Source: a virus (taxonomy: Duplodnaviria > Heunggongvirae > Uroviricota > Caudoviricetes). Taken from it: a stretch of 41,798 nucleotides of DNA. A program made the position numbers and the translations under genes. Position 1 is the first letter of the stretch. The number at the start of each line of letters is the position of its first letter. The notes beneath the pieces were generated by a model. The model was not told the origin of the DNA and searched no databases. It worked only from the letters and a program-made list of their open reading frames with translations. The stretch is taken from IMG/VR virus record IMGVR_UViG_2563366805_000010, positions 1 to 41,798 of that record; one strand, written 5' to 3'. This document shows positions 1 through 41,798 of the stretch, piece by piece.

Positions 1-1194
1 ATGATCACCGACACAAAGCTCAGGAAGGCGCTCGGCAAGAAAAGAGATGATATCGAGATTATTTCTGATTCGCACGGGCTCAACGCCAGAATCAGCCAGG
101 CCGGAAAAATATCATTTTTCTATCGGTATCGCTGGGCCGGTAAAGCGGTAAAACTCAATGTTGGTGATTATCCTGCAATGAGTATCACCCAGGCAAGAGA
201 GCGTCGCCAACAATTCAGAAACTGGTTAACTGAGGGACTGGATCCGCGAGAGCAGGTGAAGCTGGATAAGCAGACCCGACAGGAAGCGATGTCCGTTGCC
301 GAAGCGTTCAATTACTGGATTGAAAGGCACTGTATCGCTAACGGGCTAGTTAAAGTCGATTACTATCGCCAGGTGTTTGAGAAACATATCGCCGAACCGA
401 TGAAGAATGTCAAAGTCGATAACACAGCGAAAATGCACTGGATCAACGTCTTCGATTCTATAGAAAGCAGGGTGATGGCTCATTACATGCTTTCGCTGTG
501 CAAACGGGCGTTTAGGTTCTGCGTTAACAGAAGTGTGATCGCCTCAAACCCACTCGAGGGATTACTGCCATCTGATGTCGGGCAAAAGCCTAAAAAGAGA
601 ACTCGCAGGATGGACGATGACGATCTGCGCAAAATCTATCAGTGGTTGAAAAGCCATATGTCGATAGAGTCCGTTTTCCTGGTGAAATTTATTATGCTTA
701 CCGGATGCCGTACGGCTGAGATTCGACTTAGTGAGAGATCATGGTTTCGATTGGATGATAATGAGTGGGTCGTGCCTGCGGGCAGTTATAAAACTCGGGT
801 ACATATTAGAAGGGGACTCTCAGACGCCGCCGTTAACCTGGTCAGAAATCACCTCAAGAAAATAAACACCAATCACCTGGTGACTTCACAACGTAAAATT
901 GATGGCGGGATCAAAGATTCGCCCGTTCATTCACCTGTGGCATCCAATTACGCCCGTTCTATTTGGAATGGAACAGGTATGGCAGAGTGGTCGCTTCATG
1001 ATATGAGGCGGACGATAGCCACAAATCTCTCTGAGTTAGGTTGCCCGCCGCACGTAATTGAAAAGCTGCTCGGGCATCAGATGGTGGGGGTTATGGCGCA
1101 TTACAACCTTCATGACTATATCGATGATCAGAAACACTGGCTCCGCGTTTGGCAGAGCCATCTTGAAGAGATCATCGGAGAGCCCTTCAGTTAA
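1..1194 (+). CDS. int: Tyrosine recombinase / phage integrase (P4-type)
   Basis: 397-aa ORF starting at window position 1; N-terminus [10 protein letters not shown]...YRYRWAGK typical of P4-family integrases; C-terminal catalytic region with HDMRRT and GHQ...AHYNLHDY motifs (R-H-R-Y signature). Confidence 0.9.
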
Positions 1195-1433
1195 TTTATC
1201 TTCTTTTTATCCTCCCACTCTTTGATTGACTCAGAGCGCCAGCGGTTAGGGTTGCCGGGCCAGTCAGGGGGTGGGAACGGGCATACGAAGCCCCGAGGCA
1301 TTGTGTCTGCACTTTGCCATGACCAAAGGGTTTTGCGTGAAATTTTGTAGCGACTGGTCAGGTCTGACGTTACCAAAATATCATCCATAGCTCTCTCCAG
1401 TTGCCCGTTCGGGCCATTCAAAATCTTTTTCAA
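1191..1433 (-). CDS. AlpA/excisionase-like small DNA-binding protein
   Basis: 80-aa ORF convergent with int, overlapping its stop; C-terminal [10 protein letters not shown] resembles the AlpA/Xis motif; an internal Met (MDDIL) may be the true start. Confidence 0.7.
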
Positions 1434-1675
1434 CCAACCTGCCCGGGCAGGGAGCGGAGACGGCGCATGCCGGTCATCGCTGTGGCCACGTAGCTCGCCT
1501 TTCGGTTCACCACCTCCACCCAGACTTTCACGCCTTCAACCTTCACCGTATAAGTCTCTTTCATCTTGCTTCGCCCATAGTCGCCATATGTTTGCAAGTG
1601 AGCTGCCAGCGCAACATCGCAAGCGCGGCGACCAATAGGTGATTGCTTACTGCGATTAATCAGCTTCATCATCAC
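1430..1675 (-). CDS. Hypothetical protein (81 aa)
   Basis: ORF overlaps upstream and downstream genes by 4 nt, consistent with translational coupling in the leftward operon; no recognisable motif. Confidence 0.45.
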   Translation of the reverse strand: MMMKLINRSKQSPIGRRACDVALAAHLQTYGDYGRSKMKETYTVKVEGVKVWVEVVNRKASYVATAMTGMRRLRSLPGQVG

Positions 1676-2544
1676 TGCACTCCCAAAGTGGCTACGACAT
1701 CACTCGCTGTTTCGCGGGTACTGCCTTTGCTGGATATAGCCCGGCGAGCACTGACGCGGTGCAGCGTGAAGCCGTGCTGTTCGTAAAGTTCAATTACGCG
1801 AGGAGCGGTAGAATTGCTGATCACCACTTTTGCCCCCCGCTGGTGGGCTGCCACACAGCTTTCCGTAAGTTCTACCTGGCTATCCCATGAGAACCCACCA
1901 GCCGCGTAGTTAGTGAAACCAGCGGTGCCGGGCAGCGGTTCATAAGGCGGATCGCAGTAAACGACGTCACCATCACCTGCCAGCGCGATCGTGCGCCTGA
2001 AGCCTGCATTCATGAATACGCATGCGTGAGCCTTCCGCTTAAATGCCCTGATCTCTTCTTCCGGGAAATATGGCGCTTTATATTTCCCAAAGCCGACGTT
2101 AAAAAAACCGTCCAGGTTATAACGGATCAGCCCGTTGAAGCAGTGCCGGTTGAGGTAAAGGAGCGCTGCTGCGCGCTCAACCGCATCCAGCCGCTGCGCG
2201 TTGAATGCTTCACGAATTACCGTGTAGTTTTCGGCATCATTCAGATGCCTGAATGCCTTCATTGCCTCATAGATCACCGAGTCGGGGACCACCGCCAGCA
2301 TCTGATACAGGTTAATCAGGTCAGCGTTGACGTCAGCCAGAAGAAAGCGTTCGTGCTTGTCTGAGTTAAGGAACACCGAGCCGCCACCCACAAAAGGCTC
2401 AATAAGGCGTTTACCTGCGGGGATCAAACGATCCAGTTCCGGCAGCAGCGAATATTTGCCTCCAGCCCATTTAAGGAACGGGCGCTGCCAAGTGCGCGGC
2501 TCTGTTTCCGTCTCTTGGCGCGATATCTCCGCACAATAACTCAT
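1672..2544 (-). CDS. dam: DNA adenine methyltransferase, Dam family (GATC-type N6-adenine MTase)
   Basis: 290 aa; motif I FLKWAGGK and catalytic motif IV DPPY (VVYCDPPYEPL); no adjacent restriction endonuclease, so an orphan MTase. Confidence 0.9.
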   Translation of the reverse strand: MSYCAEISRQETETEPRTWQRPFLKWAGGKYSLLPELDRLIPAGKRLIEPFVGGGSVFLNSDKHERFLLADVNADLINLYQMLAVVPDSVIYEAMKAFRHLNDAENYTVIREAFNAQRLDAVERAAALLYLNRHCFNGLIRYNLDGFFNVGFGKYKAPYFPEEEIRAFKRKAHACVFMNAGFRRTIALAGDGDVVYCDPPYEPLPGTAGFTNYAAGGFSWDSQVELTESCVAAHQRGAKVVISNSTAPRVIELYEQHGFTLHRVSARRAISSKGSTRETASDVVATLGVQ

Positions 2545-2699
2545 GCAGCCACCTGCTTTTCGTTAAGTTCTTCTGCCAGTCGTTGCGCCTTCAGTGGGTT
2601 GGTAACGACATCATCCCACGGTAGCAACCACCCGTTTTTCTCTTTGAGCCAGGGAAGGCGCACCGCGCCAACCCTGATTTCGTCCTGTGTGTGCGTCAT
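2541..2699 (-). CDS. Small hypothetical protein (52 aa)
   Basis: Not in the ORF track (under 60 aa); ATG overlaps the upstream stop as ATGA and its stop overlaps the dam start as ATGA. Confidence 0.3.
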   Translation of the reverse strand: MTHTQDEIRVGAVRLPWLKEKNGWLLPWDDVVTNPLKAQRLAEELNEKQVAA

Positions 2700-3427
2700 A
2701 ACGCATAGATAGAGTGAGAAGGGAATGGAAGACCGATCGGCGCAAACGGGATATCGTCGTCAAAGTCTACCGGTGGCTGACCGCTGTTCTGCTGCAAGCG
2801 AGACTGTGGTGCGCCTCCAGTCTGATTTGCATAAGGGTTACCGCCATGTTGGGCATTGCGCGGACCAGAGAACTGCGTGCCGCCGTGGATACGTTCGTCC
2901 TTATCCTTCATCGACAGTTCAAGCGCGGCGATCGCTTCTGCCGGGGCATTTTCAGCGTGCTCGGCGTAGGTTTTACGCGTTCCCGGCTGGAAAACGTGGC
3001 GCACTTCGAACTTGTAGCCGTCACCGCCGTCGTTTTTGGTGTACAGCACTTTCTGGAGGAACAGGCCCACCTTTTTGCCAACCAGTGCCGGGCAGTGCCA
3101 TTCGATGCCGTTTTGACCCTGTACCTGTTGCGGTTGCGCCTGTTTGACCTGGGCGACCCACATCAGCGCTGACACCAGCCCCATGCCGAAAGTCTGCTGG
3201 CCGTCTTTGCCGAGGAAGTTAATGCGCAAGTAATTTGCTTTTGCCCCGTTCGAGTCCAGGCTGAGTTCGAGCGCCTGGGATTGGCTGCCATCTTTCCCGA
3301 AGGTGTACACCGCAGAAACGATTTCGCCCTCGTAAGCGCCGGTTTCGCTGATCCCGCCTGTTGCGCCAGCTTTCTTCGCCATCTCAGCCGTTTCGTTGTT
3401 CCACATAAAAGTCATTGGTTGGTTCAT
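2696..3427 (-). CDS. SSB-like ssDNA-binding protein (Sak4-associated)
   Basis: 243 aa immediately downstream of Sak4; contains the SSB acidic tail motif DFDDDIPF followed by 15 more residues; Gly/Gln-rich linker before it; OB-like segment IEWHCPALVGKKVGLF. Confidence 0.55.
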   Translation of the reverse strand: MNQPMTFMWNNETAEMAKKAGATGGISETGAYEGEIVSAVYTFGKDGSQSQALELSLDSNGAKANYLRINFLGKDGQQTFGMGLVSALMWVAQVKQAQPQQVQGQNGIEWHCPALVGKKVGLFLQKVLYTKNDGGDGYKFEVRHVFQPGTRKTYAEHAENAPAEAIAALELSMKDKDERIHGGTQFSGPRNAQHGGNPYANQTGGAPQSRLQQNSGQPPVDFDDDIPFAPIGLPFPSHSIYAL

Positions 3428-3443
3428 CGTTAAATCCTCAAAG

Positions 3444-4115
3444 TTACAATTCGGTCATAAATTCGGTGATAGCCACGTCTACGGCGTGGAGGTCGTTGTC
3501 CATTTCCGTCTGGTCCGGGAACAGGTCGGGCGGCGCTTTGGCGGTGTCGTTGTCATCGCCTTTGATGAGAAAAACGTGTTTACCGTCCTTCTTGATGGCG
3601 CGCAGCACGATGGAGAAATAGCCCTCTGGAGTCAGCTTTTCGTTGAGCATCTTCCCGGTGGTCTTCATGCGGATCTTTCCCTCGGTCTCTTCGGTGTGAG
3701 CCAGGAAATAAACGCGGAAGTCGTCCGGCAGCTCGGTGGCCGCCATGATGATTCGCCAGATGTGATCTGCCATTTCGGTGAATTTGGCATAGCCGGTCTG
3801 GTACGCGCGGTTCATGTTCTCGTGCTGCATGACCACCTGGAAATCGTCGATGATCAGGACGCGGCGCGTTTTCGACTGCACCATGCGATAGATGGTGTCC
3901 AGCACCGTTTCCCAGTTATCCGAGCGCAGAACGTTACCGCGCTGTTTGCTTCCGTCTGGCAGCAGCTTGCCGTGAAGTTTCCAGCCCGCAGACTTGAACG
4001 GCAGCATTTTGGGAATGCACTGGAGCAGCATCACATCGTCCGGATTGAAGTTGCGCAGGCTGTAGGACTTGCCCGCGCCAGAGTCACCTAGGATCAGCAC
4101 TGGAGTACCCATCAT
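3444..4115 (-). CDS. Sak4-like RecA-fold recombination ATPase
   Basis: 223 aa; Walker A GDSGAGKS near N-terminus, Walker B VLIIDD; position next to exonuclease and SSB-like genes. Confidence 0.8.
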   Translation of the reverse strand: MMGTPVLILGDSGAGKSYSLRNFNPDDVMLLQCIPKMLPFKSAGWKLHGKLLPDGSKQRGNVLRSDNWETVLDTIYRMVQSKTRRVLIIDDFQVVMQHENMNRAYQTGYAKFTEMADHIWRIIMAATELPDDFRVYFLAHTEETEGKIRMKTTGKMLNEKLTPEGYFSIVLRAIKKDGKHVFLIKGDDNDTAKAPPDLFPDQTEMDNDLHAVDVAITEFMTEL

Positions 4116-4783
4116 TTACCCCCGTTCAGCCAGTGTTCAGCCGTAAACAGCACGTCTTCGTCTTCGCTGTTGGCAACGAGCCAGCGCAGGTAACCCGGTT
4201 CTGTTTTTGCCAGCTCTGCGAACGAGACGCCTTTATGCTTACCGAAGCGGAGCGCATGCAGCAGGGAAGGGTTATTGGAGATGGCGCGCATTTCGCCCAT
4301 CGTCCATTTCGCCAGGCGGCCCATATAGAGCAGCAATTCGGCGGTGACGTAGCAGTCATACAGCGCTCGGTGAGCGTAAAGCCCTTCAGGTACTTCCGGT
4401 TTCAGTCCGAGGCTGTAACGCAGGTACTGGTTGCTGTGGCTCTTGTGATCCGGCAGGAGCGAACGCGCCAGCTTAGCGGTACAGATCCACGGGGCGTTCA
4501 TTGCAGGAAGTTTGGCTTTATCGAACTTCGCGTTGTGGGCGACGTAGGCATCTGCCCCCAGATAGCGGCCAATTACTTCACTGAGCAGCGGCGCGCCTTC
4601 CACCATGTCTTCGGTGATATGGTGAATAGCCATGGCCTCAAAACCGATCGCCACGCCTGGCTTAACGAGGTCGCTCATTGGATTGCAGATCACCCCGTCG
4701 ACGATATCGACGCTGGCAATTTCCACCACGGTTTCCGGACCGCCTTCCAGCCCAGTCGTTTCGGTATCAATGACACGCAGCAT
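4112..4783 (-). CDS. DEDDh 3'-5' exonuclease (DnaQ/ExoX-like)
   Basis: Exo I motif VIDTETTG, Exo II HNAKFD, Exo III HRALYDCYVTAEL; start placed at internal ATG 4783 preceded by AGGGGA SD (track ORF extends to 4852). Confidence 0.8.
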   Translation of the reverse strand: MLRVIDTETTGLEGGPETVVEIASVDIVDGVICNPMSDLVKPGVAIGFEAMAIHHITEDMVEGAPLLSEVIGRYLGADAYVAHNAKFDKAKLPAMNAPWICTAKLARSLLPDHKSHSNQYLRYSLGLKPEVPEGLYAHRALYDCYVTAELLLYMGRLAKWTMGEMRAISNNPSLLHALRFGKHKGVSFAELAKTEPGYLRWLVANSEDEDVLFTAEHWLNGGK

Positions 4784-4934
4784 TGTTAATCCCCTGTGTT
4801 CTGTAATCACAAACTGCATCGAAGTGCGCGAGCTGGTGGGCAATAGCCTCAAGGTCAGCTGGCGATAAGTTGTACATCAGGCACAGAAGCGCGATAAGGT
4901 TCATCGCCTGCTGCTGTTTGGTCGTAGCCTGCAT
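4767..4934 (-). CDS. Small hypothetical protein (55 aa)
   Basis: Below track size cutoff; ATG preceded by AGAGGA; 3' end overlaps the exonuclease start. Confidence 0.3.
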   Translation of the reverse strand: MQATTKQQQAMNLIALLCLMYNLSPADLEAIAHQLAHFDAVCDYRTQGINNAACH

Positions 4935-5013
4935 ATCCATTCCTCTGAAAAAGGTTGTAAGAATCCCGGCACCATAATGGCTGCCTGTATTTGATTAATT
5001 GAAAATTTGCTTT

Positions 5014-5604
5014 TTAATTATCGAAGAAAAAAACTATTCGAATATTTTCAGGGATAATATTTTTCTCTAACCACCATAATTCCAGAGCTCTGCTCTCCAG
5101 CGATTCATGAATATTTTTTAAAGCATCTACCGTATCTTCCCATTCCCGGAAAACAAAGCCTGGCATGCTTGTCCACCCACACCATGAATCGGGTTTAATA
5201 CCCTTATCAAGATCTGCCGCTTGTTTTTCTGAAATCATTCCTTTGAATGGCATTGGAGTAAGGTTGGTTCTGAACTCCCGAATTTCGGCAAGACTGACGT
5301 AACTGTGAGAATGTCCATCACACCCCCATTCTTCTGATACCTGCTTGGTGTAATCACAAGCATCGTCAGGTATACCGCGTGGTTCGGATATCTTAGGCGT
5401 TTCGTCAGCGTATGCTCTTACTCCGCAGAGTTGGGAGAATGCTGCATAATTACGAGAACTCTCTAAATCAATACGTTCAAATTCCCGTTCGCCATCGTCA
5501 TTTCCATACCATAGGTTTTTACGGAAATGATCATAATTAACCCATTTTTCTTCACCGTTAATTGAGCGTTTAACCTCAACCATCATATGAATATCGCAGC
5601 CCAT
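5014..5604 (-). CDS. Hypothetical Cys/His-rich protein (196 aa) in AT-rich cassette
   Basis: ATG preceded by AAGGA SD; segments GCDIH, CDY, GCDGHSHSY, WCGW suggest metal binding; visibly lower GC than flanking genes; no family recognised. Confidence 0.6.
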   Translation of the reverse strand: MGCDIHMMVEVKRSINGEEKWVNYDHFRKNLWYGNDDGEREFERIDLESSRNYAAFSQLCGVRAYADETPKISEPRGIPDDACDYTKQVSEEWGCDGHSHSYVSLAEIREFRTNLTPMPFKGMISEKQAADLDKGIKPDSWCGWTSMPGFVFREWEDTVDALKNIHESLESRALELWWLEKNIIPENIRIVFFFDN

Positions 5605-5643
5605 AGCTATTTCCTTTATAACTGATTGATAGTCAAAATACCG

Positions 5644-5916
5644 TTAAACTTGAGATTCACCGCAGAACGGGCAGAAACTCATTTTTACGTTGGTTTCTAG
5701 GCGGTTCAGGTTTTTAGCCATTTCGCCGTTTTTCTTTTTGGCCCGGTACGCCAGTTTGTATTTCAGCATCATAAACAGTTTGCCTTCGGAAAGAGAAAGA
5801 ACCTGATTATCCCAACCGGTATCAAAAGTGCTTTCGCTTACTTCAGCACCTTCCGGAACCTTCTCTTTCAGTCGCGCTTCGATATGAGCACCGACCTCAT
5901 TAATGCAGTTGCACAT
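5644..5916 (-). CDS. Hypothetical protein (90 aa) with terminal Cys pairs (possible zinc ribbon)
   Basis: ATG preceded by GAGGG SD; N-terminal CNC and C-terminal CPFCG; same AT-rich block as the 196-aa gene. Confidence 0.55.
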   Translation of the reverse strand: MCNCINEVGAHIEARLKEKVPEGAEVSESTFDTGWDNQVLSLSEGKLFMMLKYKLAYRAKKKNGEMAKNLNRLETNVKMSFCPFCGESQV

Positions 5917-5926
5917 CCCTTATCCC

Positions 5927-6124
5927 TCAAAATTTCGCGTCATAACCCGCTGGCGTTTCGTCAGCGTGAATGATGCCTTCGACTGGATAGCAGTTAGTGA
6001 CGCCCATTTGCTCACTCGCTGCCGCTTCACATTGCTGCTGATTGTCGATAATACCGACAACAGCGTCCTGGTAATCACCGTTCGTCATGGTGATGGTCAG
6101 CACTAATGCGTACAGGGCTCCCAT
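5927..6124 (-). CDS. Small hypothetical protein (65 aa)
   Basis: Start chosen at internal ATG that overlaps the upstream stop as ATGA; the longer 108-aa track ORF would overlap the upstream gene out of frame. Confidence 0.4.
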   Translation of the reverse strand: MGALYALVLTITMTNGDYQDAVVGIIDNQQQCEAAASEQMGVTNCYPVEGIIHADETPAGYDAKF

Positions 6125-6324
6125 CAGTGAGTCCCCGCAGGCACAAGATTTGGTTCGATGGTGCGTGAGGCATAAGGGCGTCGAATGTTGCGCAGGTTGC
6201 CCTGCGGTTCGTGCCAGTAGGTGCCGTCGCGGTAGTCGTAGGAAACCTGCCATGCTGCGCCGGTGCGGCTGTTGCGCATTACGACAGCACGACCGTTATT
6301 TGGTACTGGGTTAGCAGCTTTCAT
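6124..6324 (-). CDS. Small hypothetical protein (66 aa)
   Basis: ATG preceded by GGAGG SD; early position in the PL transcript. Confidence 0.5.
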   Translation of the reverse strand: MKAANPVPNNGRAVVMRNSRTGAAWQVSYDYRDGTYWHEPQGNLRNIRRPYASRTIEPNLVPAGTH

Positions 6325-6410
6325 GAAATAGCCTCCACGAATTCTGCGAAGCTGAGCGCTACTTCACCTTCAGCCAGACTTTCGAAATATTCCTCGTATG
6401 CCTTTTCCAT
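6321..6410 (-). CDS. Very small acidic ORF (29-31 aa)
   Basis: MEKAYEEYFESLAEGEVALSFAEFVEAIS; stop overlaps next ATG as ATGA; first ORF after the predicted PL; weak evidence. Confidence 0.2.
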   Translation of the reverse strand: MEKAYEEYFESLAEGEVALSFAEFVEAIS

Positions 6411-6490
6411 TCTCATCCCCTTGCCGTCTTCCCGGCTGCCAGAACTTTTACCCGGGCATTCGCGTTTGAATGCGTTGTTTGGATGAGCTA

Positions 6491-6554
6491 ACAATAGCTA
6501 AAGCGATTATTTGAGTCAATCGCTTAAACGATAATTTATTTAGCTAAAGCGATA
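6491..6554 (-). promoter_or_regulatory. Leftward early promoter PL with operator cluster OL
   Basis: On minus strand TTGACT-17 nt-TATTGT; overlapped and flanked by three sites with ATCGC half-sites (atagctaaagcgatt, atcgcttaaacgat, ttagctaaagcgat) matching the OR operators. Confidence 0.5.
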
Positions 6555-6652
6555 ATTTTATGATTTATAAGATTATTTATTTGATTGGGAAATGTGCGAT
6601 GAAATGATATTAGCGAAGGAATTGGGGGAATTTTAATCAGGTCAGGAACAAT

Positions 6653-6672
6653 AAAAAACCCGGCAAGCCGGG
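6653..6672 (-). terminator. Rho-independent terminator downstream of cI
   Basis: GC hairpin CCCGG-CAAG-CCGGG followed on minus strand by a T-run, directly after the cI stop; A-run on the other side could make it bidirectional. Confidence 0.6.
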
Positions 6673-6673
6673 T

Positions 6674-7366
6674 TTATGCGAAGCGCTTGTACTCTATTGA
6701 TTGTCTTAGTAGCACTTTAGCCATTACGTAGAACTGATCTTCGTCTTCTGACTCAACATACCATTTCTCGTAGATAGGGTTGTCTGAGATGACAGCAAGC
6801 CGATCTCTTTGCATCTGAAGTCTTTTGACGTGCAGAGTTTTTCCGAACACAAATACGTAAACGCCATCACCATCAAAATGAGTCACGCCAGTATCAACAA
6901 AAATTTGATCTCCTGGTGAGATGGTTCCATCCATGCTGTCGCCGTTAACAGTGATAACTTTTACATTATCTGCGGGGCGGTTTCCGAAAAGTGCGCGAGC
7001 CTGTTCAGTTGTGTATTCGATTGCTCTTATGGTTTCGATAAAATCACTGGTAACTAGCGAGCCAGGACCGGCGCTGGCCTTAACGTCAAGCACATCCACG
7101 CGGTAAACCTCATTCATAACTGGTTTAATTTGGCATAGCGTGTTTGCTTCGCGAATGCCAGATTCCAACATCTCACCTTGCCCCGTTGAAAGCCATTCAG
7201 GACGCACACCCAGAACAGATGCGATCTCTACTGTTTTTCGTGAGCCGTTCGCACCTTTAAGTAACTTATTTACGCTGGACTGAGCCATGCCTACATCTTT
7301 CGCCAGCCTAGCCTGCGTGTATCCAGCGACGTCCATTGCGTGCCCTAAGCGTTCTGAGAATCCCAT
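6674..7366 (-). CDS. cI: CI-type phage repressor (HTH + S24 LexA-like peptidase domain)
   Basis: 230 aa; N-terminal HTH (TQARLAKDVGMAQSSVNKL); C-terminal autocleavage domain with GDSM serine and KRL lysine; AAGAGG SD; divergent from cro. Confidence 0.9.
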   Translation of the reverse strand: MGFSERLGHAMDVAGYTQARLAKDVGMAQSSVNKLLKGANGSRKTVEIASVLGVRPEWLSTGQGEMLESGIREANTLCQIKPVMNEVYRVDVLDVKASAGPGSLVTSDFIETIRAIEYTTEQARALFGNRPADNVKVITVNGDSMDGTISPGDQIFVDTGVTHFDGDGVYVFVFGKTLHVKRLQMQRDRLAVISDNPIYEKWYVESEDEDQFYVMAKVLLRQSIEYKRFA

Positions 7367-7393
7367 AAAAGCCTCTTTTTAAGTCCTCTTTAA

Positions 7394-7467
7394 ATAGTAT
7401 CGCCAAGGCGATTGTTTGGCAAAGAATCGCATAGGCGATTGACAATCGCTAAAGTGATATACATAAT
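7394..7467. promoter_or_regulatory. OR region: divergent PRM and PR with three palindromic operators
   Basis: PR TTGACA (7439-7444)-17 nt-CATAAT rightward; PRM on minus strand TTGCCA-17 nt-TACTAT leftward; operators ATCGCCAAGGCGAT (7399-7412), ATCGCATAGGCGAT (7426-7439), ATCGCTAAAGTGAT (7445-7458). Confidence 0.6.
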
Positions 7468-7494
7468 CGCTTTAAACTGATAGCTGAGGTGATT

Positions 7495-7728
7495 ATGAAG
7501 AACCCCGCAGTAGAAAAAGCGATTGCCCTTGTCGGTAGTCAGAAAGAGTTAGCTAAACGCTGTGGAAAGGCTCAATCAACGATCTGTGATTGGTTGAACG
7601 GGAAGAAGCGTATTTCTCCTGTTCATGTCCCAGACCTTGTTAATGCCGTTAACGGAGAGATTCAGGCATACGAATTTCGGCCTGATCTTCCATCCATTTT
7701 TCCACATCCAAATAACCACGCCATTTAG
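7495..7728 (+). CDS. cro: Cro-like HTH repressor
   Basis: 77 aa; HTH segment QKELAKRCGKAQSTICDWLNGKK; GAGG SD; first gene of the PR transcript. Confidence 0.8.
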   Translation: MKNPAVEKAIALVGSQKELAKRCGKAQSTICDWLNGKKRISPVHVPDLVNAVNGEIQAYEFRPDLPSIFPHPNNHAI

Positions 7729-7769
7729 TCAAACCAGTGGCGTAACTCACTTTATGAGGATTATCACCC

Positions 7770-8090
7770 ATGGAGAACGCAATCGCACGAAAGTTAGACC
7801 CGCCAGTTATCAATCCGGTTGAGATCGAAAGCGTCCTGCTCAACCGGCTTGCATCAGTGGGCCAGAAGTCTTACGCCGAGCATATGGGCATCAGCGAGTC
7901 GACAGCCAGCAGGCGTAAAGCCGAAGGGCATTTCAGCACCATGGCGAAAGAGCTGGCCTTCCTGGGGATTCAGGCCGCACCACCGGAAGCAGTGCTGGTA
8001 TCGCGTGAATATCTGGCCTCAGTCGAAACGCTCGCTGATATCGGGCTGAAAGCCGAACGGGCAAGGCCGGGGCCGCTGGGGTGGGATTAA
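7770..8090 (+). CDS. cII: CII-like transcriptional activator
   Basis: 106 aa; IESVLLNRLASVGQKSYAEHMGISESTASR resembles lambda CII (IESALLNKIAMLG...); position after cro. Confidence 0.8.
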   Translation: MENAIARKLDPPVINPVEIESVLLNRLASVGQKSYAEHMGISESTASRRKAEGHFSTMAKELAFLGIQAAPPEAVLVSREYLASVETLADIGLKAERARPGPLGWD

Positions 8091-8093
8091 ACC

Positions 8094-8349
8094 ATGAACC
8101 ATATCGAATTCATCGAAAAGCATGTGCGTGAAGAACTGCTGAAGCTCGGTTTCTCTCTGGGTGTGGCTCAGGGGGGGGGCGTTCCAGGCTATCGACATGT
8201 ACAAGCGCATGAGCCAGGCAAGCAGAAAGGGGAAGATTTTTGATGATGTTTTACGGCACGCAAAACTGTGGGCGGAGAAGCAGCAGTTACCCGCTGACCG
8301 CTTTGAGAAGCGAAAAGTTAAACGGAACGCCCAGCCGGGCCTGTTCTGA
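8094..8349 (+). pseudogene. Hypothetical gene split by a G9 homopolymer frameshift
   Basis: ATG 8094 opens a 49-aa frame that passes through nine G at 8171-8179 and stops at 8241-8243; the +1 frame continues to 8349; loss of one G gives a continuous ~84-aa ORF. Confidence 0.4.
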
Positions 8350-8427
8350 AAAGGCGAAAGCCGCTGTGCACGAACACAAGCGGCTCTCAGGTGCAACAAA
8401 CGTCAGTAAATTGCGAGGTTAATTCTA

Positions 8428-8592
8428 ATGCCAAAGAGCAAAAAGTACCAGGAAAATGAGGAACGACGCCTTCAGGATTCCCCTGACGGGCTGGTGGTTG
8501 CCGCGTCAAAAAACAGGGCGTTCGCCGAACGTCTTGTTGGCGTGATCCGTCTGGCTCTCGCTACGTCGGGAGTGAAAAATGGGCGTCGTTAA
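8428..8592 (+). CDS. Small hypothetical protein (54 aa)
   Basis: Below track cutoff; ATG with GAGG upstream; 3' end overlaps the O-like gene start. Confidence 0.3.
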   Translation: MPKSKKYQENEERRLQDSPDGLVVAASKNRAFAERLVGVIRLALATSGVKNGRR

Positions 8593-9469
8593 GTTAGCAG
8601 ACTACAGGCCGCCGCTGGAGGTCGTGGAGCATCGCGTGGCGCAGCTGGAAGATGGTTTTACTCGTGTTGCTAATGAGCTTCTCGATGCTGTCATGGCATC
8701 CGGACTAAGCGAAACAGAGCTGTGTGTCGTCCTCGCTGTTTGGCGCAAGACGTACGGCTACAACAAGAAGATGGACTGGGTTAGCAATGACCAGCTTGAG
8801 CAGATGATTGCCAAGCATCACACACACTGTTCGACTGCAAAAAATCAGCTTGTTGCCAAAAAAGTCTTGGTCCAGGAGGGGCGTAGCGTGGGTATGAATA
8901 CCAGCATCATCGAGTGGAAAACAAAGATTAACGGATTCTGCAAAACATTAGCTAAACCTGCTAAGGATTCTTTAGCGGAAGTTGCTAATAAAAACTTAGC
9001 TGAAAGTGCTAAGGAAACATTAGCGGAAGGTGCTAAGGATGATGGTGAAACCTTAGCAGAATCTGCTTTTGAAACTAAGCAGGATCTGCTAACCACAAAA
9101 GACAATATACAAAAGACAATAAACAATACCCCCCTACCCCCAGAGGGGGAGTGTGTCGGGCAGGAAGAAAAACCTGTCACAAAGAAAACTCAGATCGACT
9201 ACCAGGCGGTGCTGTCTGCATACAACACCACCCTGGGAGACCGCCTTCCCCAGGCAGAGGCACTAAACGACAAACGTCGCCGTGCTATCAAACGCCTGCT
9301 GACCGAACTGAAAGAGCCAACCGTCGAGGCGGTGGAGAATTACTTCGCCGCTTTCGCTGAGCGAGCACCAAAGTTTTACTTCGGTGAGAACGACAGAGGC
9401 TGGCGCGCCAGTTTCGATTATCTGTTGCGCTCTGACACCCTGCTGAAAACCAGGGAGAAAGCGCTATGA
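8579..9469 (+). CDS. Replication initiator (lambda O-like replisome organiser)
   Basis: N-terminal EDGFTRVANELLDAVMASGLSETELCVVLAVWRKTYGYNKK typical of the phage replisome-organiser N-domain; iteron-like repeats inside the gene; followed by helicase. Confidence 0.8.
   Translation: MGVVKLADYRPPLEVVEHRVAQLEDGFTRVANELLDAVMASGLSETELCVVLAVWRKTYGYNKKMDWVSNDQLEQMIAKHHTHCSTAKNQLVAKKVLVQEGRSVGMNTSIIEWKTKINGFCKTLAKPAKDSLAEVANKNLAESAKETLAEGAKDDGETLAESAFETKQDLLTTKDNIQKTINNTPLPPEGECVGQEEKPVTKKTQIDYQAVLSAYNTTLGDRLPQAEALNDKRRRAIKRLLTELKEPTVEAVENYFAAFAERAPKFYFGENDRGWRASFDYLLRSDTLLKTREKAL
8946..9067 (+). repeat. Iteron array (putative origin) inside the O-like gene
   Basis: About five tandem ~24-bp units with core TTAGC(G/T)GAA..GCTAAGGA encoding LAExAK repeats; followed by an A-rich stretch and a CCCCC-AGAG-GGGGG hairpin at ~9129-9150. 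Confidence 0.55.
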
Positions 9470-10863
9470 CCGACATGAACATGATCCCGCAGAACATCGA
9501 AGCCGAACAAAGTGTGCTGGGCGGCATGATGCTGGATAGCGGTAGCGATCGCTGCCAGACCGCCATGTCGATGCTCAAACCAGAATCGTTCTACATCCGC
9601 CCCCACCAGGTGATTTTCGCCGAGATGCGGGAGCTGGCAGCCAACCAGAAGCCTATCGACCTGATCACCCTGATTGAGTCGCTGGAATCTAAAGGGCTTG
9701 GCGAGCAGGCTGGTGGCTTCGCTTACATGGCCGAGATATCCAAAAACACTCCCAGCGCGGCGAACATCGTTCACTACGCCATGCTGGTGCGCGAGAAAGC
9801 CATGGAGCGTTACGGCATTGACAAGCTGAACAGCGCCACCGAGCTGCTGTATTCCCGCAACGGGATGACCACCAGCCAGAAGTTTGACGCTATTCAGACC
9901 CTGTTCACTGATATCGCTGACTACGCGAAAACCGGTAACCGCCGGGGGCTCCGCGAGTTTTCGGAAGTGATGGGCGACTGGGTGGACGAGGTGGAAGCGC
10001 GCTGGAGCGACTCAGACGCAACGCGTGGACTGTCGACGGGGATTGGCTCGCTGGATGACCTGCTGCAACCGAAAGGACTGGTTAAAGGCGCTCTGATGGT
10101 GATCGGCGCACGTCCGAAGATGGGTAAAACCACGCTGTATAGCCAGCTGGCCGTCAACTGTGCCGAAGTTGAGCAGCTCCCCGCGCTGATGTTTAGCCTC
10201 GAAATGCCGGATAAGCAGATTGTGGAGCGCATGGTGGGGCAGGTGAGCCGCGTAAATACCGATGTGTTTTATGGCGATCGGTACGACGACACAAAAGTCG
10301 CAATGGCCTTTGCTGCCGCTGGACGGCTGGCCCAGAACGGAAACCTGTACGTCGACGACACGCCCGGGATCACGCTGGCGCATATCGTCGCAGAGTCACG
10401 TCGCATCAAACGCGAACGCGGCGCTGTCGGCATGGTGCTGGTGGACTATCTGACCCTGATGACCGCCGACAAGGCTGACCGTAACGACCTGGCCTACGGG
10501 ATTATCACGAAGGGGCTGAAGAACCTGGCGAAGGAACTGAACTGCATCGTGGTGCTGCTTACCCAGCTGAACCGTGATCTGGAGAAGCGCACTAACAAAC
10601 GCCCGATGCCGAGTGATTCCCGCGACACCGGGCAGATTGAGCAGGATTGTGATTACTGGATCGGCATCTACCGCGAAGGCGCATACGACGAAAACGCAGA
10701 TCAGGCGGCTACCGAATTGCTGTTGCGCCTGAACCGCCACGGCCCGACCGGCGTTGTGTATTGCGACCAGCGCAACGGTGCGATCTACGACTGTGACCAG
10801 GCTGCTGCTGAGCAGAAACGCCGCGCGAATGATGCCAGACCCAACAAAAAGAGGGAATTTTGA
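9466..10863 (+). CDS. dnaB: DnaB-family replicative helicase
   Basis: 465 aa; Walker A GARPKMGKTT, Walker B region VLVDYLTLM; N-terminal DnaB-like domain. Confidence 0.9.
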   Translation: MTDMNMIPQNIEAEQSVLGGMMLDSGSDRCQTAMSMLKPESFYIRPHQVIFAEMRELAANQKPIDLITLIESLESKGLGEQAGGFAYMAEISKNTPSAANIVHYAMLVREKAMERYGIDKLNSATELLYSRNGMTTSQKFDAIQTLFTDIADYAKTGNRRGLREFSEVMGDWVDEVEARWSDSDATRGLSTGIGSLDDLLQPKGLVKGALMVIGARPKMGKTTLYSQLAVNCAEVEQLPALMFSLEMPDKQIVERMVGQVSRVNTDVFYGDRYDDTKVAMAFAAAGRLAQNGNLYVDDTPGITLAHIVAESRRIKRERGAVGMVLVDYLTLMTADKADRNDLAYGIITKGLKNLAKELNCIVVLLTQLNRDLEKRTNKRPMPSDSRDTGQIEQDCDYWIGIYREGAYDENADQAATELLLRLNRHGPTGVVYCDQRNGAIYDCDQAAAEQKRRANDARPNKKREF

Positions 10864-11153
10864 TGAAAATTTACATTGCTGGGCCAATGACCGGCATCCC
10901 GAAATTTAACCGCCCTGCGTTCCATTTTGAGGCTATGCGCCTGTCGTCGGAAGGCCATGTGGTGTTAAACCCTGCGACGCTTCCCGATGGCCTGAGCCAG
11001 CCAGAGTACATGGATATTTGTCTCGCTATGCTCCGCTGCGCTGACGGCATTTTCCTGCTGTCCGGCTGGCAGAAATCAGCAGGCGCAAAAGCGGAACACG
11101 CTCTGGCTCAAAAGCTGGATCTGGAAATCATTCATCAGGAGAACGCGGCATGA
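10863..11153 (+). CDS. Hypothetical protein, DUF4406-like
   Basis: MKIYIAGPMTG N-terminus; ATGA overlap with dnaB stop; family assignment from memory, not searched. Confidence 0.55.
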   Translation: MKIYIAGPMTGIPKFNRPAFHFEAMRLSSEGHVVLNPATLPDGLSQPEYMDICLAMLRCADGIFLLSGWQKSAGAKAEHALAQKLDLEIIHQENAA

Positions 11154-11665
11154 CCAACAAAACCAAAGAACTCGTAGCTGCCGGGCATGCGTTGGCTTCG
11201 GAACTGAAAGCAGAATGTGGTGCCGTTGATATGCGCAGTGTGGCAAAGCTGATCAGCGATTTGGCAACGCAACTGGAAGTGCAATTGGTGCGTGCTAATG
11301 CGCTGGCAGCGGAGAATGCGGGGCTGAAGGCTGGAATACTGCATGCCTCAGAAGATATGGAAGCACACCATGATGACTATGCCCTATTCAGCTATGACGC
11401 TGACGGCGAGCAAATGGACGCGCTATTACGGCTTTGTGATGCTCAGGATTCAATAGCATCGTTGGAGAATGCCAAAACACCAGCCACCGATGTTTTCCTG
11501 GCTGAAGTACGGGCGCAGGGCGTGGAGATGTTTGAACAGTGGTGTAGAGGTGAGCGCGATTTTACTCTCATTGATGAGGATGTTGCTGATGCAGCGGCTT
11601 ATGAAGAATGCGTAAAAAGAGCGGAATATTTCGCCGCCCAGCTTCGCAAAGGAGGCAACCAGTGA
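11150..11665 (+). CDS. Hypothetical protein (171 aa)
   Basis: ATGA-coupled to upstream gene; acidic, Ala-rich; no motif recognised. Confidence 0.55.
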   Translation: MTNKTKELVAAGHALASELKAECGAVDMRSVAKLISDLATQLEVQLVRANALAAENAGLKAGILHASEDMEAHHDDYALFSYDADGEQMDALLRLCDAQDSIASLENAKTPATDVFLAEVRAQGVEMFEQWCRGERDFTLIDEDVADAAAYEECVKRAEYFAAQLRKGGNQ

Positions 11666-12291
11666 GCAAGATTGACTATCAGGCACTGCGTGAGGCGGCA
11701 GAGCGTGCAATTCCGGCAATGGAACGCCTGTTAATGTTGCCAGTTGATGATGCTCTGATAAGCGAACAGGAACTTAAAGATAGCGGTGTTGATATTGATG
11801 CCCTCAACGCCTTCAAATTTCTGGCCGGACCAGAAACCGTGCTGGCACTACTGGATGAACGGGAAAGAAACCAGCAATACATCAAATCACGCGACCAGGA
11901 GAACGAGGATATTGCTCTTACGGTAGGGAAGCTGCGTGTTGAGCTTGAAGCAGCAAAATCAAAACTCAACGAGCAGCGTGAATATTACGAGGGAGTAATC
12001 GCGGATGGAAGTAAGCGCATTGCAGAACTGGAAGCACGGGAAATAAAACCAGCCAAAGGTGAAGTTCTTGTCGTTGTTTCTGGTTTTACTGGTTGCGGAA
12101 AAAGCGCCATTGCCGGGGAAATAGAAATCGCGATGAAGGCTATTGGTGTACCGGTTCAGTGGACTAATGGCGATGCGGAAAAGCGCATGACAGGAGCTGA
12201 CTGGCTGACAGCGATTGAGATGTACAAACCAACAGTGCGCATCGTGGAAGTTAATGTGCCACGCGCCGCTGGCATCGGTAAGGGGGAGTGA
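11662..12291 (+). CDS. Hypothetical coiled-coil protein with C-terminal P-loop-like motif
   Basis: GTG start overlapping upstream stop (GTGA) with GGAGG SD; coiled-coil centre; GFTGCGKS matches a Walker A pattern but the domain is short. Confidence 0.5.
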   Translation: MSKIDYQALREAAERAIPAMERLLMLPVDDALISEQELKDSGVDIDALNAFKFLAGPETVLALLDERERNQQYIKSRDQENEDIALTVGKLRVELEAAKSKLNEQREYYEGVIADGSKRIAELEAREIKPAKGEVLVVVSGFTGCGKSAIAGEIEIAMKAIGVPVQWTNGDAEKRMTGADWLTAIEMYKPTVRIVEVNVPRAAGIGKGE

Positions 12292-12722
12292 TGCTTCAAC
12301 ATCAAATGCAGCCAACATTTAACACCTGCATGGCTACCTGCGTTGCAATGGTTGCCGGTCAACCTGTCGATGAGGTAGTGGAACGCTGGCATCAGAAATT
12401 CCACGACAAAACAGACTGGCTCGACGACGCGCTGGATTATTACAAAATCCCGTATTTTTACGGAAGCCAGCGCAAGGCCGAATTGCTTTACGGGTTTATT
12501 TACTTCCTGACCGTTCCGTCACTGAACATCAAAGGCGGCCTGCATCAGATTCTGATGTCGTTAACGGCAGAACGCGGCATAGAAGTATTTGACCCGGCAA
12601 TGGGTCGGCCAGGATCAAAATATTACGTTTGTGGTGAAGCGCAGAACGATGATCAATTCGGCGTTATCTCCTGGTGCGTCGATTTATCGGTTCCGGTAGT
12701 GCAACAGAAAGGTGAGGACTAA
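12291..12722 (+). CDS. Hypothetical protein, possible papain/C39-like cysteine peptidase
   Basis: Q-x4-NTCMATCVAMVAG resembles the Gln...Cys active-site segment of C39-type peptidases; downstream His (GLHQIL); weak. Confidence 0.45.
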   Translation: MLQHQMQPTFNTCMATCVAMVAGQPVDEVVERWHQKFHDKTDWLDDALDYYKIPYFYGSQRKAELLYGFIYFLTVPSLNIKGGLHQILMSLTAERGIEVFDPAMGRPGSKYYVCGEAQNDDQFGVISWCVDLSVPVVQQKGED

Positions 12723-12725
12723 CCC

Positions 12726-13595
12726 ATGAGCACTATTACCAAAGAACGTATTGAATTGTTCATTAAAAATCCGCTTGAAAACGGGCTTACCCGTGGTGAA
12801 CAAATGGAACTGGCACGGATTGCGCTGGCATCGCTCGAAGCGGAGGCTGTGGCGTATATGCATCACAGCGGGCAGGTTGTGACGCGGGAAGAGTGCTGTG
12901 ACGACAAGATATTCGCCATTTGCTGTAAAGTCGAAACTCCCCTCTACGCAGCACCACAGTTACCGCAGCCAGTGGTGGCAATAACTCAGCATTTCGACAC
13001 AATCGCACTTGATACGGCAAAGATGGTTATGTGCGATGTGAATCGCCGCGATGAGTTTTTTGGCGGTGATATCCAGTTGCTATCCCGCATTCAATGCCGC
13101 ATTGACGAAGCCTGCCGCGCAGCCATGCTTCAGGGTAGCCAACCTGTAAGTAAGCGCGAACAGGTTCGCCGTGAACACGCTGAATGGTCAGATAAGACTT
13201 TCGGCGATGTTGGTCCCGTTGGCCCGCTTAAACACCTGTCGAAAGAGGCGCTGGAAGCTGCCGCAGAACCTGACGACCTCAGCGAGTGGGCTGACATGCA
13301 GTTCCTGTTATGGGACGCCCAGCGGCGCGCCGGTATCAGTGACGGTGAAATCACAGCTGCGATGGAAGAAAAGCTGAAAGTGAACATGGCGCGCCAGTGG
13401 CCGGAGCCGAAGGACGGAGAGCCGCGCCAGCATCTTAAGCCAGCGCCGCAGACAGTGCCTGATTCTGTGATCAGCGCAGCAGTAAATGGAATTATGGCAA
13501 CTTATGCCGACAATGCGGAAGATTGCCGGGAAATGGTACGCACACATGTTGAACAAGCCTGTCGTGCCGCTATTCAGGAGTCCGGTCATGGCTAA
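12726..13595 (+). CDS. MazG-like NTP pyrophosphohydrolase domain protein (DUF550-like)
   Basis: C-terminal FGDVGPVGPLKHLSKEALEAAAEPDDLSEWADMQFLLWDAQRRAGISD has the MazG EExxE...D pattern; N-terminal ~130 aa unassigned. Confidence 0.6.
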   Translation: MSTITKERIELFIKNPLENGLTRGEQMELARIALASLEAEAVAYMHHSGQVVTREECCDDKIFAICCKVETPLYAAPQLPQPVVAITQHFDTIALDTAKMVMCDVNRRDEFFGGDIQLLSRIQCRIDEACRAAMLQGSQPVSKREQVRREHAEWSDKTFGDVGPVGPLKHLSKEALEAAAEPDDLSEWADMQFLLWDAQRRAGISDGEITAAMEEKLKVNMARQWPEPKDGEPRQHLKPAPQTVPDSVISAAVNGIMATYADNAEDCREMVRTHVEQACRAAIQESGHG

Positions 13596-13926
13596 ATCTG
13601 CCGCTGAACGCAAAGCCGCCCAGCGAGCCCGGCAAGCTGCTGCTGGTGGTCGTAAATTTGAGCTCATGCTTGATACGCAGGAACTGGAGATGCTGGAGCG
13701 CAATTGTGCATCACGCCGCCCGGGGCGAGCGCCGTATGAAATGAGCGAATACGTCGCGATGCTGATCCGCCAGGACGATGCCCGCGTTCGTGGTCGCATT
13801 AAGTCAATCAGCGCGAACCGCTGCGGTAAATGCGGAGATGCGCTGCCGGTTAAGTCGTGTCCGTGCGACGGTGATTCGAAATGCTGGGTTACGCGTGGCT
13901 GGCATGAAACTAAATTAGCATTGTGA
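13588..13926 (+). CDS. Hypothetical zinc-ribbon protein (112 aa)
   Basis: Start overlaps upstream stop; CGKCG...CPCDG; basic N-terminus. Confidence 0.5.
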   Translation: MAKSAAERKAAQRARQAAAGGRKFELMLDTQELEMLERNCASRRPGRAPYEMSEYVAMLIRQDDARVRGRIKSISANRCGKCGDALPVKSCPCDGDSKCWVTRGWHETKLAL

Positions 13927-13955
13927 CATGTCACAATGTAATCAATAACATACAA

Positions 13956-13976
13956 GCCTCTTCGGAGGCTTTTTTT
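13956..13976 (+). terminator. Rho-independent terminator
   Basis: GCCTC-TTCG-GAGGC hairpin followed by seven T. Confidence 0.6.
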
Positions 13977-14071
13977 GTCGGCGTTAAATTGCTTTTGCCA
14001 CAATGCCCATCCATAATATCCCTGTCAGCCTGAACAACTGACACCCGGACATTCGCGCCACGGAGAACACC

Positions 14072-14170
14072 ATGGCGCAGCACCACCAGCTTAAACACAT
14101 TCGCCTGACGTTATCCGACGTCAGCGATTTGTCGTATCTGTCGCTTAACCTCTTCGGGGGTGACGCGTGA
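14072..14170 (+). CDS. Small leader ORF (32 aa) upstream of ninB
   Basis: GGAG SD; stop overlaps the ninB GTG start (GTGA); may be regulatory. Confidence 0.2.
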   Translation: MAQHHQLKHIRLTLSDVSDLSYLSLNLFGGDA

Positions 14171-14619
14171 GCCAACAATTCCACCTCGTTAACGAAAGCG
14201 TTAAGCAGAACGCTATCAACTACATTCGTCAGTTGCCAGTCGACAGTAAGCGCCCGCTGATACTCGACGTCAAAGAGTCGACGCGCACCGCTATTCAAAA
14301 TCGCAAGATGTGGCCGCTACTGAAAGATCTTTCCGACCAGGTTCTCTGGTTCGGCAATAAATACGATTCCGACGACTGGAAAGACCTCATCACCGCGCTG
14401 GTGGCGAAGACCAAAAAGCAGGAACAGCGAATGGCCCCCGGGCTTGATGGCGGCGTCGTGATGTTCGGCCAGCGCACCAGCAAAATGACCATTCCCCAGA
14501 TGGTAGAGGTCATCGAGGCGATTTACTGGTTCGGCACCCAGCAGGGCGTCACATTCAGCGAACAATCCCGCAATGAAATCGAGTGGGCAAAGCGCTGGGG
14601 GAACAGCAATGCGAAATAA
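14167..14619 (+). CDS. ninB: NinB (Orf) recombination mediator
   Basis: Matches lambda NinB pattern: QNRKMWPLL, GQRTSKM, EWAKRWG. Confidence 0.8.
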   Translation: MSQQFHLVNESVKQNAINYIRQLPVDSKRPLILDVKESTRTAIQNRKMWPLLKDLSDQVLWFGNKYDSDDWKDLITALVAKTKKQEQRMAPGLDGGVVMFGQRTSKMTIPQMVEVIEAIYWFGTQQGVTFSEQSRNEIEWAKRWGNSNAK

Positions 14620-14908
14620 CCCCAGTCAGAAAACCTACCGCAGCAAAAAATGGCTCGCCGCTGTCGGGCAGATCGAGCAGTGCGTGTTATGCGGTTCGTG
14701 GGGGACACAGGTAGCGCATCGCAATGAAGGCAAAGGCATGGGCCTGAAAGCCGATGATTGCGCCACGGCGGCGATCTGCGTTTGCTGCCACGACAGCATC
14801 GACAACGGCAGCAAGCTATCGCGAGACGAACGCCGCCAGCTGATGGACCGCGCTATCGTTCTGACCGTTATCCAGATAGCCCGCCTTGGGCTGGTGGTGC
14901 CAGCATGA
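14609..14908 (+). CDS. Cys-rich nin-region protein (DUF1364-like, zinc-binding)
   Basis: CVLCGSWG...CVCCHD; start overlaps the ninB stop. Confidence 0.5.
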   Translation: MRNNPSQKTYRSKKWLAAVGQIEQCVLCGSWGTQVAHRNEGKGMGLKADDCATAAICVCCHDSIDNGSKLSRDERRQLMDRAIVLTVIQIARLGLVVPA

Positions 14909-15264
14909 AAATTTACGACATCACGCCGATCGGCAAGCCCCGTATGACCCGCGCCGACAAATGGAAAACACGGCCTGCGGTCATGCGTTACCGCGCATTC
15001 TGCGATGAAGCACGTCTGCGCAAAATCAATCTCCCTGAGTCCGGCGCGCATATCACCTTCGTTATGCCAATGCCTCCGAGCTGGAGCAAAAAGAAGCGTG
15101 AACAGCTCAACGGCAAGCCGCACCAGTCAAAACCAGACTGCGACAACATGCTTAAAGCACTGATGGATGCCCTGTTTGATGATGATTCCAGTGTCTGGGA
15201 TTGTCGCATTACAAAGCTATGGGGCGAGAAAGGCCAGATCATCATTCGGGAGAACGGACAATGA
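14905..15264 (+). CDS. rusA: RusA-family Holliday junction resolvase
   Basis: 119 aa; KPDCDNMLKALMDALFDD catalytic acidic cluster; ATGA coupling; nin-region position. Confidence 0.8.
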   Translation: MKIYDITPIGKPRMTRADKWKTRPAVMRYRAFCDEARLRKINLPESGAHITFVMPMPPSWSKKKREQLNGKPHQSKPDCDNMLKALMDALFDDDSSVWDCRITKLWGEKGQIIIRENGQ

Positions 15265-15944
15265 CACGCACCGATATTAACAATTACCAGAAAGCGTCTG
15301 TTGAGCGTACCAACCCGCAAAACGCCTGGGTGACGCTGGCAGCAGCACCACGCAGATCTTACCTGGGGAAATACCGCCGACTGACACCATCGCAAAGCCG
15401 TTGGGTTCGTTCGTTGCTGAACAACTGGGGCGGCATGTATGGAGGCAGCGGAATAGAACACCTTTCAGGTGGCGGTGGTATGTGGTCAATGATATTGACC
15501 GGCTGGACTGGCGAACAGCAGGAGCGGATCGCTACCGTACTGTCTGGTCTGCGTAAAATTGGCTATACCGGAGATGCGTTGTTTGAGCAGGCTAAAGCCA
15601 TCATCTGGCCGAAGAAATCACTTTCTGACCTGATCGGCAACGCCGGGGATCAAGAGGAAGCTGCATTCATGGAGGCTATCATCCTGAAGTCCTTCAAGCC
15701 GGGGAATCCCGTGTATGAGATAGGGAAGGACTATTACACCTGGAGGAAAACCATTAATGACATGGCACGGTGGATGCAATATTACTACGCGCCGTTTCTG
15801 ACCGAAAAGCAATGTATTGACCGCGTGCGCTGGTGTATTGAGTTGTTTAATTCTGCTGTCTTCTTCACGTTAAAAGATGAATTTGGCTTCGAAAATGCAA
15901 AAACTTGCGAAAAAGACTTGAAAACGAGTTTTGAAACTGCATAA
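15261..15944 (+). CDS. Putative late antiterminator (Q-like)
   Basis: 227 aa immediately upstream of the predicted late promoter and terminator and the lysis cassette; no similarity to lambda Q, call rests mainly on position. Confidence 0.5.
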   Translation: MTRTDINNYQKASVERTNPQNAWVTLAAAPRRSYLGKYRRLTPSQSRWVRSLLNNWGGMYGGSGIEHLSGGGGMWSMILTGWTGEQQERIATVLSGLRKIGYTGDALFEQAKAIIWPKKSLSDLIGNAGDQEEAAFMEAIILKSFKPGNPVYEIGKDYYTWRKTINDMARWMQYYYAPFLTEKQCIDRVRWCIELFNSAVFFTLKDEFGFENAKTCEKDLKTSFETA

Positions 15945-15946
15945 TT
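15918..15946 (+). promoter_or_regulatory. Candidate late promoter PR'
   Basis: TTGAAA-17 nt-ATAATT overlapping the 3' end of the Q-like gene, about 80 nt upstream of a strong terminator. Confidence 0.35.
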
Positions 15947-16028
15947 CAGATATGCTCGGACGTCAAAGGCGAAAGAGCTTACCCACCAGCGGAGATGCCT
16001 TGCGCGGAGCGGTGTGAACCACATTTAA

Positions 16029-16055
16029 GCCCTTGCAGAAATGCAGGGGCTTTTT
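16029..16055 (+). terminator. Rho-independent terminator (tR'-like)
   Basis: GCCCTTGCA-GAAA-TGCAGGGGC hairpin with GNRA loop followed by TTTTT. Confidence 0.6.
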
Positions 16056-16062
16056 GCATTCA

Positions 16063-16137
16063 GGGTCAGAAGCACAGAGGTTGTGAGATCGGCTGTTAAC
16101 CGATTGGTCGAAGGTTCGAATCCTTCCTGTCCCGCCA
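16063..16137 (+). tRNA. tRNA-Asn (anticodon GTT)-like gene
   Basis: Hand-folded cloverleaf: acceptor GGGTCAG/CTGTCCC (one T-T mismatch), D-stem 3 of 4 pairs with GG in loop, anticodon stem ATCGG/CCGAT with loop CTGTTAA, 5-nt variable loop, T-arm GAAGG-TTCGAAT-CCTTC, discriminator G and encoded CCA. Confidence 0.5.
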
Positions 16138-16187
16138 AATACCTACCAGGACCATAAGAGCAAAAGCTCAACGCACTACCCTCTATT

Positions 16188-16211
16188 GCCCACCGCGCCG
16201 TGGGCTTTTTT
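16188..16211 (+). terminator. Rho-independent terminator
   Basis: GCCCAC-CGCGCC-GTGGGC hairpin followed by six T. Confidence 0.6.
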
Positions 16212-16319
16212 ATTGCAGGCCGCAGATATCATTTTCAGATGCCATGTAGCAATCAGAGTCTGACGGCCTTTCCCCTACAAACACACACAGCACCATCCGG
16301 AAAATCGGAGGTGAGGCCT

Positions 16320-16643
16320 ATGAAAATGCCATACAAACAAGATTTCATCGCTGCGCTACTTGCCGCCAAGGAGCAGGGTATTGGTGCAATGCTGGCTTTT
16401 ATCATGGCGTATCTGCGTGGTCGCTATAACGGCGGCGCGGTAACAAAAACGCTAATTGATGCGCTGATGTGCGCGATGATTGCCTGGTTCGTTCGTGACC
16501 TTCTGGACTTTATCGGCCTGAGCAGCAACCTCGCCTACATAGCCAGCGTCTTTATTGGATACATCGGCACCGATTCGATCGGCAATCTGATTAAAAAACT
16601 TGCAGCAAAAAAGGCGGGAGTTGACGATGCAAACCAGTCCTGA
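16320..16643 (+). CDS. S: Class I holin (lambda S-like)
   Basis: Near-collinear with lambda S (MKMP...AKEQGIG...[10 protein letters not shown]...SNLAYI...[13 protein letters not shown]); MKM dual-start motif; GGAGGTGAGG SD. Confidence 0.9.
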
Positions 16644-17076
16644 CGGAATTGCTCTGATAAAAAAATTTGAAGGTTGTCGGCTGACTGCTTACCCCGACCC
16701 CGGAACGGGAGATGCGCCGTGGACCATCGGCTATGGCTGGACCCATCCGGTTGACGGAAAGCCAGTAAAGCGCGGTATGACTATCGACCAGCAAACCGCT
16801 GACAGGCTTCTGAAAACAGGGCTTGTTGGTTATGAGAATGACGTGCTGAAAGTTGTCAGGGTGAAGCTGACACAAGGCCAGTTCGATGCCCTGGTGTCGT
16901 TCACGTATAACCTCGGTGCGCGGTCATTGTCGACATCGACTCTCCTGCGAAAACTCAACGCCGGAGATTACGCTGGTGCAGCCGATGAGTTCCTGCGCTG
17001 GAATAAAGCTGGTGGGAAGGTGCTGAATGGGCTGACACGTCGGCGGGAGGCAGAGCGAGCTCTGTTCCTGTCATGA
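16627..17076 (+). CDS. Endolysin (GH24 lysozyme, P22 gp19-like)
   Basis: [18 protein letters not shown]...TIGYG and C-terminal [12 protein letters not shown] resemble P22 lysozyme; overlaps holin 3' end. Confidence 0.85.
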
Positions 17077-17540
17077 TTAGCGCACTGGTTAAGCGTTACT
17101 GGCTGCAGTTGCTGGTGCTGGCGTTAATCGGCGCACTGGCTTTCTTCGTGAACCACTACCGCGACAACGCCATCACTTACAGAGACCAGCGCGATAAGGC
17201 CACTGAGAAACTCCTCCTGGCGACCGCCACCATTAAAGACATGCAGACCCGCCAGCGTGATGTCGCTGCACTGGATGCCAAATACACCGGAGAACTGGCT
17301 GATGCGAAAGAAACCATTGAGCGTCTGCATAGCGATGTCATTGCTGGCCGTAAGCGGCTGCAAGTCGCCGCCACCTGTGCAAAGTCAACGACCGGAGCCA
17401 GCAGCATGGGCGATGGAGAAAGCCCAAGACTTACAGCAGATGCTGAACTCAATTATTACCGTCTCCGAAGTGGAATCGACAGGATAACCGCGCAGGTTAA
17501 CTACCTGCAGGAATACATCAGGACGCAATGCCTGAAATAA
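17073..17540 (+). CDS. Rz: Rz i-spanin
   Basis: N-terminal TM helix then [10 protein letters not shown]...[13 protein letters not shown] as in lambda Rz. Confidence 0.8.
17302..17487 (+). CDS. Rz1: Rz1 o-spanin lipoprotein, embedded in Rz in +1 frame
   Basis: [20 protein letters not shown] lipobox followed by Pro-rich segment; entirely inside Rz. Confidence 0.7.
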
Positions 17541-17572
17541 TTTTTTTGCAAATCACAAAGTCAATTTAATGA

Positions 17573-17595
17573 GCCTCGCGATGCGGGGCTTTTTT
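17573..17595 (+). terminator. Rho-independent terminator after lysis cassette
   Basis: GCCTCGC-GAT-GCGGGGC hairpin (one G-T pair) followed by six T. Confidence 0.55.
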
Positions 17596-17738
17596 ATGTC
17601 CGCAGTAAACGCGCATCTCACGCGCATATTAACGAGAGCCTTTCAGTAAGCGAGCCTGAGAAATGCCGTTATAGGTGGCGACCTCTCTCGGGCGGCTTTT
17701 CTGTGAGACAGGCTCACTTTCTAAAAGGTAAAGACGCT

Positions 17739-18257
17739 ATGAATAATCCGTCAGTTATTCCGGCCTTCGACTTCCGCGAAATGGTCACGACCCTCGACAA
17801 CAAGATAATCACCACATCACTCAAGGTGGCGGATTACTTTGGCAAGCGACACAAAGACGTTTTGCGTGCCATACGTAACCTGAAATGCTCCGATGACTTC
17901 ACCCAGCGCAATTTTGCGCCCATTGATTTCATTGATAAAAATGGCGATGTTCAGCCTATGTATAACATCACCCGCGACGGATGCATGATGCTAGTGATGG
18001 GATTCACTGGCAAAACAGCTGCCGCAGTGAAGGAGTGTTACATCAATGCCTTCAACTGGATGGCCGAGCAGCTAAACCGGCGCATGGCGATGGGTGAAGA
18101 ATTGCAGCATCGCTACGCCATCAAAGAAACGCGCTCAAAGCTGAAAGGCACGATCGGAAGCCGTTTGATGAACGAGCGGAAGAAAGAGAAGCGCGTCCTG
18201 GAGCTCGAACATGAGCACATCATGCAGGTAACGCAGCCGGAATTACTTATTGGCTGA
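17739..18257 (+). CDS. rha: Rha-family phage regulatory protein
   Basis: ITTSLKVADYFGKRHKDVLRAIRNL is the conserved Rha core; AAAGG SD. Confidence 0.7.
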   Translation: MNNPSVIPAFDFREMVTTLDNKIITTSLKVADYFGKRHKDVLRAIRNLKCSDDFTQRNFAPIDFIDKNGDVQPMYNITRDGCMMLVMGFTGKTAAAVKECYINAFNWMAEQLNRRMAMGEELQHRYAIKETRSKLKGTIGSRLMNERKKEKRVLELEHEHIMQVTQPELLIG

Positions 18258-18317
18258 TCGCGGCATTACAGAAGCCCTTCATTGAGGGGCTTCGATAATG
18301 GAGCACTGGAATTATTC

Positions 18318-18938
18318 ATGAACAGACCACACCCACCAGCGCATTTTACGATGCCACCTGACCCGAAGCCGTACATCAGCATTATGCCCGCTAATGACGT
18401 TGGCGAGTGGCTGAATCAGCACATCCTGAGCGATGAGGGTGACCTCTACAACCATGACCACCAGCATTTGCTTGAAGCGGATCTGTGCTTTCTCTGGGCG
18501 TCTAACGCTTTCGAGAAGAAAGGGCGTTCCGTGCTGGGGCAGGCGGAAGAAGTGGCAATGCGGGCTGGAGGCTGGCAGAAAGCGCGGATGGAGCAGCAGA
18601 TGTATGAATGGTTCGGCAGGGTGCCGCAGTTCATCATCACGCTGGCCGCTGATTACTGCTCGCAATGTTCCGATCTGGAATTCTGTGCGCTGATAGAGCA
18701 CGAGCTTTATCACATCTGCCAGGCGACAGATGAATTTGGCGCGCCGAAGTTCACGCAGGAAGGGCAGCCAAAGCTGAAGCTGCGCGGCCATGACGTGGAA
18801 GAGTTTGTGGGCGTGGTTCGCCGTTACGGTGCAAGCCGGGACGTGCAGGAAATGATTGATGCGGCGAATCAGCCAGCGGAGGTTGCTCATCTCGATATTG
18901 CCAGAGCGTGCGGGACGTGCATGCTGCGACTGGCTTAA
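18318..18938 (+). CDS. Hypothetical HExxH-motif protein (putative zinc metallopeptidase)
   Basis: IEHELYHICQ followed by acidic residues; Cys cluster CSQCSDLEFC and C-terminal CGTC; start uncertain (track begins at TTG 18282). Confidence 0.5.
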   Translation: MNRPHPPAHFTMPPDPKPYISIMPANDVGEWLNQHILSDEGDLYNHDHQHLLEADLCFLWASNAFEKKGRSVLGQAEEVAMRAGGWQKARMEQQMYEWFGRVPQFIITLAADYCSQCSDLEFCALIEHELYHICQATDEFGAPKFTQEGQPKLKLRGHDVEEFVGVVRRYGASRDVQEMIDAANQPAEVAHLDIARACGTCMLRLA

Positions 18939-18969
18939 ATACTGGACTGTATAAGACGAATGGTGATTT

Positions 18970-19443
18970 ATGGCTGCATTAAAACCTGATGTGAAAGCCT
19001 TCATCATTCAGTCGCTTGCGTGCTATGACACGCCATCGCAGGTGGTCGAGGCTGTCCAAAAAGAATTCGGGATCAAGATTACCCGCCAGCAGGCTGAATC
19101 TCACGACCCCACGAAGGCCAGCGGTAAGACGCTCGCCAAAAAGTGGATCGAGATGTTCCACGCGACGCGCGAACGGTTCCTGACCGAAACCAGCGACATT
19201 CCGATAGCGAACAAATCCTATCGCCTCCGCGTGCTTGACCGCATGGCAACCAAAACCGAGGGGATGAAAAACTTCTCCCTGACGGCGCAGCTTATCGAAC
19301 AGGCCGCGAAAGAGGTTGGCGACGCTTACACCAATAAGCTGAAGGTTGAGAGCACTGGCAAGGATGGCGGCCCGATCAAGACCGAGACGACCAACCTCAC
19401 CGCAGATCAGGCCGCAGAGATTTACCGCAAGATGATGGGGTGA
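18970..19443 (+). CDS. Putative terminase small subunit
   Basis: 157-aa gene directly upstream of and overlapping the large terminase; basic, HTH-like N-terminus; assignment by position. Confidence 0.45.
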
Positions 19444-19445
19444 TC

Positions 19446-21068
19446 ATGCCTCTCCCGTTTGAATTCGATTTCAGAAACCCTGATTACCAGATGGTTTTTG
19501 AATGGCGGATGGAGCGCTTACAGCGCATTCGCCAGAACCCTGAAATGCTGCCAGCGCTAAAGCAGTTTTATCGCACCAACCCGGCACAGTTCATCATCGA
19601 CTGGGGTATGACTACTGACCCGCGTAACATCGATTATGGCCTGCCGGTCACCATCCCTTTTCTGCTGTTCCCGAAACAGGAAGAGTGGATTCACTGGATC
19701 ATGGAGCGGCGCGAACGACTGGAGAACGGCATCACCGAAAAGAGCCGCGAAATGGGGCTCAGTTGGACCGCGATCGGGCTGGCCTGCTCGCTTTGTCTCT
19801 TCAACAAAGAAATGGTTATCGGTTTCGGCTCCCGTAAAGAGGAATACGTCGACAGCACCGGTGACCCGAAGGCGCTGTTCTGGAAGGCGCGAAAGTTCGT
19901 GGAAACACTGCCCATCGAGTTTCGTGGTTCGTGGGACGAGAAGAAGCATGCGCCGTATATGCGCGTTGAGTTTCCAGATACTGGCGCGGTTATCAAAGGC
20001 GAGGCTGGCGACAATATCGGACGTGGTGACCGTACCACGCTCTACCTGGTGGATGAAGCTGCATTCCTCCAGCGTCCTCTGTTGATTGATGCGGCGCTGT
20101 CGCAAACCACCCGTTGCCGTATTGACCTGAGCTCGGTTAATGGCATGGCGAACCCGTTCGCGCAGAAGCGTCACGGCGGGAAGATACCGGTATTCACATT
20201 CCACTGGCGGGATGATCCTCGCAAGGATGAAGAGTGGTATCGCAGGGAGTGCGAGAAAATCGACAATCCGGTGGTGGTGGCGCAGGAACTTGACCTGAAC
20301 TACAGCGCATCTGCGGAAGGCGTCCTGATCCCGTCCGACTGGGTACAGGCTGCCGTCGACGCGCATATCAAACTTGGTATTCAGCCAACGGGCAAGCGAC
20401 TGGGCGCGATGGACGTCGCCGACGAAGGCCGGGACAAAAACGCCTTTTCGACCCGTCACGGCTTCCTCCTGGAGAACGTGCGGGAATGGTCCGGCGTGGG
20501 CAGCGACATTTACCAGTCCGTTGAGAAGGTCTTCGGCTTTTGCGAACAGGACAACCTCGAAGAATTTCGCTTCGACGAGGACGGCCTGGGCGCTGGCGTT
20601 CGCGGCGATGCACGCGCCATCAACGAACTGCGTAACGCTGCGCGCCGACCGTCAATACTCGCCACACCGTTTCGCGGTAGCGGCGCGGTGTTTGATCCGG
20701 ACGACGAAGCGGTGCGCGGCGACAACGGACAGGCCGCCCGCCTGAACAAGGACTTCTTTGCTAACGCCAAGGCCCAGAGCTGGTGGCAATTACGCAAGCT
20801 TTTCCAGAACACCTGGCGCGCCGTGGTTGAGGGAATGGCCTACAACCCGGACGAAATTATCTCAATCAGCAGCGCCATGGCGAGCAAAGACAAACTCATC
20901 ATCGAGCTGTCGCAACCGACCTATTCCATTAACGGTGTGGGGAAAATCGTTGTTGATAAACAGCCTGACGGCACCAAGTCGCCGAACCTCGCCGACTCGG
21001 TGATGATCAGCTACGCGCCAATGAATTCAGCCCTGAACATCTGGGAGCTGCTAGGGAGACAGGCCTGA
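19446..21068 (+). CDS. Terminase large subunit
   Basis: 540 aa; ATPase then nuclease halves; acidic segment LYLVDEAAF resembles a Walker B; followed by portal. Confidence 0.8.
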
Positions 21069-22537
21069 TGGCACGAAACAAGCAAGCCTCTCAGCGAACG
21101 GCGCAGGCCACCGCTGATGGCTATGAAAACTTTGTCGCCCGCGTGGGGATGCAGACGCCTAACCAGCATTCAGCATCGACCTACCGGGCGAACTTCACCA
21201 GCCGCAACCGCATGCTGGTGGAATGGTCATATCGCGGATCGTGGGTTATCGGCGAAGCGGTCGACGCTATCCCGGACGATATGACCCGGAAAGGCATTCG
21301 CATCACTTCGGAGATTGACGCCAAAGACCGTGGCACCCTGGAAGCGCAGCTGGATGAGTTGCAGATCTGGGATGCGCTGAACGACGTGCTGAAATGGTCG
21401 CGTCTCTACGGCGGCGCGGTGGGCTTCATCATGATTGAGGGGCAGGCACCAATGACCCCGTTGCGGCTCGAAACCATTGGAGAAGGCAAGTTTAAGGGCA
21501 TTCTCCCGCTCGACCGCTGGATGATTAACCCGGTGCTGACCCGCCGCATTAAAGATATGGGGCCGGACCTCGGCAAGCCTGAGTTTTACGACGTGGTGAC
21601 CACTGCAACGGGCATCCCGGCCTGGCGCATCCATCACAGCCGCCTGATTCGCTTCGACGGGGTGACGCTGCCATTCCAGCAGAAGATGACCGAAAACGAA
21701 TGGGGAATGTCGGTTGTAGAGCGTATCTGGGATCGGCTTACTGCGTTCGATAGCGCTACTGTCGGCGCGGCGCAGCTGGTCTATAAAGCGCATCTGCGTA
21801 CCTATAGCGTGGAGAAGTTGCGCGAGCTTATCGCGCTTGGAGGCCCGGCGTTCGAAGCGTTGCTGAAGAACATCGACCTGATCCGCCAGTTCCAGAGCAA
21901 TGAAGGTATGACGCTCATGGACTCGCGGGATAAGTTCGAAACCCACCAGTACAGCTTTAGTGGTCTGGATGACATTCTTTCGCAGTTTGCTGAGCAGATC
22001 AGCGGTGCCGTTGGTATCCCGCTGGTACGCCTGTTCGGTCAATCCCCGAAAGGCTTCTCTACTGGTGATGCAGACCTCGCCAACTATTACGACCGGGTGA
22101 GCTCATTGCAGGAGCGCCGCTTACGGCTGCCGATGCGCCGGATACTGGACATTATGCACCGCTCGGAACTCGGAAAGCCGCTGCCGGACGATTTCACGTT
22201 TGAGTTTAACCCGCTATGGCAAATGTCAGACGTTGACCGATCAACGGTGGCCGTAAACACCACCAACGCGATCAGTACCGCGCTGGGCGACGGATTGATG
22301 ACGCGTAAGGCGGCGATGACCGACCTGCGCGAAAACTCTGACGTCACCGGCATCGGGGCATCCATTACCGACGAGGATATCGAGAATGCCGAAGACGAAG
22401 CGCCGCCAGGCATCGGCGAACTTGGCGACAAACCGCCAGAGCCGCCAGGCGGAGATCCGATATCGAACGAGTCTACGGCAGATAGCGCGGGCGGTCGGGG
22501 ATATCGTAAATGGTCGCTACGATGGTTCAAACGATAG
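21068..22537 (+). CDS. Portal protein
   Basis: 489 aa directly after terminase, acidic low-complexity C-terminus; start overlaps terminase stop. Confidence 0.75.
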   Translation: MARNKQASQRTAQATADGYENFVARVGMQTPNQHSASTYRANFTSRNRMLVEWSYRGSWVIGEAVDAIPDDMTRKGIRITSEIDAKDRGTLEAQLDELQIWDALNDVLKWSRLYGGAVGFIMIEGQAPMTPLRLETIGEGKFKGILPLDRWMINPVLTRRIKDMGPDLGKPEFYDVVTTATGIPAWRIHHSRLIRFDGVTLPFQQKMTENEWGMSVVERIWDRLTAFDSATVGAAQLVYKAHLRTYSVEKLRELIALGGPAFEALLKNIDLIRQFQSNEGMTLMDSRDKFETHQYSFSGLDDILSQFAEQISGAVGIPLVRLFGQSPKGFSTGDADLANYYDRVSSLQERRLRLPMRRILDIMHRSELGKPLPDDFTFEFNPLWQMSDVDRSTVAVNTTNAISTALGDGLMTRKAAMTDLRENSDVTGIGASITDEDIENAEDEAPPGIGELGDKPPEPPGGDPISNESTADSAGGRGYRKWSLRWFKR

Positions 22538-23159
22538 CGTCACCGAAATAATGGATGCGCTGGAGCGCTACAGCGAAATCATCACCCCCTGGGCGACTAA
22601 GGTTGCTGAGAGCTTCACCGCCGACATTGCGCGCCAGAATGAAAAGCAGTGGCGTCAGCACAGTCGGAACATCAGCGCAGAACTACGCAACATGGTCGAC
22701 CGCGCCCCGGTAGGCCAGGTGATGAAATCCATCGTCGCCGAGCAAATTAAGTACATCAAATCTCTGCCTCTTGAGGCCGCCGATCGGGTGTATGACATTC
22801 AGAACAAGGCCATCGAGGCTGTAGTAACTGGTGGCCGCGCTGAGCCATTCGCGAAAGAGATAGCTGCTTCCGGTGACGTGTCACGCTCACGAGCGAACCT
22901 TATCGCCCGGACTGAGCTTGGGCGCGCAACCGGTGCATTGGATCAGGCGCGTGCGCTGTCAATCGGCTCGAATGGTTATATCTGGCGTACAGCCGAAGAT
23001 GGCGACGTCCGGCATTCTCATCGGGAGATGGAAGGTAAGTTTGTCGAATGGGGCCGACCTCCAACGCTTGACGGTATGACCGGTCACGCTGGTGAGCTGC
23101 CGAACTGCCGCTGTTACAAAGAAATCGTCTTCCCCAACCCTCATTCTTATCTCGCCTGA
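22386..23159 (+). CDS. Head morphogenesis protein (Mu F / SPP1 gp7-like)
   Basis: C-terminal RTAEDGDVRHSHREMEGK...PNCRCY matches the F-like minor head protein signature; 5' 152 nt overlap the portal ORF, an in-frame ATG at 22548 is an alternative start. Confidence 0.7.
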   Translation: MPKTKRRQASANLATNRQSRQAEIRYRTSLRQIARAVGDIVNGRYDGSNDSVTEIMDALERYSEIITPWATKVAESFTADIARQNEKQWRQHSRNISAELRNMVDRAPVGQVMKSIVAEQIKYIKSLPLEAADRVYDIQNKAIEAVVTGGRAEPFAKEIAASGDVSRSRANLIARTELGRATGALDQARALSIGSNGYIWRTAEDGDVRHSHREMEGKFVEWGRPPTLDGMTGHAGELPNCRCYKEIVFPNPHSYLA

Positions 23160-23173
23160 ATCGCAGGTAAACC

Positions 23174-24406
23174 ATGAAATATTTTTTCAATACCCGGCTG
23201 GGGGAAACCCGCTATCAGCTGGCTGACGGCTCGCTGTTGTGTAAAGACGTGCCGATAGGTCGAACGGGTAAGCAGCTCTACGGCGCTGCCGATCTGCCAA
23301 ACCTCAAACCCGACAAGCTCGGTGAGATAGTCGTAACGCGTTCTCCTGAGCAGGTACTCCATCCGGCCACGCTCGCCTCATTCGAAGGGATGAGCATCAC
23401 GATCCTGCATCCTGAAGATGAAAACGGGAATGTGCGGCTGGTAAATCCCGAGAACTGGAAAGAGCTTGCGGTCGGGCATCTTCAGAACGTTCGGCGCGGG
23501 ACTGGTGACCAGTCTGATTTGATGCTGGCAGACCTTATCGTCAAAGACGAAAGCGCCATTCAGCTTATCGAAGATGGTCTGCGCGAAGTGTCGTGCGGCT
23601 ATGACGCGGAGTACGAGCAGACCGAGCCAGGTAAAGCCGAGCAGGTCGATATTACCGGAAACCATGTGGCTCTTGTCCCTAAAGGCAGAGCCGGAAATCG
23701 TTGTGCAATTGGAGACAGAGACACAATGGCAAATCAAAAGAAAAGCTGGTGGACCCGCATGCGCACGGCCATCAAAACGGGTGACGCTGACACCATGAAC
23801 GAACTGCTGGACTCTGCGCCAGCGGCGGTAACGGGTGACGAAGGGGATCTGCCGAGCGGCGTTAACCTCAACATTAACCTTTCACCGCAGCAACCATTGC
23901 CGGACAAAAAGCCGGAAATGGGCGGAGATCCAACCGGCGACGGCGAGGACGATATCAAAACCTTGCTCAAAGCCCTGCTGGCTAAGCTCGAAGGAACTGC
24001 GACGGGCGATAACGACAATAAGCCTGACGAAAAAGACAAAAAAGATCCGACCGGCGACGGCGAGGACGACGAAGAGGAAACCACGATTACCGGTGACTCT
24101 GCCTATCGTGCCGAGGTTATCGTCCCGGGTATCGATCTGAGCCGTAAGGTGAAACCGACCGCGTTCAAACGTGATGTGCTGGCTGCCGCTGACAAAACAC
24201 TGGTTCGCCAGGTTGTCGGTGATGCGGATATCCGCAAATTGCCCAAGCAATCGGTAGATATGGCGTTTAACGCCGTGTCAGAGATTGCCAAAGGGCGAAA
24301 CACCCGCAGCACCACGGGCGATGCACAACGTCCAAATATGGGCATGACCAGCATCGCTTCCCTGAACAAACAAAACGCCGACTTCTGGTCTAACCGCAAA
24401 GGATAA
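23174..24406 (+). CDS. Putative scaffolding/head maturation protein
   Basis: 410 aa; acidic repeat-containing central region (DPTGDGEDD twice); position between head morphogenesis and capsid genes. Confidence 0.45.
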   Translation: MKYFFNTRLGETRYQLADGSLLCKDVPIGRTGKQLYGAADLPNLKPDKLGEIVVTRSPEQVLHPATLASFEGMSITILHPEDENGNVRLVNPENWKELAVGHLQNVRRGTGDQSDLMLADLIVKDESAIQLIEDGLREVSCGYDAEYEQTEPGKAEQVDITGNHVALVPKGRAGNRCAIGDRDTMANQKKSWWTRMRTAIKTGDADTMNELLDSAPAAVTGDEGDLPSGVNLNINLSPQQPLPDKKPEMGGDPTGDGEDDIKTLLKALLAKLEGTATGDNDNKPDEKDKKDPTGDGEDDEEETTITGDSAYRAEVIVPGIDLSRKVKPTAFKRDVLAAADKTLVRQVVGDADIRKLPKQSVDMAFNAVSEIAKGRNTRSTTGDAQRPNMGMTSIASLNKQNADFWSNRKG

Positions 24407-24410
24407 TCCA

Positions 24411-24914
24411 ATGACTGCATATCTGTACCGGATGCCTGTTGGCATTGCCGGGGCTATCTCTCGCCCGCAGGACTTAACCGTCGAACCGGTGATCCTTAAA
24501 TCCGCTAACGCCTTCGCTGCCTATGGTCTGGCTGGCAAATATGACGCTGACGGCTTTTTCGTGCCGCTGGCGGACGGTGACACCGCCGACAAGGTGAAGG
24601 GGATCTACGTTCGTCCGTATCCGACCACATCGCAGCCAGACATGGTTCGCCAGGTGGGGACGGATAAGAACTTCCCGGGTGACGCCATGAAGCGTGGCTA
24701 CATGACCGTTAATCTCGGTTCTGATTTTGATGCCAGCACCATCAAAAAAGGCGACCCGGTATACGTTGTCGTCTCCACTGATGAATCCATAAAAGTGCCG
24801 CTGGGCGGCTTCATGTCCACGTCCGTCAGTGGCAAAAACGTGGCGCTGACCAACGCCGAATTCACAGGGGCCGGTGACGCTAACGGCAATGTAGAAATCT
24901 CCTGGAAGATTTAA
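24411..24914 (+). CDS. Putative head structural protein
   Basis: 167 aa with AAGGA SD immediately upstream of major capsid gene; beta-rich composition. Confidence 0.4.
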   Translation: MTAYLYRMPVGIAGAISRPQDLTVEPVILKSANAFAAYGLAGKYDADGFFVPLADGDTADKVKGIYVRPYPTTSQPDMVRQVGTDKNFPGDAMKRGYMTVNLGSDFDASTIKKGDPVYVVVSTDESIKVPLGGFMSTSVSGKNVALTNAEFTGAGDANGNVEISWKI

Positions 24915-24925
24915 GGAACAGACAA

Positions 24926-25867
24926 ATGATTACTTTTGATCAGGCAACCGTAGATAGCTCCGGTGCCTTTCTCATCGGGGAGCTGGAGCGACTCGACCAG
25001 ACGCTGAACCTGCCTCTGGTGGGGTACACCTGGACCCGAGATATTCAACTGCGTGAAGACGTGTCTATCGCAGATGACATTTCCAGCTGGACGAATACCA
25101 GCTTCGCCGCTGCGGGTACTGGTGCAAATCCGAATGGTAAAAACTGGGTAGGCAAAGACTCCACCGCTATTGCTGGCGTGAACGTGGATATCAGCAAAGA
25201 CGGCAATCCACTGAACCTCTGGGGTATGGAACTGGGCTGGACCGTTGTAGAGCTGGCAGCTGCTCAGCAGGTAGGCCGCCCGATTGATACCCAGAAGTAC
25301 GACGGGATGCAGCTCAAATGGCAGATGGACAACGACGAGCAGGTTTACATCGGTGATGACGCACTCGGCCTGAAAGGTCTGGCAAACCTCGTCGGTGTGA
25401 CGCTGAACAACGCGCCGAAGACCTGGGCGAACTCAACCAACGACGAGATCCTCGATAGCGTGAACAGCATTCTGTCTAATGCCTGGGCAGCATCCGGTTA
25501 TTCCATCGTGCCTTCTGATCTGCGCATTCCGCCAGAGCAGTATTCACTGCTGGCGAGCCGTAAGGTTTCCGAAGCGGGTAACCAGTCACTGCTGACCTAT
25601 CTGGCTGTGAACACTATCGCTTTCCACCAGAACGGCGTTCCGCTTGAAATCAAAGCGGTCAAATGGCTGAAAGGGCGTGGGGTTGGCGGTAAAGACCGTA
25701 TGATCGCCTACACCAACGACAAGAAATACGTGCGCTATCCGCTGGTGCCGTTGCAGAGCGTTCCTGTCCAGTATCGCGGTCTGTATCAGATTGCGACCTA
25801 CTACGGCAAGCTCGGTGCGGTTGAGCCAGTGTACAAAGAAACCCTGTCCTACGTGGACGGTATCTGA
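24926..25867 (+). CDS. Major capsid protein
   Basis: 313 aa, AAGGA SD, central position in head module; assignment by size and context. Confidence 0.6.
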   Translation: MITFDQATVDSSGAFLIGELERLDQTLNLPLVGYTWTRDIQLREDVSIADDISSWTNTSFAAAGTGANPNGKNWVGKDSTAIAGVNVDISKDGNPLNLWGMELGWTVVELAAAQQVGRPIDTQKYDGMQLKWQMDNDEQVYIGDDALGLKGLANLVGVTLNNAPKTWANSTNDEILDSVNSILSNAWAASGYSIVPSDLRIPPEQYSLLASRKVSEAGNQSLLTYLAVNTIAFHQNGVPLEIKAVKWLKGRGVGGKDRMIAYTNDKKYVRYPLVPLQSVPVQYRGLYQIATYYGKLGAVEPVYKETLSYVDGI

Positions 25868-25908
25868 TAACCAGAACGGCCCCGAAAGGGGCCAGAAGGG
25901 AACTGAAA

Positions 25909-26298
25909 ATGGCGAAAGAAAAGCTGGTTACCATCCATGTTCACACCCCGTTTACGCTGACGCTCGGCGATCAGTCAAAAAGGGAGTTTGGCCGGGGACG
26001 GCATAACGTACCGGAAGAGGTCGCGTCGCACTGGTTCACCCAGGCGCACTCCGAGCTTTCCGAAAGCGTGATTAGCGACACCGATGATCTGCAACCCATT
26101 ATCGACAGCCTGCAAGCTCAGATTGCCGACAAAGATAAGCAGATTATCGATAAAGATCAGTTGATTGCCGATCTGCGAGAAGCGCTGCTCAAGCTGCAAG
26201 AGCAGAACGACAGCCTGCAAGCGCAGATTGCTGCCGCCCAGACTGGCGGTAATGGGGCGAAAGATGCCAAAGAATCAAAGCCTGCCAACAGTAAGTGA
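25909..26298 (+). CDS. Hypothetical coiled-coil protein
   Basis: 129 aa; heptad-like [44 protein letters not shown]. Confidence 0.5.
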
Positions 26299-26671
26299 TT
26301 TTCGGCGCGACTTTCCACAGTTTGCTGACCCTGCCAAATATCCCGAAGCACAAATCCAGTTTCGTCTGAATCTGGCTGATGTGCTGCTGAGCGAAAACGT
26401 CACCGGCAAAGAGTTGTTTCCGTACTTTGTCGAGTTGTTCGTGGCTCACTACATGACGCTCTGGGCGGCAGATAGCCGGGCAATGCTCGTCGGCGGCCCG
26501 GGTGGCTCAACCAATGGTGTTCAGTCCTCCAAGTCCGTTGACAAGGTAAGCGTCAGCTATGACACCAGCGCGACGCTAAACCCTGACGCAGGCTTCTGGA
26601 ATAACACCCGATATGGCGCTGAATTTTATCAGTTGATCACGATGTTTGGTGCAGGCGGTCGCCAGCTATGA
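26264..26671 (+). CDS. Hypothetical virion protein (head-tail connector-like)
   Basis: Start chosen at in-frame ATG 26264 (26252 also possible); overlaps previous gene 3' end. Confidence 0.45.
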
Positions 26672-27222
26672 GTTTCAAAAGCGGTGTAACAACGAGGGTG
26701 GATAACGCTAAGGCCATTCTGGATGCGCTCAGGTCGTTAACCAAAAAAGATGTGCTGGTCGGCATCCCTTCGGAAGACAGCGAGCGGGATGATGTTCCGT
26801 TTGGTAATGCGGGCATCGGTTACCTCAACGAATACGGCTCACCAGAGCAGAACATCCCGCCACGACCTCACCTGGTCCCCGGCGTTAAATCGGCAGAAGA
26901 GCAGACGGTGCCGCAGCTCAAAACCGCGGCGCAGGCTGCTCTTGATGGTAATGCTGCGGGAGCAGAACGCGCACTCAACCGTGCCGGAACGCTGGCCGCT
27001 AATGGCGTCAGGCGTTACATGACTATTACCGACTTTACGCCGCTTGCTGACAGCACTGTTGAAGCCCGGGCTCGTCGGGGGCGCAAGGGGGCAACACTGG
27101 AACTTGCCCGGCGTGTTGCTGGCGAATCTCCCGGAACCGATCTGGCGAAACCATTAATTGACACCGGGCAATATCGCAGAGCTATTACCCATGTAGTGAG
27201 GGATAAAGATGCCGACTCTTGA
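26668..27222 (+). CDS. Hypothetical virion protein
   Basis: 184 aa, coupled start and stop in the late operon. Confidence 0.5.
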
Positions 27223-37001: not shown

Positions 37002-38201
37002 ATGGCTTTGAACCTCGACACGCTGGGGCTATCGGCAACGGTAACCGCCCAGGGGATTAGTGCGCCTGATTACCAGACAATCCTAGATACACTGACCAGC
37101 TATTTCAGGCAGATTTACGGTAGTGATGCCTACCTCGAACCAGACAGCAAAGATGGGCAAATGGTCGCGCTGGTGGCTCTTGCGGTGCATGACGCTAACA
37201 ATACCGCTATCGAGATCTACAACTCTTTTTCACCGACGACAGCGCAGGCCGCAGCGCTTAGCAACAATGTGAAAATTAACGGGATCACGCGAAAAGTAGC
37301 GACAAACTCTACTGCTGACCTTCTGTTAACCGGTACGGCAGGCACGACTATCACGAATGGCTCCGCACGGGATAAAAACGGCATTATCTGGAATTTTCCA
37401 GCGAGTGTGGCGATCGGCGTTGATGGTACTGTGCTGGTGACGGCCACATGTGCGAATAGCGGTTCGGTTGCGGCGCTGGCCGGGACTATCACCACCATTA
37501 ACACACCGACTCGCGGATGGGTATCAGTCACCAACCCAGCAGCGGCTACGGTTGGTTCTCCGGCCGAGACAGACGCGGAGCTTCGCATCCGGCAGGGCCA
37601 GAGCGTCGCGCTACCGTCAATCACCCCGTTTGAAGGTGTCGACGGTGCTATTGCTAATGTTAATGGCGTGACACGTCACAAACTGTACGAGAATGACACT
37701 GGCTCGACAGATAGCAACGGGCTGCCGCCTCATTCCATTTCTGCGATTGTTGACGGCGGTGATGTGACAGAAATCGCCCAGACCATCAGGGGGAATAAAG
37801 GGCAGGGAACCGCAACTTACGGTAAAACTTCTGTCACAGTGCCGGATACTTATGGTAATCCTCACGTCATCAGTTTTTCGCGCTCTACCGATGTGCCAAT
37901 TTTCGTAGCCATTACCCTGAAAGTTTTTACCGGCTATACCTCTCAAATCGGCGAGCAGATTAAACAGGCTGTTGCCGATTATATAAATGGCCTGACAATT
38001 GGCGACGACGTTCTGCTGAGCCGTATTTATTCCCCGGCAAACCTCGGCGTTGTGAGCGGCGGGAATGCCCGCTATTACGATATTACCGACCTGCTGATCG
38101 GTAAGTCGTCTGGCAGCGTATCGGCATCAAACATTGATATTGCCTATGATGCTTCTGCGTCCTGTAGCACCGCGAATATCAGTATCACGGTGACCTCATG
38201 A
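37002..38201 (+). CDS. Baseplate J-like protein
   Basis: 399 aa; AETDAELRIRQ and C-terminal beta-rich region typical of the baseplate J family; order as Mu gp47 and e14 jayE. Confidence 0.7.
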   Translation: MALNLDTLGLSATVTAQGISAPDYQTILDTLTSYFRQIYGSDAYLEPDSKDGQMVALVALAVHDANNTAIEIYNSFSPTTAQAAALSNNVKINGITRKVATNSTADLLLTGTAGTTITNGSARDKNGIIWNFPASVAIGVDGTVLVTATCANSGSVAALAGTITTINTPTRGWVSVTNPAAATVGSPAETDAELRIRQGQSVALPSITPFEGVDGAIANVNGVTRHKLYENDTGSTDSNGLPPHSISAIVDGGDVTEIAQTIRGNKGQGTATYGKTSVTVPDTYGNPHVISFSRSTDVPIFVAITLKVFTGYTSQIGEQIKQAVADYINGLTIGDDVLLSRIYSPANLGVVSGGNARYYDITDLLIGKSSGSVSASNIDIAYDASASCSTANISITVTS

Positions 38202-38878
38202 GCAAATACACCGAACTGATCACTAACTACCACGCTACCAAGCCACTCTTTTTTGACCATATAGATCTGAGCACCCGCCCGCTGATTGATGTGTCCAGCA
38301 CTATGTCAGGGCTTATAACAGCCTTCGATATCGATACTGCTGTCGGTGTACAGCTCGACATCCTCGGTCTGTGGATCGGACGCAGTCGCATAGTCAGCCA
38401 GCCAATTAGCGGAGTTTATTTCAGCTGGGACACTGACGGGCTTGGGTATGACCAGGGCATCTGGCAAGGGCCATATGATCCTGATTCTGGCTATACGACG
38501 CTAAGCGATGAGACGTACCGCATCATTCTGAAAGCGAAAATCGCTATCAACAACTGGGACGGTCGGAACGACTCTCTGCCTCCCATCCTTGACGCTGCTA
38601 CCGCAGGCTCAGGCCTGAGGATGCAGATCGTCGACAACCAGGACATGACGATTTCGGTCTGGGTTTTCCCTGAAACTGATATTTCTGATGCGTCTCTCGA
38701 ACTGATCGCCGCTATCAAACAGGGCTATCTCACCGTTAAATCAGCTGGCGTATGGGCCGGTGATGTTGAAACGCCTTCGGTAGAAACACCGTCAGAAGGC
38801 TCTAAATTCTTTGGGTTTGATATGGATAACGAATACATCGGCGGGTTCGATGTTGGAGCATGGGGGACAATACTCTAA
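38198..38878 (+). CDS. Tail protein (Mu gp48 / YmfQ-like, DUF2313)
   Basis: 226 aa directly upstream of tail fibre, as ymfQ in e14. Confidence 0.6.
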   Translation: MSKYTELITNYHATKPLFFDHIDLSTRPLIDVSSTMSGLITAFDIDTAVGVQLDILGLWIGRSRIVSQPISGVYFSWDTDGLGYDQGIWQGPYDPDSGYTTLSDETYRIILKAKIAINNWDGRNDSLPPILDAATAGSGLRMQIVDNQDMTISVWVFPETDISDASLELIAAIKQGYLTVKSAGVWAGDVETPSVETPSEGSKFFGFDMDNEYIGGFDVGAWGTIL

Positions 38879-39819
38879 TGGCAATAAACAACTTTAAACC
38901 TTTCGCGCTTGATCCGAACGCTAACGTCACCTCACAAGCTGACTGGGAAGCACTTCCGGCTCTGCTTTCAGGGTTTACGGCAGGTAAAGCATCCAGCGCA
39001 CAGGTCAACAAAGCTATTCGGCAAGCCAGCTTTATCGCGGCAGCGTTGGCGCAGTACACCGCCAACAAAAGCGGGCTGGATGTGCTTGATGATGGAGACC
39101 TGAACGGGTTTATATCCAAAATGAGGACCGCTTTCGGGAAAGATTTCCAGGCGCTTGATGCCACGCTGTCGGCATTAGCTGGGCTCGCAACAGGTGCAAA
39201 TAAACTCCCATATTTCACTGGAAATGATACAGCAGCGCAGACTGATTTAACTTCTGTTGGCCGTGACATTATTGGGAAAAATACTATTGCTGACATTCTC
39301 ACATACCTTGGTTTAGGAGAAGGCTCAGCATTGCCTGTTGGCGTACCTGTTCCGTGGCCCTCAGCCACTCCGCCAACAGGCTGGCTAAAATGCAACGGAG
39401 CAGCTTTTTCTGCTGAAGAATACCCAGAACTGGCAAAGGCTTACCCGACAAATAAATTGCCTGATTTACGTGGTGAGTTTATTCGTGGCTGGGATGACGG
39501 ACGTGGTATGGATACGGGGAGGGCAATATTATCAGCTCAGGGCGATGCCATACGTAATATCTATGGTGAGTTCAAGACTGTAAACACCGAAAATTATTCA
39601 ATATGGGAATCAGTAGACTCGTTTAAGGGGGCAGTGGTGCCTTTGAATCCCTCAACGAACAATAGTTATTTCTCCTTAATCAGAAGTATGGTGACTGAAA
39701 GAGCAGATGGCGCTGTTTACCCAAAAGTGATTGGCCTTGATGCTTCAAGAATTGTTCCAACTGCAAACGAAAACCGTCCTCGTAACATTGCCTTTAATTA
39801 TATCGTGAGGGCTGCCTGA
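38878..39819 (+). CDS. Tail fibre protein (currently expressed variant)
   Basis: 313 aa; constant N-terminal part, crossover site at codons for ILTYLGLGEG, C-terminal receptor-binding part with PWPSATPPTGW...LPDLRGEFIRGWDDGRG. Confidence 0.8.
   Translation: MAINNFKPFALDPNANVTSQADWEALPALLSGFTAGKASSAQVNKAIRQASFIAAALAQYTANKSGLDVLDDGDLNGFISKMRTAFGKDFQALDATLSALAGLATGANKLPYFTGNDTAAQTDLTSVGRDIIGKNTIADILTYLGLGEGSALPVGVPVPWPSATPPTGWLKCNGAAFSAEEYPELAKAYPTNKLPDLRGEFIRGWDDGRGMDTGRAILSAQGDAIRNIYGEFKTVNTENYSIWESVDSFKGAVVPLNPSTNNSYFSLIRSMVTERADGAVYPKVIGLDASRIVPTANENRPRNIAFNYIVRAA
39296..39321. repeat. Left recombination site of the invertible segment
   Basis: TTCTCACATACC-TT-GGTTTAGGAGAA; its right half matches the reverse complement of the right site 11 of 12. 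Confidence 0.55.
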
Positions 39820-40421
39820 TGAATAAAGCCGTATTAAATAACGAACTCATTGCCACAAAGACGGGAGATATTACCGTTTATAATTATGATGGTGAAACGC
39901 GGGAATATATTTCTACATCAACTGAATATCTTGCTGTTGGCGTCGGTATCCCGGCATGTTCTTGTTTAGATGCGCCAGTTACACATAAAGCTGGTTATGC
40001 TATCTGCCGCTCAGCAGATTTTAACTCATGGGAATATGTGCCAGACCATCGCGGTGAAGTTGTCTATAACACCGAAACGGGAGAATCAAAAGAAATCACA
40101 GCTCCGGGTGATTATCCTGAAAACACGACCACTATCGCCCCGTTAACGCCATACGATAAATGGGATGGTGAGAAATGGGTAACAGATACTGAGGCACAGC
40201 ATAGCGCAGCAGTCGAAGCGGCAGAAGCACAGCGTCAGTCACTGATTGATGCTGCAATGGCTTCCATTAGTCTGATTCAACTGAAATTACAGGCCGGGCG
40301 GAAGCTGACGCAGGCAGAAACAACCCGCCTTAACGCTGTGCTGGATTACATTGACGCGGTGATGGCAACAGATACCAGCACAGCGCCGGATGTCATCTGG
40401 CCTGAACTGCCGGAGGCGTAG
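39819..40421 (+). CDS. Tail fibre assembly protein (Tfa)
   Basis: 200 aa; stop/start coupled to fibre gene; C-terminal [10 protein letters not shown]. Confidence 0.75.
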
Positions 40422-40812
40422 GCCATTCAATATCGAGTGCTGTTGAAGTATTAATACGCATCAATAGCACTCGATATTTTTTCCATGCCAGTAACAGTTT
40501 CGTTTCATCATTTGTTGCCATACCTAAATCAACCGCATCCTGAAGCGGAGCTATTACATTCGTTGCCTCTGCTATCAGTGCAGATTTCTTTTCATCATTT
40601 ATTAAGGCTAATTGTTCTGGTGTTGGAGAAGGACGGTCAACAATGACAGGATGACCGTTCTCACCACAGGTAATCATTTTTGTTACACTCTGTGCATTAA
40701 TCAGTGTTTTCCACTCTGATTCCGAGATTTCCACTGCATCATCAGGAATATTGGTGCCGTGAAATTCAGTCGAATAAAATCCGTTTGTCGATGCAGAATA
40801 AAAATATGACAT
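40393..40812 (-). CDS. Alternative tail fibre assembly protein (Tfa')
   Basis: 139 aa on minus strand; C-terminal DIEWPTPP parallels the plus-strand Tfa; start 5 nt after the minus-strand fibre cassette stop. Confidence 0.6.
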
Positions 40813-40816
40813 TTTG

Positions 40817-41177
40817 TTAATATCCCATTGCAATGTAATACGCATCAGCAGATGAACCGTATCCTGAACCGGGCGATACTGTAATATCAAATCCAGTGTT
40901 ATGGACATTTGTCGCCGATACAGTCGGCTGCCCTGACGCGCCAGTAACGTTCAATGTAACTGTGACAGCAAGGACTCTTGAGAATGTCATCGGGAACCTC
41001 ATCCCGTATATTGAAGATACATTCGGGGAGCCATTCAACTGACCGCACTGTAAAATTAATCCAGACGGAAATTTTTGCGCAGCAGCCGTTGCGGTATTAC
41101 TTGACGCGAACAGGCTCATATCAGGTATCTGATTCGCCCCTGTACCTACATTCCTTTTAGCTGCTTCTCCCAAACCA
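40817..41177 (-). other. Silent alternative tail-fibre C-terminal cassette
   Basis: Minus-strand frame open from the right crossover site (codons for VGLGEAAK) to TAA at 40817; no start codon or SD of its own. Confidence 0.6.
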
Positions 41178-41190
41178 ACCTTTTTTATAA
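41165..41190. repeat. Right recombination site of the invertible segment
   Basis: TTCTCCCAAACC-AA-CCTTTTTTATAA, resembling gix/hix-type sites (memory-based comparison), about 60 bp upstream of the invertase gene. Confidence 0.55.
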
Positions 41191-41220
41191 CCATCAAAAA
41201 TCTGGTGATGCTTCGCCGTT

Positions 41221-41243
41221 TCTCCTGTTTTCATAACAGGAGA
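41221..41243 (+). promoter_or_regulatory. Perfect 9-bp-stem hairpin containing the invertase Shine-Dalgarno
   Basis: TCTCCTGTT-TTCAT-AACAGGAGA; the 3' arm holds AGGAGA located 7 nt upstream of the pin ATG. Confidence 0.35.
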
Positions 41244-41249
41244 AATCCC

Positions 41250-41798
41250 ATGATTTACGGTTATGCCCGAGTATCAACAAACCACCAGGACACTGAATTG
41301 CAACTAACGGCGCTCAAGTCAGCGGGTTGTGAGAAAATTTTTGAAGAGCATGCCAGCGGGAGGAAATCGAATCGGCCGGTTCTAAAACGGCTGATCGCCA
41401 CTATGCAGCCGGGGGATGAACTGGTGGTCTGGAAGCTGGACAGGATAGGCCGCAACGTTCTGCATGCGCTGTTGATGTTCCAGCAGTTACAGGAAAAGGG
41501 TATCAACTTCCGCAGTATTACCGATGGCGTGGATCTCAAAACAGCCAGCGGCCGCTATAACTTTCGTAACATCCTTTCCGCAGCACAATATGAATCTGAT
41601 CTTAATAGCGAACGTACCTTAGCAGGGCTGGCCGTAGCCAGGGCAAAAGGGCGAGTTGGTGGTCGCAGGCCTAAGTTCACGGATGAGCAATGGCGGGAAA
41701 TGGGGGAGCGGATGGCAACCGGTGAATCACGACAAAGCGTATCAAAAACGTATGGAGTAGGGCTCTCAACTCTGTATAAAAAGTTTCCAGCTAGCTGA
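41250..41798 (+). CDS. pin: Serine-recombinase DNA invertase (Pin/Gin/Hin family)
   Basis: MIYGYARVSTNHQD with catalytic Ser, resolvase-type catalytic domain and C-terminal HTH (GESRQSVSKTYGVGLSTLYKK); stop codon is the last triplet of the window. Confidence 0.9.
   Translation: MIYGYARVSTNHQDTELQLTALKSAGCEKIFEEHASGRKSNRPVLKRLIATMQPGDELVVWKLDRIGRNVLHALLMFQQLQEKGINFRSITDGVDLKTASGRYNFRNILSAAQYESDLNSERTLAGLAVARAKGRVGGRRPKFTDEQWREMGERMATGESRQSVSKTYGVGLSTLYKKFPAS

Follow-up and report, generated by a model that had tools for sequence, protein, structure and literature searches.

The dam gene of the DNA analysed here, a 41,798-nucleotide stretch of a tailed-phage genome that we call the window, is an intact Dam-type DNA adenine methyltransferase gene of a phi80-like Escherichia coli prophage. 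Its product would be a functional stand-alone alpha-class N6-adenine DNA methyltransferase of the Dam family. At a probability of roughly three in four, we favour a joint reading in which this is an orphan GATC methylase, derived by deletion from a gene resembling dmt of phage P1, made from a pL-type operon after induction and methylating the phage genome fully before packaging.

The gene itself is already known, being annotated in public databases, and for that reason must be considered ordinary. Its product is identical in sequence to RefSeq WP_016243541.1 (‘DNA adenine methylase’, E. coli TOK-001), and the same exact protein occurs, as ‘Dam family site-specific DNA-(adenine-N6)-methyltransferase’, on 212 public contigs. 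Descriptions of orphan Dam methyltransferases in enterobacterial phages, both temperate and virulent (P1, phi80, VT-2, T-even phages, HP1), go back decades and, with the exact protein already named in RefSeq, the window gene matters little as a discovery.

Family assignment and conservation

The first-pass annotation had placed a Dam-family methyltransferase at 1672-2544, and both profile and structure matches bear this out. The open reading frame runs from an ATG at 2544-2542 to a TGA at 1674-1672 (Table 1). Its translation matches, over the full length and above the curated cutoffs, Pfam PF02086 (D12 N6-adenine methyltransferase; E 1.8e-57, profile positions 1-253 of 253, 195 bits against a cutoff of 22) and the ‘dam’ subfamily TIGR00571 of NCBIfam (265 bits against a cutoff of 114.85). 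Matches to structure chains comprise E. coli Dam (2G1P/4GBE, E 2e-67) and DpnM (2DPM, 3.2e-48). The FLKWAGGK and DPPY motifs that had been picked out earlier are indeed present, at residues 23-30 and 198-201, and the succession of motif I (49-58), recognition hairpin (133-156) and DPPY (198-201) is that of the alpha class. DPPY is invariant in 119-120 of 120 close homologues. Purifying selection on the gene is shown by dN/dS values of 0.07-0.13 over the Dam domain, measured against phi80, SEN34 and 118970_sal3.

The protein scores below the cutoff of NF008152, the equivalog model for housekeeping Dam (271 against 441 bits). This score, together with the prophage location beside a phi80-type integrase, rules out a housekeeping chromosomal Dam ortholog. 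Chromosomal Dam of E. coli (EcoDam; 2G1P, 4GBE) has the same fold family and motif order as the window protein and, like it, is an orphan enzyme, but the window protein lacks the C-terminal tail of EcoDam, carries the substitutions Y119F, P134G and R137K (EcoDam numbering), and comes from a prophage pL operon instead of the housekeeping dam locus. Dam of phage T4 (PDB 1YFJ, 1Q0S) is likewise a phage orphan GATC m6A methylase from the same Pfam family; its identity to the window protein, however, is about 30% with partial coverage (residues 25-244), and it comes from a virulent phage with modified DNA.

Table 1. Coordinates of the dam gene, its motifs and the surrounding features of the window.
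Feature	Position	Strand	Basis and remarks
phi80-type tyrosine integrase	1..1194	plus	98.9-99.9% identical to phi80 int region
Terminator-like hairpin, leftward operon end	1138..1160	minus	scan; inside int 3' end
Excisionase	1191..1433	minus	phrog_1553 E 1.4e-33; phi80 xis annotation; true start probably 1388
DUF4060 (79 aa), downstream gene	1430..1669	minus	Pfam PF13269 E 1.3e-37; 2 nt after dam stop
dam CDS (290 aa)	1672..2544 incl. stop codon	minus	ORF list; intact ortholog of phi80 damL
Catalytic motif IV DPPY, residues 198-201	1942..1953	minus	read from sequence
DNA-recognition beta-hairpin region RHCFNGLIRYNLDGFFNVGFGKYK, residues 133-156	2077..2148	minus	alignment
T7 homopolymer of coding strand (A7 on plus strand)	2101..2107	minus	encodes G-F-F; site of the +1 frameshift (T8) in phi80
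AdoMet-binding motif I EPFVGGGSVF, residues 49-58	2371..2400	minus	aligned with EcoDam EPFVGAGSVF
FLKWAGGK motif, residues 23-30	2455..2478	minus	pairwise alignment with EcoDam
N-terminal leader MSYCAEISRQETETEPRTWQRP, residues 1-22	2479..2544	minus	DNA alignment with phi80; starts of relatives
DUF1317 (52 aa), upstream gene	2541..2699	minus	Pfam PF07026 E 3.9e-17
Recombination module upstream of dam	2696..4783	minus	PHROGs phrog_743, phrog_2872, phrog_192; Pfam
SSB-like protein	2696-3427	minus	PHROGs
Sak4-like annealing ATPase	3444-4115	minus	PHROGs; Pfam AAA_22/AAA_24
ExoX-type DEDDh exonuclease	4112-4783	minus	PHROGs; Pfam RNase_T + ExoX-like_C
Candidate pL promoter TTGACT-17-TATTGT (6519-6491) with three oL operator-like repeats	6491..6558	minus	promoter scan
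CI-type (XRE/LexA-like) repressor	6674..7366	minus	ORF list; RefSeq ‘XRE family transcriptional regulator’ in identical TOK-001 segment

Predicted sequence specificity

By homology at 46-52% identity, the enzyme most likely methylates GATC. It is 46% identical to EcoDam in pairwise alignment, and the equivalents of EcoDam K9, N120, L122, R124, Y138, R249 and DPPY are all kept. K25 of the window protein aligns with EcoDam K9, a residue in contact with a phosphate and with the first base pair (PMC4417163). Within the set of residues that contact GATC in EcoDam (K9/Y119/N120/L122/R124/P134/Y138), the lysine, asparagine, leucine, arginine and Y138 are retained whereas Y119F and P134G differ, the latter change putting a glycine in place of the proline that contacts the third base pair. 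The hairpin also carries R137K.

These three departures from EcoDam, all in the recognition hairpin, raise the question of whether specificity has been altered or relaxed, such that adenine would be methylated in a motif other or broader than GATC and the phage would gain wider anti-restriction cover. A very relaxed phage enzyme does exist in the adenine methylase of Serratia phage OS31 (PMC7556043). However, Y119F, P134G and R137K are found in 110-114 of 120 close homologues and also in P1 Dmt, whose Dam domain carries a GATC-specific annotation, while the equivalents of K9, N120, L122 and R124 are invariant across the clade and the window protein passes the Dam-subfamily cutoff. We consider a changed specificity decidedly improbable.

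Absence of a restriction partner

The window gene has no cognate restriction endonuclease nearby and is thus an orphan methyltransferase, in agreement with the first-pass annotation, which had seen no endonuclease in the vicinity. Among PADLOC models the best for the protein is ‘oMTase’ (orphan methyltransferase; E 1.3e-92). Its neighbours within 3 kb are an excisionase, DUF4060 and DUF1317 proteins, an SSB-like protein, a Sak4-like annealing ATPase and an ExoX-type DEDDh exonuclease. No PADLOC restriction-endonuclease model was matched by any of the 75 six-frame ORFs of at least 120 aa in the whole window, as judged from the 25 listed of the 26 matched families, the 26th having an E-value above 8.8e-5. 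Pfam searches of the variable ORFs of the nin region likewise revealed no restriction endonuclease, the sole nuclease domain there being RusA. The same holds for 80 related viral loci, where no restriction-endonuclease family occurs among same-strand ORFs up to three genes to each side; the neighbour families found are YqaJ exonuclease, RecT, Gam, Sak4, SSB, DUF1317, DUF4060, xis and int.

Dam-family enzymes can nevertheless be components of restriction-modification systems. One such is M.DpnIIA (DpnM, PDB 2DPM), which is GATC-specific and belongs to the Dam family like the window protein (E 3.2e-48). Methylases of the DpnII/MboI type are paired with a GATC restriction endonuclease, whereas the PADLOC, Pfam and PHROGs neighbour checks gave no adjacent GATC-specific endonuclease gene of the kind that such a type II system would have. 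That the window gene is the modification half of a restriction-modification system is hardly credible, with a restriction endonuclease found neither among the scanned ORFs of the window nor among the same-strand neighbours in the related loci, and we give as little credence to a second possibility, namely packaging control of the P1 kind, in which a Dam-methylated pac with clustered GATC sites licenses terminase cleavage. P1 packaging does depend on GATC methylation of pac. In contrast to P1, however, the window has no GATC cluster: the largest groupings, three sites in 100 bp and four in 200 bp, are reached in 0.74 to 1.0 of simulations and so do not exceed random placement, which speaks against control through a clustered pac.

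Overall, GATC is not depleted in the window, with 162 sites observed and 161.8 expected from base composition. Its Markov observed/expected ratio, 0.72, is in the usual range of the other 4-bp palindromes.

Origin from a bifunctional methyltransferase

The clade to which the window gene belongs descends from fusions of C5-cytosine and Dam domains resembling P1 Dmt, from which the cytosine domain has repeatedly been deleted. The fusion is present in close relatives of 722-856 aa. P1 Dmt (AAQ14041) itself is a protein of 754 aa with an N-terminal C5-cytosine methyltransferase domain, whereas the window protein consists of PF02086, the sole domain detected, and a 22-residue remnant leader, with no C5-cytosine domain (PF00145) fused to it. 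Over the whole Dam domain the two are about 50-52% identical. They also share the F, G and K variants of the hairpin, and both are phage-borne without a nuclease partner. The P1 domain is annotated as methylating GATC.

Aligned at the DNA level, the leader of the window protein reads as what remains, in scrambled form, of a P1-Dmt-like C5-cytosine methyltransferase domain, namely of its start and linker. Relatives of the window gene begin MRYGSVCSG(IEAAS...), retaining the start of P1 Dmt (...YGSVCSGIEAAS). With respect to phi80, a 7-nt and a 5-nt deletion fall within the leader at 2479..2544, and through these two small deletions the N-terminal 22 residues of the phi80 and window proteins differ. 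A mosaic boundary with phi80 lies near 2497, at the 5' end of dam, where the megablast match to phi80 stops. The window gene would then have arisen from a P1-Dmt-like bifunctional methyltransferase gene by deletion that left Dam only, and the repeated reduction of such enzymes to Dam-only forms tells which activity these phages keep.

The phi80 ortholog and the T run

The closest named relative for comparison is damL of phi80/Lula (PHI80_34, GenBank JX871397), the ortholog of the window gene. The DNA of phi80 and the window is 98.9% identical from int through most of dam, the two share the gene order int, xis, DUF4060, dam, and the proteins are 93% identical after frame repair. Upstream of dam the phages differ, phi80 having an exo/RecT/gam module and the window ExoX/Sak4/SSB. 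The phi80-type integrase points to the attachment site of phi80 between kch and yciI, and in the near-identical TOK-001 segment the gene does lie between kch and yciI. The window as a whole is not the TOK-001 prophage, however: the first 11.2 kb or so are identical (2 SNPs), after which the two diverge, with 96.7% identity over 85% of the length of 11000-35900. The TOK-001 annotation was therefore not relied on for the distal part.

At 2101-2107 the window has seven T residues where phi80 has eight. Because of this change from T7 to T8, the phi80 copy is annotated as a frameshifted pseudogene, whereas the window copy is intact. To see how the two forms are distributed, 5,426 complete E. coli genomes were searched with two queries of 60/61 nt. 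T7 was found in 16 genomes carrying the gene, all of them wild isolates, and T8 in 59 which, among the matches listed, are all phi80-derived laboratory strains (DH5alpha, DH10B, TOP10 and JM83, for example). Every one of the 31 viral loci with the T-run sequence context of the window also has T7. Phase variation at the run, as in a phasevarion, was considered and discarded, T7 being present in 16/16 wild genomes and 31/31 viral loci and T8 in the phi80 lineage only.

The state of the phi80 copy, the loss of the C5-cytosine domain and a leader that is frame-scrambled relative to phi80 might together suggest that the window gene too has lost its function, as what is left of a bifunctional Dmt-like gene that is turning into a pseudogene. 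We find this very improbable. The catalytic and AdoMet-binding motifs are all intact, and the low dN/dS over the Dam domain (0.07-0.13) runs counter to decay. Moreover, T8 is confined to the phi80 lineage, being seen only in laboratory strains among the genomes listed, and Dam-only forms have arisen several times and persist on hundreds of contigs. The window copy is rather an intact natural allele of phi80 damL, and therefore the right copy for asking what the phi80-type Dam does. The 2010 Lula paper contains nothing on dam; a second-hand remark has it that deletion of damL changed the BamHI pattern of phi80 DNA (PMC13449921).

Operon context and expression

The first-pass annotation had also assigned the gene to an early operon, leaving the strand unstated. 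Sequence organisation supports this assignment and suggests a repressor-controlled, leftward operon of the pL type on the minus strand. The operon would run from the pL-like promoter through small ORFs, ExoX-Sak4-SSB and DUF1317 to dam, DUF4060 and xis. Three operator-like repeats at 6495-6558 overlap the candidate pL, and the repeat family to which they belong (D1/D2) is common to oL and to the oR region at 7396-7474; the CI-type repressor gene is followed in the scan by a terminator-like hairpin at 6675-6656. From the pL-like promoter it is about 4 kb to dam, and the genes between overlap or are closely spaced. Intergenic distances in the leftward operon range from -17 to +73 nt, and ATGA start/stop overlaps flank dam, the TGA of DUF1317 overlapping the dam ATG by 4 nt (ATGA). 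A Shine-Dalgarno-like AGGTGG stands 4 nt upstream of that ATG. On the downstream side, a DUF4060-like cluster provides the first gene in 68 of 79 related loci. For the hairpin at 1138..1160, the phi80 annotation has a coincident ‘putative leftward transcription terminator’.

A gene so placed, downstream of operator repeats and a pL-like promoter, is probably expressed on induction or infection and not in the quiescent lysogen, a timing read from gene order only. The consensus scan gave no match to a minus-strand promoter between 6491 and dam, although a weak or non-sigma-70 internal promoter could escape it, so that the scan is weak negative evidence against a promoter of dam's own for lysogenic expression. 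Since the position predicts expression upon induction only, a methylation test in an uninduced, dam-negative lysogen could give a false negative.

One further hit of the scan, an intragenic ‘terminator’ formed by a hairpin at 2125-2108 and the T7 run, is treated as chance because such hits number 9 in total against a shuffle expectation of 8.7.

Biological role

Dam genes are known in phages P1, VT-2, T-even and HP1, and their role is ‘still not well understood’ (PMC7556043). For a phage whose host is Dam-positive, a second GATC methylase brings no obvious selective benefit. We infer that the role is full GATC methylation of replicating phage DNA, to the benefit of the phage. The phage Dam may supplement a host Dam that has become limiting, so that the phage genome, in rapid replication and recombination and with its 162 GATC sites in the window, would be fully methylated before packaging. 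Such DNA would be refractory to methylation-sensitive GATC endonucleases, both DpnII/MboI-type enzymes and MutH, which acts on un- or hemimethylated GATC. To our knowledge, restriction of the DpnII/MboI type is uncommon in enterobacteria.

Protection at GATC was one of two functions that the first-pass annotation put forward for phage Dam enzymes in general, a statement that applies here only in part, and it stands as a reasonable putative role. The other, altered host gene regulation in lysogens, is not favoured, because dam lies deep in a repressor-controlled operon, has no match to a sigma-70-like promoter of its own and resides in a host that has Dam. As a regulator of lysogenic conversion, the prophage enzyme would change host expression or prophage stability through GATC methylation. 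When Dam is overproduced, mismatch repair and methylation-sensitive promoters are known to be affected. Stable lysogeny of phage 933W needs host Dam, and a screen for gene expression in lysogen cultures yielded a dam clone of the Stx phage Phi24B (PMC3342100). The latter signal is, however, explicable by spontaneously induced cells, which are always present in such cultures, and a prophage Dam homologue in E. coli ST131 shows low-level transcription and is predicted to be inactive in the lysogen (PMC4659465). Given also that almost every GATC site is already methylated by the E. coli host, and that the gene sits about 4 kb inside its operon with no own promoter match, we regard a regulatory role in the lysogen as improbable.

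The company that dam keeps brings up the question of whether the enzyme is instead a helper of recombination. Rapid and full GATC methylation would stop MutH from cutting the mismatched heteroduplexes made by Sak4- or RecT-type proteins, and would thereby promote the homeologous recombination that generates mosaics. In the window dam lies downstream of the ExoX-Sak4-SSB module, in phi80 and SEN34 it immediately follows exo-RecT(-Gam), and in phage 118970_sal3 it adjoins a Holliday-junction resolvase; upstream neighbours in the 80 related loci are mostly YqaJ exonuclease/RecT or Sak4/SSB. Even so, we judge a recombination role to be unlikely. Somewhat more doubtful still is its stronger form, in which dam would be retained beside whatever recombination module is present as an anti-mismatch-repair factor, blinding MutH and licensing the homeologous recombination from which lambdoid mosaics arise. 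If this were true, the repeated C5-cytosine loss would show that only the Dam activity is selected in these temperate phages. The interval between xis and exo is, however, the usual accessory-gene slot of lambdoid phages, and the type of module changes, with the mosaic boundary near 2497, while dam stays linked to DUF4060-xis-int. This switching of modules against a constant dam-DUF4060-xis-int block therefore points to a linkage that is positional rather than functional.

A Dam-family methyltransferase of predicted GATC specificity

The first-pass annotation had placed a Dam-family methyltransferase with FLKWAGGK and DPPY motifs at 1672-2544, an assignment upheld by the open reading frame (see Table) and by Pfam, NCBIfam, PHROGs and structural matches. 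The D12-class N6-adenine DNA methyltransferase family (PF02086) covers the protein end to end with an E-value of 1.8e-57, and the NCBIfam model 'Dam family site-specific DNA-(adenine-N6)-methyltransferase' (TIGR00571) is passed with 265 bits (cutoff 114.85). Against NF008152, the equivalog model of the housekeeping Dam of E. coli, the score is 271 bits, below the cutoff of 441. PHROGs assigns the protein to 'DNA methyltransferase' families, and among solved structures it matches E. coli Dam best (E 2e-67), then DpnM (3e-48) and T4 Dam (3e-17). An identical RefSeq entry exists (WP_016243541.1, 'DNA adenine methylase'), 212 public contigs carry the exact sequence under Dam-family names, and homologues occur in around 1,125 phage records. 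For the Dam domain, dN/dS is 0.13 in the comparison with phi80, 0.08 with Salmonella phage SEN34 and 0.07 with phage 118970_sal3; the gene is selectively maintained. Plus-strand ORFs overlapping it, such as 2026-2364, are unsupported; purifying selection acts on the minus-strand frame.

Features of the dam gene, its surroundings and the immunity region
Feature	Position	Strand	Details
dam CDS	1672-2544	minus	290 aa; one long ORF; ATG at 2544, TGA 1674-1672
FLKWAGGK motif	residues 23-30 of the protein		
DPPY motif	residues 198-201 of the protein		
dam downstream neighbours			DUF4060, excisionase
dam upstream neighbours			DUF1317, SSB-like (phrog_743), Sak4-like single-strand annealing ATPase (phrog_2872), ExoX-type DEDDh exonuclease
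Recombination module	2696-4783	minus	Sak4 (RecA-like annealing ATPase), cognate SSB-like protein, ExoX-type DEDDh 3'-5' exonuclease
Operator-like repeats (putative oL)	6495-6558		three; overlap pL-like site
pL-like promoter site	6519-6491	minus	TTGACT-17-TATTGT; promoter scan
CI-type repressor gene	6674-7366	minus	
oR region repeats	7396-7474		match those at oL; strong rightward promoter TTGACA-17-CATAAT there
cro-like and cII genes		plus	

In E. coli Dam, R124 contacts the fourth base pair of the target and L122 and P134 the third; GATC recognition also needs Y119, which intercalates, N120, and K9 and Y138 at the first base pair, while R249 makes an extra minor-groove contact observed in a non-cognate complex (PMC4417163). 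The window protein conserves DPPY and the equivalents of K9, N120, L122, R124, Y138 and R249. It differs at Y119 (F), P134 (G) and R137 (K), but the same three residues are found in 110-114 of the 120 nearest homologues in the databases and in the Dam domain of P1 Dmt, the bifunctional enzyme of phage P1, whose GenBank record states that this domain methylates adenine in GATC. The conserved contacts, together with substitutions common to P1 Dmt and close homologues, make the predicted GATC specificity well supported, with a probability of roughly 85-90%. On sequence grounds the protein belongs to, and would work like, the orphan GATC adenine methyltransferases of the Dam family. The phi80 gene damL is its orthologue, and the P1 Dmt Dam domain and E. 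coli Dam are paralogue-level relatives; it is not a housekeeping Dam equivalog, a restriction-modification component, bifunctional or phase-variable. Such a gene is nothing unexpected for a lambdoid prophage.

Orphan status

That no endonuclease lies nearby, as first proposed, is confirmed by neighbour annotation and by three wider comparisons. For the protein itself, PADLOC ranks 'orphan methyltransferase' best, above 'Type II methyltransferase'. When every six-frame ORF of 120 aa or more in the whole window (75 in total) was scanned with PADLOC, 26 families were matched; the 25 listed stem only from Dam, the ExoX-like exonuclease and Sak4, with no restriction-endonuclease model among them. 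The nin-region ORFs that differ from E. coli strain TOK-001, which carries a near-identical prophage segment (NZ_AP018395.1), contain only DUF4406, Ead/Ea22, dATP/dGTP pyrophosphohydrolase, NinB and RusA domains. Finally, three same-strand genes either side of dam were surveyed in 80 related IMG/VR loci and clustered into 79 families. The 48 representatives scanned, taking in all of around 55 aa or longer, matched YqaJ-type exonuclease, RecT, Gam, RNase_T/ExoX, AAA (Sak4), DUF1317, DUF4060, excisionase, integrase, RusA and regulators, and none was a restriction enzyme. The dam lineage is genuinely solitary. In the survey set, one viral locus also encodes a DndB-like protein (DNA sulfur-modification-associated) within three genes of dam, and another has a nicotinate phosphoribosyltransferase.

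Origin of the gene and its surroundings

Many close relatives carry a C5-cytosine methylase domain (PF00145) ahead of PF02086. In the 80 viral loci, the proteins that carry the Dam domain (77-100% identity) are of three kinds: a bifunctional full-length kind of 722-856 aa, P1-Dmt-like with an N-terminal PF00145 half and beginning MRYGSVCSGIEAAS... just as P1 Dmt begins (the 856-aa forms being at loci L012, L015-L017, L020, L021 and L027); an intermediate kind of 537-662 aa; and Dam-only forms of 290-301 aa, at least six of them distinct (short forms at L013, L041 and L053). The last retain just the first few cytosine-methylase codons, joined to the inter-domain linker: MRYGSVCSG runs into AAAMPIEEP in phi80, and MRYGSVCSGI into GGRIAAVLP in Salmonella prophages. 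A further such form is that of the window, MSYCAEISRQETETEPRTWQRP, its leader (2479-2544) scrambled relative to phi80 by deletions of 7 and 5 nt, with the frame regained ahead of the Dam domain. Both the range of relatives and the leader remnant indicate that the gene derives from a P1-Dmt-like one and kept only Dam; the sequences suggest that the cytosine-methylase half was deleted repeatedly and independently.

The first 2.5 kb of the window is 98.9% identical to the int-xis-damL region of phi80, but this similarity breaks off around 2497, at the dam 5' end. Upstream, the window has an ExoX/Sak4/SSB module rather than the lambda Exo/Bet or RecET kind, exo/RecT(/gam), present there in phi80 and SEN34. 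By this comparison a mosaic junction is placed here, with dam staying on the DUF4060-xis-int side. The first 11.2 kb matches the TOK-001 prophage, located between kch and yciI in the phi80 attachment region, save for two SNPs (5803 and 5884). From 11197, in the nin region, the two diverge into related but non-identical mosaics (96.7% identity over 11000-35900, with 85% of the length aligned). The TOK-001 annotation lists its Ead/Ea22-like and dATP/dGTP pyrophosphohydrolase genes as partial pseudogenes; their window counterparts (11608-12291 and 12726-13595) have full Pfam domain matches. The longest mononucleotide run in the window, a G9 tract at 8171-8179 in a short ORF just past the cII-like gene, is a possible slippage site. 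A tRNA-Asn (GTT) gene lies upstream of the lysis genes (16063-16137); phage P1 likewise has a tRNA-Asn, within a few hundred bases of dmt on its downstream side.

The frameshift in phi80

GenBank annotates phi80 damL as a pseudogene with a homopolymer frameshift, and alignment shows the sole difference responsible to be T8 in phi80 against T7 at window positions 2101-2107. The gene is found in 75 complete E. coli genomes, in its T7 form in 16 and its T8 form in 59. All 16 T7 genomes come from natural isolates (human, cattle, frog, food and water sources), whereas the T8 genomes listed all belong to laboratory strains known to carry phi80 material (DH5alpha, DH10B, TOP10, JM83, XL10-Gold and others); T7 is also found in 31/31 IMG/VR loci with the same sequence context. 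This distribution rules out a phase-variation switch and indicates a single event in the laboratory phi80 lineage. Common cloning strains thus contain a dead copy of this methylase. A short hairpin flagged as terminator-like, CCGT...ACGG (2108-2125, minus strand), directly precedes the T7 run; although exactly at the slippage-prone tract, it is probably due to chance, since such hits in the region are as numerous as in shuffled sequence.

Predicted expression from the early operon

With its repressor gene and cro-like/cII genes on opposite strands, the window has the lambdoid immunity layout. Repeats of the form ATCGCnnnnGCGAT / TAGCTAAAGCGAT, found three times in the putative oL and three or more times in oR, overlap the pL-like and pR-like promoters and define the prophage immunity region. 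From the pL-like site to xis run thirteen minus-strand genes, separated by -17 to +73 nt. The start codon of dam overlaps the stop of DUF1317 (ATGA) and is preceded by a Shine-Dalgarno-like AGGTGG, and DUF4060 starts 2 nt past the dam stop. The promoter scan found no other minus-strand promoter between the pL-like site and dam, and terminator-like matches there are at chance level (9 observed, 8.7 expected). A hairpin at 1160-1138 occupies the position of the leftward terminator annotated in phi80. Operator repeats, pL-like site, tight spacing and the phi80-matched terminator all agree with the early-operon placement originally suggested, and this gene order implies that dam would be repressed in a lysogen. 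Two further ORFs of the operon, both minus-strand, are without Pfam matches: 5014-5604 (196 aa, phrog_10141) and 5644-5916 (90 aa with CxxC...CxxC, phrog_7033).

Likely function

According to one paper, what phage Dam enzymes do 'is still not well understood' (PMC7556043). GATC occurs 162 times in the window, against 161.8 expected from base composition (Markov observed/expected 0.72, like other 4-bp palindromes), and is not clustered beyond random, which argues against a methylation-controlled pac site of the P1 type. General Dam biology suggests as the most economical mechanism that, on induction or infection, Dam would be made from pL and supplement limiting host Dam, so that fast-replicating, recombining phage DNA becomes fully methylated. 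It would thereby be shielded from methylation-sensitive GATC nucleases, namely restriction enzymes of the DpnII/MboI type met in a new host, and MutH, whose targets are un- or hemimethylated DNA. A role against mismatch repair, tied to the recombination functions of the phage, seems improbable.

The first-pass annotation also raised altered host gene regulation in lysogens. For one Stx phage, dam has been detected in cultures of lysogens (PMC3342100), but such cultures contain spontaneously induced cells. The position of dam in the operon, a host that is already Dam-positive and the Dam homologue of an ST131 prophage, whose transcription is low and whose predicted state in the lysogen is inactive (PMC4659465), make a regulatory role less likely here.

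What the first reader, a model, noticed from the sequence alone, without database searches (positions are those of the whole stretch)
2541..4783. Sak4 / SSB-like / DnaQ-exonuclease recombination module with an internal SSB tail motif
The module uses a RecA-fold Sak4 annealase and a DEDDh 3'-5' exonuclease rather than a Red-type 5'-3' exonuclease. The SSB-like protein carries DFDDDIPF, the partner-binding tail of bacterial SSB, but 15 residues follow it, so the motif is not at the free C-terminus where it normally functions.
Basis: partly seen in the sequence, partly recalled or inferred. Interest (0 to 1): 0.45.

Follow-up and report, generated by a model that had tools for sequence, protein, structure and literature searches.

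The report
Phage SSB with a capped tail
This temperate phage's recombination gene cluster is of a known kind, but its single-strand DNA-binding protein hides the partner-docking tip of bacterial SSB under a conserved 15-residue cap; the same cap is common on SSBs of phages and plasmids and I found no description of it.

Summary
A translationally coupled minus-strand string encodes an ExoX-like DEDDh 3'-5' exonuclease (4783-4112), a Sak4 annealase 47% identical to the characterised HK620 protein (4115-3444), an HK620-HkaK-type SSB (3427-2696) and a DUF1317 protein.

The SSB has DFDDDIPF at residues 221-228, followed by APIGLPFPSHSIYAL. This is not an error. The same tail occurs in a 510-member protein cluster, in phage Omnitron and in 29 fetched viral loci. 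About 90% of family members stop at IPF, and two checked have no hidden extension after the stop.

The same cap follows DDDIPF on unrelated scaffolds: P22-like OB-fold SSBs, Vequintavirinae SSB-like proteins, and phage-plasmid-sized and IncT plasmid SSBs. About a quarter of sampled viral DFDDDIPF tails run past F. Other host clades carry their own caps.

The cap almost never occurs without the tip and keeps its length. It shows fewer amino-acid than silent changes and switches on and off among close relatives. It does not co-vary with Sak4.

The module is a known kind (papers of 2018 and 2025); the capped tip seems undescribed. Its function is unknown. I favour a host-specific second docking element that changes which partners the tip engages.

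The parts
4112..4783 (-). ExoX-like DEDDh 3'-5' exonuclease (223 aa) with an ExoX-like C-terminal domain; first gene of the recombination string
   Evidence: Pfam RNase_T and ExoX-like_C. E. coli ExoX, PDB 4FZX, at E 4e-48. D6, E8, D88, H138 and D143 present. Its stop overlaps the Sak4 start as ATGA.
3444..4115 (-). Sak4, a RecA-core-only ssDNA annealing protein (223 aa)
   Evidence: PHROG 2872 at 8e-84. 47% identity to the characterised HK620 HkaL, E 2e-70. Walker A GDSGAGKS at residues 10-17 and Walker B VLIIDD at 86-91.
2696..3427 (-). SSB of the HK620 HkaK / 'SSB-2' type (243 aa), whole gene including the stop
   Evidence: PHROG 743 at 4.8e-45. hhalign against HK620 HkaK: probability 99.7%, E 1e-25, 36% identity over residues 6-185.
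2888..3370 (-). Predicted OB-like beta-rich DNA-binding core of the SSB (residues about 20-180)
   Evidence: AlphaFold2 block-mean pLDDT is 78-98 over this stretch and above 88 from residue 31. The listed Foldseek PDB matches are all SSB, PriB or PrgE OB-fold proteins; the best is PrgE 8s4t at E 6.3e-4.
2768..2887 (-). Disordered linker rich in Q, G, N and P (residues 181-220)
   Evidence: pLDDT is below 50 for residues 185-208 and 211-219. Its length and sequence vary between homologs.
2744..2767 (-). SSB-Ct tip motif DFDDDIPF (residues 221-228), internal here
   Evidence: Read directly from the sequence. D223, D224, I226, P227 and F228 are invariant in 56 aligned homologs.
2699..2743 (-). 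15-residue cap APIGLPFPSHSIYAL (residues 229-243), the 'class 1' extension
   Evidence: A 45-nt insertion relative to uncapped relatives. The identical peptide occurs in P0001, Omnitron and 29 fetched viral loci. pN/pS is about 0.41 over positions 3-15.
2541..2699 (-). DUF1317 protein (52 aa), last gene of the recombination string; its start overlaps the SSB stop as ATGA
   Evidence: Pfam DUF1317 at 3.9e-17. Homologs lie next to the genes annotated as (recombination) exonuclease in phages 21, 434 and Stx phages.

Best explanation
What it is (shown): a lambdoid early-left recombination module of four translationally coupled genes. They are an ExoX-like 3'-5' DEDDh exonuclease, the ATP-dependent annealase Sak4, its cognate HkaK-type SSB, and a DUF1317 protein.

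How the module works (inferred from the HK620 experiments in PMC5928155 and from the 24 Chi sites in the window):
- Host RecBCD acting at Chi, or replication, exposes ssDNA.
- The phage SSB coats it.
- Sak4 is recruited to SSB-coated ssDNA through the SSB's C-terminal tail and anneals complementary strands.
- The ExoX-like nuclease trims 3' ends or flaps.

The special feature (shown): the SSB tail is two-part. It has the host-type tip DFDDDIPF and, fused to it, a 15-residue cap that removes the free carboxylate of the terminal Phe. The cap is a real, mobile, selected peptide module:
- its consensus is A-P-[IV]-[GT]-L-[PQM]-[FY]-[PG]-R-[HN]-x-I-[HY]-x-[IL];
- it is found only attached to an acidic-[IV]PF tip;
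- it sits on at least three unrelated ssDNA-binding scaffolds of phages and plasmids of Enterobacterales and related gammaproteobacteria;
- elements in other host clades carry different caps.

How the cap works (inferred, not shown): it acts as a second docking element, specific to the host clade, that changes the tip's partner selectivity. It should weaken binding to host pockets that use the free C-terminal carboxylate, as is thought for ExoI, RecQ, chi, RecO and DnaG. It may add or favour another partner, most likely a host one. It is not tuned to Sak4.
For: Identity of the genes.

The module does not depend on the cap. The same ExoX-Sak4-SSB trio occurs with uncapped SSBs in L124 and L126. 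The Sak4 of L124 is 99.1% identical to the window's and its ExoX 94.2%.

The cap is real. It is the tail of the 510-member cluster P0001, of Omnitron and of 29 fetched viral loci. No cryptic extension follows the stop in two uncapped relatives.

The cap is modular.
- It sits on epsilon34 gp35, Cronobacter JK004 and mEp554 OB-fold SSBs, on Klebsiella Seu621 (PHROG 4477) and Bas54 proteins, and on a 93-kb non-mobilizable Salmonella plasmid.
- Variant forms sit on a Vibrio plasmid and on IncT plasmid Rts1.

The cap is frequent. 31 of the first 120 viral DFDDDIPF loci continue past F.

The cap is tied to the tip.
- 15 of 15 protein-context GLPFPRHA hits follow DDDIPF.
- When only the final F of the tip was fixed by the search, about 82 of 85 short-tail hits kept an acidic-[IV]PF tip, with varied codons.

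Selection.
- pN/pS is 0.33 for cap positions 3-7, 0.46 for positions 8-15 and 0.65 for the linker.
- Length is held at 14-16 residues and truncated forms are rare.

The cap is labile. Capped and uncapped states are interleaved in the core-domain tree.

Cap classes follow host clades: Enterobacterales, Vibrio and Alteromonadales versus Pseudomonas versus Rhizobiales versus Psychrobacter.

Literature context.
- The last six residues of HK620 SSB are needed for Sak4 stimulation (PMC5928155).
- Phage SSBs are sensed by several defence systems, and the tip-bearing Bas52_0087 is linked to ExoI and DRT10.
Against: - No binding or functional data exist for any capped tail, and I could not model complexes.
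- AlphaFold gives the cap no structure (pLDDT below 50), so nothing shows that it docks anywhere.
- Constraint on the cap is moderate, far weaker than on the tip.
- The scans were ascertained by sequence patterns, which inflates apparent conservation of the fixed positions.
- Host-clade specificity could simply reflect the host ranges of element lineages.
- If HK620-like Sak4 needs a free terminal tip, a capped SSB would be expected to work worse with Sak4. Yet the same Sak4 is found with both forms, which is unexplained.
- The role of a 3'-5' exonuclease in an annealing pathway is itself unclear; PMC12315714 notes that such nucleases usually inhibit recombination.
Confidence: 0.4

Rival explanations
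1. Cleavable cap or degron. The extension is removed by a host protease to unmask the canonical tip, making the protein a pro-SSB. Alternatively its non-polar C-terminus makes the element's SSB short-lived.
For: - 29 of the 31 extended tails in the unbiased sample start with Ala after Phe, most with Ala-Pro. That could be a conserved junction.
- Nearly all caps end in non-polar residues: HAI, YAL, LAGA, NII, WLI. From general knowledge, non-polar C-termini destabilise cytoplasmic proteins in E. coli, whereas the acidic DDDIPF end would not.
- The tip stays under strong selection although it is buried.
Against: - Conservation extends over the whole 15 residues, with a fixed length and specific positions (G4, L5, aromatic 7, I12). 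That is more than a cleavage site or a generic hydrophobic end needs.
- The Rhizobiales caps end in Arg or Arg-Gly (APEWR).
- No protease is known for such a site.
Confidence: 0.15
2. Neutral or nearly neutral scar of mosaic recombination or of homing-endonuclease insertion at the conserved ssb 3' end. It is carried along because it does no harm.
For: - Endonuclease VII/HNH-like genes start at or overlap the ssb stop in at least 7 of 448 fetched loci.
- In Bas54, compared with Bas52, a cassette of recoded tip, cap and endonuclease replaces an uncapped end.
- In that subclass the distal cap overlaps the endonuclease N-terminus in another frame.
- The capped state is patchy among close relatives.
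- Genes downstream of capped SSBs are very diverse.
Against: - Most capped loci have no endonuclease nearby: 2 of 91 immediate downstream ORFs.
- The peptide is kept through many silent changes, with pN/pS about 0.4.
- Its length is kept at 14-16 residues, with very few truncations despite near-saturated silent divergence.
- The window's alternative frames show no endonuclease remnant.
- The capped form is the most abundant cluster of the family.
Confidence: 0.15
3. The cap is the private docking site for the module's own proteins (Sak4 or the ExoX-like nuclease).
For: HK620 Sak4 depends on its SSB's C-terminal residues. Several capped SSBs lie beside DnaQ-type exonucleases: this window, epsilon34 and the Vibrio plasmid pTHAF64_c.
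Against: - The same Sak4 (99.1% identical) and ExoX (94.2%) pair with an uncapped SSB in L124.
- Most modules of this family are uncapped.
- The same cap occurs with Erf plus Abc2 modules and in virulent Vequintavirinae and plasmids with no Sak4 or ExoX homolog in the fetched flanks.
Confidence: 0.06
4. Sequencing or assembly error, or a recent mutation that removed the stop after DDDIPF.
For: Most relatives end exactly at IPF.
Against: - The tail is identical in independent sequences: Omnitron (96.8% DNA identity), a 510-member cluster and 29 fetched viral loci.
- Two uncapped relatives have an unrelated 12-nt or longer spacer after the stop, not a hidden cap.
- The cap is shared with unrelated SSB genes.
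Confidence: 0.01

Closest known systems
HK620 Sak4 (HkaL) with its cognate SSB (HkaK, 'SSB-2', DUF669-like); Hutinet et al. 2018, PMC5928155
   Same: Adjacent sak4 and ssb genes in a lambdoid early-left operon. Sak4 is 47% identical. The SSB core is homologous at 99.7% hhalign probability. Both SSBs have a disordered acidic-hydrophobic C-terminal tail.
   Different: HK620 SSB ends in a free NDYPPF and its module has Abc2 and no nuclease. Here the tip is the host-type DFDDDIPF, it is capped by 15 residues, and the module has an ExoX-like nuclease and no anti-RecBCD gene that I could see.
E. coli SSB C-terminal tip (SSB-Ct, MDFDDDIPF-COOH)
   Same: The same eight residues, DFDDDIPF, placed after a disordered linker.
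   Different: In bacterial SSB the Phe is the last residue. [quoted passage not shown] Here the Phe is in a peptide bond, followed by APIGLPFPSHSIYAL.
Lambdoid Rec modules with DnaQ-type nucleases (for example epsilon34); PMC12315714, 2025
   Same: A DnaQ-superfamily 3'-5' nuclease packed with an annealing protein and an SSB. The genome is Chi-rich (24 sites) and has no visible anti-RecBCD gene. epsilon34's SSB carries the same class of cap.
   Different: epsilon34 uses Erf, an OB-fold SSB-1 and Abc2, and its nuclease belongs to a different PHROG (255). The window's nuclease is a close ExoX homolog. The paper does not discuss SSB tails.
E. coli exonuclease X (ExoX, PDB 4FZX)
   Same: Alignment over the whole catalytic domain (E 4e-48), the DEDDh residues, and the ExoX-like C-terminal domain.
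   Different: It is phage-encoded and translationally coupled to Sak4 and the SSB. Its role in the phage is untested.
Bas52_0087, the Vequintavirus SSB-like trigger of the DRT10 defence system (bioRxiv 10.64898/2026.04.29.721553)
   Same: A phage ssDNA-binding-type protein with an FDDDIPF tip. The authors propose that it interferes with host ExoI (SbcB).
   Different: Bas52_0087 ends at IPF. Its near-identical ortholog in Bas54 has the cap APVGLQYGKSRIHAL plus an adjacent endonuclease gene. The scaffold is unrelated to the window's SSB.

Membership tests
Sak4 (RecA-core-only ssDNA annealing proteins) | Sequence homology to a characterised Sak4 | tested here: met
   47% identity to HK620 HkaL, E 2e-70; PHROG 2872 at 8e-84.
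Sak4 (RecA-core-only ssDNA annealing proteins) | Walker A and B ATPase motifs, and no RecA C-terminal domain | tested here: met
   GDSGAGKS at residues 10-17 and VLIIDD at 86-91. The protein is only 223 aa. Pfam matches AAA_24 and AAA_22 only.
Sak4 (RecA-core-only ssDNA annealing proteins) | ATP-dependent single-strand annealing stimulated by the cognate SSB | not testable with these tools
   Biochemical property, shown only for HK620 (PMC5928155).
HkaK / SSB-2 (DUF669-like) phage SSB | Homology to the experimentally validated HK620 SSB | tested here: met
   hhalign probability 99.7%, E 1e-25, 173 aligned columns; PHROG 743 at 4.8e-45.
HkaK / SSB-2 (DUF669-like) phage SSB | Match to the Pfam DUF669 model | tested here: not met
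   No Pfam family at E up to 0.01. Two homologs are nevertheless named DUF669 by UniRef.
HkaK / SSB-2 (DUF669-like) phage SSB | OB-like fold | tested here: met
   Confident beta-rich core. The listed Foldseek hits are all SSB, PriB or PrgE proteins, but with modest scores: best E 6.3e-4 and target-normalised TM 0.56.
HkaK / SSB-2 (DUF669-like) phage SSB | Gene adjacent to sak4 | tested here: met
   A 16-nt gap after the sak4 stop; the same order in L124 and L126.
Bacterial-type SSB-Ct tip | Acidic-hydrophobic sequence D-D-D-I-P-F after a disordered linker | tested here: met
   Residues 221-228 are DFDDDIPF. The linker has pLDDT below 50.
Bacterial-type SSB-Ct tip | Phe is the C-terminal residue, with a free alpha-carboxylate | tested here: not met
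   15 residues follow. This holds for 12 of the 111 family members examined and for 31 of 120 sampled viral DFDDDIPF tails.
Bacterial-type SSB-Ct tip | Binds host SSB-interacting proteins | not testable with these tools
   Needs peptide-binding assays.
ExoX / DnaQ-superfamily DEDDh exonuclease | Homology to ExoX and the RNase_T domain | tested here: met
   PDB 4FZX at E 4e-48; Pfam RNase_T at 1e-19 and ExoX-like_C at 1.2e-8.
ExoX / DnaQ-superfamily DEDDh exonuclease | Catalytic D, E, D, H, D residues | tested here: met
   DTET at residue 6, HNAKFD at 83 and HRALYD at 138, aligned with ExoX motifs.
Beta-clamp-binding motif (QL[SD]LF / QLxLx[LF]) | Consensus with a leading Gln, and occurrence across host clades because the clamp cleft is universal | tested here: not met
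   P-I-G-L-P-F resembles the hexapeptide form but lacks Gln. Caps of Pseudomonas, Rhizobiales and Psychrobacter elements (APLHHLAGA, APEWR, APHFDGQF) do not fit. The motif definition is from my own knowledge; this was considered only as a lead.

The most novel reading that the evidence does not exclude
Capped SSB tips are a widespread adaptation of mobile elements. A short cap specific to the host clade would convert the universal SSB-Ct into an internal two-part motif. The element's SSB would then stop feeding host enzymes that need the free carboxylate (such as ExoI), and would escape or manipulate immune systems that sense phage SSBs or ExoI activity (DRT10-type, Retron-Eco8, Hna and others). 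It would still serve the element's own recombinase. Endonuclease genes that home to the conserved ssb 3' end would help spread the cap between unrelated ssb genes.
Probability: 0.2. Interest if true: 0.8.

Novelty: new variant of a known kind. Interest (0 to 1): 0.55.

Why it matters
The SSB C-terminal tip is the hub that recruits more than a dozen genome-maintenance proteins. The standard picture places its last Phe at the free C-terminus.

A large class of phage and plasmid SSBs keeps the tip under strong selection while burying it under a conserved cap that differs between host clades. This means either that the tip has uses that do not need the free end, or that mobile elements deliberately re-route or mute the host SSB interactome.

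The question is directly testable with peptides and with natural near-isogenic pairs: Bas52/Bas54, and the window/L124 module. It bears on three practical matters:
- the design of recombineering systems (Sak4, Erf or RecT with a cognate SSB);
- how defence systems sense phage SSBs;
- annotation, since capped tails are easily mistaken for errors.

Tried and rejected
- **Sequencing error or lost stop.** Rejected.
- **Hidden extension after the stop of uncapped relatives (readthrough).** None in the two checked.
- **A common neighbouring gene as the cap's partner.** Clustering of all ORFs within 6 kb of 62 capped loci gave no universal family. Erf occurred in 36 and the Sak4/ExoX trio in 7. Immediate downstream genes are very diverse.
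- **Cap as a free-standing motif on other proteins.** GLPFPRHA and F-APIGL(QY/PF) scans found it in protein context only after an SSB tip. The other hits were chance frames or an unrelated hydrophobic ORF.
- **Co-variation of Sak4 or ExoX with the cap.** None.
- **Homing endonuclease as the general cause.** Present in only a small minority of loci.
- **Cap docking on the SSB core.** AlphaFold leaves it disordered.
- **PDB sequence search for the SSB.** No meaningful hit.
- **Pfam on the SSB and on the two endonucleases.** No hits.
- **Literature string searches** for IPFAPI, IPFAPV, DDIPFA, LHHLAGA, PFPRHAI and similar: no relevant paper.
- **My first pN/pS figure for the tip.** It was circular, because the search pattern fixed DDDIPFAP. 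I replaced it with scans that fix only the final F.
- **uvrA adjacency test.** 0 of 120 capped genomic loci have uvrA nearby. There was no positive control, so this only weakly indicates that the capped genes are not the housekeeping ssb.
- **The DRT10 preprint** has no per-phage numbers in text or supplement for comparing Bas52 with Bas54.
- **Chimeric AlphaFold complexes.** Not attempted: tool input is restricted and no paired alignment was available.


Full report
**Setting**

The window is a lambdoid temperate phage genome. It is about 97% identical over this region to Citrobacter phage Omnitron. An integrase gene sits at the left end, and a minus-strand early-left operon follows.

**The genes**

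Four minus-strand ORFs are packed head to tail. An ATGA overlap joins the exonuclease gene to sak4, 16 nt separate sak4 from ssb, and another ATGA overlap joins ssb to the DUF1317 gene. A further ATGA overlap leads into a Dam methylase gene (1672-2544).

- **Exonuclease (ORF 4783-4112).** It matches Pfam RNase_T and ExoX-like_C. It aligns from its first residue with E. coli exonuclease X (PDB 4FZX, E 4e-48). It has the DEDDh residues D6, E8, D88, H138 and D143.
- **Sak4 (ORF 4115-3444).** PHROG 2872 at 8e-84. It is 47% identical to the biochemically characterised HK620 HkaL and has Walker A and B motifs.
- **SSB (ORF 3427-2696).** It has no Pfam hit. It belongs to PHROG 743, 'single strand DNA binding protein'.
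  - A 56-sequence profile aligns with the experimentally validated HK620 SSB, HkaK, at 99.7% probability.
  - AlphaFold2 gives a confident beta-rich core and a disordered tail from residue 185.
  - The listed Foldseek PDB matches are all SSB, PriB or PrgE OB-fold proteins, though scores are modest.
- **DUF1317 (ORF 2699-2541)**. Its homologs lie next to the genes annotated as (recombination) exonuclease in phages 21, 434 and Stx phages. It therefore looks like a regular last member of such modules.

**The observation**

Residues 221-228 of the SSB are DFDDDIPF, the last eight residues of E. coli SSB. Fifteen more residues, APIGLPFPSHSIYAL, follow before the stop.

**Is it an error? No.**

- Among 111 full-length family members with a tip, 96 end at IPF, 3 end at IPFN, and 12 carry a homologous 15-16-residue extension. 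Examples are APIGLPFPRHALYAL, APIGLQYPNHAIYAL and APLGLQYGRNFIYAIS.
- The window's own tail is that of the largest cluster listed, with 510 member sequences. It is also in Omnitron (97.9% identity over all 243 residues) and in 29 fetched viral loci.
- In two uncapped relatives the stop follows IPF directly. A short unrelated spacer then precedes the DUF1317 gene or its remnant. The cap is therefore a 45-nt insertion/deletion difference, not a point change.

**The cap is a mobile module tied to the tip**

The same peptide follows DDDIPF on several scaffolds:
- canonical OB-fold SSBs of P22-like and lambdoid phages (epsilon34 gp35 ...DDDIPFAPVTLPFPRHAIHAI) and of Cronobacter JK004; mEpX2, HK75, mEp235 and g341c gave matches through the end of the tail query, over features annotated as SSB, and were not translated;
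- a 406-aa Klebsiella Mydovirus protein of PHROG 4477;
- the SSB of a 93-kb non-mobilizable Salmonella plasmid;
- in variant forms, a Vibrio plasmid SSB and, more diverged, the SSB of IncT plasmid Rts1.

Scans of viral contigs gave these results:
- For DFDDDIPF, an arbitrary first 120 loci gave 89 ending at the stop and 31 (26%) continuing. 29 of those 31 start with Ala.
- Searching for the cap rather than the tip showed the linkage. All 15 protein-context GLPFPRHA hits follow DDDIPF.
- With only the terminal F fixed, about 82 of 85 short-tail hits kept an acidic-[IV]PF tip, encoded by many different codons.

So the cap is essentially never seen without the tip, and the tip stays under selection when it is buried.

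**Selection and dynamics**

- Across 78 unique coding sequences, pN/pS is 0.33 for cap positions 3-7, 0.46 for positions 8-15 and 0.65 for the preceding linker. The linker is not strictly alignable, so that value is only a rough comparison.
- G4, L5, an aromatic at position 7, I12 and a hydrophobic last residue are nearly fixed.
- Length is 14-16 residues and truncated forms are rare.
- An earlier pN = 0 for the tip was circular, because the pattern fixed it. I do not use it.
- In a neighbour-joining tree of the SSB core, capped and uncapped proteins are interleaved. Examples are P0004 capped beside P0006 uncapped, and P0034 capped inside an uncapped clade. This implies repeated gain or loss.

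**What the cap is not tuned to**

- Relatives with uncapped SSBs have the same ExoX-Sak4-SSB trio.
- The Sak4 of L124, whose SSB is uncapped, is 99.1% identical to the window's; its ExoX is 94.2% identical.
- Capped SSBs occur beside Erf plus Abc2, beside DnaQ-type nucleases, in virulent Vequintavirinae and on plasmids.
- No neighbouring gene is universal.

**Host-clade pattern**

A scan of one genome per species for DDDIPFAP (120 loci) shows that cap classes follow host clades:
- class 1 and its marine variant (APIGLQYPALLxxM) occur in Enterobacterales, Alteromonadales, Aeromonadales, Chromobacterium and, from the plasmid search, Vibrio;
- APLHHLAGA and APISRLLLNII occur almost only in Pseudomonas and close relatives;
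- APEWR and APEVR occur in Rhizobiales;
- APHFDGQF occurs in Psychrobacter.

None of the 120 loci has uvrA nearby. This is weak evidence, with no positive control, that these are extra copies carried by mobile elements rather than the housekeeping gene.

**Mechanism**

Shown elsewhere:
- HK620 Sak4 anneals ssDNA in an ATP-dependent way and is stimulated by its SSB through the SSB's last six residues (PMC5928155).

Inferred here:
- The SSB coats ssDNA and recruits Sak4.
- The phage has 24 Chi sites against 1.5 expected and no visible Gam or Abc2 in the module. It therefore probably relies on host RecBCD plus Chi for resection, as proposed for Chi-rich lambdoid phages (PMC12315714).
- The ExoX-like enzyme would trim 3' ends or flaps.

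For the cap, three observations argue for a specific binding function rather than mere blocking:
- specific residues are conserved over 15 positions;
- the cap is always joined to the tip;
- cap sequences follow host clades.

The lack of co-variation with Sak4 points to a host partner. I therefore favour a two-part docking motif that changes partner selectivity, at about 0.4. Rivals are a cleavable cap or degron (0.15), a near-neutral recombination or endonuclease scar (0.15), and a private site for Sak4 or ExoX (0.06). A beta-clamp-motif reading (P-I-G-L-P-F versus QLSLPL) was considered, but it lacks the leading Gln and does not extend to the other cap classes.

**Link to recent work**

- Phage SSBs trigger several defence systems (PMC13381803).
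- A 2026 preprint names Bas52_0087 as the DRT10 trigger. It is a Vequintavirus SSB-like protein with an FDDDIPF tip, and the authors propose interplay with ExoI.
- I found that Bas52_0087 ends at IPF.
- The near-identical Bas54 ortholog ends ...DFCDDIPFAPVGLQYGKSRIHAL. It is followed, with overlap, by an endonuclease gene that Bas52 lacks.
- Related endonuclease VII/HNH-like genes (PHROGs 1035 and 2340) start at or overlap the ssb stop in at least 7 of the 448 fetched loci. These include the lambdoid phage mEp554, a Sodalis prophage with the window's type of SSB, and one locus with an uncapped SSB.

Such genes could carry tails between unrelated ssb genes. They are too rare to explain the cap in general.

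**Novelty**

The module is a further member of a described kind. Papers mention the tip in phage SSBs but not residues beyond it. String searches for the junction sequences found nothing relevant. I therefore rate the capped tip as a new variant of a known kind, of moderate to good interest, with its function still to be shown.

Noticed in passing
window 1-41798 (for example 1839, 4832, 8490 ... 37169): There are 24 Chi sites (GCTGGTGG) against 1.5 expected by chance, 17 of them on the + strand. No Gam or Abc2 is visible in the Rec module. This fits the 'Chi-rich lambdoid phages lacking anti-RecBCD' described in PMC12315714.
   Followed up: partly
L361 (Escherichia phage MaxBurger/Bas54) 2549-3191; L362 (RudolfGeigy/Bas52) 5982-7208: This is a near-isogenic natural pair. 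Bas52_0087, the published DRT10 trigger, ends at ...SFDDDIPF. The Bas54 ortholog has a recoded tip (DFCDDIPF), the cap APVGLQYGKSRIHAL, and an inserted endonuclease gene of about 650 bp whose start overlaps the cap in another frame.
   Followed up: partly
L447 2523-3086; L094, L206, L240, L367, L389, L399, L400: Zinc-finger endonuclease VII/HNH-like genes (PHROGs 1035 and 2340) match 9 of the 448 fetched loci. In the 7 where an ssb end was detected, they start at or just after the ssb stop. They occur beside both capped and uncapped tails and on unrelated SSB scaffolds. This suggests a homing-endonuclease family that targets the conserved ssb 3' end.
   Followed up: partly
L226-L345 (genome scan): Other short caps after DDDIPF are specific to host clades: APLHHLAGA and APISRLLLNII (Pseudomonas), APEWR/APEVR (Rhizobiales), APHFDGQF (Psychrobacter), APLLARCEYVI (Paenalcaligenes) and APLGYRQ.. 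(Kistimonas).
   Followed up: partly
window 2541-2699 (-): The DUF1317 gene overlaps the SSB stop. Its homologs sit next to the genes annotated as exonuclease in phages 21, 434 and Stx phages. It is thus a conserved last gene of otherwise different Rec modules, and its function is unknown.
   Followed up: partly
window 1672-2544 (-): A Dam-type N6-adenine methyltransferase gene (Pfam MethyltransfD12, 1.8e-57) is translationally coupled (ATGA) to the end of the Rec string. In relative L124 this position holds DndB-like and MT-A70 genes instead, and only a remnant of the DUF1317 gene.
   Followed up: no
L130 (Vibrio plasmid pTHAF64_c) 452-1599; L001 (epsilon34) 3078-4141: In two other elements with capped SSBs, a 3'-5' exonuclease gene lies directly beside the ssb gene (DnaQ-type in epsilon34; annotated '3'-5' exoribonuclease' in pTHAF64_c). 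The window's family shows the exonuclease with uncapped SSBs as well, so the link is not obligatory.
   Followed up: partly
window 4767-4940 (-) and 5014-5604 (-): Two ORFs of unknown function lie upstream of the exonuclease gene. One encodes a 57-aa protein conserved in all seven window-type loci. The other encodes a 196-aa PHROG 10141 protein.
   Followed up: no
P0014, P0069, P0089: Three family members end in DDDIPFN, a one-residue cap. This is a minimal natural variant that also removes the free Phe carboxylate.
   Followed up: no

Follow-up and report, generated by a model that had tools for sequence, protein, structure and literature searches.

The left operon of a lambda-regulated prophage

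On the minus strand of the 41.8-kb window (the whole stretch of DNA analysed), a gene for a CI-type repressor is followed by the operator OL and the promoter PL, by a leader of ~75 nt and then by a series of tightly packed small genes (Table 1). The window constitutes a complete lambda-regulated prophage. Its regulatory and early genes are of lambda type (CI, Cro, CII, replication protein O, DnaB, NinB and RusA), and it also carries a Q-like late antiterminator at about 15261-15944 (phrog_753, E = 1.1e-57), a tRNA, lysis genes and a baseplate-type contractile tail. An 801-nt probe (5900-6700) matched with 100% identity a prophage of E. coli TOK-001 located between kch and yciI, and the window as a whole is near-identical to the TOK-001 record, the first mismatch falling at position 5803. 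The nearest named phages, Citrobacter phage Omnitron and Salmonella phage SW-37, are both devoid of annotation. Rfam searches returned only a tRNA at the gathering threshold over the whole window, and nothing relevant at E <= 5 in the region 5500-8700.

The CI-type repressor, labelled an XRE family regulator by PGAP, is the defining gene of the immunity region, which lies on the right of PL, and an intrinsic terminator separates the cI transcript from PL. Three operator repeats overlap the PL promoter, and the same repeat recurs 3-4 times at PR (7396-7474). Since the operator repeats and the best promoter-like site coincide, the PL promoter predicted in a preliminary description of this DNA was well placed. 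That description had reported three small ORFs as the first genes of the PL transcript. All three were recovered on the minus strand, directly after PL and the leader. Downstream of the small genes, the left operon continues with genes for an ExoX-like exonuclease, a Sak4-like annealase and a Dam methylase.

Table 1. Features of the repressor-PL-early-left region, in coordinates of the window
Feature	Position	Strand	Basis or family
CI-type repressor (HTH + S24 peptidase-like C-terminal domain)	6674..7366	-	phrog_4 E = 5.5e-59; CI-like phrog_6201
Intrinsic terminator (AAACCCGGCTTGCCGGGTTT then T run), directly past cI stop	6656..6675	-	terminator scan
OL, 3 copies of 17-18-nt operator repeat (TAGCTAAAGCGAT-type)	6491..6558	.	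repeat search, direct families D1, D2; inverted pairs I2, I10, I14, I23
PL promoter (predicted), TTGACT-17-nt spacer-TATTGT	6491..6519	-	promoter scan; best promoter-like site; sigma-70 type
PL leader, about 75 nt	6411..6485	-	alignments of heteroimmune relatives
ORF1 (29 aa)	6410..6321 (alternative first ATG 6416)	-	YdfB-type peptide
ORF2 (66 aa)	6324..6124	-	phrog_3722
ORF3 (65 aa)	6124..5927	-	DUF1482/YebW
ORF4 (90 aa, C-terminal CxxC motif)	5916..5644	-	phrog_7033 E = 7e-38

Start codons, junctions and coding capacity of the small ORFs

A purine-rich Shine-Dalgarno (SD) motif lies at about -12..-8 before each of ORF1-4, that of ORF2 being GGAGG. For ORF1, several sequence features place the functional start at the second ATG (6410), giving a peptide of 29 aa. 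Directly adjoining the first ATG, the SD AAGGGG stands 6 nt before the second; all ORF1 homologues begin ATGGAAAAG, irrespective of the sequence upstream; and in one relative (locus L032) an in-frame TAG stands immediately 5' of the second ATG. The length of 29-31 aa given in the preliminary description can thus be narrowed to 29 aa, the first ATG being discounted by the SD spacing, the homologue starts and the L032 stop codon. Two longer forms were also considered and rejected. A 57-aa form of ORF1 initiating at TTG would not be on the PL transcript, because its start lies inside the -10 hexamer, ahead of the point where transcription begins, and the added residues are unmatched by the phrog_2061 profile. 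A 108-aa form of ORF3, overlapping ORF2 in frame +2, uses a frame whose pN/pS across the ORF2 region is 2.81.

The genes are packed end to end. At the ORF1/ORF2 junction (TCATGAAA), stop and start overlap as ATGA, an arrangement kept in 25/25 ORF1-bearing relatives. At the ORF2/ORF3 junction (CACTGATGG), the last base of the TGA stop is also the first of the ATG start; this junction reads TGATG in 42 of 43 relatives and TAATG in the remaining one. ORF4 begins 10 nt past the ORF3 stop, its SD (GAGGGATAAGGG) lying within that gap, and most relatives conserve it together with ORF2-ORF3. The chain of three ATGA-coupled ORFs proposed earlier therefore needs amendment: ORF1-3 are indeed consecutive and ORF1/ORF2 is an ATGA junction, but ORF2/ORF3 is a TGATG junction with a 1-nt overlap, and the chain runs on after 10 nt into the 90-aa ORF4. 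Overlaps or gaps of <=10 nt, with the SD inside the upstream gene, are as expected at the sequence level for a translationally coupled operon.

Coding capacity was assessed by pooled pN/pS of the window against 13-30 distinct nucleotide variants from IMG/VR relatives. In the called frames, values were 0.12 for ORF1, 0.18 for ORF2 and 0.18 for ORF3, versus 1.2-8.8 in the two other frames of the same ORFs. All three products matched PHROG families (ORF1, phrog_2061, E = 1e-14; ORF2, phrog_3722, E = 6.5e-44; ORF3, phrog_1092, E = 1.9e-26), and conservation of the proteins spans Escherichia, Salmonella, Citrobacter, Klebsiella and Enterobacter. The preliminary description had named a lack of conserved reading frames in relatives as the observation that would count against the ORFs; we found instead that the frames are under purifying selection and that the junctions are kept.

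It is scarcely credible, on this evidence, that the ORFs are chance reading frames lying untranslated in a non-coding leader. All three are short, and PGAP leaves ORF1 unannotated in the near-identical TOK-001 prophage, as would suit such an explanation, but purifying selection confined to the called frames (0.12-0.18 versus >1.2 off-frame) effectively refutes it. Family HMM matches reaching the E-value of ORF2, SD motifs at canonical spacing and proteins conserved across genera point the same way. We regard it as highly probable that ORF1-3 are real, co-expressed early genes.

Families represented by the small proteins

ORF1 encodes a highly acidic peptide (net charge -7) whose residues 1-31 match positions 17-47 of 54 of the phrog_2061 profile, on which K-12-type YdfB scores E = 1.3e-27. 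Alignment with YdfB of the K-12 prophage Qin places ORF1 on YdfB residues 7-35, MEKAYEEYFEGLAEGEEALSFSEF. ORF1 thus covers only the central 29 residues of the full-length YdfB architecture: it is 29 aa long versus 42 aa, and is devoid of the MDFDTI N-terminus and of the SSAKSNG tail. Its location is that of the YdfB family, repressor-proximal in a leftward operon. Each of the two genes is found in the first few hundred bases of a repressor-controlled leftward operon, tightly packed against its neighbours, although ORF1 is the first gene of its operon whereas ydfB is the second. On sequence grounds, we conclude that ORF1 is a truncated YdfB-family member. The ydfB gene is part of the dicB/dicF operon of Qin, which inhibits division; YdfA, YdfB and YdfC, encoded there ahead of dicF and dicB, are described only as small proteins of unknown function (PMC5069750). 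Of that operon (ydfA-ydfB-ydfC-dicF-dicB-ydfD), ydfA, ydfC, dicF and dicB are absent from the left operon of the window.

ORF1 has the form of an exact optional cassette of 86 nt. It is missing from phages with a 99-100% identical cI (loci L014-L021 and L030), and relatives devoid of ORF1 lack precisely 86 nt between the leader GATGAG and the ORF2 ATG. They retain a residual two-codon mini-ORF, ATG-AGA-TGA, which overlaps the ORF2 start by ATGA.

The ORF2 protein is basic and arginine-rich (net charge +5) and matches phrog_3722 over its full length (residues 4-66 against profile positions 2-64 of 64). Its family comprises proteins of 64-67 aa, with 81 close homologues, all enterobacterial, and an invariant motif, MRN..TG..W.V...W.EP.GNLR. 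The AF2 model (pLDDT 81) is mostly beta-strand, and ORF2 is predicted to form a small SH3-like beta barrel. Sequence searches of Pfam, NCBIfam, PADLOC and PDB gave no relative of ORF2. An exhaustive profile search of 1.8 billion representatives recovered only small enterobacterial relatives and four long repetitive proteins; these four were rejected as homologues, being on inspection repeat artefacts or Sel1-like repeats.

The ORF3 protein is acidic (net charge -8) and has two conserved cysteines. It scored 61.9 bits against PF07358, for which the gathering cut-off is 25, its residues 4-59 covering profile positions 1-57 of 57. Residues A6, L7, V8, T10, G16, D17, Q19 and C32 are invariant among its homologues and C45 is conserved in at least 90%; the DUF1482 motif ALVLT..NGD.Q and the two cysteines are thus present, and a member of the ORF3 cluster is labelled 'YebW family'. 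The AF2 model (pLDDT 78) has a beta-beta-alpha-beta arrangement, with generic structural neighbours only. These matches identify ORF3, by sequence, as a member of the DUF1482/YebW family. It is 33% identical over 57 residues to YebW of K-12 (b1837; E = 7e-11), with the ALVL motif and both cysteines kept. The two genes differ in setting: ORF3 lies on a prophage, is coupled to an ORF2-family gene and, judging from the sequence, is expressed from PL, whereas yebW is a lone chromosomal gene adjoining pphA. A literature search on DUF1482 found no report, and the only functional report located concerns multicopy yebW, which raises gentamicin, ceftriaxone and levofloxacin MICs 2-4 fold, deletion being without phenotype (PMC5857375; PMC9676061). 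The multicopy effect was first credited to yebV (PMC5857375) and then corrected to yebW (PMC9676061).

Association of the two families extends well beyond this prophage. In 66 of the 80 best IMG/VR DUF1482 loci, an ORF2-family gene abuts upstream, with a TGATG junction in 61 and TAATG in 4, and the pairing persists even at loci whose DUF1482 is down to 51-63% identity. In Klebsiella phages, ORF2 occurs without DUF1482, after two membrane peptides of 35-38 aa and before GamL. ORF2 and DUF1482 therefore appear from their gene order to be a conserved coupled pair, though not an obligatory one, and the basic ORF2 protein and the acidic DUF1482 protein probably work together.

The PL leader and the genes behind it

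The most curious by-product of the analysis was the leader itself, conserved across heteroimmune phages. From the inferred transcription start (CATCCAAACAAC) it runs through a variable middle to a conserved 3' block, GCC..GATAAGGCA..GG.GA.GAGATG, which carries the SD. This leader is common to heteroimmune N-less phages of Escherichia, Salmonella, Citrobacter and Klebsiella. Similarity between them begins exactly at CATCCAAACAAC and ends at the start codon of whichever cargo follows, the mosaic boundaries coinciding with the start of transcription and with the first initiation codon; upstream, heteroimmune relatives each have their own -10-like hexamer, always 5 nt before the conserved CATCC. 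Leader MFE z-scores were -2.7 for variant A, the window's own, and 0.2 to -1.8 for the other variants. Among 19 variants of the leader, RNAalifold found only 3 invariant pairs and no compensatory change.

In position, the leader recalls the put RNAs of HK022. It occupies the very beginning of the PL transcript, spanning inferred +1 to about +75, in line with the start at the first transcript bases and the length of about 70 nt of put RNAs; HK022 putL begins at the third base of its transcript (PMC9378689). In relatives whose operators are HK022-like, promoter homology gives way to the leader exactly where putL begins. Because the leader replaces putL at the same point, we built a covariance model (R1) of 8 put RNAs with 7 covarying pairs, its members being HK022 putL and putR, HK639, phiEt88, UPF_BP1, CobraSix, S9-5 and PdC23. 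Against this model the leader reached 2.6 bits (E about 4), a score in the range of random matches in the same 4.5 kb. Short blocks look alike by eye, but the covariance model rejects the leader as a put RNA. In further contrast to put RNAs, which have two covarying stem-loops, the leader shows no stems supported by covariation, and it has no second copy on the PR side. From this comparison, the leader is best described as a positional analogue of putL and not as a member of the put family. It also differs from the lambda N/nut system, having no boxA/boxB and occurring in a phage devoid of an N homologue. It may be a recombination linker, a translation-initiation region in which the 5' end pairs with the SD, a Rho or antitermination signal, or something else. 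A bolder proposal, which we consider a long shot, is that the leader would be an undescribed cis-acting RNA (a processive antiterminator, or a Rho/translation attenuator) licensing a hypervariable slot, with ORF2-DUF1482 as a two-protein host-manipulation module.

The slot behind the leader is hypervariable. The ORF2-ORF3-ORF4 block adjoins repressors 100%, 85%, 47%, 43%, 41% and 22% identical to that of the window, or undetectably related to it, and such diversity indicates a module independent of immunity; the block is always found within about 100-900 nt of this leader. Directly behind the leader, the first gene may be YdfB-like, ORF2, Kil, a gene for a 53-aa basic protein or genes for 35-38-aa membrane peptides, and in further cases it encodes a 222-aa pentapeptide-repeat protein or a 209-aa protein. 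In the E. coli 730V1 prophage, whose repressor and leader are identical to those of the window, the first PL gene encodes a 66-aa Kil-type FtsZ inhibitor (phrog_294, E = 1.6e-28; NF008465, 103.5 bits). It is followed directly by a 55-aa ORF and exoX, and ORF1-5 are absent. Kil/KilR is thus of the same size class (66 aa) and occupies exactly the same slot after the leader, but ORF1-3 have no sequence similarity to it.

The preliminary description had suggested that the small proteins are regulators or host-inhibitory peptides. Profile searches did not bear this out. All three families of ORF1-3 are annotated 'unknown function', fold searches gave generic matches only, and ORF1-3 had no match to Kil (phrog_294, NF008465), DicB or defence profiles. 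PADLOC gave no match for ORF1-3 and weak partial matches only for ORF4 and ORF5 (E = 5e-4 and 1.4e-3, respectively); a PDB sequence search found no relative of ORF1-3, and NCBIfam no match for ORF1-5. Nevertheless, the presence of Kil after the same leader in a sibling of the same immunity makes a host-directed accessory role plausible, and this positional argument is the strongest support for a slot holding host-directed small proteins. Circumstantial hints in the same direction are the place of YdfB in the dicBF operon and the higher MICs caused by multicopy yebW, although that rise is small and YebW shares only 33% identity with ORF3. For ORF1-3 themselves, we judge the chances of a host-directed accessory function to be evenly balanced.

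Taken together, these observations lead us to favour, with modest confidence, a reading in which ORF1-4 would be the genuine first cistrons of the PL operon of an N-less prophage and would encode coupled, dispensable, host-acting accessory proteins. Once CI is inactivated, RNA polymerase would start at about 6484/6485. Terminating ribosomes would re-initiate at the overlaps, so that the small proteins of ORF1-4 would be made together, ahead of the downstream ExoX/Sak4/Dam recombination genes. The proteins would then act on the host cell (its physiology, its division or counter-defence) and not on phage transcription.

Three other explanations were weighed against this one. ORF1 could be a regulatory uORF whose translation, not its peptide, opens the leader structure and feeds ribosomes to ORF2 via ATGA. 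The predicted leader fold, in which 5' CAUCC is base-paired to the GGAUG of the SD region (MFE -26.1 kcal/mol, z = -2.7), is compatible with such a role, as are the conserved ATGA overlap and the mini-ORF that overlaps the ORF2 start likewise in relatives devoid of ORF1. We nonetheless consider it distinctly improbable: the amino-acid sequence of ORF1 is strongly selected and belongs to the YdfB protein family, ORF2 owns a strong GGAGG SD, ORF1 is dispensable in sibling phages, and the leader structure has no covariation support, its stability being significant for the window's own variant only. Given its basic, arginine-rich composition, ORF2 could alternatively be an N-like antiterminator acting on a nut-like site in the leader. 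The preliminary description had seen no N-like gene here, and this was borne out: none was found among the early-left genes in PHROG, Pfam or NCBIfam searches, in which ORF1-5 matched no N family, or in the PGAP annotation of the near-identical prophage. The leader and ORF2 moreover assort independently, in contrast to paired nutL/nutR sites co-varying with their protein. The leader is found in a prophage lacking ORF2 (in 730V1 it precedes Kil), ORF2 is found with no leader immediately before it (loci L028, L032-L040 and L045-L050), and one ORF2 variant may go with several variants of the leader. The predicted structure of ORF2 is mostly beta-strand, unlike the arginine-rich N-terminal helix of N-type proteins; a simple scan found no strong intrinsic terminators on the minus strand within the left operon; and a search for nut sites (boxA/boxB) found none. 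A 12-mer, CATCCAAAYAAC, with a hairpin on both early transcripts was examined as a nut candidate and rejected, its PR-side copy occurring only in phages with the same cro and about 6 such pairs in 2.4 kb being expected by chance. An N-like role of ORF2 is accordingly very improbable.

The remaining explanation retains early PL expression but has the proteins serve the prophage rather than lytic growth, for example in superinfection exclusion or anti-defence, and not inhibit host growth. Cargo in the slot immediately after PL is hypervariable, as would befit such functions, and lambdoid early-left regions often carry them, Ral, Gam and SieB being examples; in Klebsiella phages, ORF2 directly adjoins the GamL nuclease-inhibitor gene. 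However, no defence profile was matched in PADLOC and no homologues of known anti-defence proteins were found, and repression of PL in the lysogen argues against a function in the prophage state. We therefore consider this explanation unlikely and retain host-acting accessory proteins as the preferred reading.

In its general outline the arrangement is ordinary: catalogued but uncharacterised small genes in the compact, coupled early-left region typical of a lambdoid prophage. What is added here is the coding evidence for ORF1-3, including a 29-aa YdfB-type gene that PGAP left unannotated in the TOK-001 prophage, the links to YdfB and YebW, the ORF2-DUF1482 pair, the exchange of Kil for ORF1-5 and the conserved PL leader. 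The ORF2-DUF1482/YebW pair occurs in hundreds of enterobacterial prophages, and two families of unknown function, one of them with a member in K-12, thereby gain a defined genetic context. The role of the leader could account for the working of the early operons in lambdoid prophages devoid of N. Temperate phages keep a store of small host-directed proteins, such as Kil, DicB, CIII, Gam and Ral, in their early-left accessory regions, and it is to such a region that ORF1-4 belong.

The PL leader of heteroimmune prophages

Heteroimmune prophages from four genera, Escherichia, Salmonella, Citrobacter and Klebsiella, share a conserved leader at the start of the early leftward (PL) transcript. The similarity sets in exactly at the inferred transcription start, where CATCCAAACAAC never varies, and runs as far as the first start codon. 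The leader occupies the same position as putL, the antiterminator RNA of HK022. As a candidate put RNA it was rejected by a covariance model of eight put RNAs, and an alignment of leader variants provided no covariation support for its structure.

Read on the plus strand, the first hairpin of the leader resembles an intrinsic terminator, at which antisense transcription heading for the immunity region could be stopped. A second element, spanning the end of cro, mirrors the start of the leader. Because among the relatives it is restricted to phages with the same cro, this resemblance is probably coincidental.

Features of the prophage and of its 730V1 relative
Feature	Position	Strand	Remarks
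PL leader	6411-6485	minus	~75 nt
Terminator-like site	6456-6485	plus	hairpin GCATTCGCGTTTGAATGC, then GTTGTTTGGATG
ORF1	6321-6410	minus	YdfB-like, 29 aa
cro-end element	7705-7745	plus	CATCCAAATAAC, then hairpin (ACGCCA..TGGCGT)
Split 84-aa gene	8094-8349		ORFs 8094..8243 and 8161..8349; G-run 8171-8179
Q-like antiterminator gene	15261-15944		phrog_753
tRNA gene	16063-16134		tRNA-Asn (PGAP) at the equivalent TOK-001 site
Kil-type FtsZ inhibitor gene	L002 3290-3490		66 aa; E. coli 730V1, NZ_CP061764.1

Small genes behind the leader

Although purifying selection acts on ORF1, the first gene after the leader, PGAP did not annotate it in the RefSeq entry for the near-identical prophage of E. coli TOK-001. 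Relatives without ORF1 (L014-L031 and similar loci) carry just upstream of ORF2 a two-codon mini-ORF, ATG AGA TGA, which is formed by the ATGAG of the leader and the ATG of ORF2 and overlaps the ORF2 start by ATGA.

Other relatives place different genes behind the same leader. In E. coli 730V1 a Kil-type gene follows directly, in place of ORF1-5; the RefSeq name of its product, 'cell division protein FtsZ', is wrong, as matches to phrog_294 and NF008465 identify a Kil-type inhibitor. Klebsiella phages (Chronis, L006 2100-2700; L049-L086) encode two small, hydrophobic, unannotated peptides of 35-38 aa (MIREEDK... first, a 36-aa ORF second), then an ORF2 homologue. The deposited annotation instead calls ORFs in other frames over the peptide region (gp41).

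Elsewhere, an 84-aa gene is split by a run of nine G; the 730V1 orthologue (L002 1353..1607) has eight G and is intact. The split may stem from a sequencing error, mark a pseudogene or reflect slippage-prone phase variation.

Antitermination in the late region

The Q-like gene, followed by the tRNA gene, lies just upstream of the lysis cassette. This placement, together with the lack of an N gene, suggests that a protein antiterminator is used by late transcription only.

Follow-up and report, generated by a model that had tools for sequence, protein, structure and literature searches.

The repressor gene of the DNA analyzed here has repeats of a short motif on both sides, which raises the question of whether these repeats are the operators of a phage immunity system and, if so, of which specificity. 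The window, that is, the whole stretch of 41,798 nucleotides studied (positions 1 to 41,798 of the IMG/VR record IMGVR_UViG_2563366805_000010, a virus of the Caudoviricetes), had been described in an initial annotation as containing an immunity region at 6491-7467 with ATCGC half-sites common to OL and OR. Two clusters of 14-bp palindromes (ATCGC-N4-GCGAT), six in all, were found, which flank the cI gene and overlap the sequences predicted as the PR, PRM and PL promoters. It is very probable that these six operators and the CI/Cro switch, located at approximately 6487-7757, make up the immunity cassette of an Escherichia coli prophage of the lambda type with a myovirus tail. Its layout is the textbook one, with the repressor gene between two sets of three 14-bp sites.

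The cI gene (6674-7366, minus strand) and the cro gene (7495-7728, plus strand) are divergent and separated by 128 bp. The coordinates of the sites are given here in the numbering of the search tool, and a hand count would come out one base higher; scores in bits refer to the weight matrix described below. Three sites lie between both genes: OR3 (ATCGCCAAGGCGAT, 7399-7412), OR2 (ATCGCATAGGCGAT, 7426-7439) and OR1 (ATCGCTAAAGTGAT, 7445-7458; 21.7 bits). The six sites are unequal in quality, OR2 and OR3 being perfect palindromes and OR1 not. On the other side of cI, 846 bp from OR3 to OL3 and in agreement with the 850 bp indicated by the initial annotation, are OL1 (ATAGCTAAAGCGAT, 6494-6507; 22.8 bits), OL2 (ATCGCTTAAACGAT, 6519-6532; 23.0 bits) and OL3 (TTAGCTAAAGCGAT, 6540-6553; 18.7 bits), the last one being the weakest OL site with 2 mismatches. 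The 4-bp centers are TAAA in OR1, OL1 and OL3, TTAA in OL2, ATAG in OR2 and CAAG in OR3. The spacing between centers is 19 bp for OR1-OR2, 27 bp for OR2-OR3, 25 bp for OL1-OL2 and 21 bp for OL2-OL3.

The tripartite OR lies over the divergent promoters, as had been proposed. The predicted PR (7439-7467, plus strand) consists of TTGACA (7439-7444), a 17-bp spacer and CATAAT (7462-7467), with 11 of the 12 bases matching the consensus. OR1 is wholly inside its spacer and OR2 has one base in common with its −35 hexamer. The predicted PRM (7394-7422, minus strand) has TTGCCA (7422-7417) and TACTAT (7399-7394), also separated by 17 bp; OR3 fills this spacer and touches the −10 hexamer, and OR2 lies 3 bp upstream of the −35 hexamer. 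The leader of the predicted PRM transcript would be of about 21 nt and includes an AAGAGG Shine-Dalgarno sequence ahead of the ATG of cI. The predicted PL (6491-6519, minus strand; TTGACT at 6519-6514, a 17-bp spacer and TATTGT at 6496-6491) would direct leftward transcription from about 6484. Its −10 hexamer is overlapped by OL1, from whose constant ATAGC half it takes its TA, and its −35 hexamer adjoins OL2. Since promoter-like matches in the AT-rich stretch were 3 as against 2.6 in shuffled sequences, which is not above chance, the PR, PRM and PL calls rest on position and on conservation in related loci. The TTGAC and CATAAT of PR are unchanged in all relatives, PRM appears at the same place as TTGCCA or TTGCTA with TAGGAT or TAGAGT, and PL as TTGACT, TTGACC or TTGATT with TATTGT or TATTAT.

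The statements of the initial annotation about the end of cI were also borne out. An intrinsic terminator (6675-6656, minus strand), formed by AAACCCGG, a CTTG loop and CCGGGTTT and followed by the T-run TTTTATTG, overlaps the cI stop codon (6674-6676), and an equivalent hairpin is found in the Klebsiella phage Mulock and in the related prophage L005. From the cI stop codon to OL3 there are only 120 bp, with no rex-like gene and no ORF of 20 or more amino acids between OL3 and cI. An Rfam scan of positions 5900-8700 at a permissive threshold gave no put- or nut-like family; two sub-threshold matches in this interval were discarded, both being caused by the cI terminator hairpin.

The repeats could in principle be functionless chance similarities in AT-rich intergenic DNA, a reading which finds some comfort in the mild enrichment obtained over the window when two mismatches are allowed (42 matches vs. 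29 expected). However, the motif search with one mismatch at most to ATCGCNNNNGCGAT gave 9 matches in the window, whereas shuffled sequences gave 2.6 ± 1.35 and none of 100 shuffles reached 9. Five of these 9 matches are inside the two 60-bp clusters, that is, within 120 bp; the four located outside the immunity region are at chance level and were not retained as operators. In addition, a weight matrix was built from 33 sites of the relatives, leaving the window out. With this matrix the six sites scored 18.3-23.0 bits and occupied ranks 1-6 in the 41.8-kb window, the next match having 13.9 bits; the maxima of shuffled sequences averaged 12.7 bits, with one at 19.8. The matrix scan of the window revealed no extra or distant operator above noise, and the candidates at 7480-7493 (12.5 bits, including the cro Shine-Dalgarno sequence), 7510-7523 and 9536-9549 were rejected as chance-level matches. 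An unguided repeat search recovered the same site families (D1-D3) and no further repeated motif in OR or OL. The shuffle counts, the matrix ranks and the conservation described in the next paragraph effectively refute chance similarity, to which we concede almost no probability.

Megablast against the phage collection reached the flanks alone (Citrobacter phage Omnitron), and the relatives came from a search at protein level. Twelve related loci were recovered, in which the N-terminal domain of CI is 72-100% identical and helix 3 is MAQSSV[N/H/F]KLL; a further match from the genome scan, L014, was short and spurious and was not considered a relative. The Klebsiella phage Mulock, the ST13-OXA48phi12.5 group and the E. 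coli, Enterobacter and Citrobacter prophages L003-L013 belong to the same immunity group as the window, with the same recognition helix and the same six operators at the same spacing, but their centers and flanks differ. The CI of the Klebsiella phages is 81% identical to that of the window. Variations seen in some members of the group are a fourth OL site, a lipoprotein gene separating cI from OL, and ydaT in the place of cII. The fourth OL site, recognizable in several relatives 23 bp past OL3 (AATGTTAAAGCGAT, ATTGTTAAAGCGAT, ATTGATATGGCGAT), has decayed in the window (ATTTATAAGATTAT, 6563-6576; 6 mismatches).

The initial annotation implied that phages with the same repressor should conserve the sites, and this was found. 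All 12 loci keep the six sites at constant center-to-center spacing, and the positions and half-sites are maintained although the loci are only 73-77% identical in DNA, whereas the 4-bp centers and the flanks drift. In OR, 25 of the 30 half-site columns are invariant among the 12 loci, which are non-independent samples because several have near-identical OR sequences. Entropy was 0.118 bits in half-site columns, compared with 0.722 in the centers and 0.296 in other intergenic positions (permutation p = 0.003). The half-sites of OR2 do not change in any relative (entropy 0), its center being ATAG or the complement CTAT, and those of OR3 have 0.047 bits vs. 0.92 bits in the center (10 distinct relatives). 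OR1 is the most variable OR site, with 1-3 mismatches at a constant position. Concerning OL, the ATAGC and GCGAT halves of OL1 are identical in all relatives with OL sequence, with TAAA, CAAG or TATG as center, and the ATCGC and ACGAT halves of OL2 are unchanged with centers of five kinds. A counterpart of OL3 is present at a constant position in every relative, with variable halves. The same immunity type was found in prophages of Klebsiella, Enterobacter, Citrobacter, Leclercia and Trabulsiella. It is rare in E. coli, where no more than 18 out of 5426 complete genomes gave any match, some of them in the flanks only.

The comparison with heteroimmune relatives, which the initial annotation had suggested, showed that the region is exchanged as a unit. 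Outside the cassette, the window shares 94-100% identity with E. coli ET846, E. coli ET791 and Citrobacter phage Omnitron; the homology breakpoints are at about 6486-6495 and 7757-7759, and between these points the three are either unrelated to it or just about 68% identical. Homology to these siblings restarts right at the PL −10 hexamer. The exchangeable cassette (6487-7757) comprises PL/OL, cI, OR and cro, and the gene for a CII-like activator (7770-8090, plus strand; Pfam Phage_CII, PHROG 725) is outside it. The cassettes of the siblings contain other repressors and other repeats, of the TGAAC/GTTCA type in ET846 and of the TTAGC/GCTAA type in ET791. Exchange of the cassette changes cI, cro and the repeats together. 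No lambda-type CII box (TTGC-N6-TTGC) was present near cro or cII, and for this reason PRE could not be located.

The CI repressor (230 aa) combines an N-terminal domain with a 434-type helix-turn-helix (HTH) and an HK022-type S24 C-terminal domain. Pfam matches were to Peptidase_S24 (6e-19), HTH_3 (5e-5) and Phage_CI_repr, and the protein was assigned to PHROG 4, transcriptional repressor (5.5e-59). The N-terminal domain is homologous to that of the 434 repressor (residues 1-69), aligning with its residues 3-62 (E 3e-5, over residues 4-62). Identity with HK022 CI is 55% overall, 71% in the C-terminal domain and 36% in the N-terminal one. Helix 3 is AQSSVNKLL (residues 28-36). The putative cleavage site is A99-G100, within KASAGPG, and S144 (GDSM) and K181 (VKRLQ) align with the GDSM and VKKLQ motifs of UmuD. 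Cro (77 aa) is of the YdaS/HTH_3 type (Pfam YdaS_toxin 2.9e-14 and HTH_3; PHROG 35), with SQKELAKRCGKAQSTICDWLNG as HTH. This HTH is unchanged in 13 of 13 loci, and the start of its helix 3, AQS, is common to Cro and CI.

Because the HTH of Cro is invariant in all the loci bearing the sites, conservation by itself cannot separate Cro from CI as the protein that selects the palindromes. They might be bound by Cro alone or by another regulator, with CI reading a different sequence, and the invariance of the Cro HTH would fit such a situation. Nevertheless, these loci conserve the recognition helix of CI just as well, and cI, cro and the repeats are exchanged together without any other repeated motif in OR or OL. 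Furthermore, three of the sites are at PL, a promoter that CI has to repress in a lysogen, and both proteins have AQS. Recognition by Cro or a third protein, to the exclusion of CI, is for these reasons highly improbable.

Binding of the six sites by CI and Cro, which we infer from their placement and their co-variation with the repressor, would give a switch as follows. Dimers of CI most likely occupy the six 14-bp operators with the consensus ATCGC-N4-GCGAT. With the PR spacer taken up by OR1 and the −35 hexamer adjoined by OR2, occupancy of both sites should keep RNA polymerase off PR, and as OR3 fills the PRM spacer, its occupancy should stop cI transcription, giving negative autoregulation. 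Repression by CI should extend to the leftward operon, since OL1 is over the PL −10 hexamer, OL2 at the −35 hexamer and OL3 just upstream. Cro, whose recognition helix begins with the same residues as that of CI (AQS), most likely reads the same sites, turning PRM off and later damping PR and PL. Self-cleavage of CI at A99-G100, stimulated by RecA and making use of S144 and K181, is the most likely route of induction. Since HK022 CI loops OL to OR and the CI of the window shares 71% identity with it in the C-terminal domain, looping over about 0.9 kb between OL and OR is likely here as well. In lambda, OR2 is centered about 3 bp closer to the PRM −35 hexamer than here, and because of this greater distance activation of PRM from OR2 is uncertain. 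As far as sequence analysis reaches, the interpretation given in the initial annotation, of an immunity region with related operators at OR and PL, is supported.

The features that the window has in common with lambda are the divergent cI and cro genes, the tripartite OR over PR and PRM, the tripartite OL at PL, the location of cII downstream of cro and a repressor that appears to be of the S24 self-cleaving type. However, lambda, for which values are taken in part from PMC8053113, has sites of 17 bp, not 14, spaced at about 23-24 bp instead of 19 and 27 bp in OR and 25 and 21 bp in OL. Its PRM transcript is leaderless, whereas a leader with a Shine-Dalgarno sequence is predicted here, and its OL and OR are 2.3 kb apart with rexAB between them, compared with about 0.9 kb without rexAB in the window. 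In this last respect the window is similar to HK022, whose region is compact, with less than 1 kb between OL and OR and no rex genes (PMC8053113). The CI of HK022 binds cooperatively to adjacent operators and mediates OL-OR looping in vivo (PMC8053113). Conversely, the operators of HK022, read from its OR, are TGAAC-N5-GTTCA (TGAACCATAAGTTCA), and not ATCGC-N4-GCGAT. Neither nun nor a recognizable put RNA was found in the window, and the matrix scan gave no counterpart above noise of the extra operator that HK022 has downstream of OR. The literature searched on HK022 and H-19B contained no operator sequences.

With respect to 434, the operators of both systems are 14 bp long, have the 5+4+5 format and begin with A. 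Residue Q28 of the 434 repressor, the first of its recognition helix, contacts that A in the crystal structures of the repressor-OR1 complexes, and it is kept as Q29 in the CI of the window. In each system repressor and Cro have the same start of helix 3, QQS in 434 and AQS here. However, Q29 and Q33 of 434 correspond to S30 and K34, and the 434 half-site is ACAA(G/T) instead of ATCGC/GCGAT; hence the specificity is not that of 434 and the format alone is common. The C-terminal domain is HK022-like, unlike that of 434. Given the low overall similarity of the N-terminal domains, the window and 434 would be heteroimmune.

The best palindromes being OR2 and OR3, a lambda-like filling order, with OR1 first and OR3 last, is unreadable from the match to the consensus. 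For the same reason, the occupancy order may follow the A/T content of the centers and not the half-sites. It is conceivable, though we lean against it, that the wiring differs from that of lambda, the affinity order being set mainly by indirect readout through the uncontacted 4-bp centers, as in 434, or by the strong cooperativity known from HK022, and OR2 perhaps not activating PRM. The chimeric nature of CI, with its 434-type and HK022-type domains, the imperfection of OR1 as opposed to OR2 and OR3, and the unequal but strictly conserved spacings are consistent with this wiring. The sites at the lytic promoters have all-A/T centers and OR2 and OR3 do not, a trend that is repeated in most relatives. 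Central bases are a determinant of 434 repressor affinity. The relative L013, with the G/C-rich center CAGG in its OR1, goes against the trend. In any case, such wiring would refine and not contradict the main explanation, namely that CI and Cro act at these six operators.

Two sister specificity groups were distinguished, represented by HK639 with the Stx1 phage SH2026Stx1, and by APC_JM3.2, with N-terminal domains 54-58% identical to that of the window. Each has in OR three 14-bp palindromes with the 5+4+5 format and starting with AT. Their half-sites are ATAAC (helix 3 ISQPAIQKM) and ATAGC (helix 3 MSQPSVWKL), and their sites are spaced at 24 and 25 bp, as against 27 and 19 bp in the window. 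The phage ST104 was considered as a fourth sister specificity (ATACG-N4-CGTAT) and discarded, having a single clean OR copy and a different repeat on the OL side. Bases 3-5 of the half-site may track the recognition helix, CGC going with AQSSVNK, AAC with SQPAIQK and AGC with SQPSVWK. We put forward only tentatively the general proposal that 434-type N-terminal domains form classes that read AT-NNN-N4-NNN-AT, with the A/T content of the centers deciding the occupancy order inside the group of the window.

In the literature searched, neither a description of these operators or of the repressor of the Mulock group nor binding, transcription or immunity data on the CI repressor were found. The predicted recognition sequence, ATCGC-N4-GCGAT, is the sole part that appears to be undescribed, and we infer on sequence grounds that the cassette is a new immunity specificity inside a very well-known type of system. 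Its importance beyond annotation is small and it raises no new principle. The operators, the promoters and the limits of the cassette are now defined for this immunity type, and homoimmune prophages can be predicted. The locus also offers a candidate repressor/operator pair, probably orthogonal to those of lambda, 434, P22 and HK022. Finally, if both the correspondence between helix and half-site and the setting of occupancy order by the centers were true, these phages would supply a natural recognition code on a small scale, together with a series of repressor/operator pairs that are orthogonal to one another.

The cI repressor gene (6674-7366, minus strand; 693 bp, 230 aa) and a divergent cro-like gene (7495-7728, plus strand), which encodes a 77-aa HTH protein of YdaS/Cro type, are separated by 128 bp, and a cII-family gene (7770-8090) lies downstream of cro. 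The cI product combines a helix-turn-helix at its N terminus with a Peptidase_S24 domain at its C terminus (Pfam S24, 6e-19, plus HTH_3 and Phage_CI_repr) and matched PHROG 4, 'transcriptional repressor' (5.5e-59). Comparison of the stretch 6300-7800 gave 100% identity with E. coli TOK-001, whose element is inserted between kch and yciI and carries an integrase, a lambda-like early region and myovirus-type baseplate genes; the window overall appears to be a prophage. The TOK-001 annotation also places a tRNA-Asn gene just upstream of the lysis genes (window about 16400-16475; L015 coordinates minus 2000) and, at the right end (about 40140-41540), a recombinase-family gene adjoining oppositely oriented tail-fibre-assembly genes, which suggests an invertible tail-fibre segment.

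Six 14-bp sequences fit ATCGCNNNNGCGAT with 0-2 mismatches each. Between cI and cro are OR3 (7399-7412, ATCGCCAAGGCGAT) and OR2 (7426-7439, ATCGCATAGGCGAT), both perfect palindromes, and OR1 (7445-7458, ATCGCTAAAGTGAT); on the other side of cI are OL1 (6494-6507, ATAGCTAAAGCGAT), OL2 (6519-6532, ATCGCTTAAACGAT) and OL3 (6540-6553, TTAGCTAAAGCGAT). OR1 and OL3 are the weakest matches. Allowing no more than one mismatch, there are nine matches in the entire window, five of them in the OR and OL clusters, against 2.6 ± 1.35 in shuffles, none of which reached nine. The same site families were recovered by an unguided repeat search. In addition, a weight matrix was built from 33 distinct sites in related loci, without those of the window or of L006, which is nearly identical to it. 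The six sites ranked 1-6 in the 41.8-kb window (18.3-23.0 bits), the next-best score being 13.9 bits and shuffle maxima 12.7 on average, and no further operator was predicted there. Since shuffle counts, repeat search and the relatives' matrix agree, the six-site observation is real. A weak pair 23 bp apart at the start of a DnaB-like gene (9536-9549, ATAGCGGTAGCGAT, one mismatch; 9559-9572, ACCGCCATGTCGAT, two mismatches) was at chance level by both count and matrix score. The predicted PR start point falls at ATCGCTTTAAACTGAT (7466-7481), in which the left half-site is consensus, the right half is poor and the centre is 6 bp long; this sequence is semi-conserved among relatives and not kept in Klebsiella phage Mulock.

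The initial annotation had three OR sites overlapping divergent PR and PRM and three related sites at PL, and both placements held. A consensus scan of 6200-7800 identified three promoter-like sites, all interlocked with the palindromes. The predicted PR (TTGACA 7439-7444, 17 bp, CATAAT 7462-7467) has OR1 wholly inside its spacer and shares one base of its −35 with OR2; the spacer of the predicted PRM (minus strand; TTGCCA 7422-7417, 17 bp, TACTAT 7399-7394) holds OR3; and the predicted PL (minus strand; TTGACT 6519-6514, 17 bp, TATTGT 6496-6491) has its −10 covered by OL1 and its −35 abutted by OL2. Their number is not above chance in this AT-rich stretch (3 vs. 2.6 expected) and therefore the scan alone is no proof of promoters. 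The hexamers are kept in relatives despite differing surrounding DNA. OL1 shows one constant departure from the consensus, ATAGC in place of ATCGC, because it overlaps the PL −10, giving the TA of TATTGT or TATTAT. The terminator reported at the end of cI was also found, as a hairpin followed by a T-run (6675-6656, minus strand) overlapping the stop codon. The 120 bp from there to OL3 contain no ORF of 20 aa or more and, as had been claimed, no rex-like gene is therefore present. Left of PL no N-like gene was seen. The PL leader RNA (6411-6486, minus strand) folds into three hairpins inside an outer stem (−26.1 kcal/mol, z = −2.7) and gave no Rfam hit; its first ~16 nt (CTCATCCAAACAACGC) are found again in more distant relatives.

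Phages with the same repressor had been expected to conserve the sites, and they do. A protein search yielded Mulock and three related Klebsiella prophages (CI 81% identical), E. coli prophages were matched at 77-95% DNA identity, and scanning a single genome from each species gave eight more loci in Apirhabdus, Citrobacter, Leclercia, Enterobacter, Trabulsiella and Escherichia, with CI N-terminal domains 72-100% identical. Twelve loci were examined, Mulock representing its Klebsiella group; they have the recognition helix MAQSSV[N/H/F]KLL and an identical Cro HTH. Wherever sequence was available, all twelve contain the six sites with the same centre-to-centre spacing (OR1-OR2 19 bp, OR2-OR3 27 bp, OL1-OL2 25 bp, OL2-OL3 21 bp), while the 4-bp centres and flanks vary. 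Of the 30 half-site columns, 25 do not vary among 10 distinct OR sequences, and mean entropy is 0.118 bits in half-sites, 0.722 in centres and 0.296 in the rest of the intergenic columns (permutation p = 0.003). The OR2 site is found in either orientation (centre ATAG or CTAT), as a symmetric site should be, and Mulock OR1 has its imperfect half on the other side (ATCTC...GCGAT vs. ATCGC...GTGAT). Such a half-site pattern is that expected of protein-binding sites, and would not be expected of sequence conserved for another reason.

In many relatives OL includes a fourth site, 23 bp past OL3 (e.g., ATTGTTAAAGCGAT), a position decayed to ATTTATAAGATTAT in the window (6563-6576) and in the related locus L005. 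Relatives with ydaT instead of cII can carry a perfect ATCGC-N4-GCGAT inside the ydaT-like gene, about 722 bp right of OR2 (L003, about 2970; L007, L009 and L010; centre ATCC, TTCT, CTCT or TACT). It encodes LIA[S/T]AM, was lost through synonymous changes in L004 and L011 and has no equivalent in the window; it could correspond to the additional operator that HK022 has downstream of OR, or be a coding coincidence. A gene between cI and OL in L003/L004 (989-1465) and L010-L013, a putative periplasmic lipoprotein in L003, occupies the rexAB position of lambda, OL thereby being 340-520 bp further from OR. The cI frame of the Leclercia adecarboxylata locus has 208 codons vs. 230, with intact operators, and this prophage may be decaying.

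Alignments show CI to be a mosaic: it shares 71% identity with HK022 CI over residues 86-229 and only 36% in the N-terminal part, which instead matches the phage 434 repressor N-terminal domain (E 3e-5, residues 4-62 vs. 3-62). In crystal structures of the 434 repressor on its 14-bp operator, the first A is contacted by Q28 and the bases after it by Q29 and Q33. These residues align with Q29, S30 and K34 of the window CI; the kept Gln with the kept A1, and the changed residues with the changed bases 2-5, would fit the 434 contact picture. Helix 3 begins similarly in Cro (KAQST) and CI (MAQSS), a parallel to the QQS shared by 434 repressor and Cro. In the S24 domain, S144 (GDSM) and K181 (VKRLQ) align with the catalytic Ser/Lys pair of UmuD, and the linker contains A99-G100.

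Anatomy and homology suggest that PR would be blocked by CI dimers at OR1 and OR2, PL by dimers at OL1 and OL2, and PRM by CI at OR3. Cro would bind these sites too, with other preferences, and DNA damage would induce the prophage through self-cleavage of CI. HK022 CI brings its own OL and OR together in a loop in vivo (PMC8053113), and since the two repressors have closely related C-terminal domains, an OL-OR loop of about 0.9 kb is plausible here too. As the perfect palindromes are OR2 and OR3, with OR1 and OL3 weakest, a lambda-like filling order is not readable from the half-sites. Centres are all A/T (TAAA, TTAA) at the sites next to the lytic promoters, ATAG at OR2 and CAAG at OR3; by analogy with 434, their A/T content could set the site hierarchy. 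A gap of 3 bp separates the PRM −35 from OR2, which is upstream of it with its centre at about −45.5; this is further away than OR2 is in lambda, and PRM activation from the site is therefore uncertain.

The heteroimmune comparison also agreed with the initial annotation. Up to 6486-6495, and from 7757-7759 onward, the window shares 94-100% identity with ET846 and ET791 (E. coli) and with Citrobacter phage Omnitron; between these limits their DNA is unrelated to it or only about 68% identical, with other repressors and other repeats (HK022-like TGAAC/GTTCA sites in ET846, TTAGC/GCTAA sites in ET791). Since flanks are shared and repressors and repeats differ, PL/OL-cI-OR-cro is evidently exchanged as one block, the predicted operators changing along with the repressor. 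The PL leader is 96-100% identical in these siblings. All three lack an 86-bp segment (6325-6410) with most of a 31-aa acidic ORF, MRMEKAYEEYFESLAEGEVALSFAEFVEAIS (PHROG 2061, function unknown), the leader there joining a 66-aa gene (6124-6324) directly.

The region is laid out like that of lambda; it shares site format and N-terminal domain with 434, and C-terminal domain and compactness with HK022, whose operator TGAACCATAAGTTCA is unlike the ATCGC sites; the predicted ATCGC specificity differs from all three. Sister repressors (N-terminal domains 54-58% identical) have three 14-bp 5+4+5 palindromes in their cI-cro intergenic regions, spaced 24 and 25 bp: ATAAC-N4-GTTAT in HK639 and the Stx1 phage SH2026Stx1, and ATAGC-N4-GCTAT in APC_JM3.2. 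Across these groups the first two bases (AT) stay the same, and bases 3-5 vary along with helix 3. A literature search found no paper on the operators of this repressor group. The sequence comparisons support well that the system belongs to a very well-known kind, and its predicted operator specificity appears to be new.

Follow-up and report, generated by a model that had tools for sequence, protein, structure and literature searches.

A candidate poly-G contingency tract in a conserved early gene of temperate lambda-like phages

Phase-variable homopolymers are textbook material for bacterial surface genes, and to our knowledge they have been recognised in phages only lately and so far in virulent ones. 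Contingency loci are considered rare in mismatch-repair-proficient hosts, such as the hosts concerned here, which counts against the present locus being one, and the Campylobacter host of Fletchervirus is said to lack mismatch repair. In Campylobacter Fletchervirus, poly-G runs lie in receptor-binding-protein genes (Sorensen et al. 2021, Cell Rep 35:109214, cited through bioRxiv 10.1101/2025.10.21.683753), and the locus described here is like these in having an intragenic run within the range of 7–11 G in a phage gene, where changes of length shift the frame and create phenotypic subpopulations. Those phages are virulent and the genes are structural genes for host recognition, whereas the present gene is an early gene beside the replication genes of a temperate lambda-like prophage, and the evidence for it is entirely population-genomic. 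A second comparison is with the contingency loci in T2 agt and T4 rIIA (Gomez, Barrick and Waters, bioRxiv 10.1101/2025.10.21.683753), in which, as would be the case here, coding homopolymers frameshift reversibly through polymerase slippage. These loci have been proposed to hedge bets against host defences and to occur in genes of every functional class (bioRxiv 10.1101/2025.10.21.683753). T2 and T4 are virulent and use their own DNA polymerase, their runs are of at least 6 bases, and reversion was measured at about 10,000-fold above that of a point mutant; the present tract, known from genome comparison, consists of a longer run of G's, persists across genera down to 41–45% protein identity and is OFF in about half of its natural copies. 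The word temperate is absent from that preprint (bioRxiv 10.1101/2025.10.21.683753), and prophage is mentioned in it once.

Outside phages, the phase-variable simple-sequence-repeat (SSR) genes of Campylobacter, Neisseria and Haemophilus (for example PMC4965091, PMC5084427) share with this locus an intragenic poly-G of at least 7 that sets ON or OFF by frame, tract lengths that differ among close relatives, and a mixture of ON and OFF in populations. Such genes are chromosomal and mostly concern surface structures or restriction-modification, unlike the present gene, which belongs to a mobile prophage, is silent in lysogeny and has a small, cytoplasmic-looking product. The G7/G8 run of herpes simplex thymidine kinase is similar in that gain or loss of one G inactivates a viral gene, with low-level frameshifting on the run still yielding a little product (PMC5009743), but there it is drug treatment that selects for the indels, and no role as a conserved switch is known for the run. 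Searches of the literature covered did not find an earlier description of the present tract or gene, and PMC6286511 deals with host genes only. The tract has the sequence-level features of a contingency locus, and its mechanism would be the same as in Fletchervirus, T2 and T4. We favor reading it, with a probability of roughly 0.6, as a selectively retained, contingency-type poly-G ON/OFF tract in a conserved early gene, in the OFF state in the genome studied.

The split gene, its setting and its family

The window, by which we mean the whole stretch of 41,798 bp that was analyzed, contains on its plus strand a hypermutable G9 tract, GGGGGGGGG, at positions 8171–8179. No other homopolymer in the window reaches 9, the next longest G or C runs being of 6, and the tract occupies codons 26–29 of an open reading frame that begins with the ATG at 8094. 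That frame crosses the run and is closed 21 codons past it by the TGA at 8241–8243, so that the frame open in the window (8094–8243, plus strand) encodes a truncated 49-aa product made of family residues 1–28 and 21 out-of-frame residues. The +1 frame, open from 8161, reaches the TGA at 8347–8349 and holds the 56 C-terminal codons, Ala29–Phe84, with the stop codon (8179–8349, plus strand); the additional G of the tract puts these codons at +1 with respect to the start. Deletion of one G, giving G8, restores a single ORF of 255 nt and 84 aa; in the context of the window G8 is the in-frame length, as would be G5 or G11. The last codons before the stop (8332–8346, plus strand) specify a C-terminal pentapeptide, QPGLF, that is similar to a beta-clamp-binding motif; the product of the OFF state lacks it. 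The run, the interrupted frame, its continuation to 8349 and the 84-aa product of G8 are all as in the initial annotation.

The gene starts 3 nt past the stop codon of a cII-like activator gene (7770–8090, plus strand; Pfam Phage_CII 1.2e-5, phrog_725 2.4e-33) in an early rightward operon ordered cro, cII, split gene, orf54, O and DnaB-like helicase. A pR-like promoter, TTGACA-17-CATAAT, lies upstream, 5′ of cro (7439–7467, plus strand), with 11 of 12 consensus matches, and an S24/CI-type repressor gene (6674–7366) lies opposite the operon. The O-like replication initiator (8579–9469, plus strand; PF04492, 1.5e-32) is followed 3′ by the DnaB-like helicase gene (9466–10863), assigned from the RefSeq annotation of identical loci. 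The gene therefore does stand between cII and the replication initiator, as had been annotated, with the addition that a 54-aa ORF of phrog_1331 (8428–8592) intervenes between it and the O-like gene. That small ORF shares 14 nt with the beginning of the O-like gene, an overlap suggestive of coupled translation with the replication initiator. A scan of 7400–8900 for promoters and terminators returned nothing beyond the pR-like promoter and one weak terminator-like site on the minus strand at 8519–8531. The window overall resembles a complete, intact prophage with a lambda-like early region, and that early region is 100% identical over 3,451 bp to E. coli TOK-001 (AP018395.1). A 397-aa ORF at 1–1194 is assumed to be the integrase, and the large late ORFs at 19440–40421 are taken to be virion structural genes. 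The remainder of the window is prophage-like and intact, with long unbroken ORFs, and because the neighborhood is intact the split is not part of a general decay of the prophage.

The protein restored with G8 matched the phrog_4439 profile with E = 2.1e-34, residues 1–73 aligning with positions 1–73 of the 74 in the profile; the match spans the junction, and the fused gene is real. A search of protein collections with the restored protein found 309 clusters across the Enterobacteriaceae, mostly of 84–85 aa, from E. coli, Citrobacter, Enterobacter, Klebsiella, Salmonella, Raoultella, Atlantibacter, Pantoea and others. The initial annotation had suggested such a search with the fused sequence, and had reasoned that homologs ending at the same position, together with reads uniformly of G9, would speak for two genuine short ORFs; instead, the fused 84-aa form is the norm of the family. 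The family protein is highly conserved, with a mean column identity of 84–86% and a near-invariant motif, VAQGGA[FY]QA, across clusters. In RefSeq both forms are annotated, the intact 255-nt gene in E. coli 730V1, LHM10-1 and CP52E and a 49-aa stub in TOK-001, ET846 and EC2001 (WP_016243550.1). In PHROGs, phrog_4439 is a family of unknown function with no functional assignment; searches of the restored protein against Pfam and PADLOC gave zero matches, and NCBIfam gave one insignificant match (E = 0.051), far below its cut-off.

Tract length and tract conservation in natural copies

An exact-sequence look-up in NCBI, JGI, ENA and Logan found the 84-aa G8 product on 361 contigs and the window's 49-aa G9 product on 328; in the same four sources G11, with a product of 85 aa, was found on 14 contigs and G5, with one of 83 aa, on 3. 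In a search limited to one genome per species, loci were recovered by peptide patterns 3′ of the tract and hence blind to frame, and 11 of the 26 loci so found were in frame (nine with G8, one with G11, and one with G9 in an AGG context). The other 15 were out of frame, with G6 in two, G7 in six, G9 in three, G10 in three and, in the last, G8 together with a separate indel. DNA-pattern scans that permitted any tract length gave G7 in 10, G8 in 24, G9 in 16 and G10 in 1 for IMG/VR, and G7 in 6, G8 in 9 and G9 in 4 for metagenome contigs. Among complete E. coli genomes, 10 hold the region and 9 cover most of it, these 9 being divided equally among G7, G8 and G9 (three each). When the frame-blind samples are pooled, about 43% of loci are in frame, with a mode of G8; the comparison of related prophages that had been recommended at first reading thus returned lengths varying from G6 to G11. 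Three deposited sequences are out of frame at the DNA level (Citrobacter phage Omnitron, Klebsiella phage 5 LV-2017 and ST16-OXA48phi5.1), and in Kpn_R1 the match falls into two pieces at the level of tblastn. Homopolymer length may be mis-called in some long-read assemblies. The E. coli ET846 chromosome (NZ_CP100895.1) has two copies of the region, one of which is G9 and OFF, and the 83-aa, in-frame G5 variant WP_370559855.1 is probably its second copy. Metagenome assembly PPYF01, with contigs carrying G8 and G7, was considered as a case of heterogeneity within a sample and was rejected, the contigs belonging to two unrelated phages.

Tract length changes among very close relatives, and the frame toggles with it, as at contingency loci: G7, G8 and G9 occur at 99.8–99.9% identity over 3.4–5.2 kb. 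Compared with the window over positions 6500–9950 (3,451 bp), TOK-001 with G9 is 100% identical, E. coli 730V1 with G8 is 99.88% identical and ES6 with G7 is 99.80% identical, and an additional G7 locus is 99.79% identical over 5,196 bp. Gene sequences that are identical when the tract is excluded bear G8, G9 and G10, or G7, G8 and G9, and among pairs of sequences no more than 2 nt apart, 61 of 93 differ in tract length. On a neighbor-joining tree with 129 distinct loci as tips, parsimony requires at least 51 changes of length; for the ON or OFF state of the same tips it requires 33 changes, against a mean of 37.6 (range 32–43) when states are shuffled. The ON/OFF state is essentially uncoupled from the gene tree. 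As a polymorphism between genomes, length switching appears to be fast relative to substitution.

By base composition alone the G9 run is unremarkable, since 28 of 100 dinucleotide-preserving shuffles of the window yielded two or more G8 matches, which is what one G9 run produces. That it is non-random follows from the comparative evidence, because the tract is kept and its length varies across homologs. Mononucleotide runs are generally avoided in coding sequences (PMC1378130). Here the run lies inside an ORF and is kept rather than eroded by synonymous change, as is characteristic of contingency loci. Codons were counted in 76 unique in-frame genes from loci retrieved without any nucleotide requirement at the tract, and Gly27-Gly28 was GGG GGG in 74 of them, the exceptions being one GGA GGG and one non-synonymous disruption. 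As a control, the invariant Gly19 was GGG in 6 of the 76 (8%); in the long ORFs of the window GGG makes up 19% of Gly codons, and none of 20 Gly-Gly dipeptides is encoded by GGGGGG. Fourfold sites flanking the tract are near saturation, with entropies of 1.7–1.9 bits. G8 is kept in Serratia phage BZS1 and Yersinia phage YeP1 at 41–45% protein identity, and Serratia genomic loci have the run as well; phage EKP1 has G6, and Erwinia phage Midgardsormr38 lacks the tract. The codon position of the tract is unchanged beside O/DnaB, O/P, toprim-primase or KilA-N modules, and in YeP1 no replication gene follows; because the downstream replication modules differ among homologs, the tract travels with the gene. 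By these patterns, purifying selection at synonymous sites has maintained the pure-G tract through deep divergence.

Two loci have, immediately beside the run, a 1-nt deletion of a kind that would compensate for a G9. In locus L053 (CGTTCCAG to CGTTCAG) the frame is restored with G9; Omnitron (locus L010, CP115737.1), with AATCCAG at this place, carries G8 and has thereby lost the frame once more. Frame-restoring deletions beside G9, as in L053, imply that the out-of-frame states are real and that the protein is selected for.

The switch reading and its alternatives

Under the favored reading, slipped-strand mispairing during DNA replication would gain or lose G's in reversible steps of one. 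G8 (or G5 or G11) would give the full protein, the ON state, and G6, G7, G9 and G10 would put everything past Gly28 out of frame and leave a short peptide that is presumably inactive, the OFF state, which with G9 and a 49-aa product would be the state of the window. The tract would be retained because reversible switching is useful, that is, as a contingency or bet-hedging locus; we infer this because the run is kept against synonymous erosion and its lengths are tight around 8. The likely reason would be that the protein aids lytic development in some hosts and is costly elsewhere, as a toxin or as a trigger of defence. The initial annotation had offered three explanations, of which a sequencing or assembly error fails as a general account, with the G9 product on hundreds of contigs and each of four frame-blind samples about half out of frame; a plainly decayed gene fits poorly with an operon and prophage that are otherwise intact and with a pure-G run kept against synonymous interruption; and a slippage-prone on/off tract is borne out by G7, G8 and G9 in near-identical prophages and by states uncoupled from phylogeny.

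The strongest alternative is a mutational hotspot with passive decay, in which the G run would be kept for an unrelated reason, possibly a decoding requirement for GGG-GGG or an RNA or DNA sequence element, and frameshifts would be neutral or mildly deleterious in repressed lysogens, with no adaptive switch. We consider this unlikely overall, but it is a serious rival in the form of neutral drift at such a hotspot while the prophage is repressed. The gene lies in the CI-repressed pR operon and hence is without selection during lysogeny, so that OFF copies in repressed prophages could be the product of such drift, and deposited phages bear OFF alleles, from which the gene would be dispensable. 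The proportion in frame, at about 43%, is near to, and only modestly greater than, the 33% expected from a frame-neutral random walk, and because of this small difference selection for ON may be weak. There is also a second nucleotide-level constraint in the same gene. The stretch AAGGGGARGATTTTTGATGATG at 8227–8248 is likewise conserved at the nucleotide level, with Gly46 encoded by GGG in 71 of 76 genes and Asp50 and Asp51 almost always by GAT; some non-coding constraint thus acts within the gene and might also explain the G run. Against this alternative, purely harmful frameshifts would favor synonymous interruption of the run, yet GGG GGG persists almost without exception (74/76) next to neighboring sites that are saturated. 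Lengths cluster tightly at 8, and G5 and G6, which would be expected to act as stable sinks, are rare. Furthermore, the compensatory indels that restore frame indicate selection for the protein, and the tract accompanies the gene and not any particular replication module.

The conserved stretch AAGGGGARGATTTTTGATGATG resembles a Shine-Dalgarno sequence followed by ATGATG in the third frame (ORF 8240–8422), and in the G9 frame it supplies TGATGA stops. The third-frame ORF 8240–8422 has no conservation in distant loci. A switch with three outputs through stop-start overlaps (in G7, ATGA at Met39; in G9, TGATG leading into ORF 8240–8422) was considered and rejected, first because the ATGA needs Ser40 to be AGC, which is present in 45 of 103 genes, and secondly because in distant loci ORF 8240–8422 is either closed or unrelated.

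Programmed recoding is a less probable alternative again. In this case RNA polymerase slippage or ribosomal frameshifting would produce full-length protein from G7, G9 or G10, or an extra truncated product from G8; the length of the tract in DNA would be of little consequence, and its role in recoding would explain why the run is conserved. Such a mechanism would account for the many lengths tolerated in nature; CA-G GGG GGG is formally an X XXY YYZ heptamer on which both Gly-tRNAs can re-pair after a −1 slip, and low-level frameshifting on a G7/G8 run is what rescues frameshift mutants of herpes simplex thymidine kinase (PMC5009743), so that a low level of similar rescue may occur here. However, different out-of-frame lengths would need shifts in opposite directions, and the frame-restoring compensatory indels argue that out-of-frame alleles are not fully functional. 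Genes with true programmed frameshifts have their segments offset in essentially all homologs, whereas the modal state here is a single in-frame ORF of 84–85 aa with G8. Folds of 8180–8250, 8140–8240 and 8165–8300 gave z-scores of +0.48, +0.08 and −0.88, none of them indicating a frameshift-stimulating RNA structure 3′ of the tract. Slippage of E. coli RNA polymerase is documented for runs of at least 7 T, or of more A (PMC6260861), and not for G runs; by that rule, which calls for a long A or T run, the present run of G would not be a slippage site. Pairing of the tract with the upstream UUUCUCUCU was also tried and rejected, being no better than in shuffles, and the UUUCUCUCU stretch is not conserved in Klebsiella loci.

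It is quite improbable that the run is primarily a nucleic-acid element, such as a stretch of rG/dC that forms an R-loop or a primer, or a site of pausing, ahead of the origin in the O gene, with its overlap of coding sequence being incidental. The run does lie 400 bp 5′ of the O-like gene, its G's being on the strand that is not the template for transcription from pR, and an element of this kind would tolerate variation in length, but the same codon position is kept whatever module lies downstream, including in YeP1 with no replication gene after it, there is no significant local structure, and the tract is absent from the Erwinia homolog. That the window itself is in error, with a true tract of G8 and an intact gene, is scarcely credible even though homopolymers are error-prone on several platforms, since TOK-001 is 100% identical over 3,451 bp including the G9, ET846 and EC2001 are also G9, the exact G9 product was found on 328 contigs from four sources, and lineages with a compensating deletion beside G9 show that G9 existed in real DNA.

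The protein, a neighboring element and the meaning of a possible switch

An AlphaFold2 model of the restored protein, built with 72 homologs, has helices at residues 3–18, 22–42 and 48–64 that form a three-helix bundle (mean pLDDT 74.6), followed by a basic tail modelled as disordered, with pLDDT below 50 at residues 68–82. A profile search of the PDB gave nothing below E = 0.36, and a Foldseek comparison of the model with the PDB gave nothing below E = 2. A Qxx[LM][FL] motif stands at the extreme C-terminus of 125 of 132 full-length homologs, as QPGLF in 54 and QQGLF in 42. In bacteria, clamp-binding motifs have the consensus QL[SD]LF, and MuC from phage Mu has the validated form QPDLF (PMC12867686). 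QPGLF agrees with QL[SD]LF at positions 1, 4 and 5, has Pro at position 2 as in MuC, and has Gly rather than Ser or Asp at position 3. The predicted bundle, with its disordered basic tail ending in QPGLF, may bind the host beta sliding clamp, a guess to which the motif leads. MuC, whose QPDLF mediates its binding to the clamp and which is lethal when overproduced (PMC12867686), illustrates how a clamp-binding protein may be both useful and costly. The likeness is that of small phage proteins with a terminal QPxLF (QPDLF in MuC, QPGLF or QQGLF here); there is no relationship of sequence or fold, and the two differ at position 3, where the present family has Gly. An early protein that binds the clamp could plausibly benefit lytic growth yet carry a cost under leaky expression, and switching would then have a rationale.

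The 78-nt spacer 3′ of the split gene contains a conserved two-hairpin element at 8347–8415, with hairpins at 8356–8388 and 8393–8414. Compensatory changes occur at 5 of its 12 predicted pairs. The minus strand folds with a minimum free energy of −28.4 kcal/mol (z = −3.9, compared with z = −1.0 for the plus strand), was the more stable strand in 28 of 32 loci, and has 402 of 416 paired cells versus 379 of 416 on the plus strand, where A-C mismatches correspond to G-U pairs on the minus strand. Read on the minus strand, the element has a GC-rich hairpin and then GCCUUUU, where it ends at the stop codon of the split gene, and a −10-like hexamer, TAGAAT or CATAAT, at 8427–8422 of the same strand overlaps the start codon of the 54-aa ORF. 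It is possible that the element is an oop-like antisense sRNA of about 65–70 nt from the minus strand, and in place and size it resembles the lambda oop antisense RNA. No Rfam family was found in 6500–9500, the two-hairpin element included.

More tentatively, and as a possibility that we hold well below the retained ON/OFF tract itself, the locus may be an anciently conserved and selected early-operon switch of temperate lambda-like phages of mismatch-repair-proficient Enterobacteriaceae that toggles a clamp-engaging protein, so that each lysogen lineage or burst would give a mixture of phages and hedge replication takeover, the choice between lysis and lysogeny, or recognition by defences, possibly together with the adjacent antisense-RNA-like element acting on expression of the replication genes. 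The 84-aa early protein is very widespread and merits a test for clamp binding or for action as a defence trigger. If the reading as a switch is true, there would be a rule for annotation, that several hundred hypothetical genes of Enterobacteriaceae prophages now called "frameshifted" or split are one phase-variable gene. If the tract is a selected switch, contingency loci would extend to temperate phages, to the early regulatory and replication region, and to hosts in which mismatch repair is intact.

Follow-up and report, generated by a model that had tools for sequence, protein, structure and literature searches.

In the classical lambdoid arrangement, the N-terminal domain of the replication initiator goes with the iterons and the C-terminal domain goes with the helicase or helicase loader, the origin being the point of exchange between the two. 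Iteron origins of the plasmid type usually have DnaA boxes. In lambda, four iterons and an AT-rich tract lie inside gene O (PMC7466680), and gene 18 of P22 contains four repeats, each about 20 bp long (bioRxiv 10.1101/2020.10.05.325894). Six iterons have been described in the Stx phages 933W and P27, in which the linker of O carries an in-frame extension of 13 aa (PMC7466680).

The stretch of DNA analysed here (41,798 nucleotides, referred to as the window, with positions counted from its first letter) contains a related structure at positions 8928-9149. Judged from its sequence and that of its relatives, this segment is very probably the theta-replication origin of a lambdoid prophage, located in the linker-coding part of the prophage's own initiator gene. 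A lambda-like ori inside an O-like gene had been proposed in a sequence-only reading of the window, and the proposal was supported by the Phage_rep_O domain of the gene product, the neighbouring helicase gene, the position of the array and the homology of the A-rich tract.

Prophage and initiator gene

The window is an ordinary lambda-like (lambdoid) E. coli prophage. Its bases 1575-25000 were matched by Citrobacter phage Omnitron with 97.7% identity over 78% of the 25-kb query, and six complete E. coli chromosomes were found to carry an identical or near-identical O gene (at least 99.8%), annotated as "replication protein"; in E. coli 730V1 and TOK-001, for example, the gene is identical. Upstream of O are a minus-strand gene for a cI-like S24 repressor, a Cro/YdaS-like gene that is preceded by a near-consensus promoter, and a cII-like gene. 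The genes and coding regions of concern are as follows (basis of assignment in parentheses).

7439-7467, plus strand: pR-like promoter, TTGACA-17-CATAAT, located ahead of O and of the cro-like and cII-like genes (consensus match only)
8579-9469, plus strand: O-like replication initiator gene, 296 aa, containing the candidate origin (open reading frame and Pfam Phage_rep_O)
8579-8944, plus strand: region coding for the putative origin-binding N-terminal domain, including the motif HHTH at aa 80-83 (8816-8827) (Pfam and alignments)
9150-9469, plus strand: region coding for the O C-terminal domain, P22 gp18/HK97 type (alignment; the type of C-domain and the gene that follows co-vary)
9466-10863, plus strand: DnaB-like replicative helicase gene, 465 aa, analogue of P22 gene 12 (Pfam DnaB and DnaB_C; arrangement as in P22)

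The Phage_rep_O match in Pfam covered aa 19-113 of the O-like protein (E = 1.5e-32), and P22 gp18 was 47% identical to the protein over 288 aa. The O gene overlaps the helicase gene by 4 nt, and the phage's helicase is presumably contacted by the C-terminal domain of O. As in P22, with its gene order orf-18-12, a gp18-type C-terminal domain is thus followed by a gene for a DnaB-family helicase instead of lambda P.

A search of the PDB with the whole O protein sequence returned chance-level matches only, and the single-sequence AlphaFold2 model of O (mean pLDDT 42) was too poor to confirm the layout of domains and linker. Rfam gave no match in the origin region and a single tRNA elsewhere, and the conserved 33-nt oop/pO sequence of lambda had no match in the window even with 3 mismatches allowed. 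An antisense open reading frame at 8845-9180 (111 aa) was regarded as an artefact that the palindromic repeats create.

Layout of the iteron array

The core of the iterons is a 17-nt palindrome, TTAGC-N7-GCTAA, which recurs in the middle of the O-like gene. The copies are listed below; being palindromic, they are given without strand, and mismatches are counted against this pattern.

8928-8944, no strand: iteron 0, TTAACGGATTCTGCAAA, degenerate putative site with 2 mismatches, starting 20 nt upstream of iteron 1 (pattern match)
8948-8964, no strand: iteron 1, TTAGCTAAACCTGCTAA, canonical, 0 mismatches (present in 80 of 80 relatives)
8972-8988, no strand: iteron 2, TTAGCGGAAGTTGCTAA, canonical, 0 mismatches (pattern match and relatives)
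8996-9012, no strand: iteron 3, TTAGCTGAAAGTGCTAA, extra and lineage-specific, 0 mismatches (pattern match and alignment)
9020-9036, no strand: iteron 4, TTAGCGGAAGGTGCTAA, extra and lineage-specific, 0 mismatches (pattern match and alignment)
9053-9069, no strand: iteron 5, TTAGCAGAATCTGCTTT, extra, 2 mismatches, right half-site degenerate (pattern match)
9076-9092, no strand: iteron 6, TAAGCAGGATCTGCTAA, 1 mismatch, equivalent to the canonical last iteron beside the A-rich tract (pattern match and alignment)

From iteron 0 to iteron 6 the starts are spaced by 20, 24, 24, 24, 33 and 23 nt. With up to 1 mismatch allowed, the pattern was matched five times in the 41.8-kb window, each time within the same 145 bp, where 1.09 matches were expected window-wide; the Poisson probability of at least five matches in such a span is about 6e-15. 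The sequence-only reading had placed about five repeats here; the position was right and the count too low, as there are six clear copies and perhaps seven. The seventh, iteron 0, occupies the position of lambda iteron 1 and was conserved at the DNA level in relatives (pi 0.08; 0.045 at third positions); binding of O at this degenerate site is uncertain. The array as a whole folds well (z = -4.1), which reflects nothing more than the palindromic nature of the repeats.

The layout is that of a lambdoid origin: the array stands between the N-terminal and C-terminal coding parts of the initiator gene, it contains at least three direct repeats of about 17-19 bp with internal dyad symmetry and a spacing of about 20-24 bp, an AT-rich, strand-asymmetric tract lies directly promoter-distal to the last iteron with an inverted repeat to its right, and the whole shows constraint at the DNA level and co-inheritance with the cognate N-terminal domain. 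As in the lambda ori with its annotated iterons ITN1-4, the array occupies the middle, linker-coding part of the initiator gene, and palindromic sites of about 17-19 bp at 20, 24 and 23-nt spacing, the adjacent strand-asymmetric A-rich tract containing ACACAAAAGACA, the palindrome to its right and the Phage_rep_O N-terminal domain are shared. The half-sites differ (TTAGC/GCTAA in the window, TCCCTC/GAGGGA in lambda), as does the number of sites (6-7 versus 4), and the C-terminal domain is unrelated to that of lambda O, its partner being a DnaB-type helicase in place of the loader P. In plasmid iteron origins (pSC101, R6K, P1), the iterons lie outside rep and the initiators are winged-helix proteins of the RepA/pi kind, whereas the iterons of the window lie inside the initiator gene, and the initiator belongs to Phage_rep_O and matched no plasmid Rep family.

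Constraint on the repeats

Codon-position diversity was calculated as mean pairwise diversity among 49 distinct relatives with the canonical array. At codon positions 1, 2 and 3 of the N-terminal domain it was 0.135, 0.072 and 0.422, a normal coding signature, which is lost in the iterons, where third-position diversity in the same relatives was 0.03-0.19. The half-site columns that fall on third positions were invariant in 8 of 8 cases, compared with 9% of the third positions of the N-terminal domain, and pi was 0.05 in the half-sites versus 0.17 in the central 7 nt. The rare leucine codon TTA makes up 5 of the array's 7 Leu codons, but only one of the other 24 in O and none of the 43 in the helicase gene (Fisher P = 7e-4). 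The repeats had initially been described as lying in frame within O, which holds for five copies (L-A-x-x-A) and fails for the last one (9076), which is in another frame and encodes TKQDLLT. In relatives too, the last copy, 23 nt after the preceding one, keeps the DNA consensus in another frame.

An alternative is that selection acts at the peptide level on a helical L-A-E-x-A-K linker in O, the DNA repeats being a by-product without a role in cis. The five in-frame copies do encode a similar helix-prone peptide, and the repeats recur every 24 nt, a length divisible by three. Peptide selection, however, leaves the DNA palindrome of each repeat unexplained, and it is contradicted by the out-of-frame last copy, by the invariant third-position bases of the half-sites, by the use of the rare codon TTA and by the greater variability of the central 7 nt; copy number moreover ranges from 3 to 6, so that linker length is not tightly constrained. 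We regard this explanation as hardly credible. Owing to the frame of the last copy, the invariant third positions, the use of TTA and the palindromic units, the repeats are conserved as DNA: they are constrained beyond coding need and not as peptide. Conservation in relatives as protein sequence only, which the sequence-only reading had named as the result that would speak against an origin, was therefore not what was found.

A-rich tract and right-hand palindrome

Two further elements follow the last iteron on the promoter-distal side.

9093-9128, plus strand: A-rich tract, presumed DNA-unwinding element, with two copies of ACAAAAGACAATA (composition, alignment and P22 rep_origin)
9129-9149, no strand: inverted repeat C6-TA-C5-AGA-G5, counterpart of the palindrome right of the lambda AT-rich region (sequence and position in relatives)

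Both the A-rich stretch and the C5/G5 hairpin had been pointed out from the letters alone, and both are real: positions 9093-9128 have 64% A on the top strand and 75% A+T, and the C5-AGA-G5 part of the inverted repeat lies at 9137-9149. The start of the tract, ACACAAAAGACA, was invariant in the alignment including lambda, and it also aligned with the rep_origin of P22. The segment 9076-9141 was about 87% identical to the O genes of many P22-like, HK97-like and Stx phages, and its flanks were unmatched. The rep_origin annotated in P22 gene 18 (NC_002371, 32840-32984) begins at the equivalent of iteron 0 and extends as far as the C/G palindrome, and its A-rich tract and palindrome are nearly identical to those of the window.

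As a free DNA fold, the C/G hairpin was no more stable than shuffled sequences (z = -0.54); its significance lies in its conserved position in relatives and not in the stability of the fold. Almost every right-hand module has an inverted repeat whose start lies 36-49 nt past the A-rich anchor, and a stem of at least 5 bp was present in 88% of sequences versus 21% of shuffles. The stems themselves are of at least seven unrelated kinds (CCCCC/GGGGG, CCCAC/GTGGG, CCTCC/GGAGG, CGTCAGA/TCTGACG, GTCATC/GATGAC, GTCCGAT/ATCGGAC and CAACC/GGTTG), and lambda has its palindrome, GTCAGAGAATTC/GAATCCTCTGAC, at the same place. From these comparisons, the right-hand palindrome appears to be a conserved feature of the origin.

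The hairpin together with a T-run on the minus strand could also be an intrinsic terminator of leftward transcription that is no part of the origin, since a consensus scan gave a minus-strand terminator-like site at 9148-9129 followed by TATTGTTTAT, and a hairpin beside an A-tract recurs in relatives. Terminator-like sites, however, were not in excess in this region (4, versus 3.1 in shuffles), the minus-strand T-run is weak, a scan to 9700 revealed no leftward promoter downstream, and the element is also contained in the annotated rep_origin of P22. A terminator is for these reasons judged very unlikely, and the palindrome is treated below as part of the origin.

Relatives and expansion of the array

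IMG/VR was scanned with the N-terminal domain, which gave 80 loci of about 3.3 kb each at 73-100% identity. The iterons lay at the same offset after the N-terminal domain in all 80, and a single other match with up to 1 mismatch was present in all of these loci together. The canonical array consists of three good copies (spaced by 24 and 23 nt) with a degenerate site 20 nt upstream, and the resulting 20, 24 and 23-nt spacing is common to the four annotated lambda iterons and to gene 18 of ST104 and HK446. Aligned with all canonical relatives, the window contains the following addition.

8990-9070, no strand: about 81 bp (27 codons) inserted in frame, with iterons 3-5, between canonical iterons 2 and 3; its boundaries are approximate because of the repeats

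The ancestral array would thus have had four sites spaced by 20, 24 and 23 nt, and the lineage of the window would have gained about 81 bp in frame. The six-copy form was limited to loci with an N-terminal domain at least 97.5% identical to that of the window. The three added sites probably bind O as well, and they make the linker of O longer by 27 residues. Judged from the alignments, these three extra putative initiator-binding repeats are the only unusual feature of the origin. Expanded arrays were also observed in other TTAGC lineages (L091, L103 and L110).

The closest N-terminal domain relatives in the phage collection were those of Salmonella phage SEN34 and Erwinia phage vB_EhrS_49, which share the N-domain family and have the first two iterons identical or nearly so. 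Both differ from the window in having the canonical short array; SEN34 in addition has a right half of the lambda type, including the lambda palindrome, the C-terminal domain and the P gene, and vB_EhrS_49 has another C-terminal domain. The Stx phages 933W and P27 resemble the window in having more than four iterons and a linker in O that is lengthened in frame to match (13 aa in the Stx phages, 27 aa in the window); their iterons are of the lambda type with the extra copies on the promoter-proximal side, whereas the extra copies of the window lie between canonical iterons 2 and 3.

The array may be the origin with the canonical four sites as its working set, the iterons at 8996, 9020 and 9053 being neutral products of tandem duplication or slippage. 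The confinement of the expansion to one shallow lineage, the large majority of relatives that get by with the canonical array, and the decayed right half-site of iteron 5 are in keeping with neutrality. Published work on other phages points the same way: footprints on the six-iteron Stx origins showed efficient binding of four iterons only (PMC7466680), so that some copies of the window may be weak or idle, and three iterons are enough for growth of lambda and two for replication in vitro (PMC7466680, discussion). Against neutrality, 13 columns varied among the seven different arrays in the expanded lineage (the window's own and 6 variants), and all 13 lay outside the 60 columns of the half-sites (hypergeometric P = 6e-4), evidence of selection that rests on this small number of columns because diversity in the expanded lineage is low. 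Two of the three extra copies, furthermore, keep perfect half-sites although the central and spacer bases have diverged between copies, and in P27 the two extra iterons were bound weakly and were yet required for plasmid establishment, which was abolished by mutating them (PMC7466680). We consider neutrality of the extra copies unlikely, though it is a serious alternative. The extra iterons may strengthen or modulate assembly of the O-some, and could equally be near-neutral. In a limited literature search, no description of this iteron class or of its expansion was found.

Iteron specificity and the N-terminal domain

The motif HHTH was present at aa 80-83 in all six N-domain lineages with TTAGC iterons, namely that of the window and five others with 26-68% N-domain identity to it. 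Initiators with other iterons have other residues at these positions, as listed below with N-domain identity to the window, motif and half-sites.

P22 gp18: 57% identity, APTK, TTACC..GGTAA
Lambda O: 33% identity (39% in a separate comparison), PVKR, TCCCTC..GAGGGA
Omnitron O: 34% identity, SRSK, TGTATCC..GGGAACA

Half-site identity therefore tracks the motif at aa 80-83 and not overall similarity, motif and iteron type going together. P22 differs from the window in its iterons and motif, and also in having four sites. Since the window has TTAGC..GCTAA, as do initiators of the HK97/ST104 type, it carries a module of the P22 type with another origin specificity. HK97 gp54, ST104 gene 18 and HK446 share with the window the TTAGC-N7-GCTAA half-sites, HHTH, the A-rich tract, the C/G palindrome, the type of C-terminal domain and the helicase partner; they differ in an N-terminal domain that is 54% identical, in a CAAGTCG-like central 7 nt and in having four sites.

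When the whole of IMG/VR was searched for three perfect iterons spaced by 24 nt, 25 stretches were obtained, 24 of which adjoin an O-like N-terminal domain (30-100% identity), the 25th being cut by the end of the locus. When a profile of nine N-terminal domains was compared with the PDB, winged helix-turn-helix segments of MarR- and CRP-type proteins were matched without significance (E = 0.24), a result that is suggestive only as a sign of a helix-turn-helix; in the sub-threshold MarR-type alignment, HHTH falls where the recognition helix starts. HHTH, as the beginning of the probable recognition helix, is likely to be involved in iteron binding.

Modular exchange

The family of the window shows the classical modular arrangement of lambdoid phages. 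The module of N-terminal domain and iterons was found joined to at least five types of C-terminal domain; a lambda-like C-terminal domain was followed by a P gene in 21 of 21 cases, and the other three large C-domain classes by a gene for a DnaB-like helicase in 60 of 62. In Omnitron, the N-terminal domain and the iterons are different, and homology to the window resumes at about 9112, inside the A-rich tract.

These observations bear on the possibility that the repeats bind a protein other than O, such as a repressor or a host factor, or have an exclusion or decoy function. Roles of iterons beyond initiation are conceivable, as lambda iterons on plasmids can inhibit an incoming phage (PMC3349717). 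Against another binder, the iterons travel with the N-terminal domain of O across differing immunity regions, C-terminal modules and helicase modules, the identity of their half-sites follows HHTH in O, and the rest of the window contains no match with up to 1 mismatch. The chance that O is not the binder is accordingly taken to be remote, and the repeats are considered as sites for O in what follows.

Proposed mechanism

The steps set out here were taken from the biology of lambda and P22 (PMC7466680, PMC12663957 and PMC3349717, together with established knowledge), and it is from these systems that we infer O binding, unwinding, helicase recruitment, origin firing and whatever function the extra sites may have. 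The O-like protein would bind the TTAGC-N7-GCTAA iterons as dimers, through its N-terminal winged-helix domain, and the O-bound array would form an O-some that destabilises the A-rich tract at 9093-9128. The C-terminal domain of O would then recruit the phage's own DnaB-type helicase, and not a loader of the lambda P type. The C/G palindrome that follows the A-rich tract would be a conserved part of the origin, and transcription, with the pR-like promoter as a possible source, would probably cross the origin.

Significance

Current understanding is not overturned by these findings; the origin is of the lambda type and of low general interest. Their value for annotation is that the origin is placed for a family of prophages of E. 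coli, Citrobacter, Salmonella and Erwinia phages, and that the iteron class TTAGC-N7-GCTAA is defined. Because the Lamassu defence protein LmuB is reported to accumulate at phage origins during lambda infection (PMC12663957), the position and structure of prophage origins are also of some practical interest.

Taken together, functional extra iterons, HHTH as the determinant of TTAGC specificity, and a right-hand palindrome that acts as a structure-specific origin element form a combination that we hold to be possible rather than probable. If it is true, the extra iterons would give an O-some of 6-7 sites and altered control of initiation, as has been reported for the extra iterons of the Stx phages. 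The expansion of the array in itself is a second, independent case, after those phages, in which the role of extra iterons can be studied. The right-hand palindrome would, if so, serve, for example, in helicase loading and would not be an accident of coding. HHTH would represent a simple and swappable recognition code for O-type initiators, for which its covariation with TTAGC provides a directly testable specificity determinant.

Candidate motif for iteron recognition, and iteron arrays

In an alignment of the N-terminal domains of O (A3), the predicted origin-binding part of the initiator, the motif HHTH at O residues 80-83 (window 8816-8827) was common to all domains accompanied by TTAGC-N7-GCTAA iterons, which were 26-68% identical to that of the window. 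HHTH was replaced by APTK, PVKR and SRSK in P22, lambda and Citrobacter phage Omnitron, respectively, all of which carry other iterons. The HHTH position is probably the start of the recognition helix, and the motif is a candidate specificity determinant for iteron recognition.

Arrays of about 6-8 TTAGC-N7-GCTAA iterons were found in three IMG/VR contigs (L091, L103 and L110). These represent distant O lineages with N-terminal domains approximately 30% identical to that of the window, so the array has expanded on more than one occasion.

Features flanking the O gene and prophage composition

The following features were located in the window:

7394-7467, both strands, divergent promoter-like sites in the intergenic region of the S24 repressor and cro-like genes
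8428-8592, plus strand, 54-aa ORF overlapping the O start
16063-16137, plus strand, prophage-carried tRNA-Asn (GTT) gene (Rfam, 55.4 bits; ARAGORN)

The divergent sites (plus strand, TTGACA-17-CATAAT; minus strand, TTGCCA-17-TACTAT) form a pR/pRM-like arrangement. The 54-aa ORF occupies the same place as P22 orf48 and HK97 gp53, and the annotations of EhrS_49, ST104 and HK446 include comparable small ORFs; the conserved lambda oop/pO sequence was not found in the window by a search allowing up to 3 mismatches.

As judged by sequence comparison, the prophage is a mosaic. The integrase/excisionase end (window 1-2497) was 98.9% identical to phage phi80, and the likeness was confined to this end, the remaining element not being phi80-like. 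Among the six E. coli copies of O, that in the chromosome of strain ET846 carries a frameshift according to its annotation, which also gives the helicase gene as truncated; this prophage copy is therefore decaying.

Inverted repeat and A-rich tract

The inverted repeat (window 9129-9149 and its equivalents in L001-L088, the loci compared) started 36-49 nt past the A-rich anchor in almost all cases, and its stems comprised at least seven unrelated sequences across the right-hand modules. What is kept is its structure or symmetry, and not its sequence. On the minus strand, a terminator-like site was detected at 9148-9129, where the C/G hairpin precedes the T-rich sequence complementary to the A tract; this terminator-like score is probably incidental.

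Omnitron was 97.7% identical to the window over much of the latter, whereas the N-terminal domain and iterons of its O gene were unlike those of the window, and homology restarted at approximately 9112, within the A-rich tract. For this reason, the A-rich tract of the origin resembles a site at which modules were joined by recombination, and misc_recomb sites are likewise marked in the AT-rich tract of the lambda record.

Follow-up and report, generated by a model that had tools for sequence, protein, structure and literature searches.

LacI bound at O3, a site within the 3' end of lacI, reportedly acts as a roadblock, with non-stop mRNA and SsrA tagging as the outcome. MatP, which occurs in groups such as Vibrio, Aeromonas and the enterobacteria, is said to be a ribbon-helix-helix protein. 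The matS site is a 13-bp sequence, GTGAC[AG]N[TC]GTCAC, with the consensus GTGACATTGTCAC in E. coli (PMC3116907, PMC3603311, PMC8669397), and a survey of 500 prophages by Bobay et al. turned up no matS (PMC3603311). Here we describe a 12-bp dyad, GTGAC-N2-GTCAC, that recalls both systems: it overlaps the end of a phage gene and it has the half-sites of matS. The dyad is a selected DNA element, is co-inherited with a gene of the phrog_536 family, and is placed at the early-to-late junction.

The stretch of DNA analysed (41,798 nt; hereafter the window) is nearly identical both to Citrobacter phage Omnitron (CP115737.1, an unannotated record) and to prophages found in several E. coli strains, and the window phage is a lambdoid temperate phage. 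Its early genes run from a CI-like repressor gene (6674-7366, minus strand) through a CII-like gene and O and DnaB-type replication genes to an accessory block. Beyond that block lie ninB, which encodes the recombination mediator Orf/NinB (14167-14619, plus strand; PF05772, E = 7e-50; phrog_72), a DUF1364/HNH gene, rusA, a Q-like antiterminator gene (15261-15944), a tRNA-Asn gene, the lysis genes and a myovirus-type structural module. None of the genes of the window phage was recognised as N-like.

The 12-bp dyad as a conserved DNA element

The last gene of the early/accessory block (13588-13926, plus strand) encodes a 112-aa Cys-rich protein. As the preliminary description had stated, a 16-bp palindrome, TTGTGACATGTCACAA, is present at 13921-13936 and the TGA stop codon of this gene (13924-13926) falls within it. 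The symmetry in fact extends to a perfect 20-bp palindrome, CATTGTGACATGTCACAATG (13919-13938), and mononucleotide shuffles of the window yield only 0.04 palindromes of at least 20 bp. The unit that is conserved among relatives is the 12-bp core alone (GTGAC-AT-GTCAC in this allele, 13923-13934), and not the flanking palindrome arms. Of the 104 distinct dyad contexts this one is the longest, and none of the others reaches 20 bp, so we regard the 20-bp form as an allele-specific extension of the dyad. The 20-bp palindrome bears some likeness to CRP, LexA and lac-operator sites when compared by eye with the consensus of those sites, but its outer bases are unconserved in other alleles and the spacing is wrong, and we consider the likeness a coincidence. 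A promoter-scan match overlapping the dyad (GTGACA-17-TAACAT) was likewise dropped, as its -10 element is unconserved in the other downstream classes.

We compared the gene end in 80 IMG/VR loci carrying a homologue of at least 77% identity. GTGAC-NN-GTCAC overlaps or adjoins the stop codon (as G-TGA-C) in about 75 of 79 related viral loci. Conservation around the stop codon is 92-100% at positions -4 to +8 in 71 distinct sequences, and both the last sense codons and everything from +9 onwards fall to background. The last codon may be GTG, TTG, ATG, CTG, GCG or TCG, thus encoding V, L, M, A or S, with the third-position G always kept. At least nine unrelated classes of sequence are found downstream, their divergence starting immediately after the dyad. 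In ZF40 the stop codon is TAA and the complete dyad lies beyond it, which shows that the palindrome did not arise as a side effect of coding. At its centre the dyad is variable (AT, AG, CT, TG, AC or GC), with the half-sites and the 2-bp spacer fixed: the 573 kb of DNA compared holds 128 sites with an N2 spacer, where 0.55 would be expected, and no site with the same half-sites and a spacer of N0, N1 or N3 to N6. The dyad is clearly under nucleotide-level selection as a DNA site.

These figures bear directly on the possibility that the palindrome arose by chance, or is a passive scar of mosaic recombination with no function of its own. It does lie exactly at a mosaic joint, as a scar would. 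However, this reading is contradicted by the shuffles, the conservation and the spacer count, as well as by the copy-number and co-occurrence statistics given below, and the dyad is kept beside homologues of about 30% identity in unrelated types of phage. We give it almost no weight.

A function at the level of RNA would be another way to explain a palindrome at the end of a gene, the hairpin stabilising the 3' end of the mRNA, or marking it for processing, beside the terminator. The RNA of the window allele does form a 9-bp stem (-10.4 kcal/mol) that immediately precedes the terminator hairpin. But the fold is not conserved, with a median MFE of -5.0 for the 104 contexts against -3.4 +/- 2.3 for shuffles; the half-sites are only 2 nt apart, too few for a loop; the centre varies freely, being non-palindromic in 27 contexts; and the element has no Rfam match. 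We rejected the hairpin model on the closeness of the MFE to that of the shuffles, the 2-nt gap and the free centre, and an RNA element of this kind seems very improbable.

The phrog_536 family and its pairing with the dyad

The 112-aa protein matches the phrog_536 profile over residues 1-110 (E = 5.6e-51) and is thus a full-length member of that family, which PHROGs labels 'transcriptional regulator'; in an identical E. coli prophage the same protein is annotated as hypothetical (WP_001129682.1). Other members are epsilon15 gp49, N15 gp46, ZF40 gp22 and phiKO2 gp45. Homologues were found by tblastn in 144 phage records, including epsilon15, phiV10, ZF40, phiKO2, N15, and Yersinia and Vibrio phages, and the hosts of the carriers are Vibrio, Aeromonas and enterobacteria. 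The family accounts for 243 clusters in 1.84 billion representatives. Neither the full proteins nor the isolated N-terminal domain gave a significant Pfam or NCBIfam family, and the 112-aa protein gave no significant PDB match in a sequence search or a Foldseek fold search. We found no description in the literature of what the family does, epsilon15 gp49 and N15 gene 46 included, and did not find the 12-mer dyad sequence there either; the module of dyad and gene appears to be undescribed in the searchable literature.

An AF2 model built from a diverse alignment reached a pLDDT of 85 and a pTM of 0.67 (the model from a shallow alignment, with a pLDDT of 60, was unusable). It consists of a basic N-terminal helix, an extended segment at residues 19-29, helices at 30-42 and 52-74, a Cys-rich knuckle and a C-terminal helix. 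When searched against BFVD with Foldseek, the pLDDT 85 model matched only a 46-aa fragment of the same family. C40, C79, C82 and C99 are invariant or nearly so, a set that suggests a Zn site, and the predicted strand-helix-helix pattern is compatible with a ribbon-helix-helix dimer. Hints of a ribbon-helix-helix relationship are weak (NF008671, E = 0.004; PF10723, E = 0.034; ParD2 in Foldseek, E = 6.8 and TM 0.63). Because such hints from fold and sequence are weak, our case for DNA binding is drawn from the genetics of the site and not from the fold.

In seven phage records that we fetched, the gene is always the last of the early-region block, and a module boundary comes next (terS, NinB/DUF1367, holin or other genes). 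At two distant loci, L185 from a Mu-like phage and L186 from a Vibrio prophage, a GemA or unnamed gene and a Mor-type activator gene directly follow the phrog_536 homologue. The interval in the window had been described beforehand as what looks like a regulated boundary between accessory genes and the nin region. A boundary between the accessory/early genes and the nin region it is, and it may be regulated, but the palindrome is not an element of the nin region and has to be assigned to the upstream gene module, as it is kept where the downstream DNA is instead terS, LexA-controlled morons, Mor genes and others.

The pairing of gene and dyad persists among remote relatives. The dyad lies in, or within about 230 nt of, homologues that are only 30-40% identical (phiKO2, N15, Vibrio and Mu-like phages), and in nine lineages, reaching down to about 30% identity, the offset from the stop codon to the nearest dyad is -3, -3, -3, -3, +3, -32, -124, +182 and +226 nt. 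In phiKO2 and N15 (about 35-42% identity) GTGAC-TG-GTCAC sits on the stop codon, and in Vibrio K303 (36% identity) the dyad is found 226 nt downstream of the gene. L185 has it within the C-terminal tail of the gene, and in L186 it falls within the gene itself, the protein having RDLSR at a place where its relatives have QQLAE. Another distant locus has two tandem dyads, 32 bp apart and about 180-215 nt downstream of the gene. Two homologues are without an adjacent exact dyad: the sole copy accompanying the Yersinia homologue is 3.4 kb away, and the Aeromonas homologue is accompanied by three copies of a variant 12-mer, one of them 14 nt upstream of the gene. A further comparison used 80 phages that share a common head gene (at least 98% identity) and have mosaic early regions. 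The commonest form of the dyad, GTGACATGTCAC, is present in all 14 of these phages in which tblastn detected the family and in none of the 66 others. We infer that the dyad is the putative cognate DNA-binding site of the phrog_536 protein.

Alternatively, the dyad could be a site for MatP or some other host regulator, with the phage gene a mere neighbour. Its half-sites equal those of matS, and the hosts of the carriers belong to groups that possess MatP. Against this stand the strict 2-bp spacer, with zero 13-bp matS-type sites in the 573 kb, the perfect co-occurrence with the phage gene, and the reported lack of matS in prophages (PMC3603311), which together make a host-protein site quite improbable.

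Six complete genomes carry exactly three dyads each: the window phage, epsilon15, ZF40, phiKO2, N15 and Vibrio K303. The lambda and P22 controls carry none, and shuffles of the window lead one to expect about 0.03 dyads, with 0 of 100 shuffles reaching three. In the window the second copy (22873-22884, centre GT) lies inside a head-morphogenesis-like gene and the third (37668-37679, centre AC), whose 12-mer is the reverse complement of that at 22873, within a baseplate-J-like gene. The link of both to the system is uncertain: they are present in 78 of the 80 phages sharing the head gene, with or without phrog_536, and so cannot be tied to the pairing of gene and site. All three dyads of epsilon15 lie just upstream of terminator-like hairpins with T-runs at the ends of transcription units, two of which are annotated terminators, and in epsilon15-like phages two dyads bracket terS-terL. 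It should be noted that the sites annotated by the depositors of epsilon15 as 'repressor' sites are a different dyad, ATTACC-N5-GGTAAT, and that the SopB sites of N15 and phiKO2 are a different palindrome, GTGCGACCACGGTCGCAC.

The number and dispersal of the copies recall an architectural or bridging system, in which the protein and about three dyads would act as an organiser like MatP/matS or ParB/parS, the copy at the gene end being the customary site beside the protein's own gene, with no role in transcription. Exactly three dispersed, orientation-free copies in six genomes would fit such an organiser, as would the dyads that are intragenic (in repA of N15 and phiKO2, in a Mu-like transposase gene and in gp08 and gp12 of ZF40), the half-sites of matS, with the E. 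coli consensus one central base apart, and the two epsilon15-like sites on either side of terS-terL. However, the protein has no sequence or fold similarity to MatP or ParB in PDB sequence and Foldseek searches, and no MatP chain was recovered by a PDB profile search (E<=10) or by Foldseek against the PDB. Most carriers integrate and need no partition, N15 and phiKO2 already own SopB sites of another sequence, and oligomerisation is unsupported by the present data. We consider an architectural role unlikely.

From the terminator to the start of ninB

The preliminary description placed a terminator after the palindrome, and by pattern there is one: a GC-rich hairpin followed directly by a T-run (13954-13978, plus strand). 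It has a 7-bp GC-rich stem and a TTCG loop (AAGCCTC-TTCG-GAGGCTT, 13954-13971) followed by T7, the hairpin region having a folding energy of -11.5 kcal/mol. It begins about 20 nt after the end of the dyad, and it is kept in 26 loci of cluster 0, with changes that are U.G-compatible.

A site just ahead of a terminator could also serve antitermination, the factor encoded by the last early gene loading at the dyad and allowing the polymerase to read through and thus activate the next set of genes, in a manner similar to Q of lambda. A gene, a site and, 0-30 nt further on, a terminator follow one another in the window, at 3 of 3 epsilon15 sites and in clusters 1 and 4, and the module is always found where early genes give way to late ones, ahead of Q, Mor, terS or lysis genes. 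Yet there is no promoter or sigma-dependent pause context such as Q requires, and many loci have no terminator after the dyad. Furthermore, two epsilon15 sites lie at convergent gene ends, where read-through would produce antisense RNA, and in the window a conserved candidate promoter beyond the terminator would lessen the need for read-through. Antitermination at the dyad is therefore, in our view, distinctly unlikely.

That candidate had been proposed as TTGCTT-17-CATAAT. The element is indeed present and its hexamers are invariant, but they match the consensus at 3 of 6 and 5 of 6 positions and fall below the scan threshold; we refer to it as a sigma70-like candidate (13989-14017, plus strand; TTGCTT at 13989-13994, a 17-nt spacer and CATAAT at 14012-14017). 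Among 18 distinct relatives, 0 of 12 hexamer columns are variable, compared with 19 of 40 surrounding non-coding columns (Fisher p = 0.002). The predicted transcript would start at about G14024. The homology of the LHM10-1 prophage to the window begins at 14024, the predicted start, and its unrelated upstream DNA provides TTGATT-17-CATACT at the same 6-nt distance to the hairpin that follows. No CI operators (ATCGC-N6-GCGAT) were found near the candidate promoter.

At the predicted start lies a stem-loop, GUCAG-CCUGAACAA-CUGAC (14024-14042, plus strand), whose 9-nt loop (NCUGARMAN) is conserved on four different stems; ZF40, for example, has a wholly different stem with the same loop. In what is a small sample, 100% of the cells are paired, two pairs show compensatory change and slid registers collapse, and 8 of 500 shuffles reach the observed score, a figure subject to the same small sample. 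An Rfam scan of 13800-14300 gave nothing near gathering scores.

Alignments of alternative first genes of the nin module reveal a common Shine-Dalgarno sequence (GGAG, 14062-14065) and ATG (14072-14074; together 14062-14074, plus strand). They are shared by at least three such genes: the leader ORF followed by NinB, a DUF1367 gene (MAHLQLIK...) and a third gene (MAQEKIGTF...). PGAP calls the ATG at 14072 as a DUF1367 start. In the window this ATG opens a 32-codon ORF (14072-14170, plus strand), and its TGA overlaps the GTG start of ninB at 14167, as had been reported, the identity of NinB being confirmed by its PF05772 match. The idea that the ORF encodes a conserved leader peptide does not survive comparison: a pair of alleles differs by 9 nonsynonymous and 2 synonymous changes in the ORF, versus 5 and 28 in NinB of the same pair. 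The peptide has no Pfam or PHROG match and is unrelated to NinA of lambda and P22, which the ORF resembles in position and overlap but not in sequence. An upstream ORF ending on the ninB start recurs in the ET245 allele and in lambda and P22, which argues for translational coupling and not for a functional peptide, and the 32-codon ORF is best seen as a ninA-like coupling ORF.

A proposed gate at the end of the early operon and its known counterparts

Based on the observations above we can present a tentative proposal for the role of the module, to which we assign a probability of roughly 45%. Gene and dyad would form a portable module that closes the early operon and lies immediately ahead of the genes by which late functions are turned on: here the nin region with its Q-like antiterminator, elsewhere terS, Mor or lysis genes. 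Bound to the dyad, the phrog_536 protein would be a gate, or roadblock, to RNA polymerase that has set out from the early promoter, and would in this way strengthen the boundary of the operon. As the last codons of the gene lie under the site, the protein may also exert feedback on its own synthesis, as LacI does at O3. About 20 nt after the module, the intrinsic terminator would be equivalent to tR2 by position. Transcription into the interval from ninB to Q would then probably restart at the conserved sigma70-like promoter, giving a transcript that would begin with the conserved stem-loop and the shared ribosome-binding site. The 32-codon ORF would merely bring ribosomes to the overlapping ninB start, as ninA may be taken to do in lambda and P22.

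Several observations sit uneasily with the gate. Dyads that lie away from the gene end are heterogeneous in position (intragenic, promoter-proximal or at convergent gene ends), and a roadblock fits them only in part. A terminator right behind a roadblock is redundant, and many relatives have no terminator after the dyad. The two other dyads of the window occur in phages without phrog_536. Finally, an unregulated promoter directed into the Q-like gene would put a lysogen at risk, and there is no CI operator close to the candidate promoter.

The terminator, the ninA-like ORF and the boundary at ninB are known, ordinary lambdoid anatomy. What the dyad offers is a concrete DNA target, proposed for a widespread uncharacterised family of phage proteins that is spread over epsilon15, phiV10, N15, phiKO2, ZF40, Vibrio and Mu-like phages and many enterobacterial prophages, and that is always placed at the junction between the early genes and the late-gene switch. 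Since the site is inherited with the gene as a single module and is easily spotted by eye, the dyad is useful for marking operon boundaries and mosaic joints when prophages are annotated.

Among described systems, lambda and P22 provide the positional counterpart of the region downstream of the dyad. Like tR2 of these phages (the P22 record annotates a 'terminator L2; similar to phage lambda'), the window has an intrinsic terminator between the replication and accessory genes and ninB, and like ninA, which has 26 codons in P22, its small ORF has a stop codon overlapping the ninB start and a G-rich 3' end forming the ninB Shine-Dalgarno sequence. Neither terminator nor peptide shows sequence similarity to its counterpart. 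The arrangement differs as well: in lambda and P22 the terminator is inside ninA with no promoter after it, whereas in the window a terminator, a promoter-like element, a 5' hairpin and the ORF follow one another. The module also resembles lambda Q and tR', in that the last gene of an operon, at the junction of early and late genes, has its presumed DNA site and a terminator directly behind it. However, Q works on a polymerase paused close to a promoter, and neither a promoter nor a pause of that kind is apparent at the dyad. The two proteins are not related, and the window phage has a Q-like gene of its own.

ParB/parS and the SopB system of N15 share with the dyad a palindromic site in or beside the gene for the binding protein and a few dispersed copies, and N15 and phiKO2 carry both SopB sites and the pairing of dyad and gene. 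Unlike ParB and SopB, the phrog_536 gene has no ParA partner, and most carriers of the dyad are integrating prophages. With LacI and O3 the module has in common a palindrome that runs over the final codons of the gene for the regulator itself, with more sites elsewhere, one LacI operator being intragenic as well. The differences are that the protein families are unrelated, that the dyads are kilobases apart, and that binding and tagging are putative here.

In sequence, the closest counterpart is matS. Like matS, the phage dyad has a variable centre between identical half-sites, dispersed and orientation-free copies and the features of a small dimer-type site; unlike matS, it has a spacer of 2 bp and not 3, and it is found on phage genomes, adjoining a phage gene. 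With 128 N2 sites against 0 N3 sites in the 573 kb, the dyad falls outside the definition of matS, and we treat the resemblance as a lead only. One could nevertheless imagine a miniature matS-like system carried by temperate phages of MatP-bearing gamma-proteobacteria, in which a small zinc-binding protein and about three sites, each a matS minus 1 bp and invisible to host MatP, would serve to organise the phage genome, to insulate it, or to disturb functions of MatP, MukBEF or the divisome in the host. We think this improbable, but if true it could explain why prophages avoid true matS and yet keep a near-copy of it. The commonest phage dyad equals the E. coli matS consensus minus one central base, a near-identity that raises the question of cross-talk with the organisation of the host chromosome.

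Copies of the dyad away from the gene end

The dyad (12 bp, GTGAC-N2-GTCAC) that covers the stop codon of the phrog_536-family gene in the window recurs there as the 12-mer GTGACGTGTCAC, or its reverse complement GTGACACGTCAC, inside a head-morphogenesis-like gene (22873-22884) and a baseplate-J-like gene (37668-37679), where about 0.03 such sites would be expected per window. The copy in the head gene is present in 78 of the 80 phages that have this gene, irrespective of whether they carry phrog_536. An additional copy of the 12-mer lies in a different gene in two of the fetched viral loci (L133:3341 and L144:1387). Elsewhere in the window, dyads of the ATCGC-N6-GCGAT type make up CI/Cro operator arrays at OR (7396-7475) and OL (6491-6558), and a tRNA-Asn (GTT) gene at 16063-16137 has the Q-like gene on one side and the holin on the other.

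In Vibrio phage K303, dyads at 21342 and 35942 each fall exactly 31 nt 5' of a start codon (gene 0032 and the small terminase), a placement that suggests a promoter- or 5'-UTR-proximal role for them in this phage. Aeromonas phage 85AhydR10PP has three copies of the asymmetric variant GTGTCCGGTCAC (19904, 44302 and 46954), which may be a diverged form of the dyad site; one of the three is 14 nt 5' of a phrog_536-family homologue.

The predicted 5' region of the nin transcript

The nin transcript is predicted to begin with a stem-loop (window 14024-14042; ZF40 L010:1871-1889) in which the stems covary and a 9-nt loop, (C/U/A)CUGA(A/G)(C/A)A(A/C), is kept. A search of Rfam gave no match to this stem-loop, which could act as an mRNA stabiliser or as a protein- or RNA-recognition loop.

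A mosaic joint lies directly 3' of ATGGCGCA (window 14072-14079; also loci L003, L004 and L021). An identical 5' UTR, ribosome-binding site and first two to three codons are common to three different genes: the leader with NinB, DUF1367, and a third beginning MAQEKIGTF. The N-terminus of ZF40 gp23 is likewise MAQH. Within the 32-codon leader ORF is an inverted repeat, CTGACGT-N6-ACGTCAG (14105-14124), part of which is kept in the allele of prophage LHM10-1 despite its changed peptide.

Sequences following the dyad in epsilon15-like phages

In many epsilon15-like relatives, LexA-box promoters (TACTGT-N8-ACAGTA) accompanied by moron cassettes, UmuD-like genes (MGFPSPAADY...) among them, are found immediately 3' of the dyad; these insertions occur in IMG/VR loci L034, L038, L046, L023 and others (downstream-sequence clusters 2, 5, 6 and 11), and in the phiKO2 record at 25981-26001. 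In epsilon15 itself, the operators ATTACC-N5-GGTAAT, annotated by the depositors as 'repressor' operators (L094, 12-27, 2931-2947, 19895-19911 and others), lie 5' of late operons, immediately past boundaries formed by a dyad plus a terminator.

Follow-up and report, generated by a model that had tools for sequence, protein, structure and literature searches.

tRNA-Asn genes heading the late operons of lambdoid phages have been noted for decades. Work on P2 Old and PARIS published in 2025-2026 showed that anti-phage Toprim nucleases cut host tRNA-Asn, and that the adjacent tRNA-Thr of this type of cassette is a counter-defence tRNA. A census of such genes frames the question of whether the tRNA-Asn is the second half of a counter-defence kit or merely a supply tRNA. 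The analysed window (41,798 nucleotides; all features below lie on the strand shown) is the temperate Citrobacter phage Omnitron. An initial annotation made from the letters alone had placed a tRNA-Asn-like gene between two terminators in a late-promoter region, 3' of a Q-like gene and 5' of the holin, and had suspected a diverged or decaying phage tRNA. This anatomy proved correct, with promoter, terminators, tRNA and holin all located at or near the positions proposed for them. Judged from its sequence, the element is a genuine phage gene for tRNA-Asn(GUU), in all probability a working one, within the leader of a Q-dependent late operon.

Architecture of the late-operon leader

The Q-like late-gene antiterminator gene (15261-15944, 227 aa) follows genes for NinB, a YbcO-like protein and RusA and precedes the lysis genes. 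Its designation as Q-like is supported by PHROG 753 ('anti-termination protein Q-like', E = 1e-57) as well as by its position after NinB and RusA. Sequence searches with the protein gave no Pfam, NCBIfam or PDB match. In particular, it matches none of the models PF03589, PF06530 and PF06323, whereas the Q proteins of HK639, GZ7, ST11-VIM1phi8.1, phage 21 and Sf6 do match them. Its identity amounts to 71% with Chronis gp65, 67% with Mulock gp62, 44% with a Yersinia phage homologue and 27% with subfamily B.

Overlapping the stop codon of this gene, a candidate pR'-like late promoter of the sigma-70 type (15918-15945) combines a -35 element TTGAAA (15918-15923) and a -10 element CATAAT (15940-15945) across a 16-nt spacer, with 10/12 consensus matches. 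One such promoter-like site was seen in 1.4 kb, and 1.3 were expected from shuffled sequences. Because this count equals the shuffle expectation, the case for a real promoter rests on conservation: six diverged contexts, and 84 loci in all, show no change in the -10 element or the 28 nt after it. The spacer contains a second TTGAAA (15931-15936), a candidate site for Q binding judging from the QBE annotated in phage 21. Its sequence covaries with the Q subfamily and carries either tandem TTGAAA repeats or a ATTTNGCGAAAT palindrome.

The invariant initial transcribed block (15951-15978; 28 nt, TATGCTCGGACGTCAAAGGCGAAAGAGC) comprises a -10-like hexamer followed by a small hairpin-coding segment, and folds to -7.9 kcal/mol (z = -2.7). 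Exact copies occur in 84 loci, whose upstream contexts are of 26 kinds, behind Q-like proteins down to 27% identical; diverged copies differ only in loops and by a change of TATGCT to TAAGCT. The annotated pause element of phage 21 reads TAAGCTG, and we infer that the hexamer is a candidate sigma-dependent pause element. Promoter consensus, TATGCT block and Q-covarying spacer together resemble the pattern of lambda and phage 21; the start site and Q binding are predictions.

Terminator 1 (tR'-like, 16027-16055), correctly described beforehand as having a GNRA loop, is built from an 11-bp stem (16027-16052) with a GAAA tetraloop and five Ts (-18.9 kcal/mol, z = -3.8 against shuffles). The 7-nt spacer GCATTCA (16056-16062) then leads to the tRNA and would be the leader removed at tRNA maturation, as expected from the general biology of RNase P processing. 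Terminator 2 (16188-16211) has a 6-bp GC-rich stem (16188-16205), a 6-nt loop and a run of six Ts (16206-16211), with a weaker fold of -11.2 kcal/mol (z = -2.35 against shuffles). It is followed by the lysis cassette as the first late genes (16320-17540), assigned by Pfam to a holin (16320-16643, PF05106), a lysozyme (16627-17076, PF00959) and Rz (17073-17540, PF03245).

Both terminators recur in the family. A GC-rich hairpin precedes the tRNA in all 110 family loci, with at least four Ts in 98/110, and usually ends 7 nt before position +1 of the tRNA. The family comprises 61 different upstream sequences, with many different but internally complementary hairpin stems; the T-run and 7-nt spacer are 85% conserved, compared with 37% for the hairpin, and the spacing is fixed. 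Downstream of the tRNA array, a hairpin with a T5 run was found in 72/90 distinct family contexts compared with 36/400 random segments, at a median distance from the last tRNA of 74 nt (68 nt in Omnitron). Moreover, the module of terminator and tRNA is found behind four unrelated Q families.

Based on this architecture and on the biology of lambda and phage 21, we consider it quite likely that expression follows a scheme of promoter start, Q-dependent read-through and tRNA excision. Transcription would begin at the promoter at 15918-15945 and, without Q, stop at terminator 1, yielding a leader RNA of about 105 nt. Polymerase modified by Q would continue past both terminators and the tRNA between them as far as the lysis and structural genes, with RNase P and 3' processing releasing the tRNA from this transcript. 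Its purpose would be late translation of AAC/AAU codons independently of the host tRNA-Asn pool. More speculatively, leakage from a constitutive promoter past terminator 1 could supply some tRNA before Q appears and in lysogens, while terminator 2 would silence the lysis genes. Taken jointly with a true tRNA gene and a selected lineage, for which the evidence follows, the scheme of Q-dependent transcription and excision is likely as a whole.

A conserved lineage of tRNA-Asn genes

The element at 16063-16137 is a tRNA gene, which we regard as virtually certain. ARAGORN calls a tRNA-Asn(gtt) at these positions as the sole tRNA in the window, and the Rfam model RF00005 scores 55.4 bits (gathering score 29, E = 2e-9), so that both predictors place it well above threshold. 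The 75-nt cloverleaf with anticodon GTT and encoded CCA recognised in the initial annotation is thereby confirmed; it is also the minimum-free-energy fold of the sequence. The anticodon occupies 16095-16097, and the discriminator G73 is the G at 16134, immediately before CCA. Further Rfam matches in the region (isrJ, isrD, a plastid UTR and a snoRNA) stayed below threshold with E = 0.16-2 and were taken as chance. The conserved elements G18G19, T loop GTTCGAAT, anticodon loop CUGUUAA, G73 and CCA are intact; among the tertiary positions, A14 is likewise present, U8 is replaced by A and A21 by U. The identity set of E. coli AsnRS consists of the anticodon G34-U35-U36 and the discriminator G73. 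Both elements are found in the Omnitron tRNA and are invariant across the family, and charging with asparagine is predicted.

Two other origins were considered. A remnant of an attP or integration site was rejected: the integrase lies at 1-1194 of the window, 15 kb away, and the tRNA is complete and situated in the late leader. A copy of a host gene was dismissed on comparison with the verified host tRNA-Asn. The E. coli tRNA-Asn has the same anticodon loop CUGUUAA, G73 and CCA, but differs in all four stems and carries U8/A21, a fully paired acceptor stem, U16, U39 and two CNG motifs.

In total, about 113 copies of the tRNA in 14 variants were collected from enterobacterial lambdoid phages and prophages. 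Identical copies are annotated as tRNA-Asn in four E. coli RefSeq genomes, with related copies in 53 more. Over 92 distinct contexts, the tRNA has a mean pairwise identity of 98.8% and its flanks one of 31-39%, making the gene a conserved island within unrelated sequence. Variation among the 14 variants mostly falls in loops, turns pairs into wobble pairs or is compensatory. Conservation is strict in the anticodon loop, at the discriminator and in CCA. In an alignment of the 14 distinct sequences, which includes phage 21 with its partly misaligned T stem, 93.5% of pair cells are paired and six pairs have changed on both sides; none of 500 shuffles matched this pairing and covariation, and slid controls were 34-59% paired. 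A genome-wide pattern scan additionally retrieved many tRNA-Asn genes from the chromosomes of unrelated phyla; these have the same T arm but carry U8, and were placed outside the family.

The tRNA has three irregularities, which had been read correctly: the acceptor-stem mismatch U4.U69 (16066/16130), the D-stem mismatch G10.A25 (16072/16086) and A8 (16070). It also has U21, an A27-U43 pair and the anticodon arm AUCGG-CUGUUAA-CCGAU. A8 is invariant among the approximately 113 copies and always occurs with U21 in place of A21. Phage tRNAs outside the lineage, a tRNA-Thr (L058) and a tRNA-Met (L088), show this combination too, and its recurrence in all copies and in these tRNAs suggests that A8/U21 is a compensated swap. 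Positions 4 and 69 are mismatched in 14/14 distinct sequences compared, including the otherwise diverged tRNA-Asn of phage 21. Very probably, therefore, as far as the sequences tell, the family is under purifying selection, and A8/U21 and U4.U69 are features of the lineage rather than damage. G10.A25 is the only irregularity private to the Omnitron allele and its near-identical relatives, and thus the sole private change that is potentially harmful.

Could the Omnitron allele nevertheless be a failing or non-functional copy of a once useful phage tRNA? The private G10.A25 mismatch is accompanied by a covariance-model score of 55.4 bits, 8.5 bits below the 63.9 bits of the family majority, and with A8 the near-universal U8 is lost. 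Phages can do without the cassette, given that 50/84 phages sharing the promoter and leader block have no tRNA, and decay does occur nearby, as in the broken tRNA-Gly after the tRNA-Asn of HK639. Against this, A8 and U4.U69 are fixed in the lineage, all conserved tRNA elements are intact, and the score equals that of the phage 21 tRNA-Asn (55.3 bits). Relative to the family majority, the allele has also exchanged U27-A43 for A27-U43, a compensatory double change, and it is found without alteration in Citrobacter, E. coli and Apirhabdus phages or prophages. We therefore consider a relic improbable and the Omnitron allele, G10.A25 included, probably functional. Of the two earlier descriptions, 'diverged' holds for a phage-specific lineage that departs from host tRNA-Asn in every stem; 'decaying' is not supported, in view of the lineage-fixed positions, the island of identity and the compensatory swap at 27:43.

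Relationship to known phage and host tRNAs

The layout is an ordinary feature because the same arrangement has long been known from phage 21; it is textbook lambdoid biology, annotations of related genomes already list the gene as tRNA-Asn, and no new category is needed. The order pR', tR', tRNA-Asn, tRNA-Thr and holin is annotated in phage 21 and Sf6, and the late-operon leader of phage L has been described with the same layout (PMC8022706). Cassettes of the phage 21 type also occur in HK446, BTP1 and P22-like prophages, besides Sf6 and L, and share with Omnitron the succession of Q gene, pR', a tR' hairpin immediately followed by tRNA-Asn(GUU), in some cases more tRNAs (Thr UGU etc.), and holin. 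The tRNA-Asn of phage 21 agrees with that of Omnitron in the acceptor stem GGGTCAG/CTGTCCC, including U4.U69, as well as in G73 and the encoded CCA, but differs in the D arm, anticodon stem, variable loop and T stem and has U8/A21 where the Omnitron lineage has A8/U21. Furthermore, the Omnitron Q protein belongs to a different, Pfam-less family, its tRNA is solitary, and its leader measures about 105 nt compared with about 50 nt in phage 21. To this known arrangement, our comparison adds the roughly 113 copies, the association with four Q families, the fixed tR' junction, the conserved second terminator and the lineage-fixed A8/U21 and U4.U69.

Stx phages such as 933W carry the tRNA genes ileZ-argN-argO between pR'/tR' and stx, likewise just 3' of a Q-dependent promoter and terminator and co-transcribed with late genes. 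Those tRNAs read the rare codons AUA and AGA/AGG, and codon supply is the classical explanation for them, whereas the Omnitron tRNA reads common Asn codons. The tRNA-Asn genes of the T5-like Aeromonas phage AhSzq-1 are 85.7% identical over the full length and share A8/U21, the T arm, G73 and CCA. That phage is virulent, however, its genes belong to an array of 15 tRNAs and not to a late-operon leader, and their 4:69 pair is U.G instead of U.U. The PARIS-countering tRNA-Asn of T5 itself was rejected as an orthologue, as it has U8, G39 and different arms. Like the counter-defence tRNAs of T5, phage 21 and HK446, the Omnitron tRNA shares its anticodon with a nuclease-cut host tRNA and has an anticodon arm free of the published nuclease recognition motifs given below; the tRNA-Thr of phage 21 and HK446 even derives from the same kind of late-leader cassette.

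Candidate roles of the tRNA

Two Toprim nucleases known to cut host tRNA-Asn define what a resistant phage tRNA might look like. AriB of PARIS, which reads U16, cleaves three host tRNAs, Lys(UUU), Thr(UGU) and Asn(GUU), at the site U36AAUC|N41, and PARIS is neutralised by the T5 tRNAs Lys, Thr and Asn together (PMC12409363). P2 Old targets host tRNA-Thr(UGU) first and also tRNA-Asn(GUU), and needs CNG at positions 28-30 and 40-42 (PMC12445682). The tRNA-Thr of phage 21 protects against P2 Old (PMC12445682), as does that of HK446 (preprint 10.64898/2026.07.10.737580), while a changed CNG alone is insufficient without a shortened stem (PMC12445682). Host tRNA-Asn carries UAAU, U16 and both CNG motifs. 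In the phage family, UAAU and both CNGs are absent in 14/14 variants, and the Omnitron allele has A16. Compared with the host determinants, Omnitron shows UAAC for UAAU, A for U16, U-C-G for C28-G29-G30 and C-G-A for C40-C41-G42.

We tentatively favour, at a probability short of even, the reading that the tRNA is a cleavage-resistant spare for host tRNA-Asn cut by Toprim tRNases such as P2 Old and PARIS AriB, over plain extra supply; the two are not mutually exclusive. In favour of a spare, Asn codons are not rare, and E. coli has four tRNA-Asn genes. The altered nuclease motifs are weak evidence because chance predicts the same: loss of CNG (1 in 16 by chance, given the register) and of U39 (1 in 4) is expected of any diverged tRNA. 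In addition, the anticodon stem of Omnitron is fully paired and not shortened, so that the second factor in resistance to Old is lacking, and the commonest Thr(UGU) and Gly(UCC) partners of the cassette retain CNG motifs. Also speaking against a spare, Old and AriB both attack tRNA-Asn only as a secondary target, Omnitron has neither the Thr(UGU) nor the Lys(UUU) tRNA that protection required in those studies (PMC12409363, PMC12445682 and the preprint), and the constant member of the cassette is Asn rather than Thr. Of the 110 loci, about 40 have Thr(UGU) as a partner tRNA, about 34 have Arg(UCU) and about 12 have Gly(UCC). The minor Thr(UGU) partner is of the phage 21 type (98.7%), whereas the major one was searched for in phage 21 and not found.

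Among the early-left genes scanned with Pfam, no Gam-type RecBCD inhibitor, the trigger of Old, was found. Protection against a nuclease of the phage's own is unsupported, as none of ten unassigned window proteins gave a tRNase-type PADLOC match. HepS and Schlafen tRNases were set aside as relevant nucleases, since tRNA-Asn is not among their listed targets.

A bolder version, which we regard as rather doubtful, takes terminator and tRNA-Asn as a mobile counter-defence cassette of temperate lambdoid phages and the oddities of the lineage as nuclease anti-determinants. If true, the cassette would supply an uncuttable tRNA-Asn, often together with tRNA-Thr(UGU), Gly(UCC) or Arg(UCU). A8/U21, U4.U69 and the variable 27:43 pair would then block a nuclease, possibly an unrecognised one primarily targeting tRNA-Asn, and the bracket of two terminators would permit leaky synthesis before Q and in lysogens with the lysis genes kept closed.

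Supply alone, with more tRNA-Asn for Asn-rich, AAC-biased virion proteins and the sequence differences as neutral history, is a possible explanation that we rate a little below the spare. Asn makes up 4.57% of codons in the late genes downstream of the tRNA versus 3.85% upstream; Asn accounts for 6.4% of the major capsid protein, 5.6% of a sheath-like protein and 7.2% of the tail fibre, and AAC for 15/20 Asn codons of the major capsid protein. The codons served by the partner tRNAs Arg(UCU), Gly(UCC) and Thr(UGU) are rare in enterobacteria, and the loss of nuclease motifs is expected by chance on this account too. For phage L, the same argument has been made from 24/25 capsid Asn codons being AAC (PMC8022706). 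Yet the enrichment in Asn is modest, and AAC and AAU are common host codons already served by the four host genes. Supply also leaves unexplained the constancy of Asn in the cassette and the counter-defence activity that experiments have shown for a partner of this cassette type, tRNA-Thr(UGU).

Two further explanations were weighed. Leakage through terminator 1 might express the tRNA in the lysogen, with terminator 2 guarding against lysis-gene expression, so that the host would gain a tRNA-Asn resistant to tRNase toxins (colicins, contact-dependent toxins or abortive-infection nucleases of co-resident elements). The bracket is indeed conserved upstream and downstream of the tRNA (110/110 loci and 72/90 contexts), a purely Q-dependent gene would not obviously need two terminators, and the lambda pR' is a constitutive promoter. 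Enterobacteria also hold many prophage-borne anticodon nucleases (PMC13043305). Multiple late-leader terminators, however, occur without tRNAs as well (HK639 has four annotated), and this wholly inferential benefit to the prophage seems improbable. Less probable still, to the point of being very unlikely, is that the main task of the cloverleaf is to direct RNase P/RNase E cleavage, parting leader and terminator RNA from late mRNA, with decoding secondary. The tight, fixed 7-nt spacing between terminator and tRNA would suit such punctuation, and excision of these tRNAs from late mRNA was noted as unsettled for phage L (PMC8022706). Mere cleavage, though, would not need the strictly conserved anticodon loop, discriminator and CCA, the tRNA is missing from about half of the phages that share this leader, and up to four different tRNAs are arrayed at this late-leader site.

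The late leader and its place among known phages

The window is 100% identical to CP115737, the unannotated record of Citrobacter phage Omnitron. On the plus strand, the genes for NinB (14167-14619), a YbcO-like protein between NinB and RusA, RusA (14905-15264) and a Q-like protein of 227 aa (15261-15944) are followed by 375 nt of non-coding sequence, after which come the holin (16320-16643), lysozyme and Rz genes. The same strand carries, in this order, a sigma-70-type promoter match, TTGAAA-16-CATAAT (15918-15945), an invariant 28-nt block (15951-15978), terminator 1 (16027-16055; 11-bp stem, GAAA loop, five Ts; -18.9 kcal/mol, z = -3.8), a 75-nt tRNA-Asn(GUU) with encoded CCA (16063-16137) and terminator 2 (16188-16211; -11.2 kcal/mol, z = -2.35). 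Apart from the 28-nt block, this anatomy had been proposed in the initial annotation, and it is confirmed here: ARAGORN predicts a tRNA-Asn and no other tRNA in the window, and the Rfam score of this tRNA is 55.4 bits against a threshold of 29. A 48-aa ORF antisense to terminator 1 and the tRNA (16025-16171, minus strand) is almost certainly no more than a by-product of mechanical ORF listing.

The layout itself will not surprise specialists. The curated record of phage 21 lists Q21, pR' with a Q-binding element and a sigma-dependent pause element, tR', a tRNA-Asn directly after it, a tRNA-Thr(UGU) and the S21 holin; Sf6 is annotated in the same manner as "similar to phage 21", a similar late-leader tRNA layout was described for phage L (PMC8022706), and the same tRNAs were noted in P22-like prophages in work on epsilon34 (PMC2629481). 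With the layout on record for phage 21, Sf6 and phage L, the window element thus belongs to a known type, and its tRNA is, judged by sequence, a further member from a distinct A8/U21 lineage. Phage 21 tRNA-Asn shares with it the acceptor stem GGGTCAG/CTGTCCC including U4.U69, G73 and CCA, but differs in the D arm (U8/A21 in phage 21), the anticodon stem and the T stem.

Late-operon control in lambda and phage 21 is well established and serves as our model. By analogy, the invariant TATGCT, about 7 nt past CATAAT, would be where transcription starts. In the absence of Q, polymerase would halt at terminator 1 after making about 105 nt of leader RNA; Q would allow it to continue past both terminators, transcribing the tRNA on the way to the lysis and virion genes, and RNase P and 3' trimming would free the tRNA from the transcript. 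Because two terminators bracket the tRNA, one may speculate that leakage past terminator 1 could yield tRNA while terminator 2 holds the lysis genes off.

The phage as a whole is a mosaic (segments 1-1194, 1672-2544 and 4112-4852, both on the minus strand, and 24926-39819). Its early and regulatory part is lambdoid (integrase, cI-like repressor at 6674-7366, Dam-type methyltransferase, ExoX-like DEDDh exonuclease, NinB, RusA) and its late genes are of the contractile-tail type (DUF3383 sheath-like protein, Baseplate_J, tail-collar fibre).

A constrained tRNA family

Relatives of the tRNA were collected from annotated phages, from IMG/VR and GTDB genomes with a search pattern built around the anticodon loop and the T arm, and from E. 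coli RefSeq genomes. They form one tight family of about 113 copies in 14 sequence variants, with 88 copies identical, carried by lambdoid phages and prophages of Klebsiella, Enterobacter, Escherichia (including HK639), Citrobacter, Serratia, Cedecea and others. Of 5,426 complete E. coli genomes, 57 carry the family tRNA, which PGAP labels tRNA-Asn.

Three irregularities, U4.U69, G10.A25 and A8, had led to the suggestion of a diverged or decaying tRNA. All three are real, and the tRNA is diverged; the idea of decay is not supported. A8 is invariant throughout the family, and pair 4:69 is U.U in every copy except one, which has U.C, likewise a mismatch. Across 92 distinct genomic contexts compared in one fixed register, mean pairwise identity is 98.8% for the tRNA, 85% for the T-run plus spacer, 37% for the terminator hairpin and 31-39% for the outer flanks. 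Since both characters are fixed across the family and the tRNA stays nearly identical amid unrelated flanks, A8 and U4.U69 are, on this comparison, lineage characters under constraint. In 14 distinct sequences (13 family variants and phage 21 tRNA-Asn), 93.5% of stem cells are paired and six pairs show both-sided changes, a result reached by 0 of 500 shuffles; pair 4:69 is unpaired in all 14.

The window allele departs from the family majority at four positions: C16 to A in the D loop, C25 to A, and U27 to A plus A43 to U as a compensatory swap. The majority has a normal G10-C25 pair, and G10.A25, arising from the change at 25, is the sole irregularity private to the window allele. Intermediates occur among the variants (A16 alone; A16 with U27.U43; A16 with A27-U43 and C25). 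The allele scores 55.4 bits, the majority 63.9 and phage 21 tRNA-Asn 55.3, so that the score of the allele equals that of phage 21.

A8 is always accompanied by U21, the last D-loop position, in place of the usual A21, and RNAfold pairs A14 with U21; we infer a compensated rearrangement of the 8-14-21 tertiary contact. The T5-like Aeromonas phage AhSzq-1 has the A8/U21 combination in both of its related tRNA-Asn genes, and unrelated phage tRNAs (Thr, Met) show it as well. More broadly, A8 with a non-A21, mostly U21, recurs in phage tRNAs for Asn, Thr, Met, Arg and Val (collected sequences L008, L058, L088, L128 and L130), and the standard U8-A14-A21 is found in 265 of 428 distinct tRNAs, with numbering unreliable where the D stem is unpaired. 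The recurring A8 arrangement may represent a tertiary contact rearranged in a way typical of phages, with loss of the s4U8 modification site as well. A few rare family variants may be defective or mischarged, to judge from G3.U70, the alanine identity pair (L039), a 3' end of CAA instead of CCA (L042, L045) and G1.A72 (L115).

Cassette architecture and the Q-like protein

All 110 family loci that extend far enough upstream have a GC-rich hairpin ahead of the tRNA. At least four Ts follow it in 98 of these, usually ending exactly 7 nt before tRNA +1, and the other 11 have an interrupted T-run. Upstream of the tRNA the loci show 61 distinct sequences, and their many differing stems are each internally complementary. 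After the tRNA array, a hairpin-plus-T5 terminator occurs in 72 of 90 distinct contexts, compared with 36 of 400 random segments, at a median distance of 74 nt from the last tRNA (68 nt in the window). The arrays consist of Asn alone (35 loci), Asn-Arg(UCU) (30), Asn-Thr(UGU) (29), Asn-Gly(UCC)-Thr(UGU) (7) or, in a few loci, other combinations, and Lys(UUU) was found in none of the 110. The minor Thr(UGU) partner is 98.7% identical to that of phage 21. Between the window and a sister contig carrying Asn-Arg, homology ends 3 nt after CCA. The module stands behind four unrelated Q families (PF06530, PF03589, PF06323 and the Pfam-less PHROG 753).

Sequence searches with the 227-aa protein assign it to PHROG 753, "anti-termination protein Q-like" (E = 1e-57), and give no hit in Pfam, NCBIfam or PDB. 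Its homologues are misannotated or unannotated in public records: one with 44% identity is labelled 'class II holin' in Yersinia phage vB_YenM_29.18, and those in Chronis and Mulock are 'hypothetical protein'. The 28-nt block, TATGCTCGGACGTCAAAGGCGAAAGAGC, is unchanged across 84 loci, which have 26 different upstream contexts, and stands behind two Q-like subfamilies, one at least 60% identical to the window protein and the other about 27% (E = 6e-20). The promoter spacer varies with the subfamily, with tandem TTGAAA at 15918 and 15931 in one case and the palindrome ATTTNGCGAAAT in the other. A -10-like hexamer opens the block, which folds into a small two-step hairpin (-7.9 kcal/mol, z = -2.7), and diverged copies of the block in Klebsiella phage Mulock and Yersinia phages show only loop changes plus TATGCT to TAAGCT, which resembles the annotated pause element of phage 21, TAAGCTG. 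These patterns fit a putative Q-specific binding element within the spacer together with a shared pause or loading element; the block is a candidate site for pausing and Q loading in an unstudied family of Q proteins.

The biggest cassette found, Asn-Phe-Thr-Arg, places four tRNAs in the late leader of Mulock (L278:1098-1417), whose Q-like protein is 67% identical to that of the window. In HK639 (L001:1521-1700 and L001:1938-2143), the record annotates terminators alone in this region, yet the family-majority tRNA-Asn is present; beside it lies an apparent broken tRNA-Gly(UCC) with a mismatched acceptor 3' strand, on which ARAGORN is silent, and farther downstream an Rfam STnc100 sRNA match (52.6 bits). 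In Klebsiella phage Chronis, gp66 (L002:1539-1658), annotated as a 39-aa 'hypothetical protein', spans the late promoter, leader and terminator that separate the Q-like gene from the tRNA; this CDS is probably spurious.

Possible roles: codon supply and evasion of tRNA-cutting nucleases

Two readings of the tRNA-Asn, which are not mutually exclusive, were weighed. It could serve Asn-rich late protein synthesis, as was proposed for phage L, where AAC accounts for 24 of the 25 capsid Asn codons (PMC8022706). Here, Asn codons make up 4.57% in genes downstream of the tRNA against 3.85% upstream, and Asn reaches 6.4% in the major capsid protein (PF09950, 24926-25867; AAC in 15 of 20 codons) and 5.6-7.2% in the sheath-like and tail-fibre proteins. 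Asn codons are common, however, and E. coli has four tRNA-Asn genes. We judge plain supply rather less likely than not. That the tRNA is a spare evading nucleases that cut host tRNA-Asn seems to us slightly more probable, though still short of likely. Host targets of the PARIS effector AriB are Lys(UUU), Thr(UGU) and, as a secondary one, Asn(GUU), with the cut falling after C40 in U36AAUC; a U39-to-A change abolishes cleavage and a U16-to-C change impairs it, and the T5 tRNA-Lys, -Thr and -Asn jointly neutralise PARIS (PMC12409363). P2 Old, the classic anti-lambda system, acts fastest on host Thr(UGU) and also on Asn(GUU), Lys(UUU) and Val(UAC), using CNG motifs at 28-30 and 40-42; phage 21 tRNA-Thr, with C28U/G42A and a shortened stem, protects against it (PMC12445682). 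An independent preprint reports that Old depletes Thr(UGU), Gly(UCC), fMet, Val and Pro and that tRNA-Thr from the lambdoid phage HK446 gives strong rescue (10.64898/2026.07.10.737580).

Against the host anticodon arm, GCGGA-CUGUUAA-UCCGU, the window allele reads AUCGG-CUGUUAA-CCGAU. It lacks UAAU at 36-39 (UAAC), has A rather than U at 16, replaces the CNG motifs at 28-30 (C-G-G) and 40-42 (C-C-G) with U-C-G and C-G-A, and has U-A instead of C-G at 28:42, matching phage 21 tRNA-Thr. UAAU and both CNG motifs are missing in 14 of 14 family variants, but loss of such short motifs is expected by chance in any diverged tRNA. Pair 27:43, whose loss is the second resistance factor to Old (PMC12445682), is the most variable pair of the family (U-A, A-U, U.U, C.A), but the window anticodon stem is fully paired. 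Further cautions on evasion are that both nucleases cut Asn only as a secondary target, that the constant cassette member is Asn rather than Thr, that Omnitron provides no Thr(UGU) or Lys(UUU) tRNA, that CNG motifs are retained in the commonest Thr and Gly partners, and that 50 of the 84 phages sharing the promoter and leader block have no tRNA. The long-unexplained late-leader tRNA-Asn can now be tested directly against Old and PARIS.

Within the 15-tRNA array of AhSzq-1, two tRNA-Asn genes are related to the lambdoid family, with up to 85.7% identity, which suggests exchange of tRNA genes between virulent T5-like and temperate phages. The same array contains an ARAGORN-predicted tRNA with anticodon CTA (L008:2554-2628), labelled tRNA-Pyl, which would be of amber-suppressor type.
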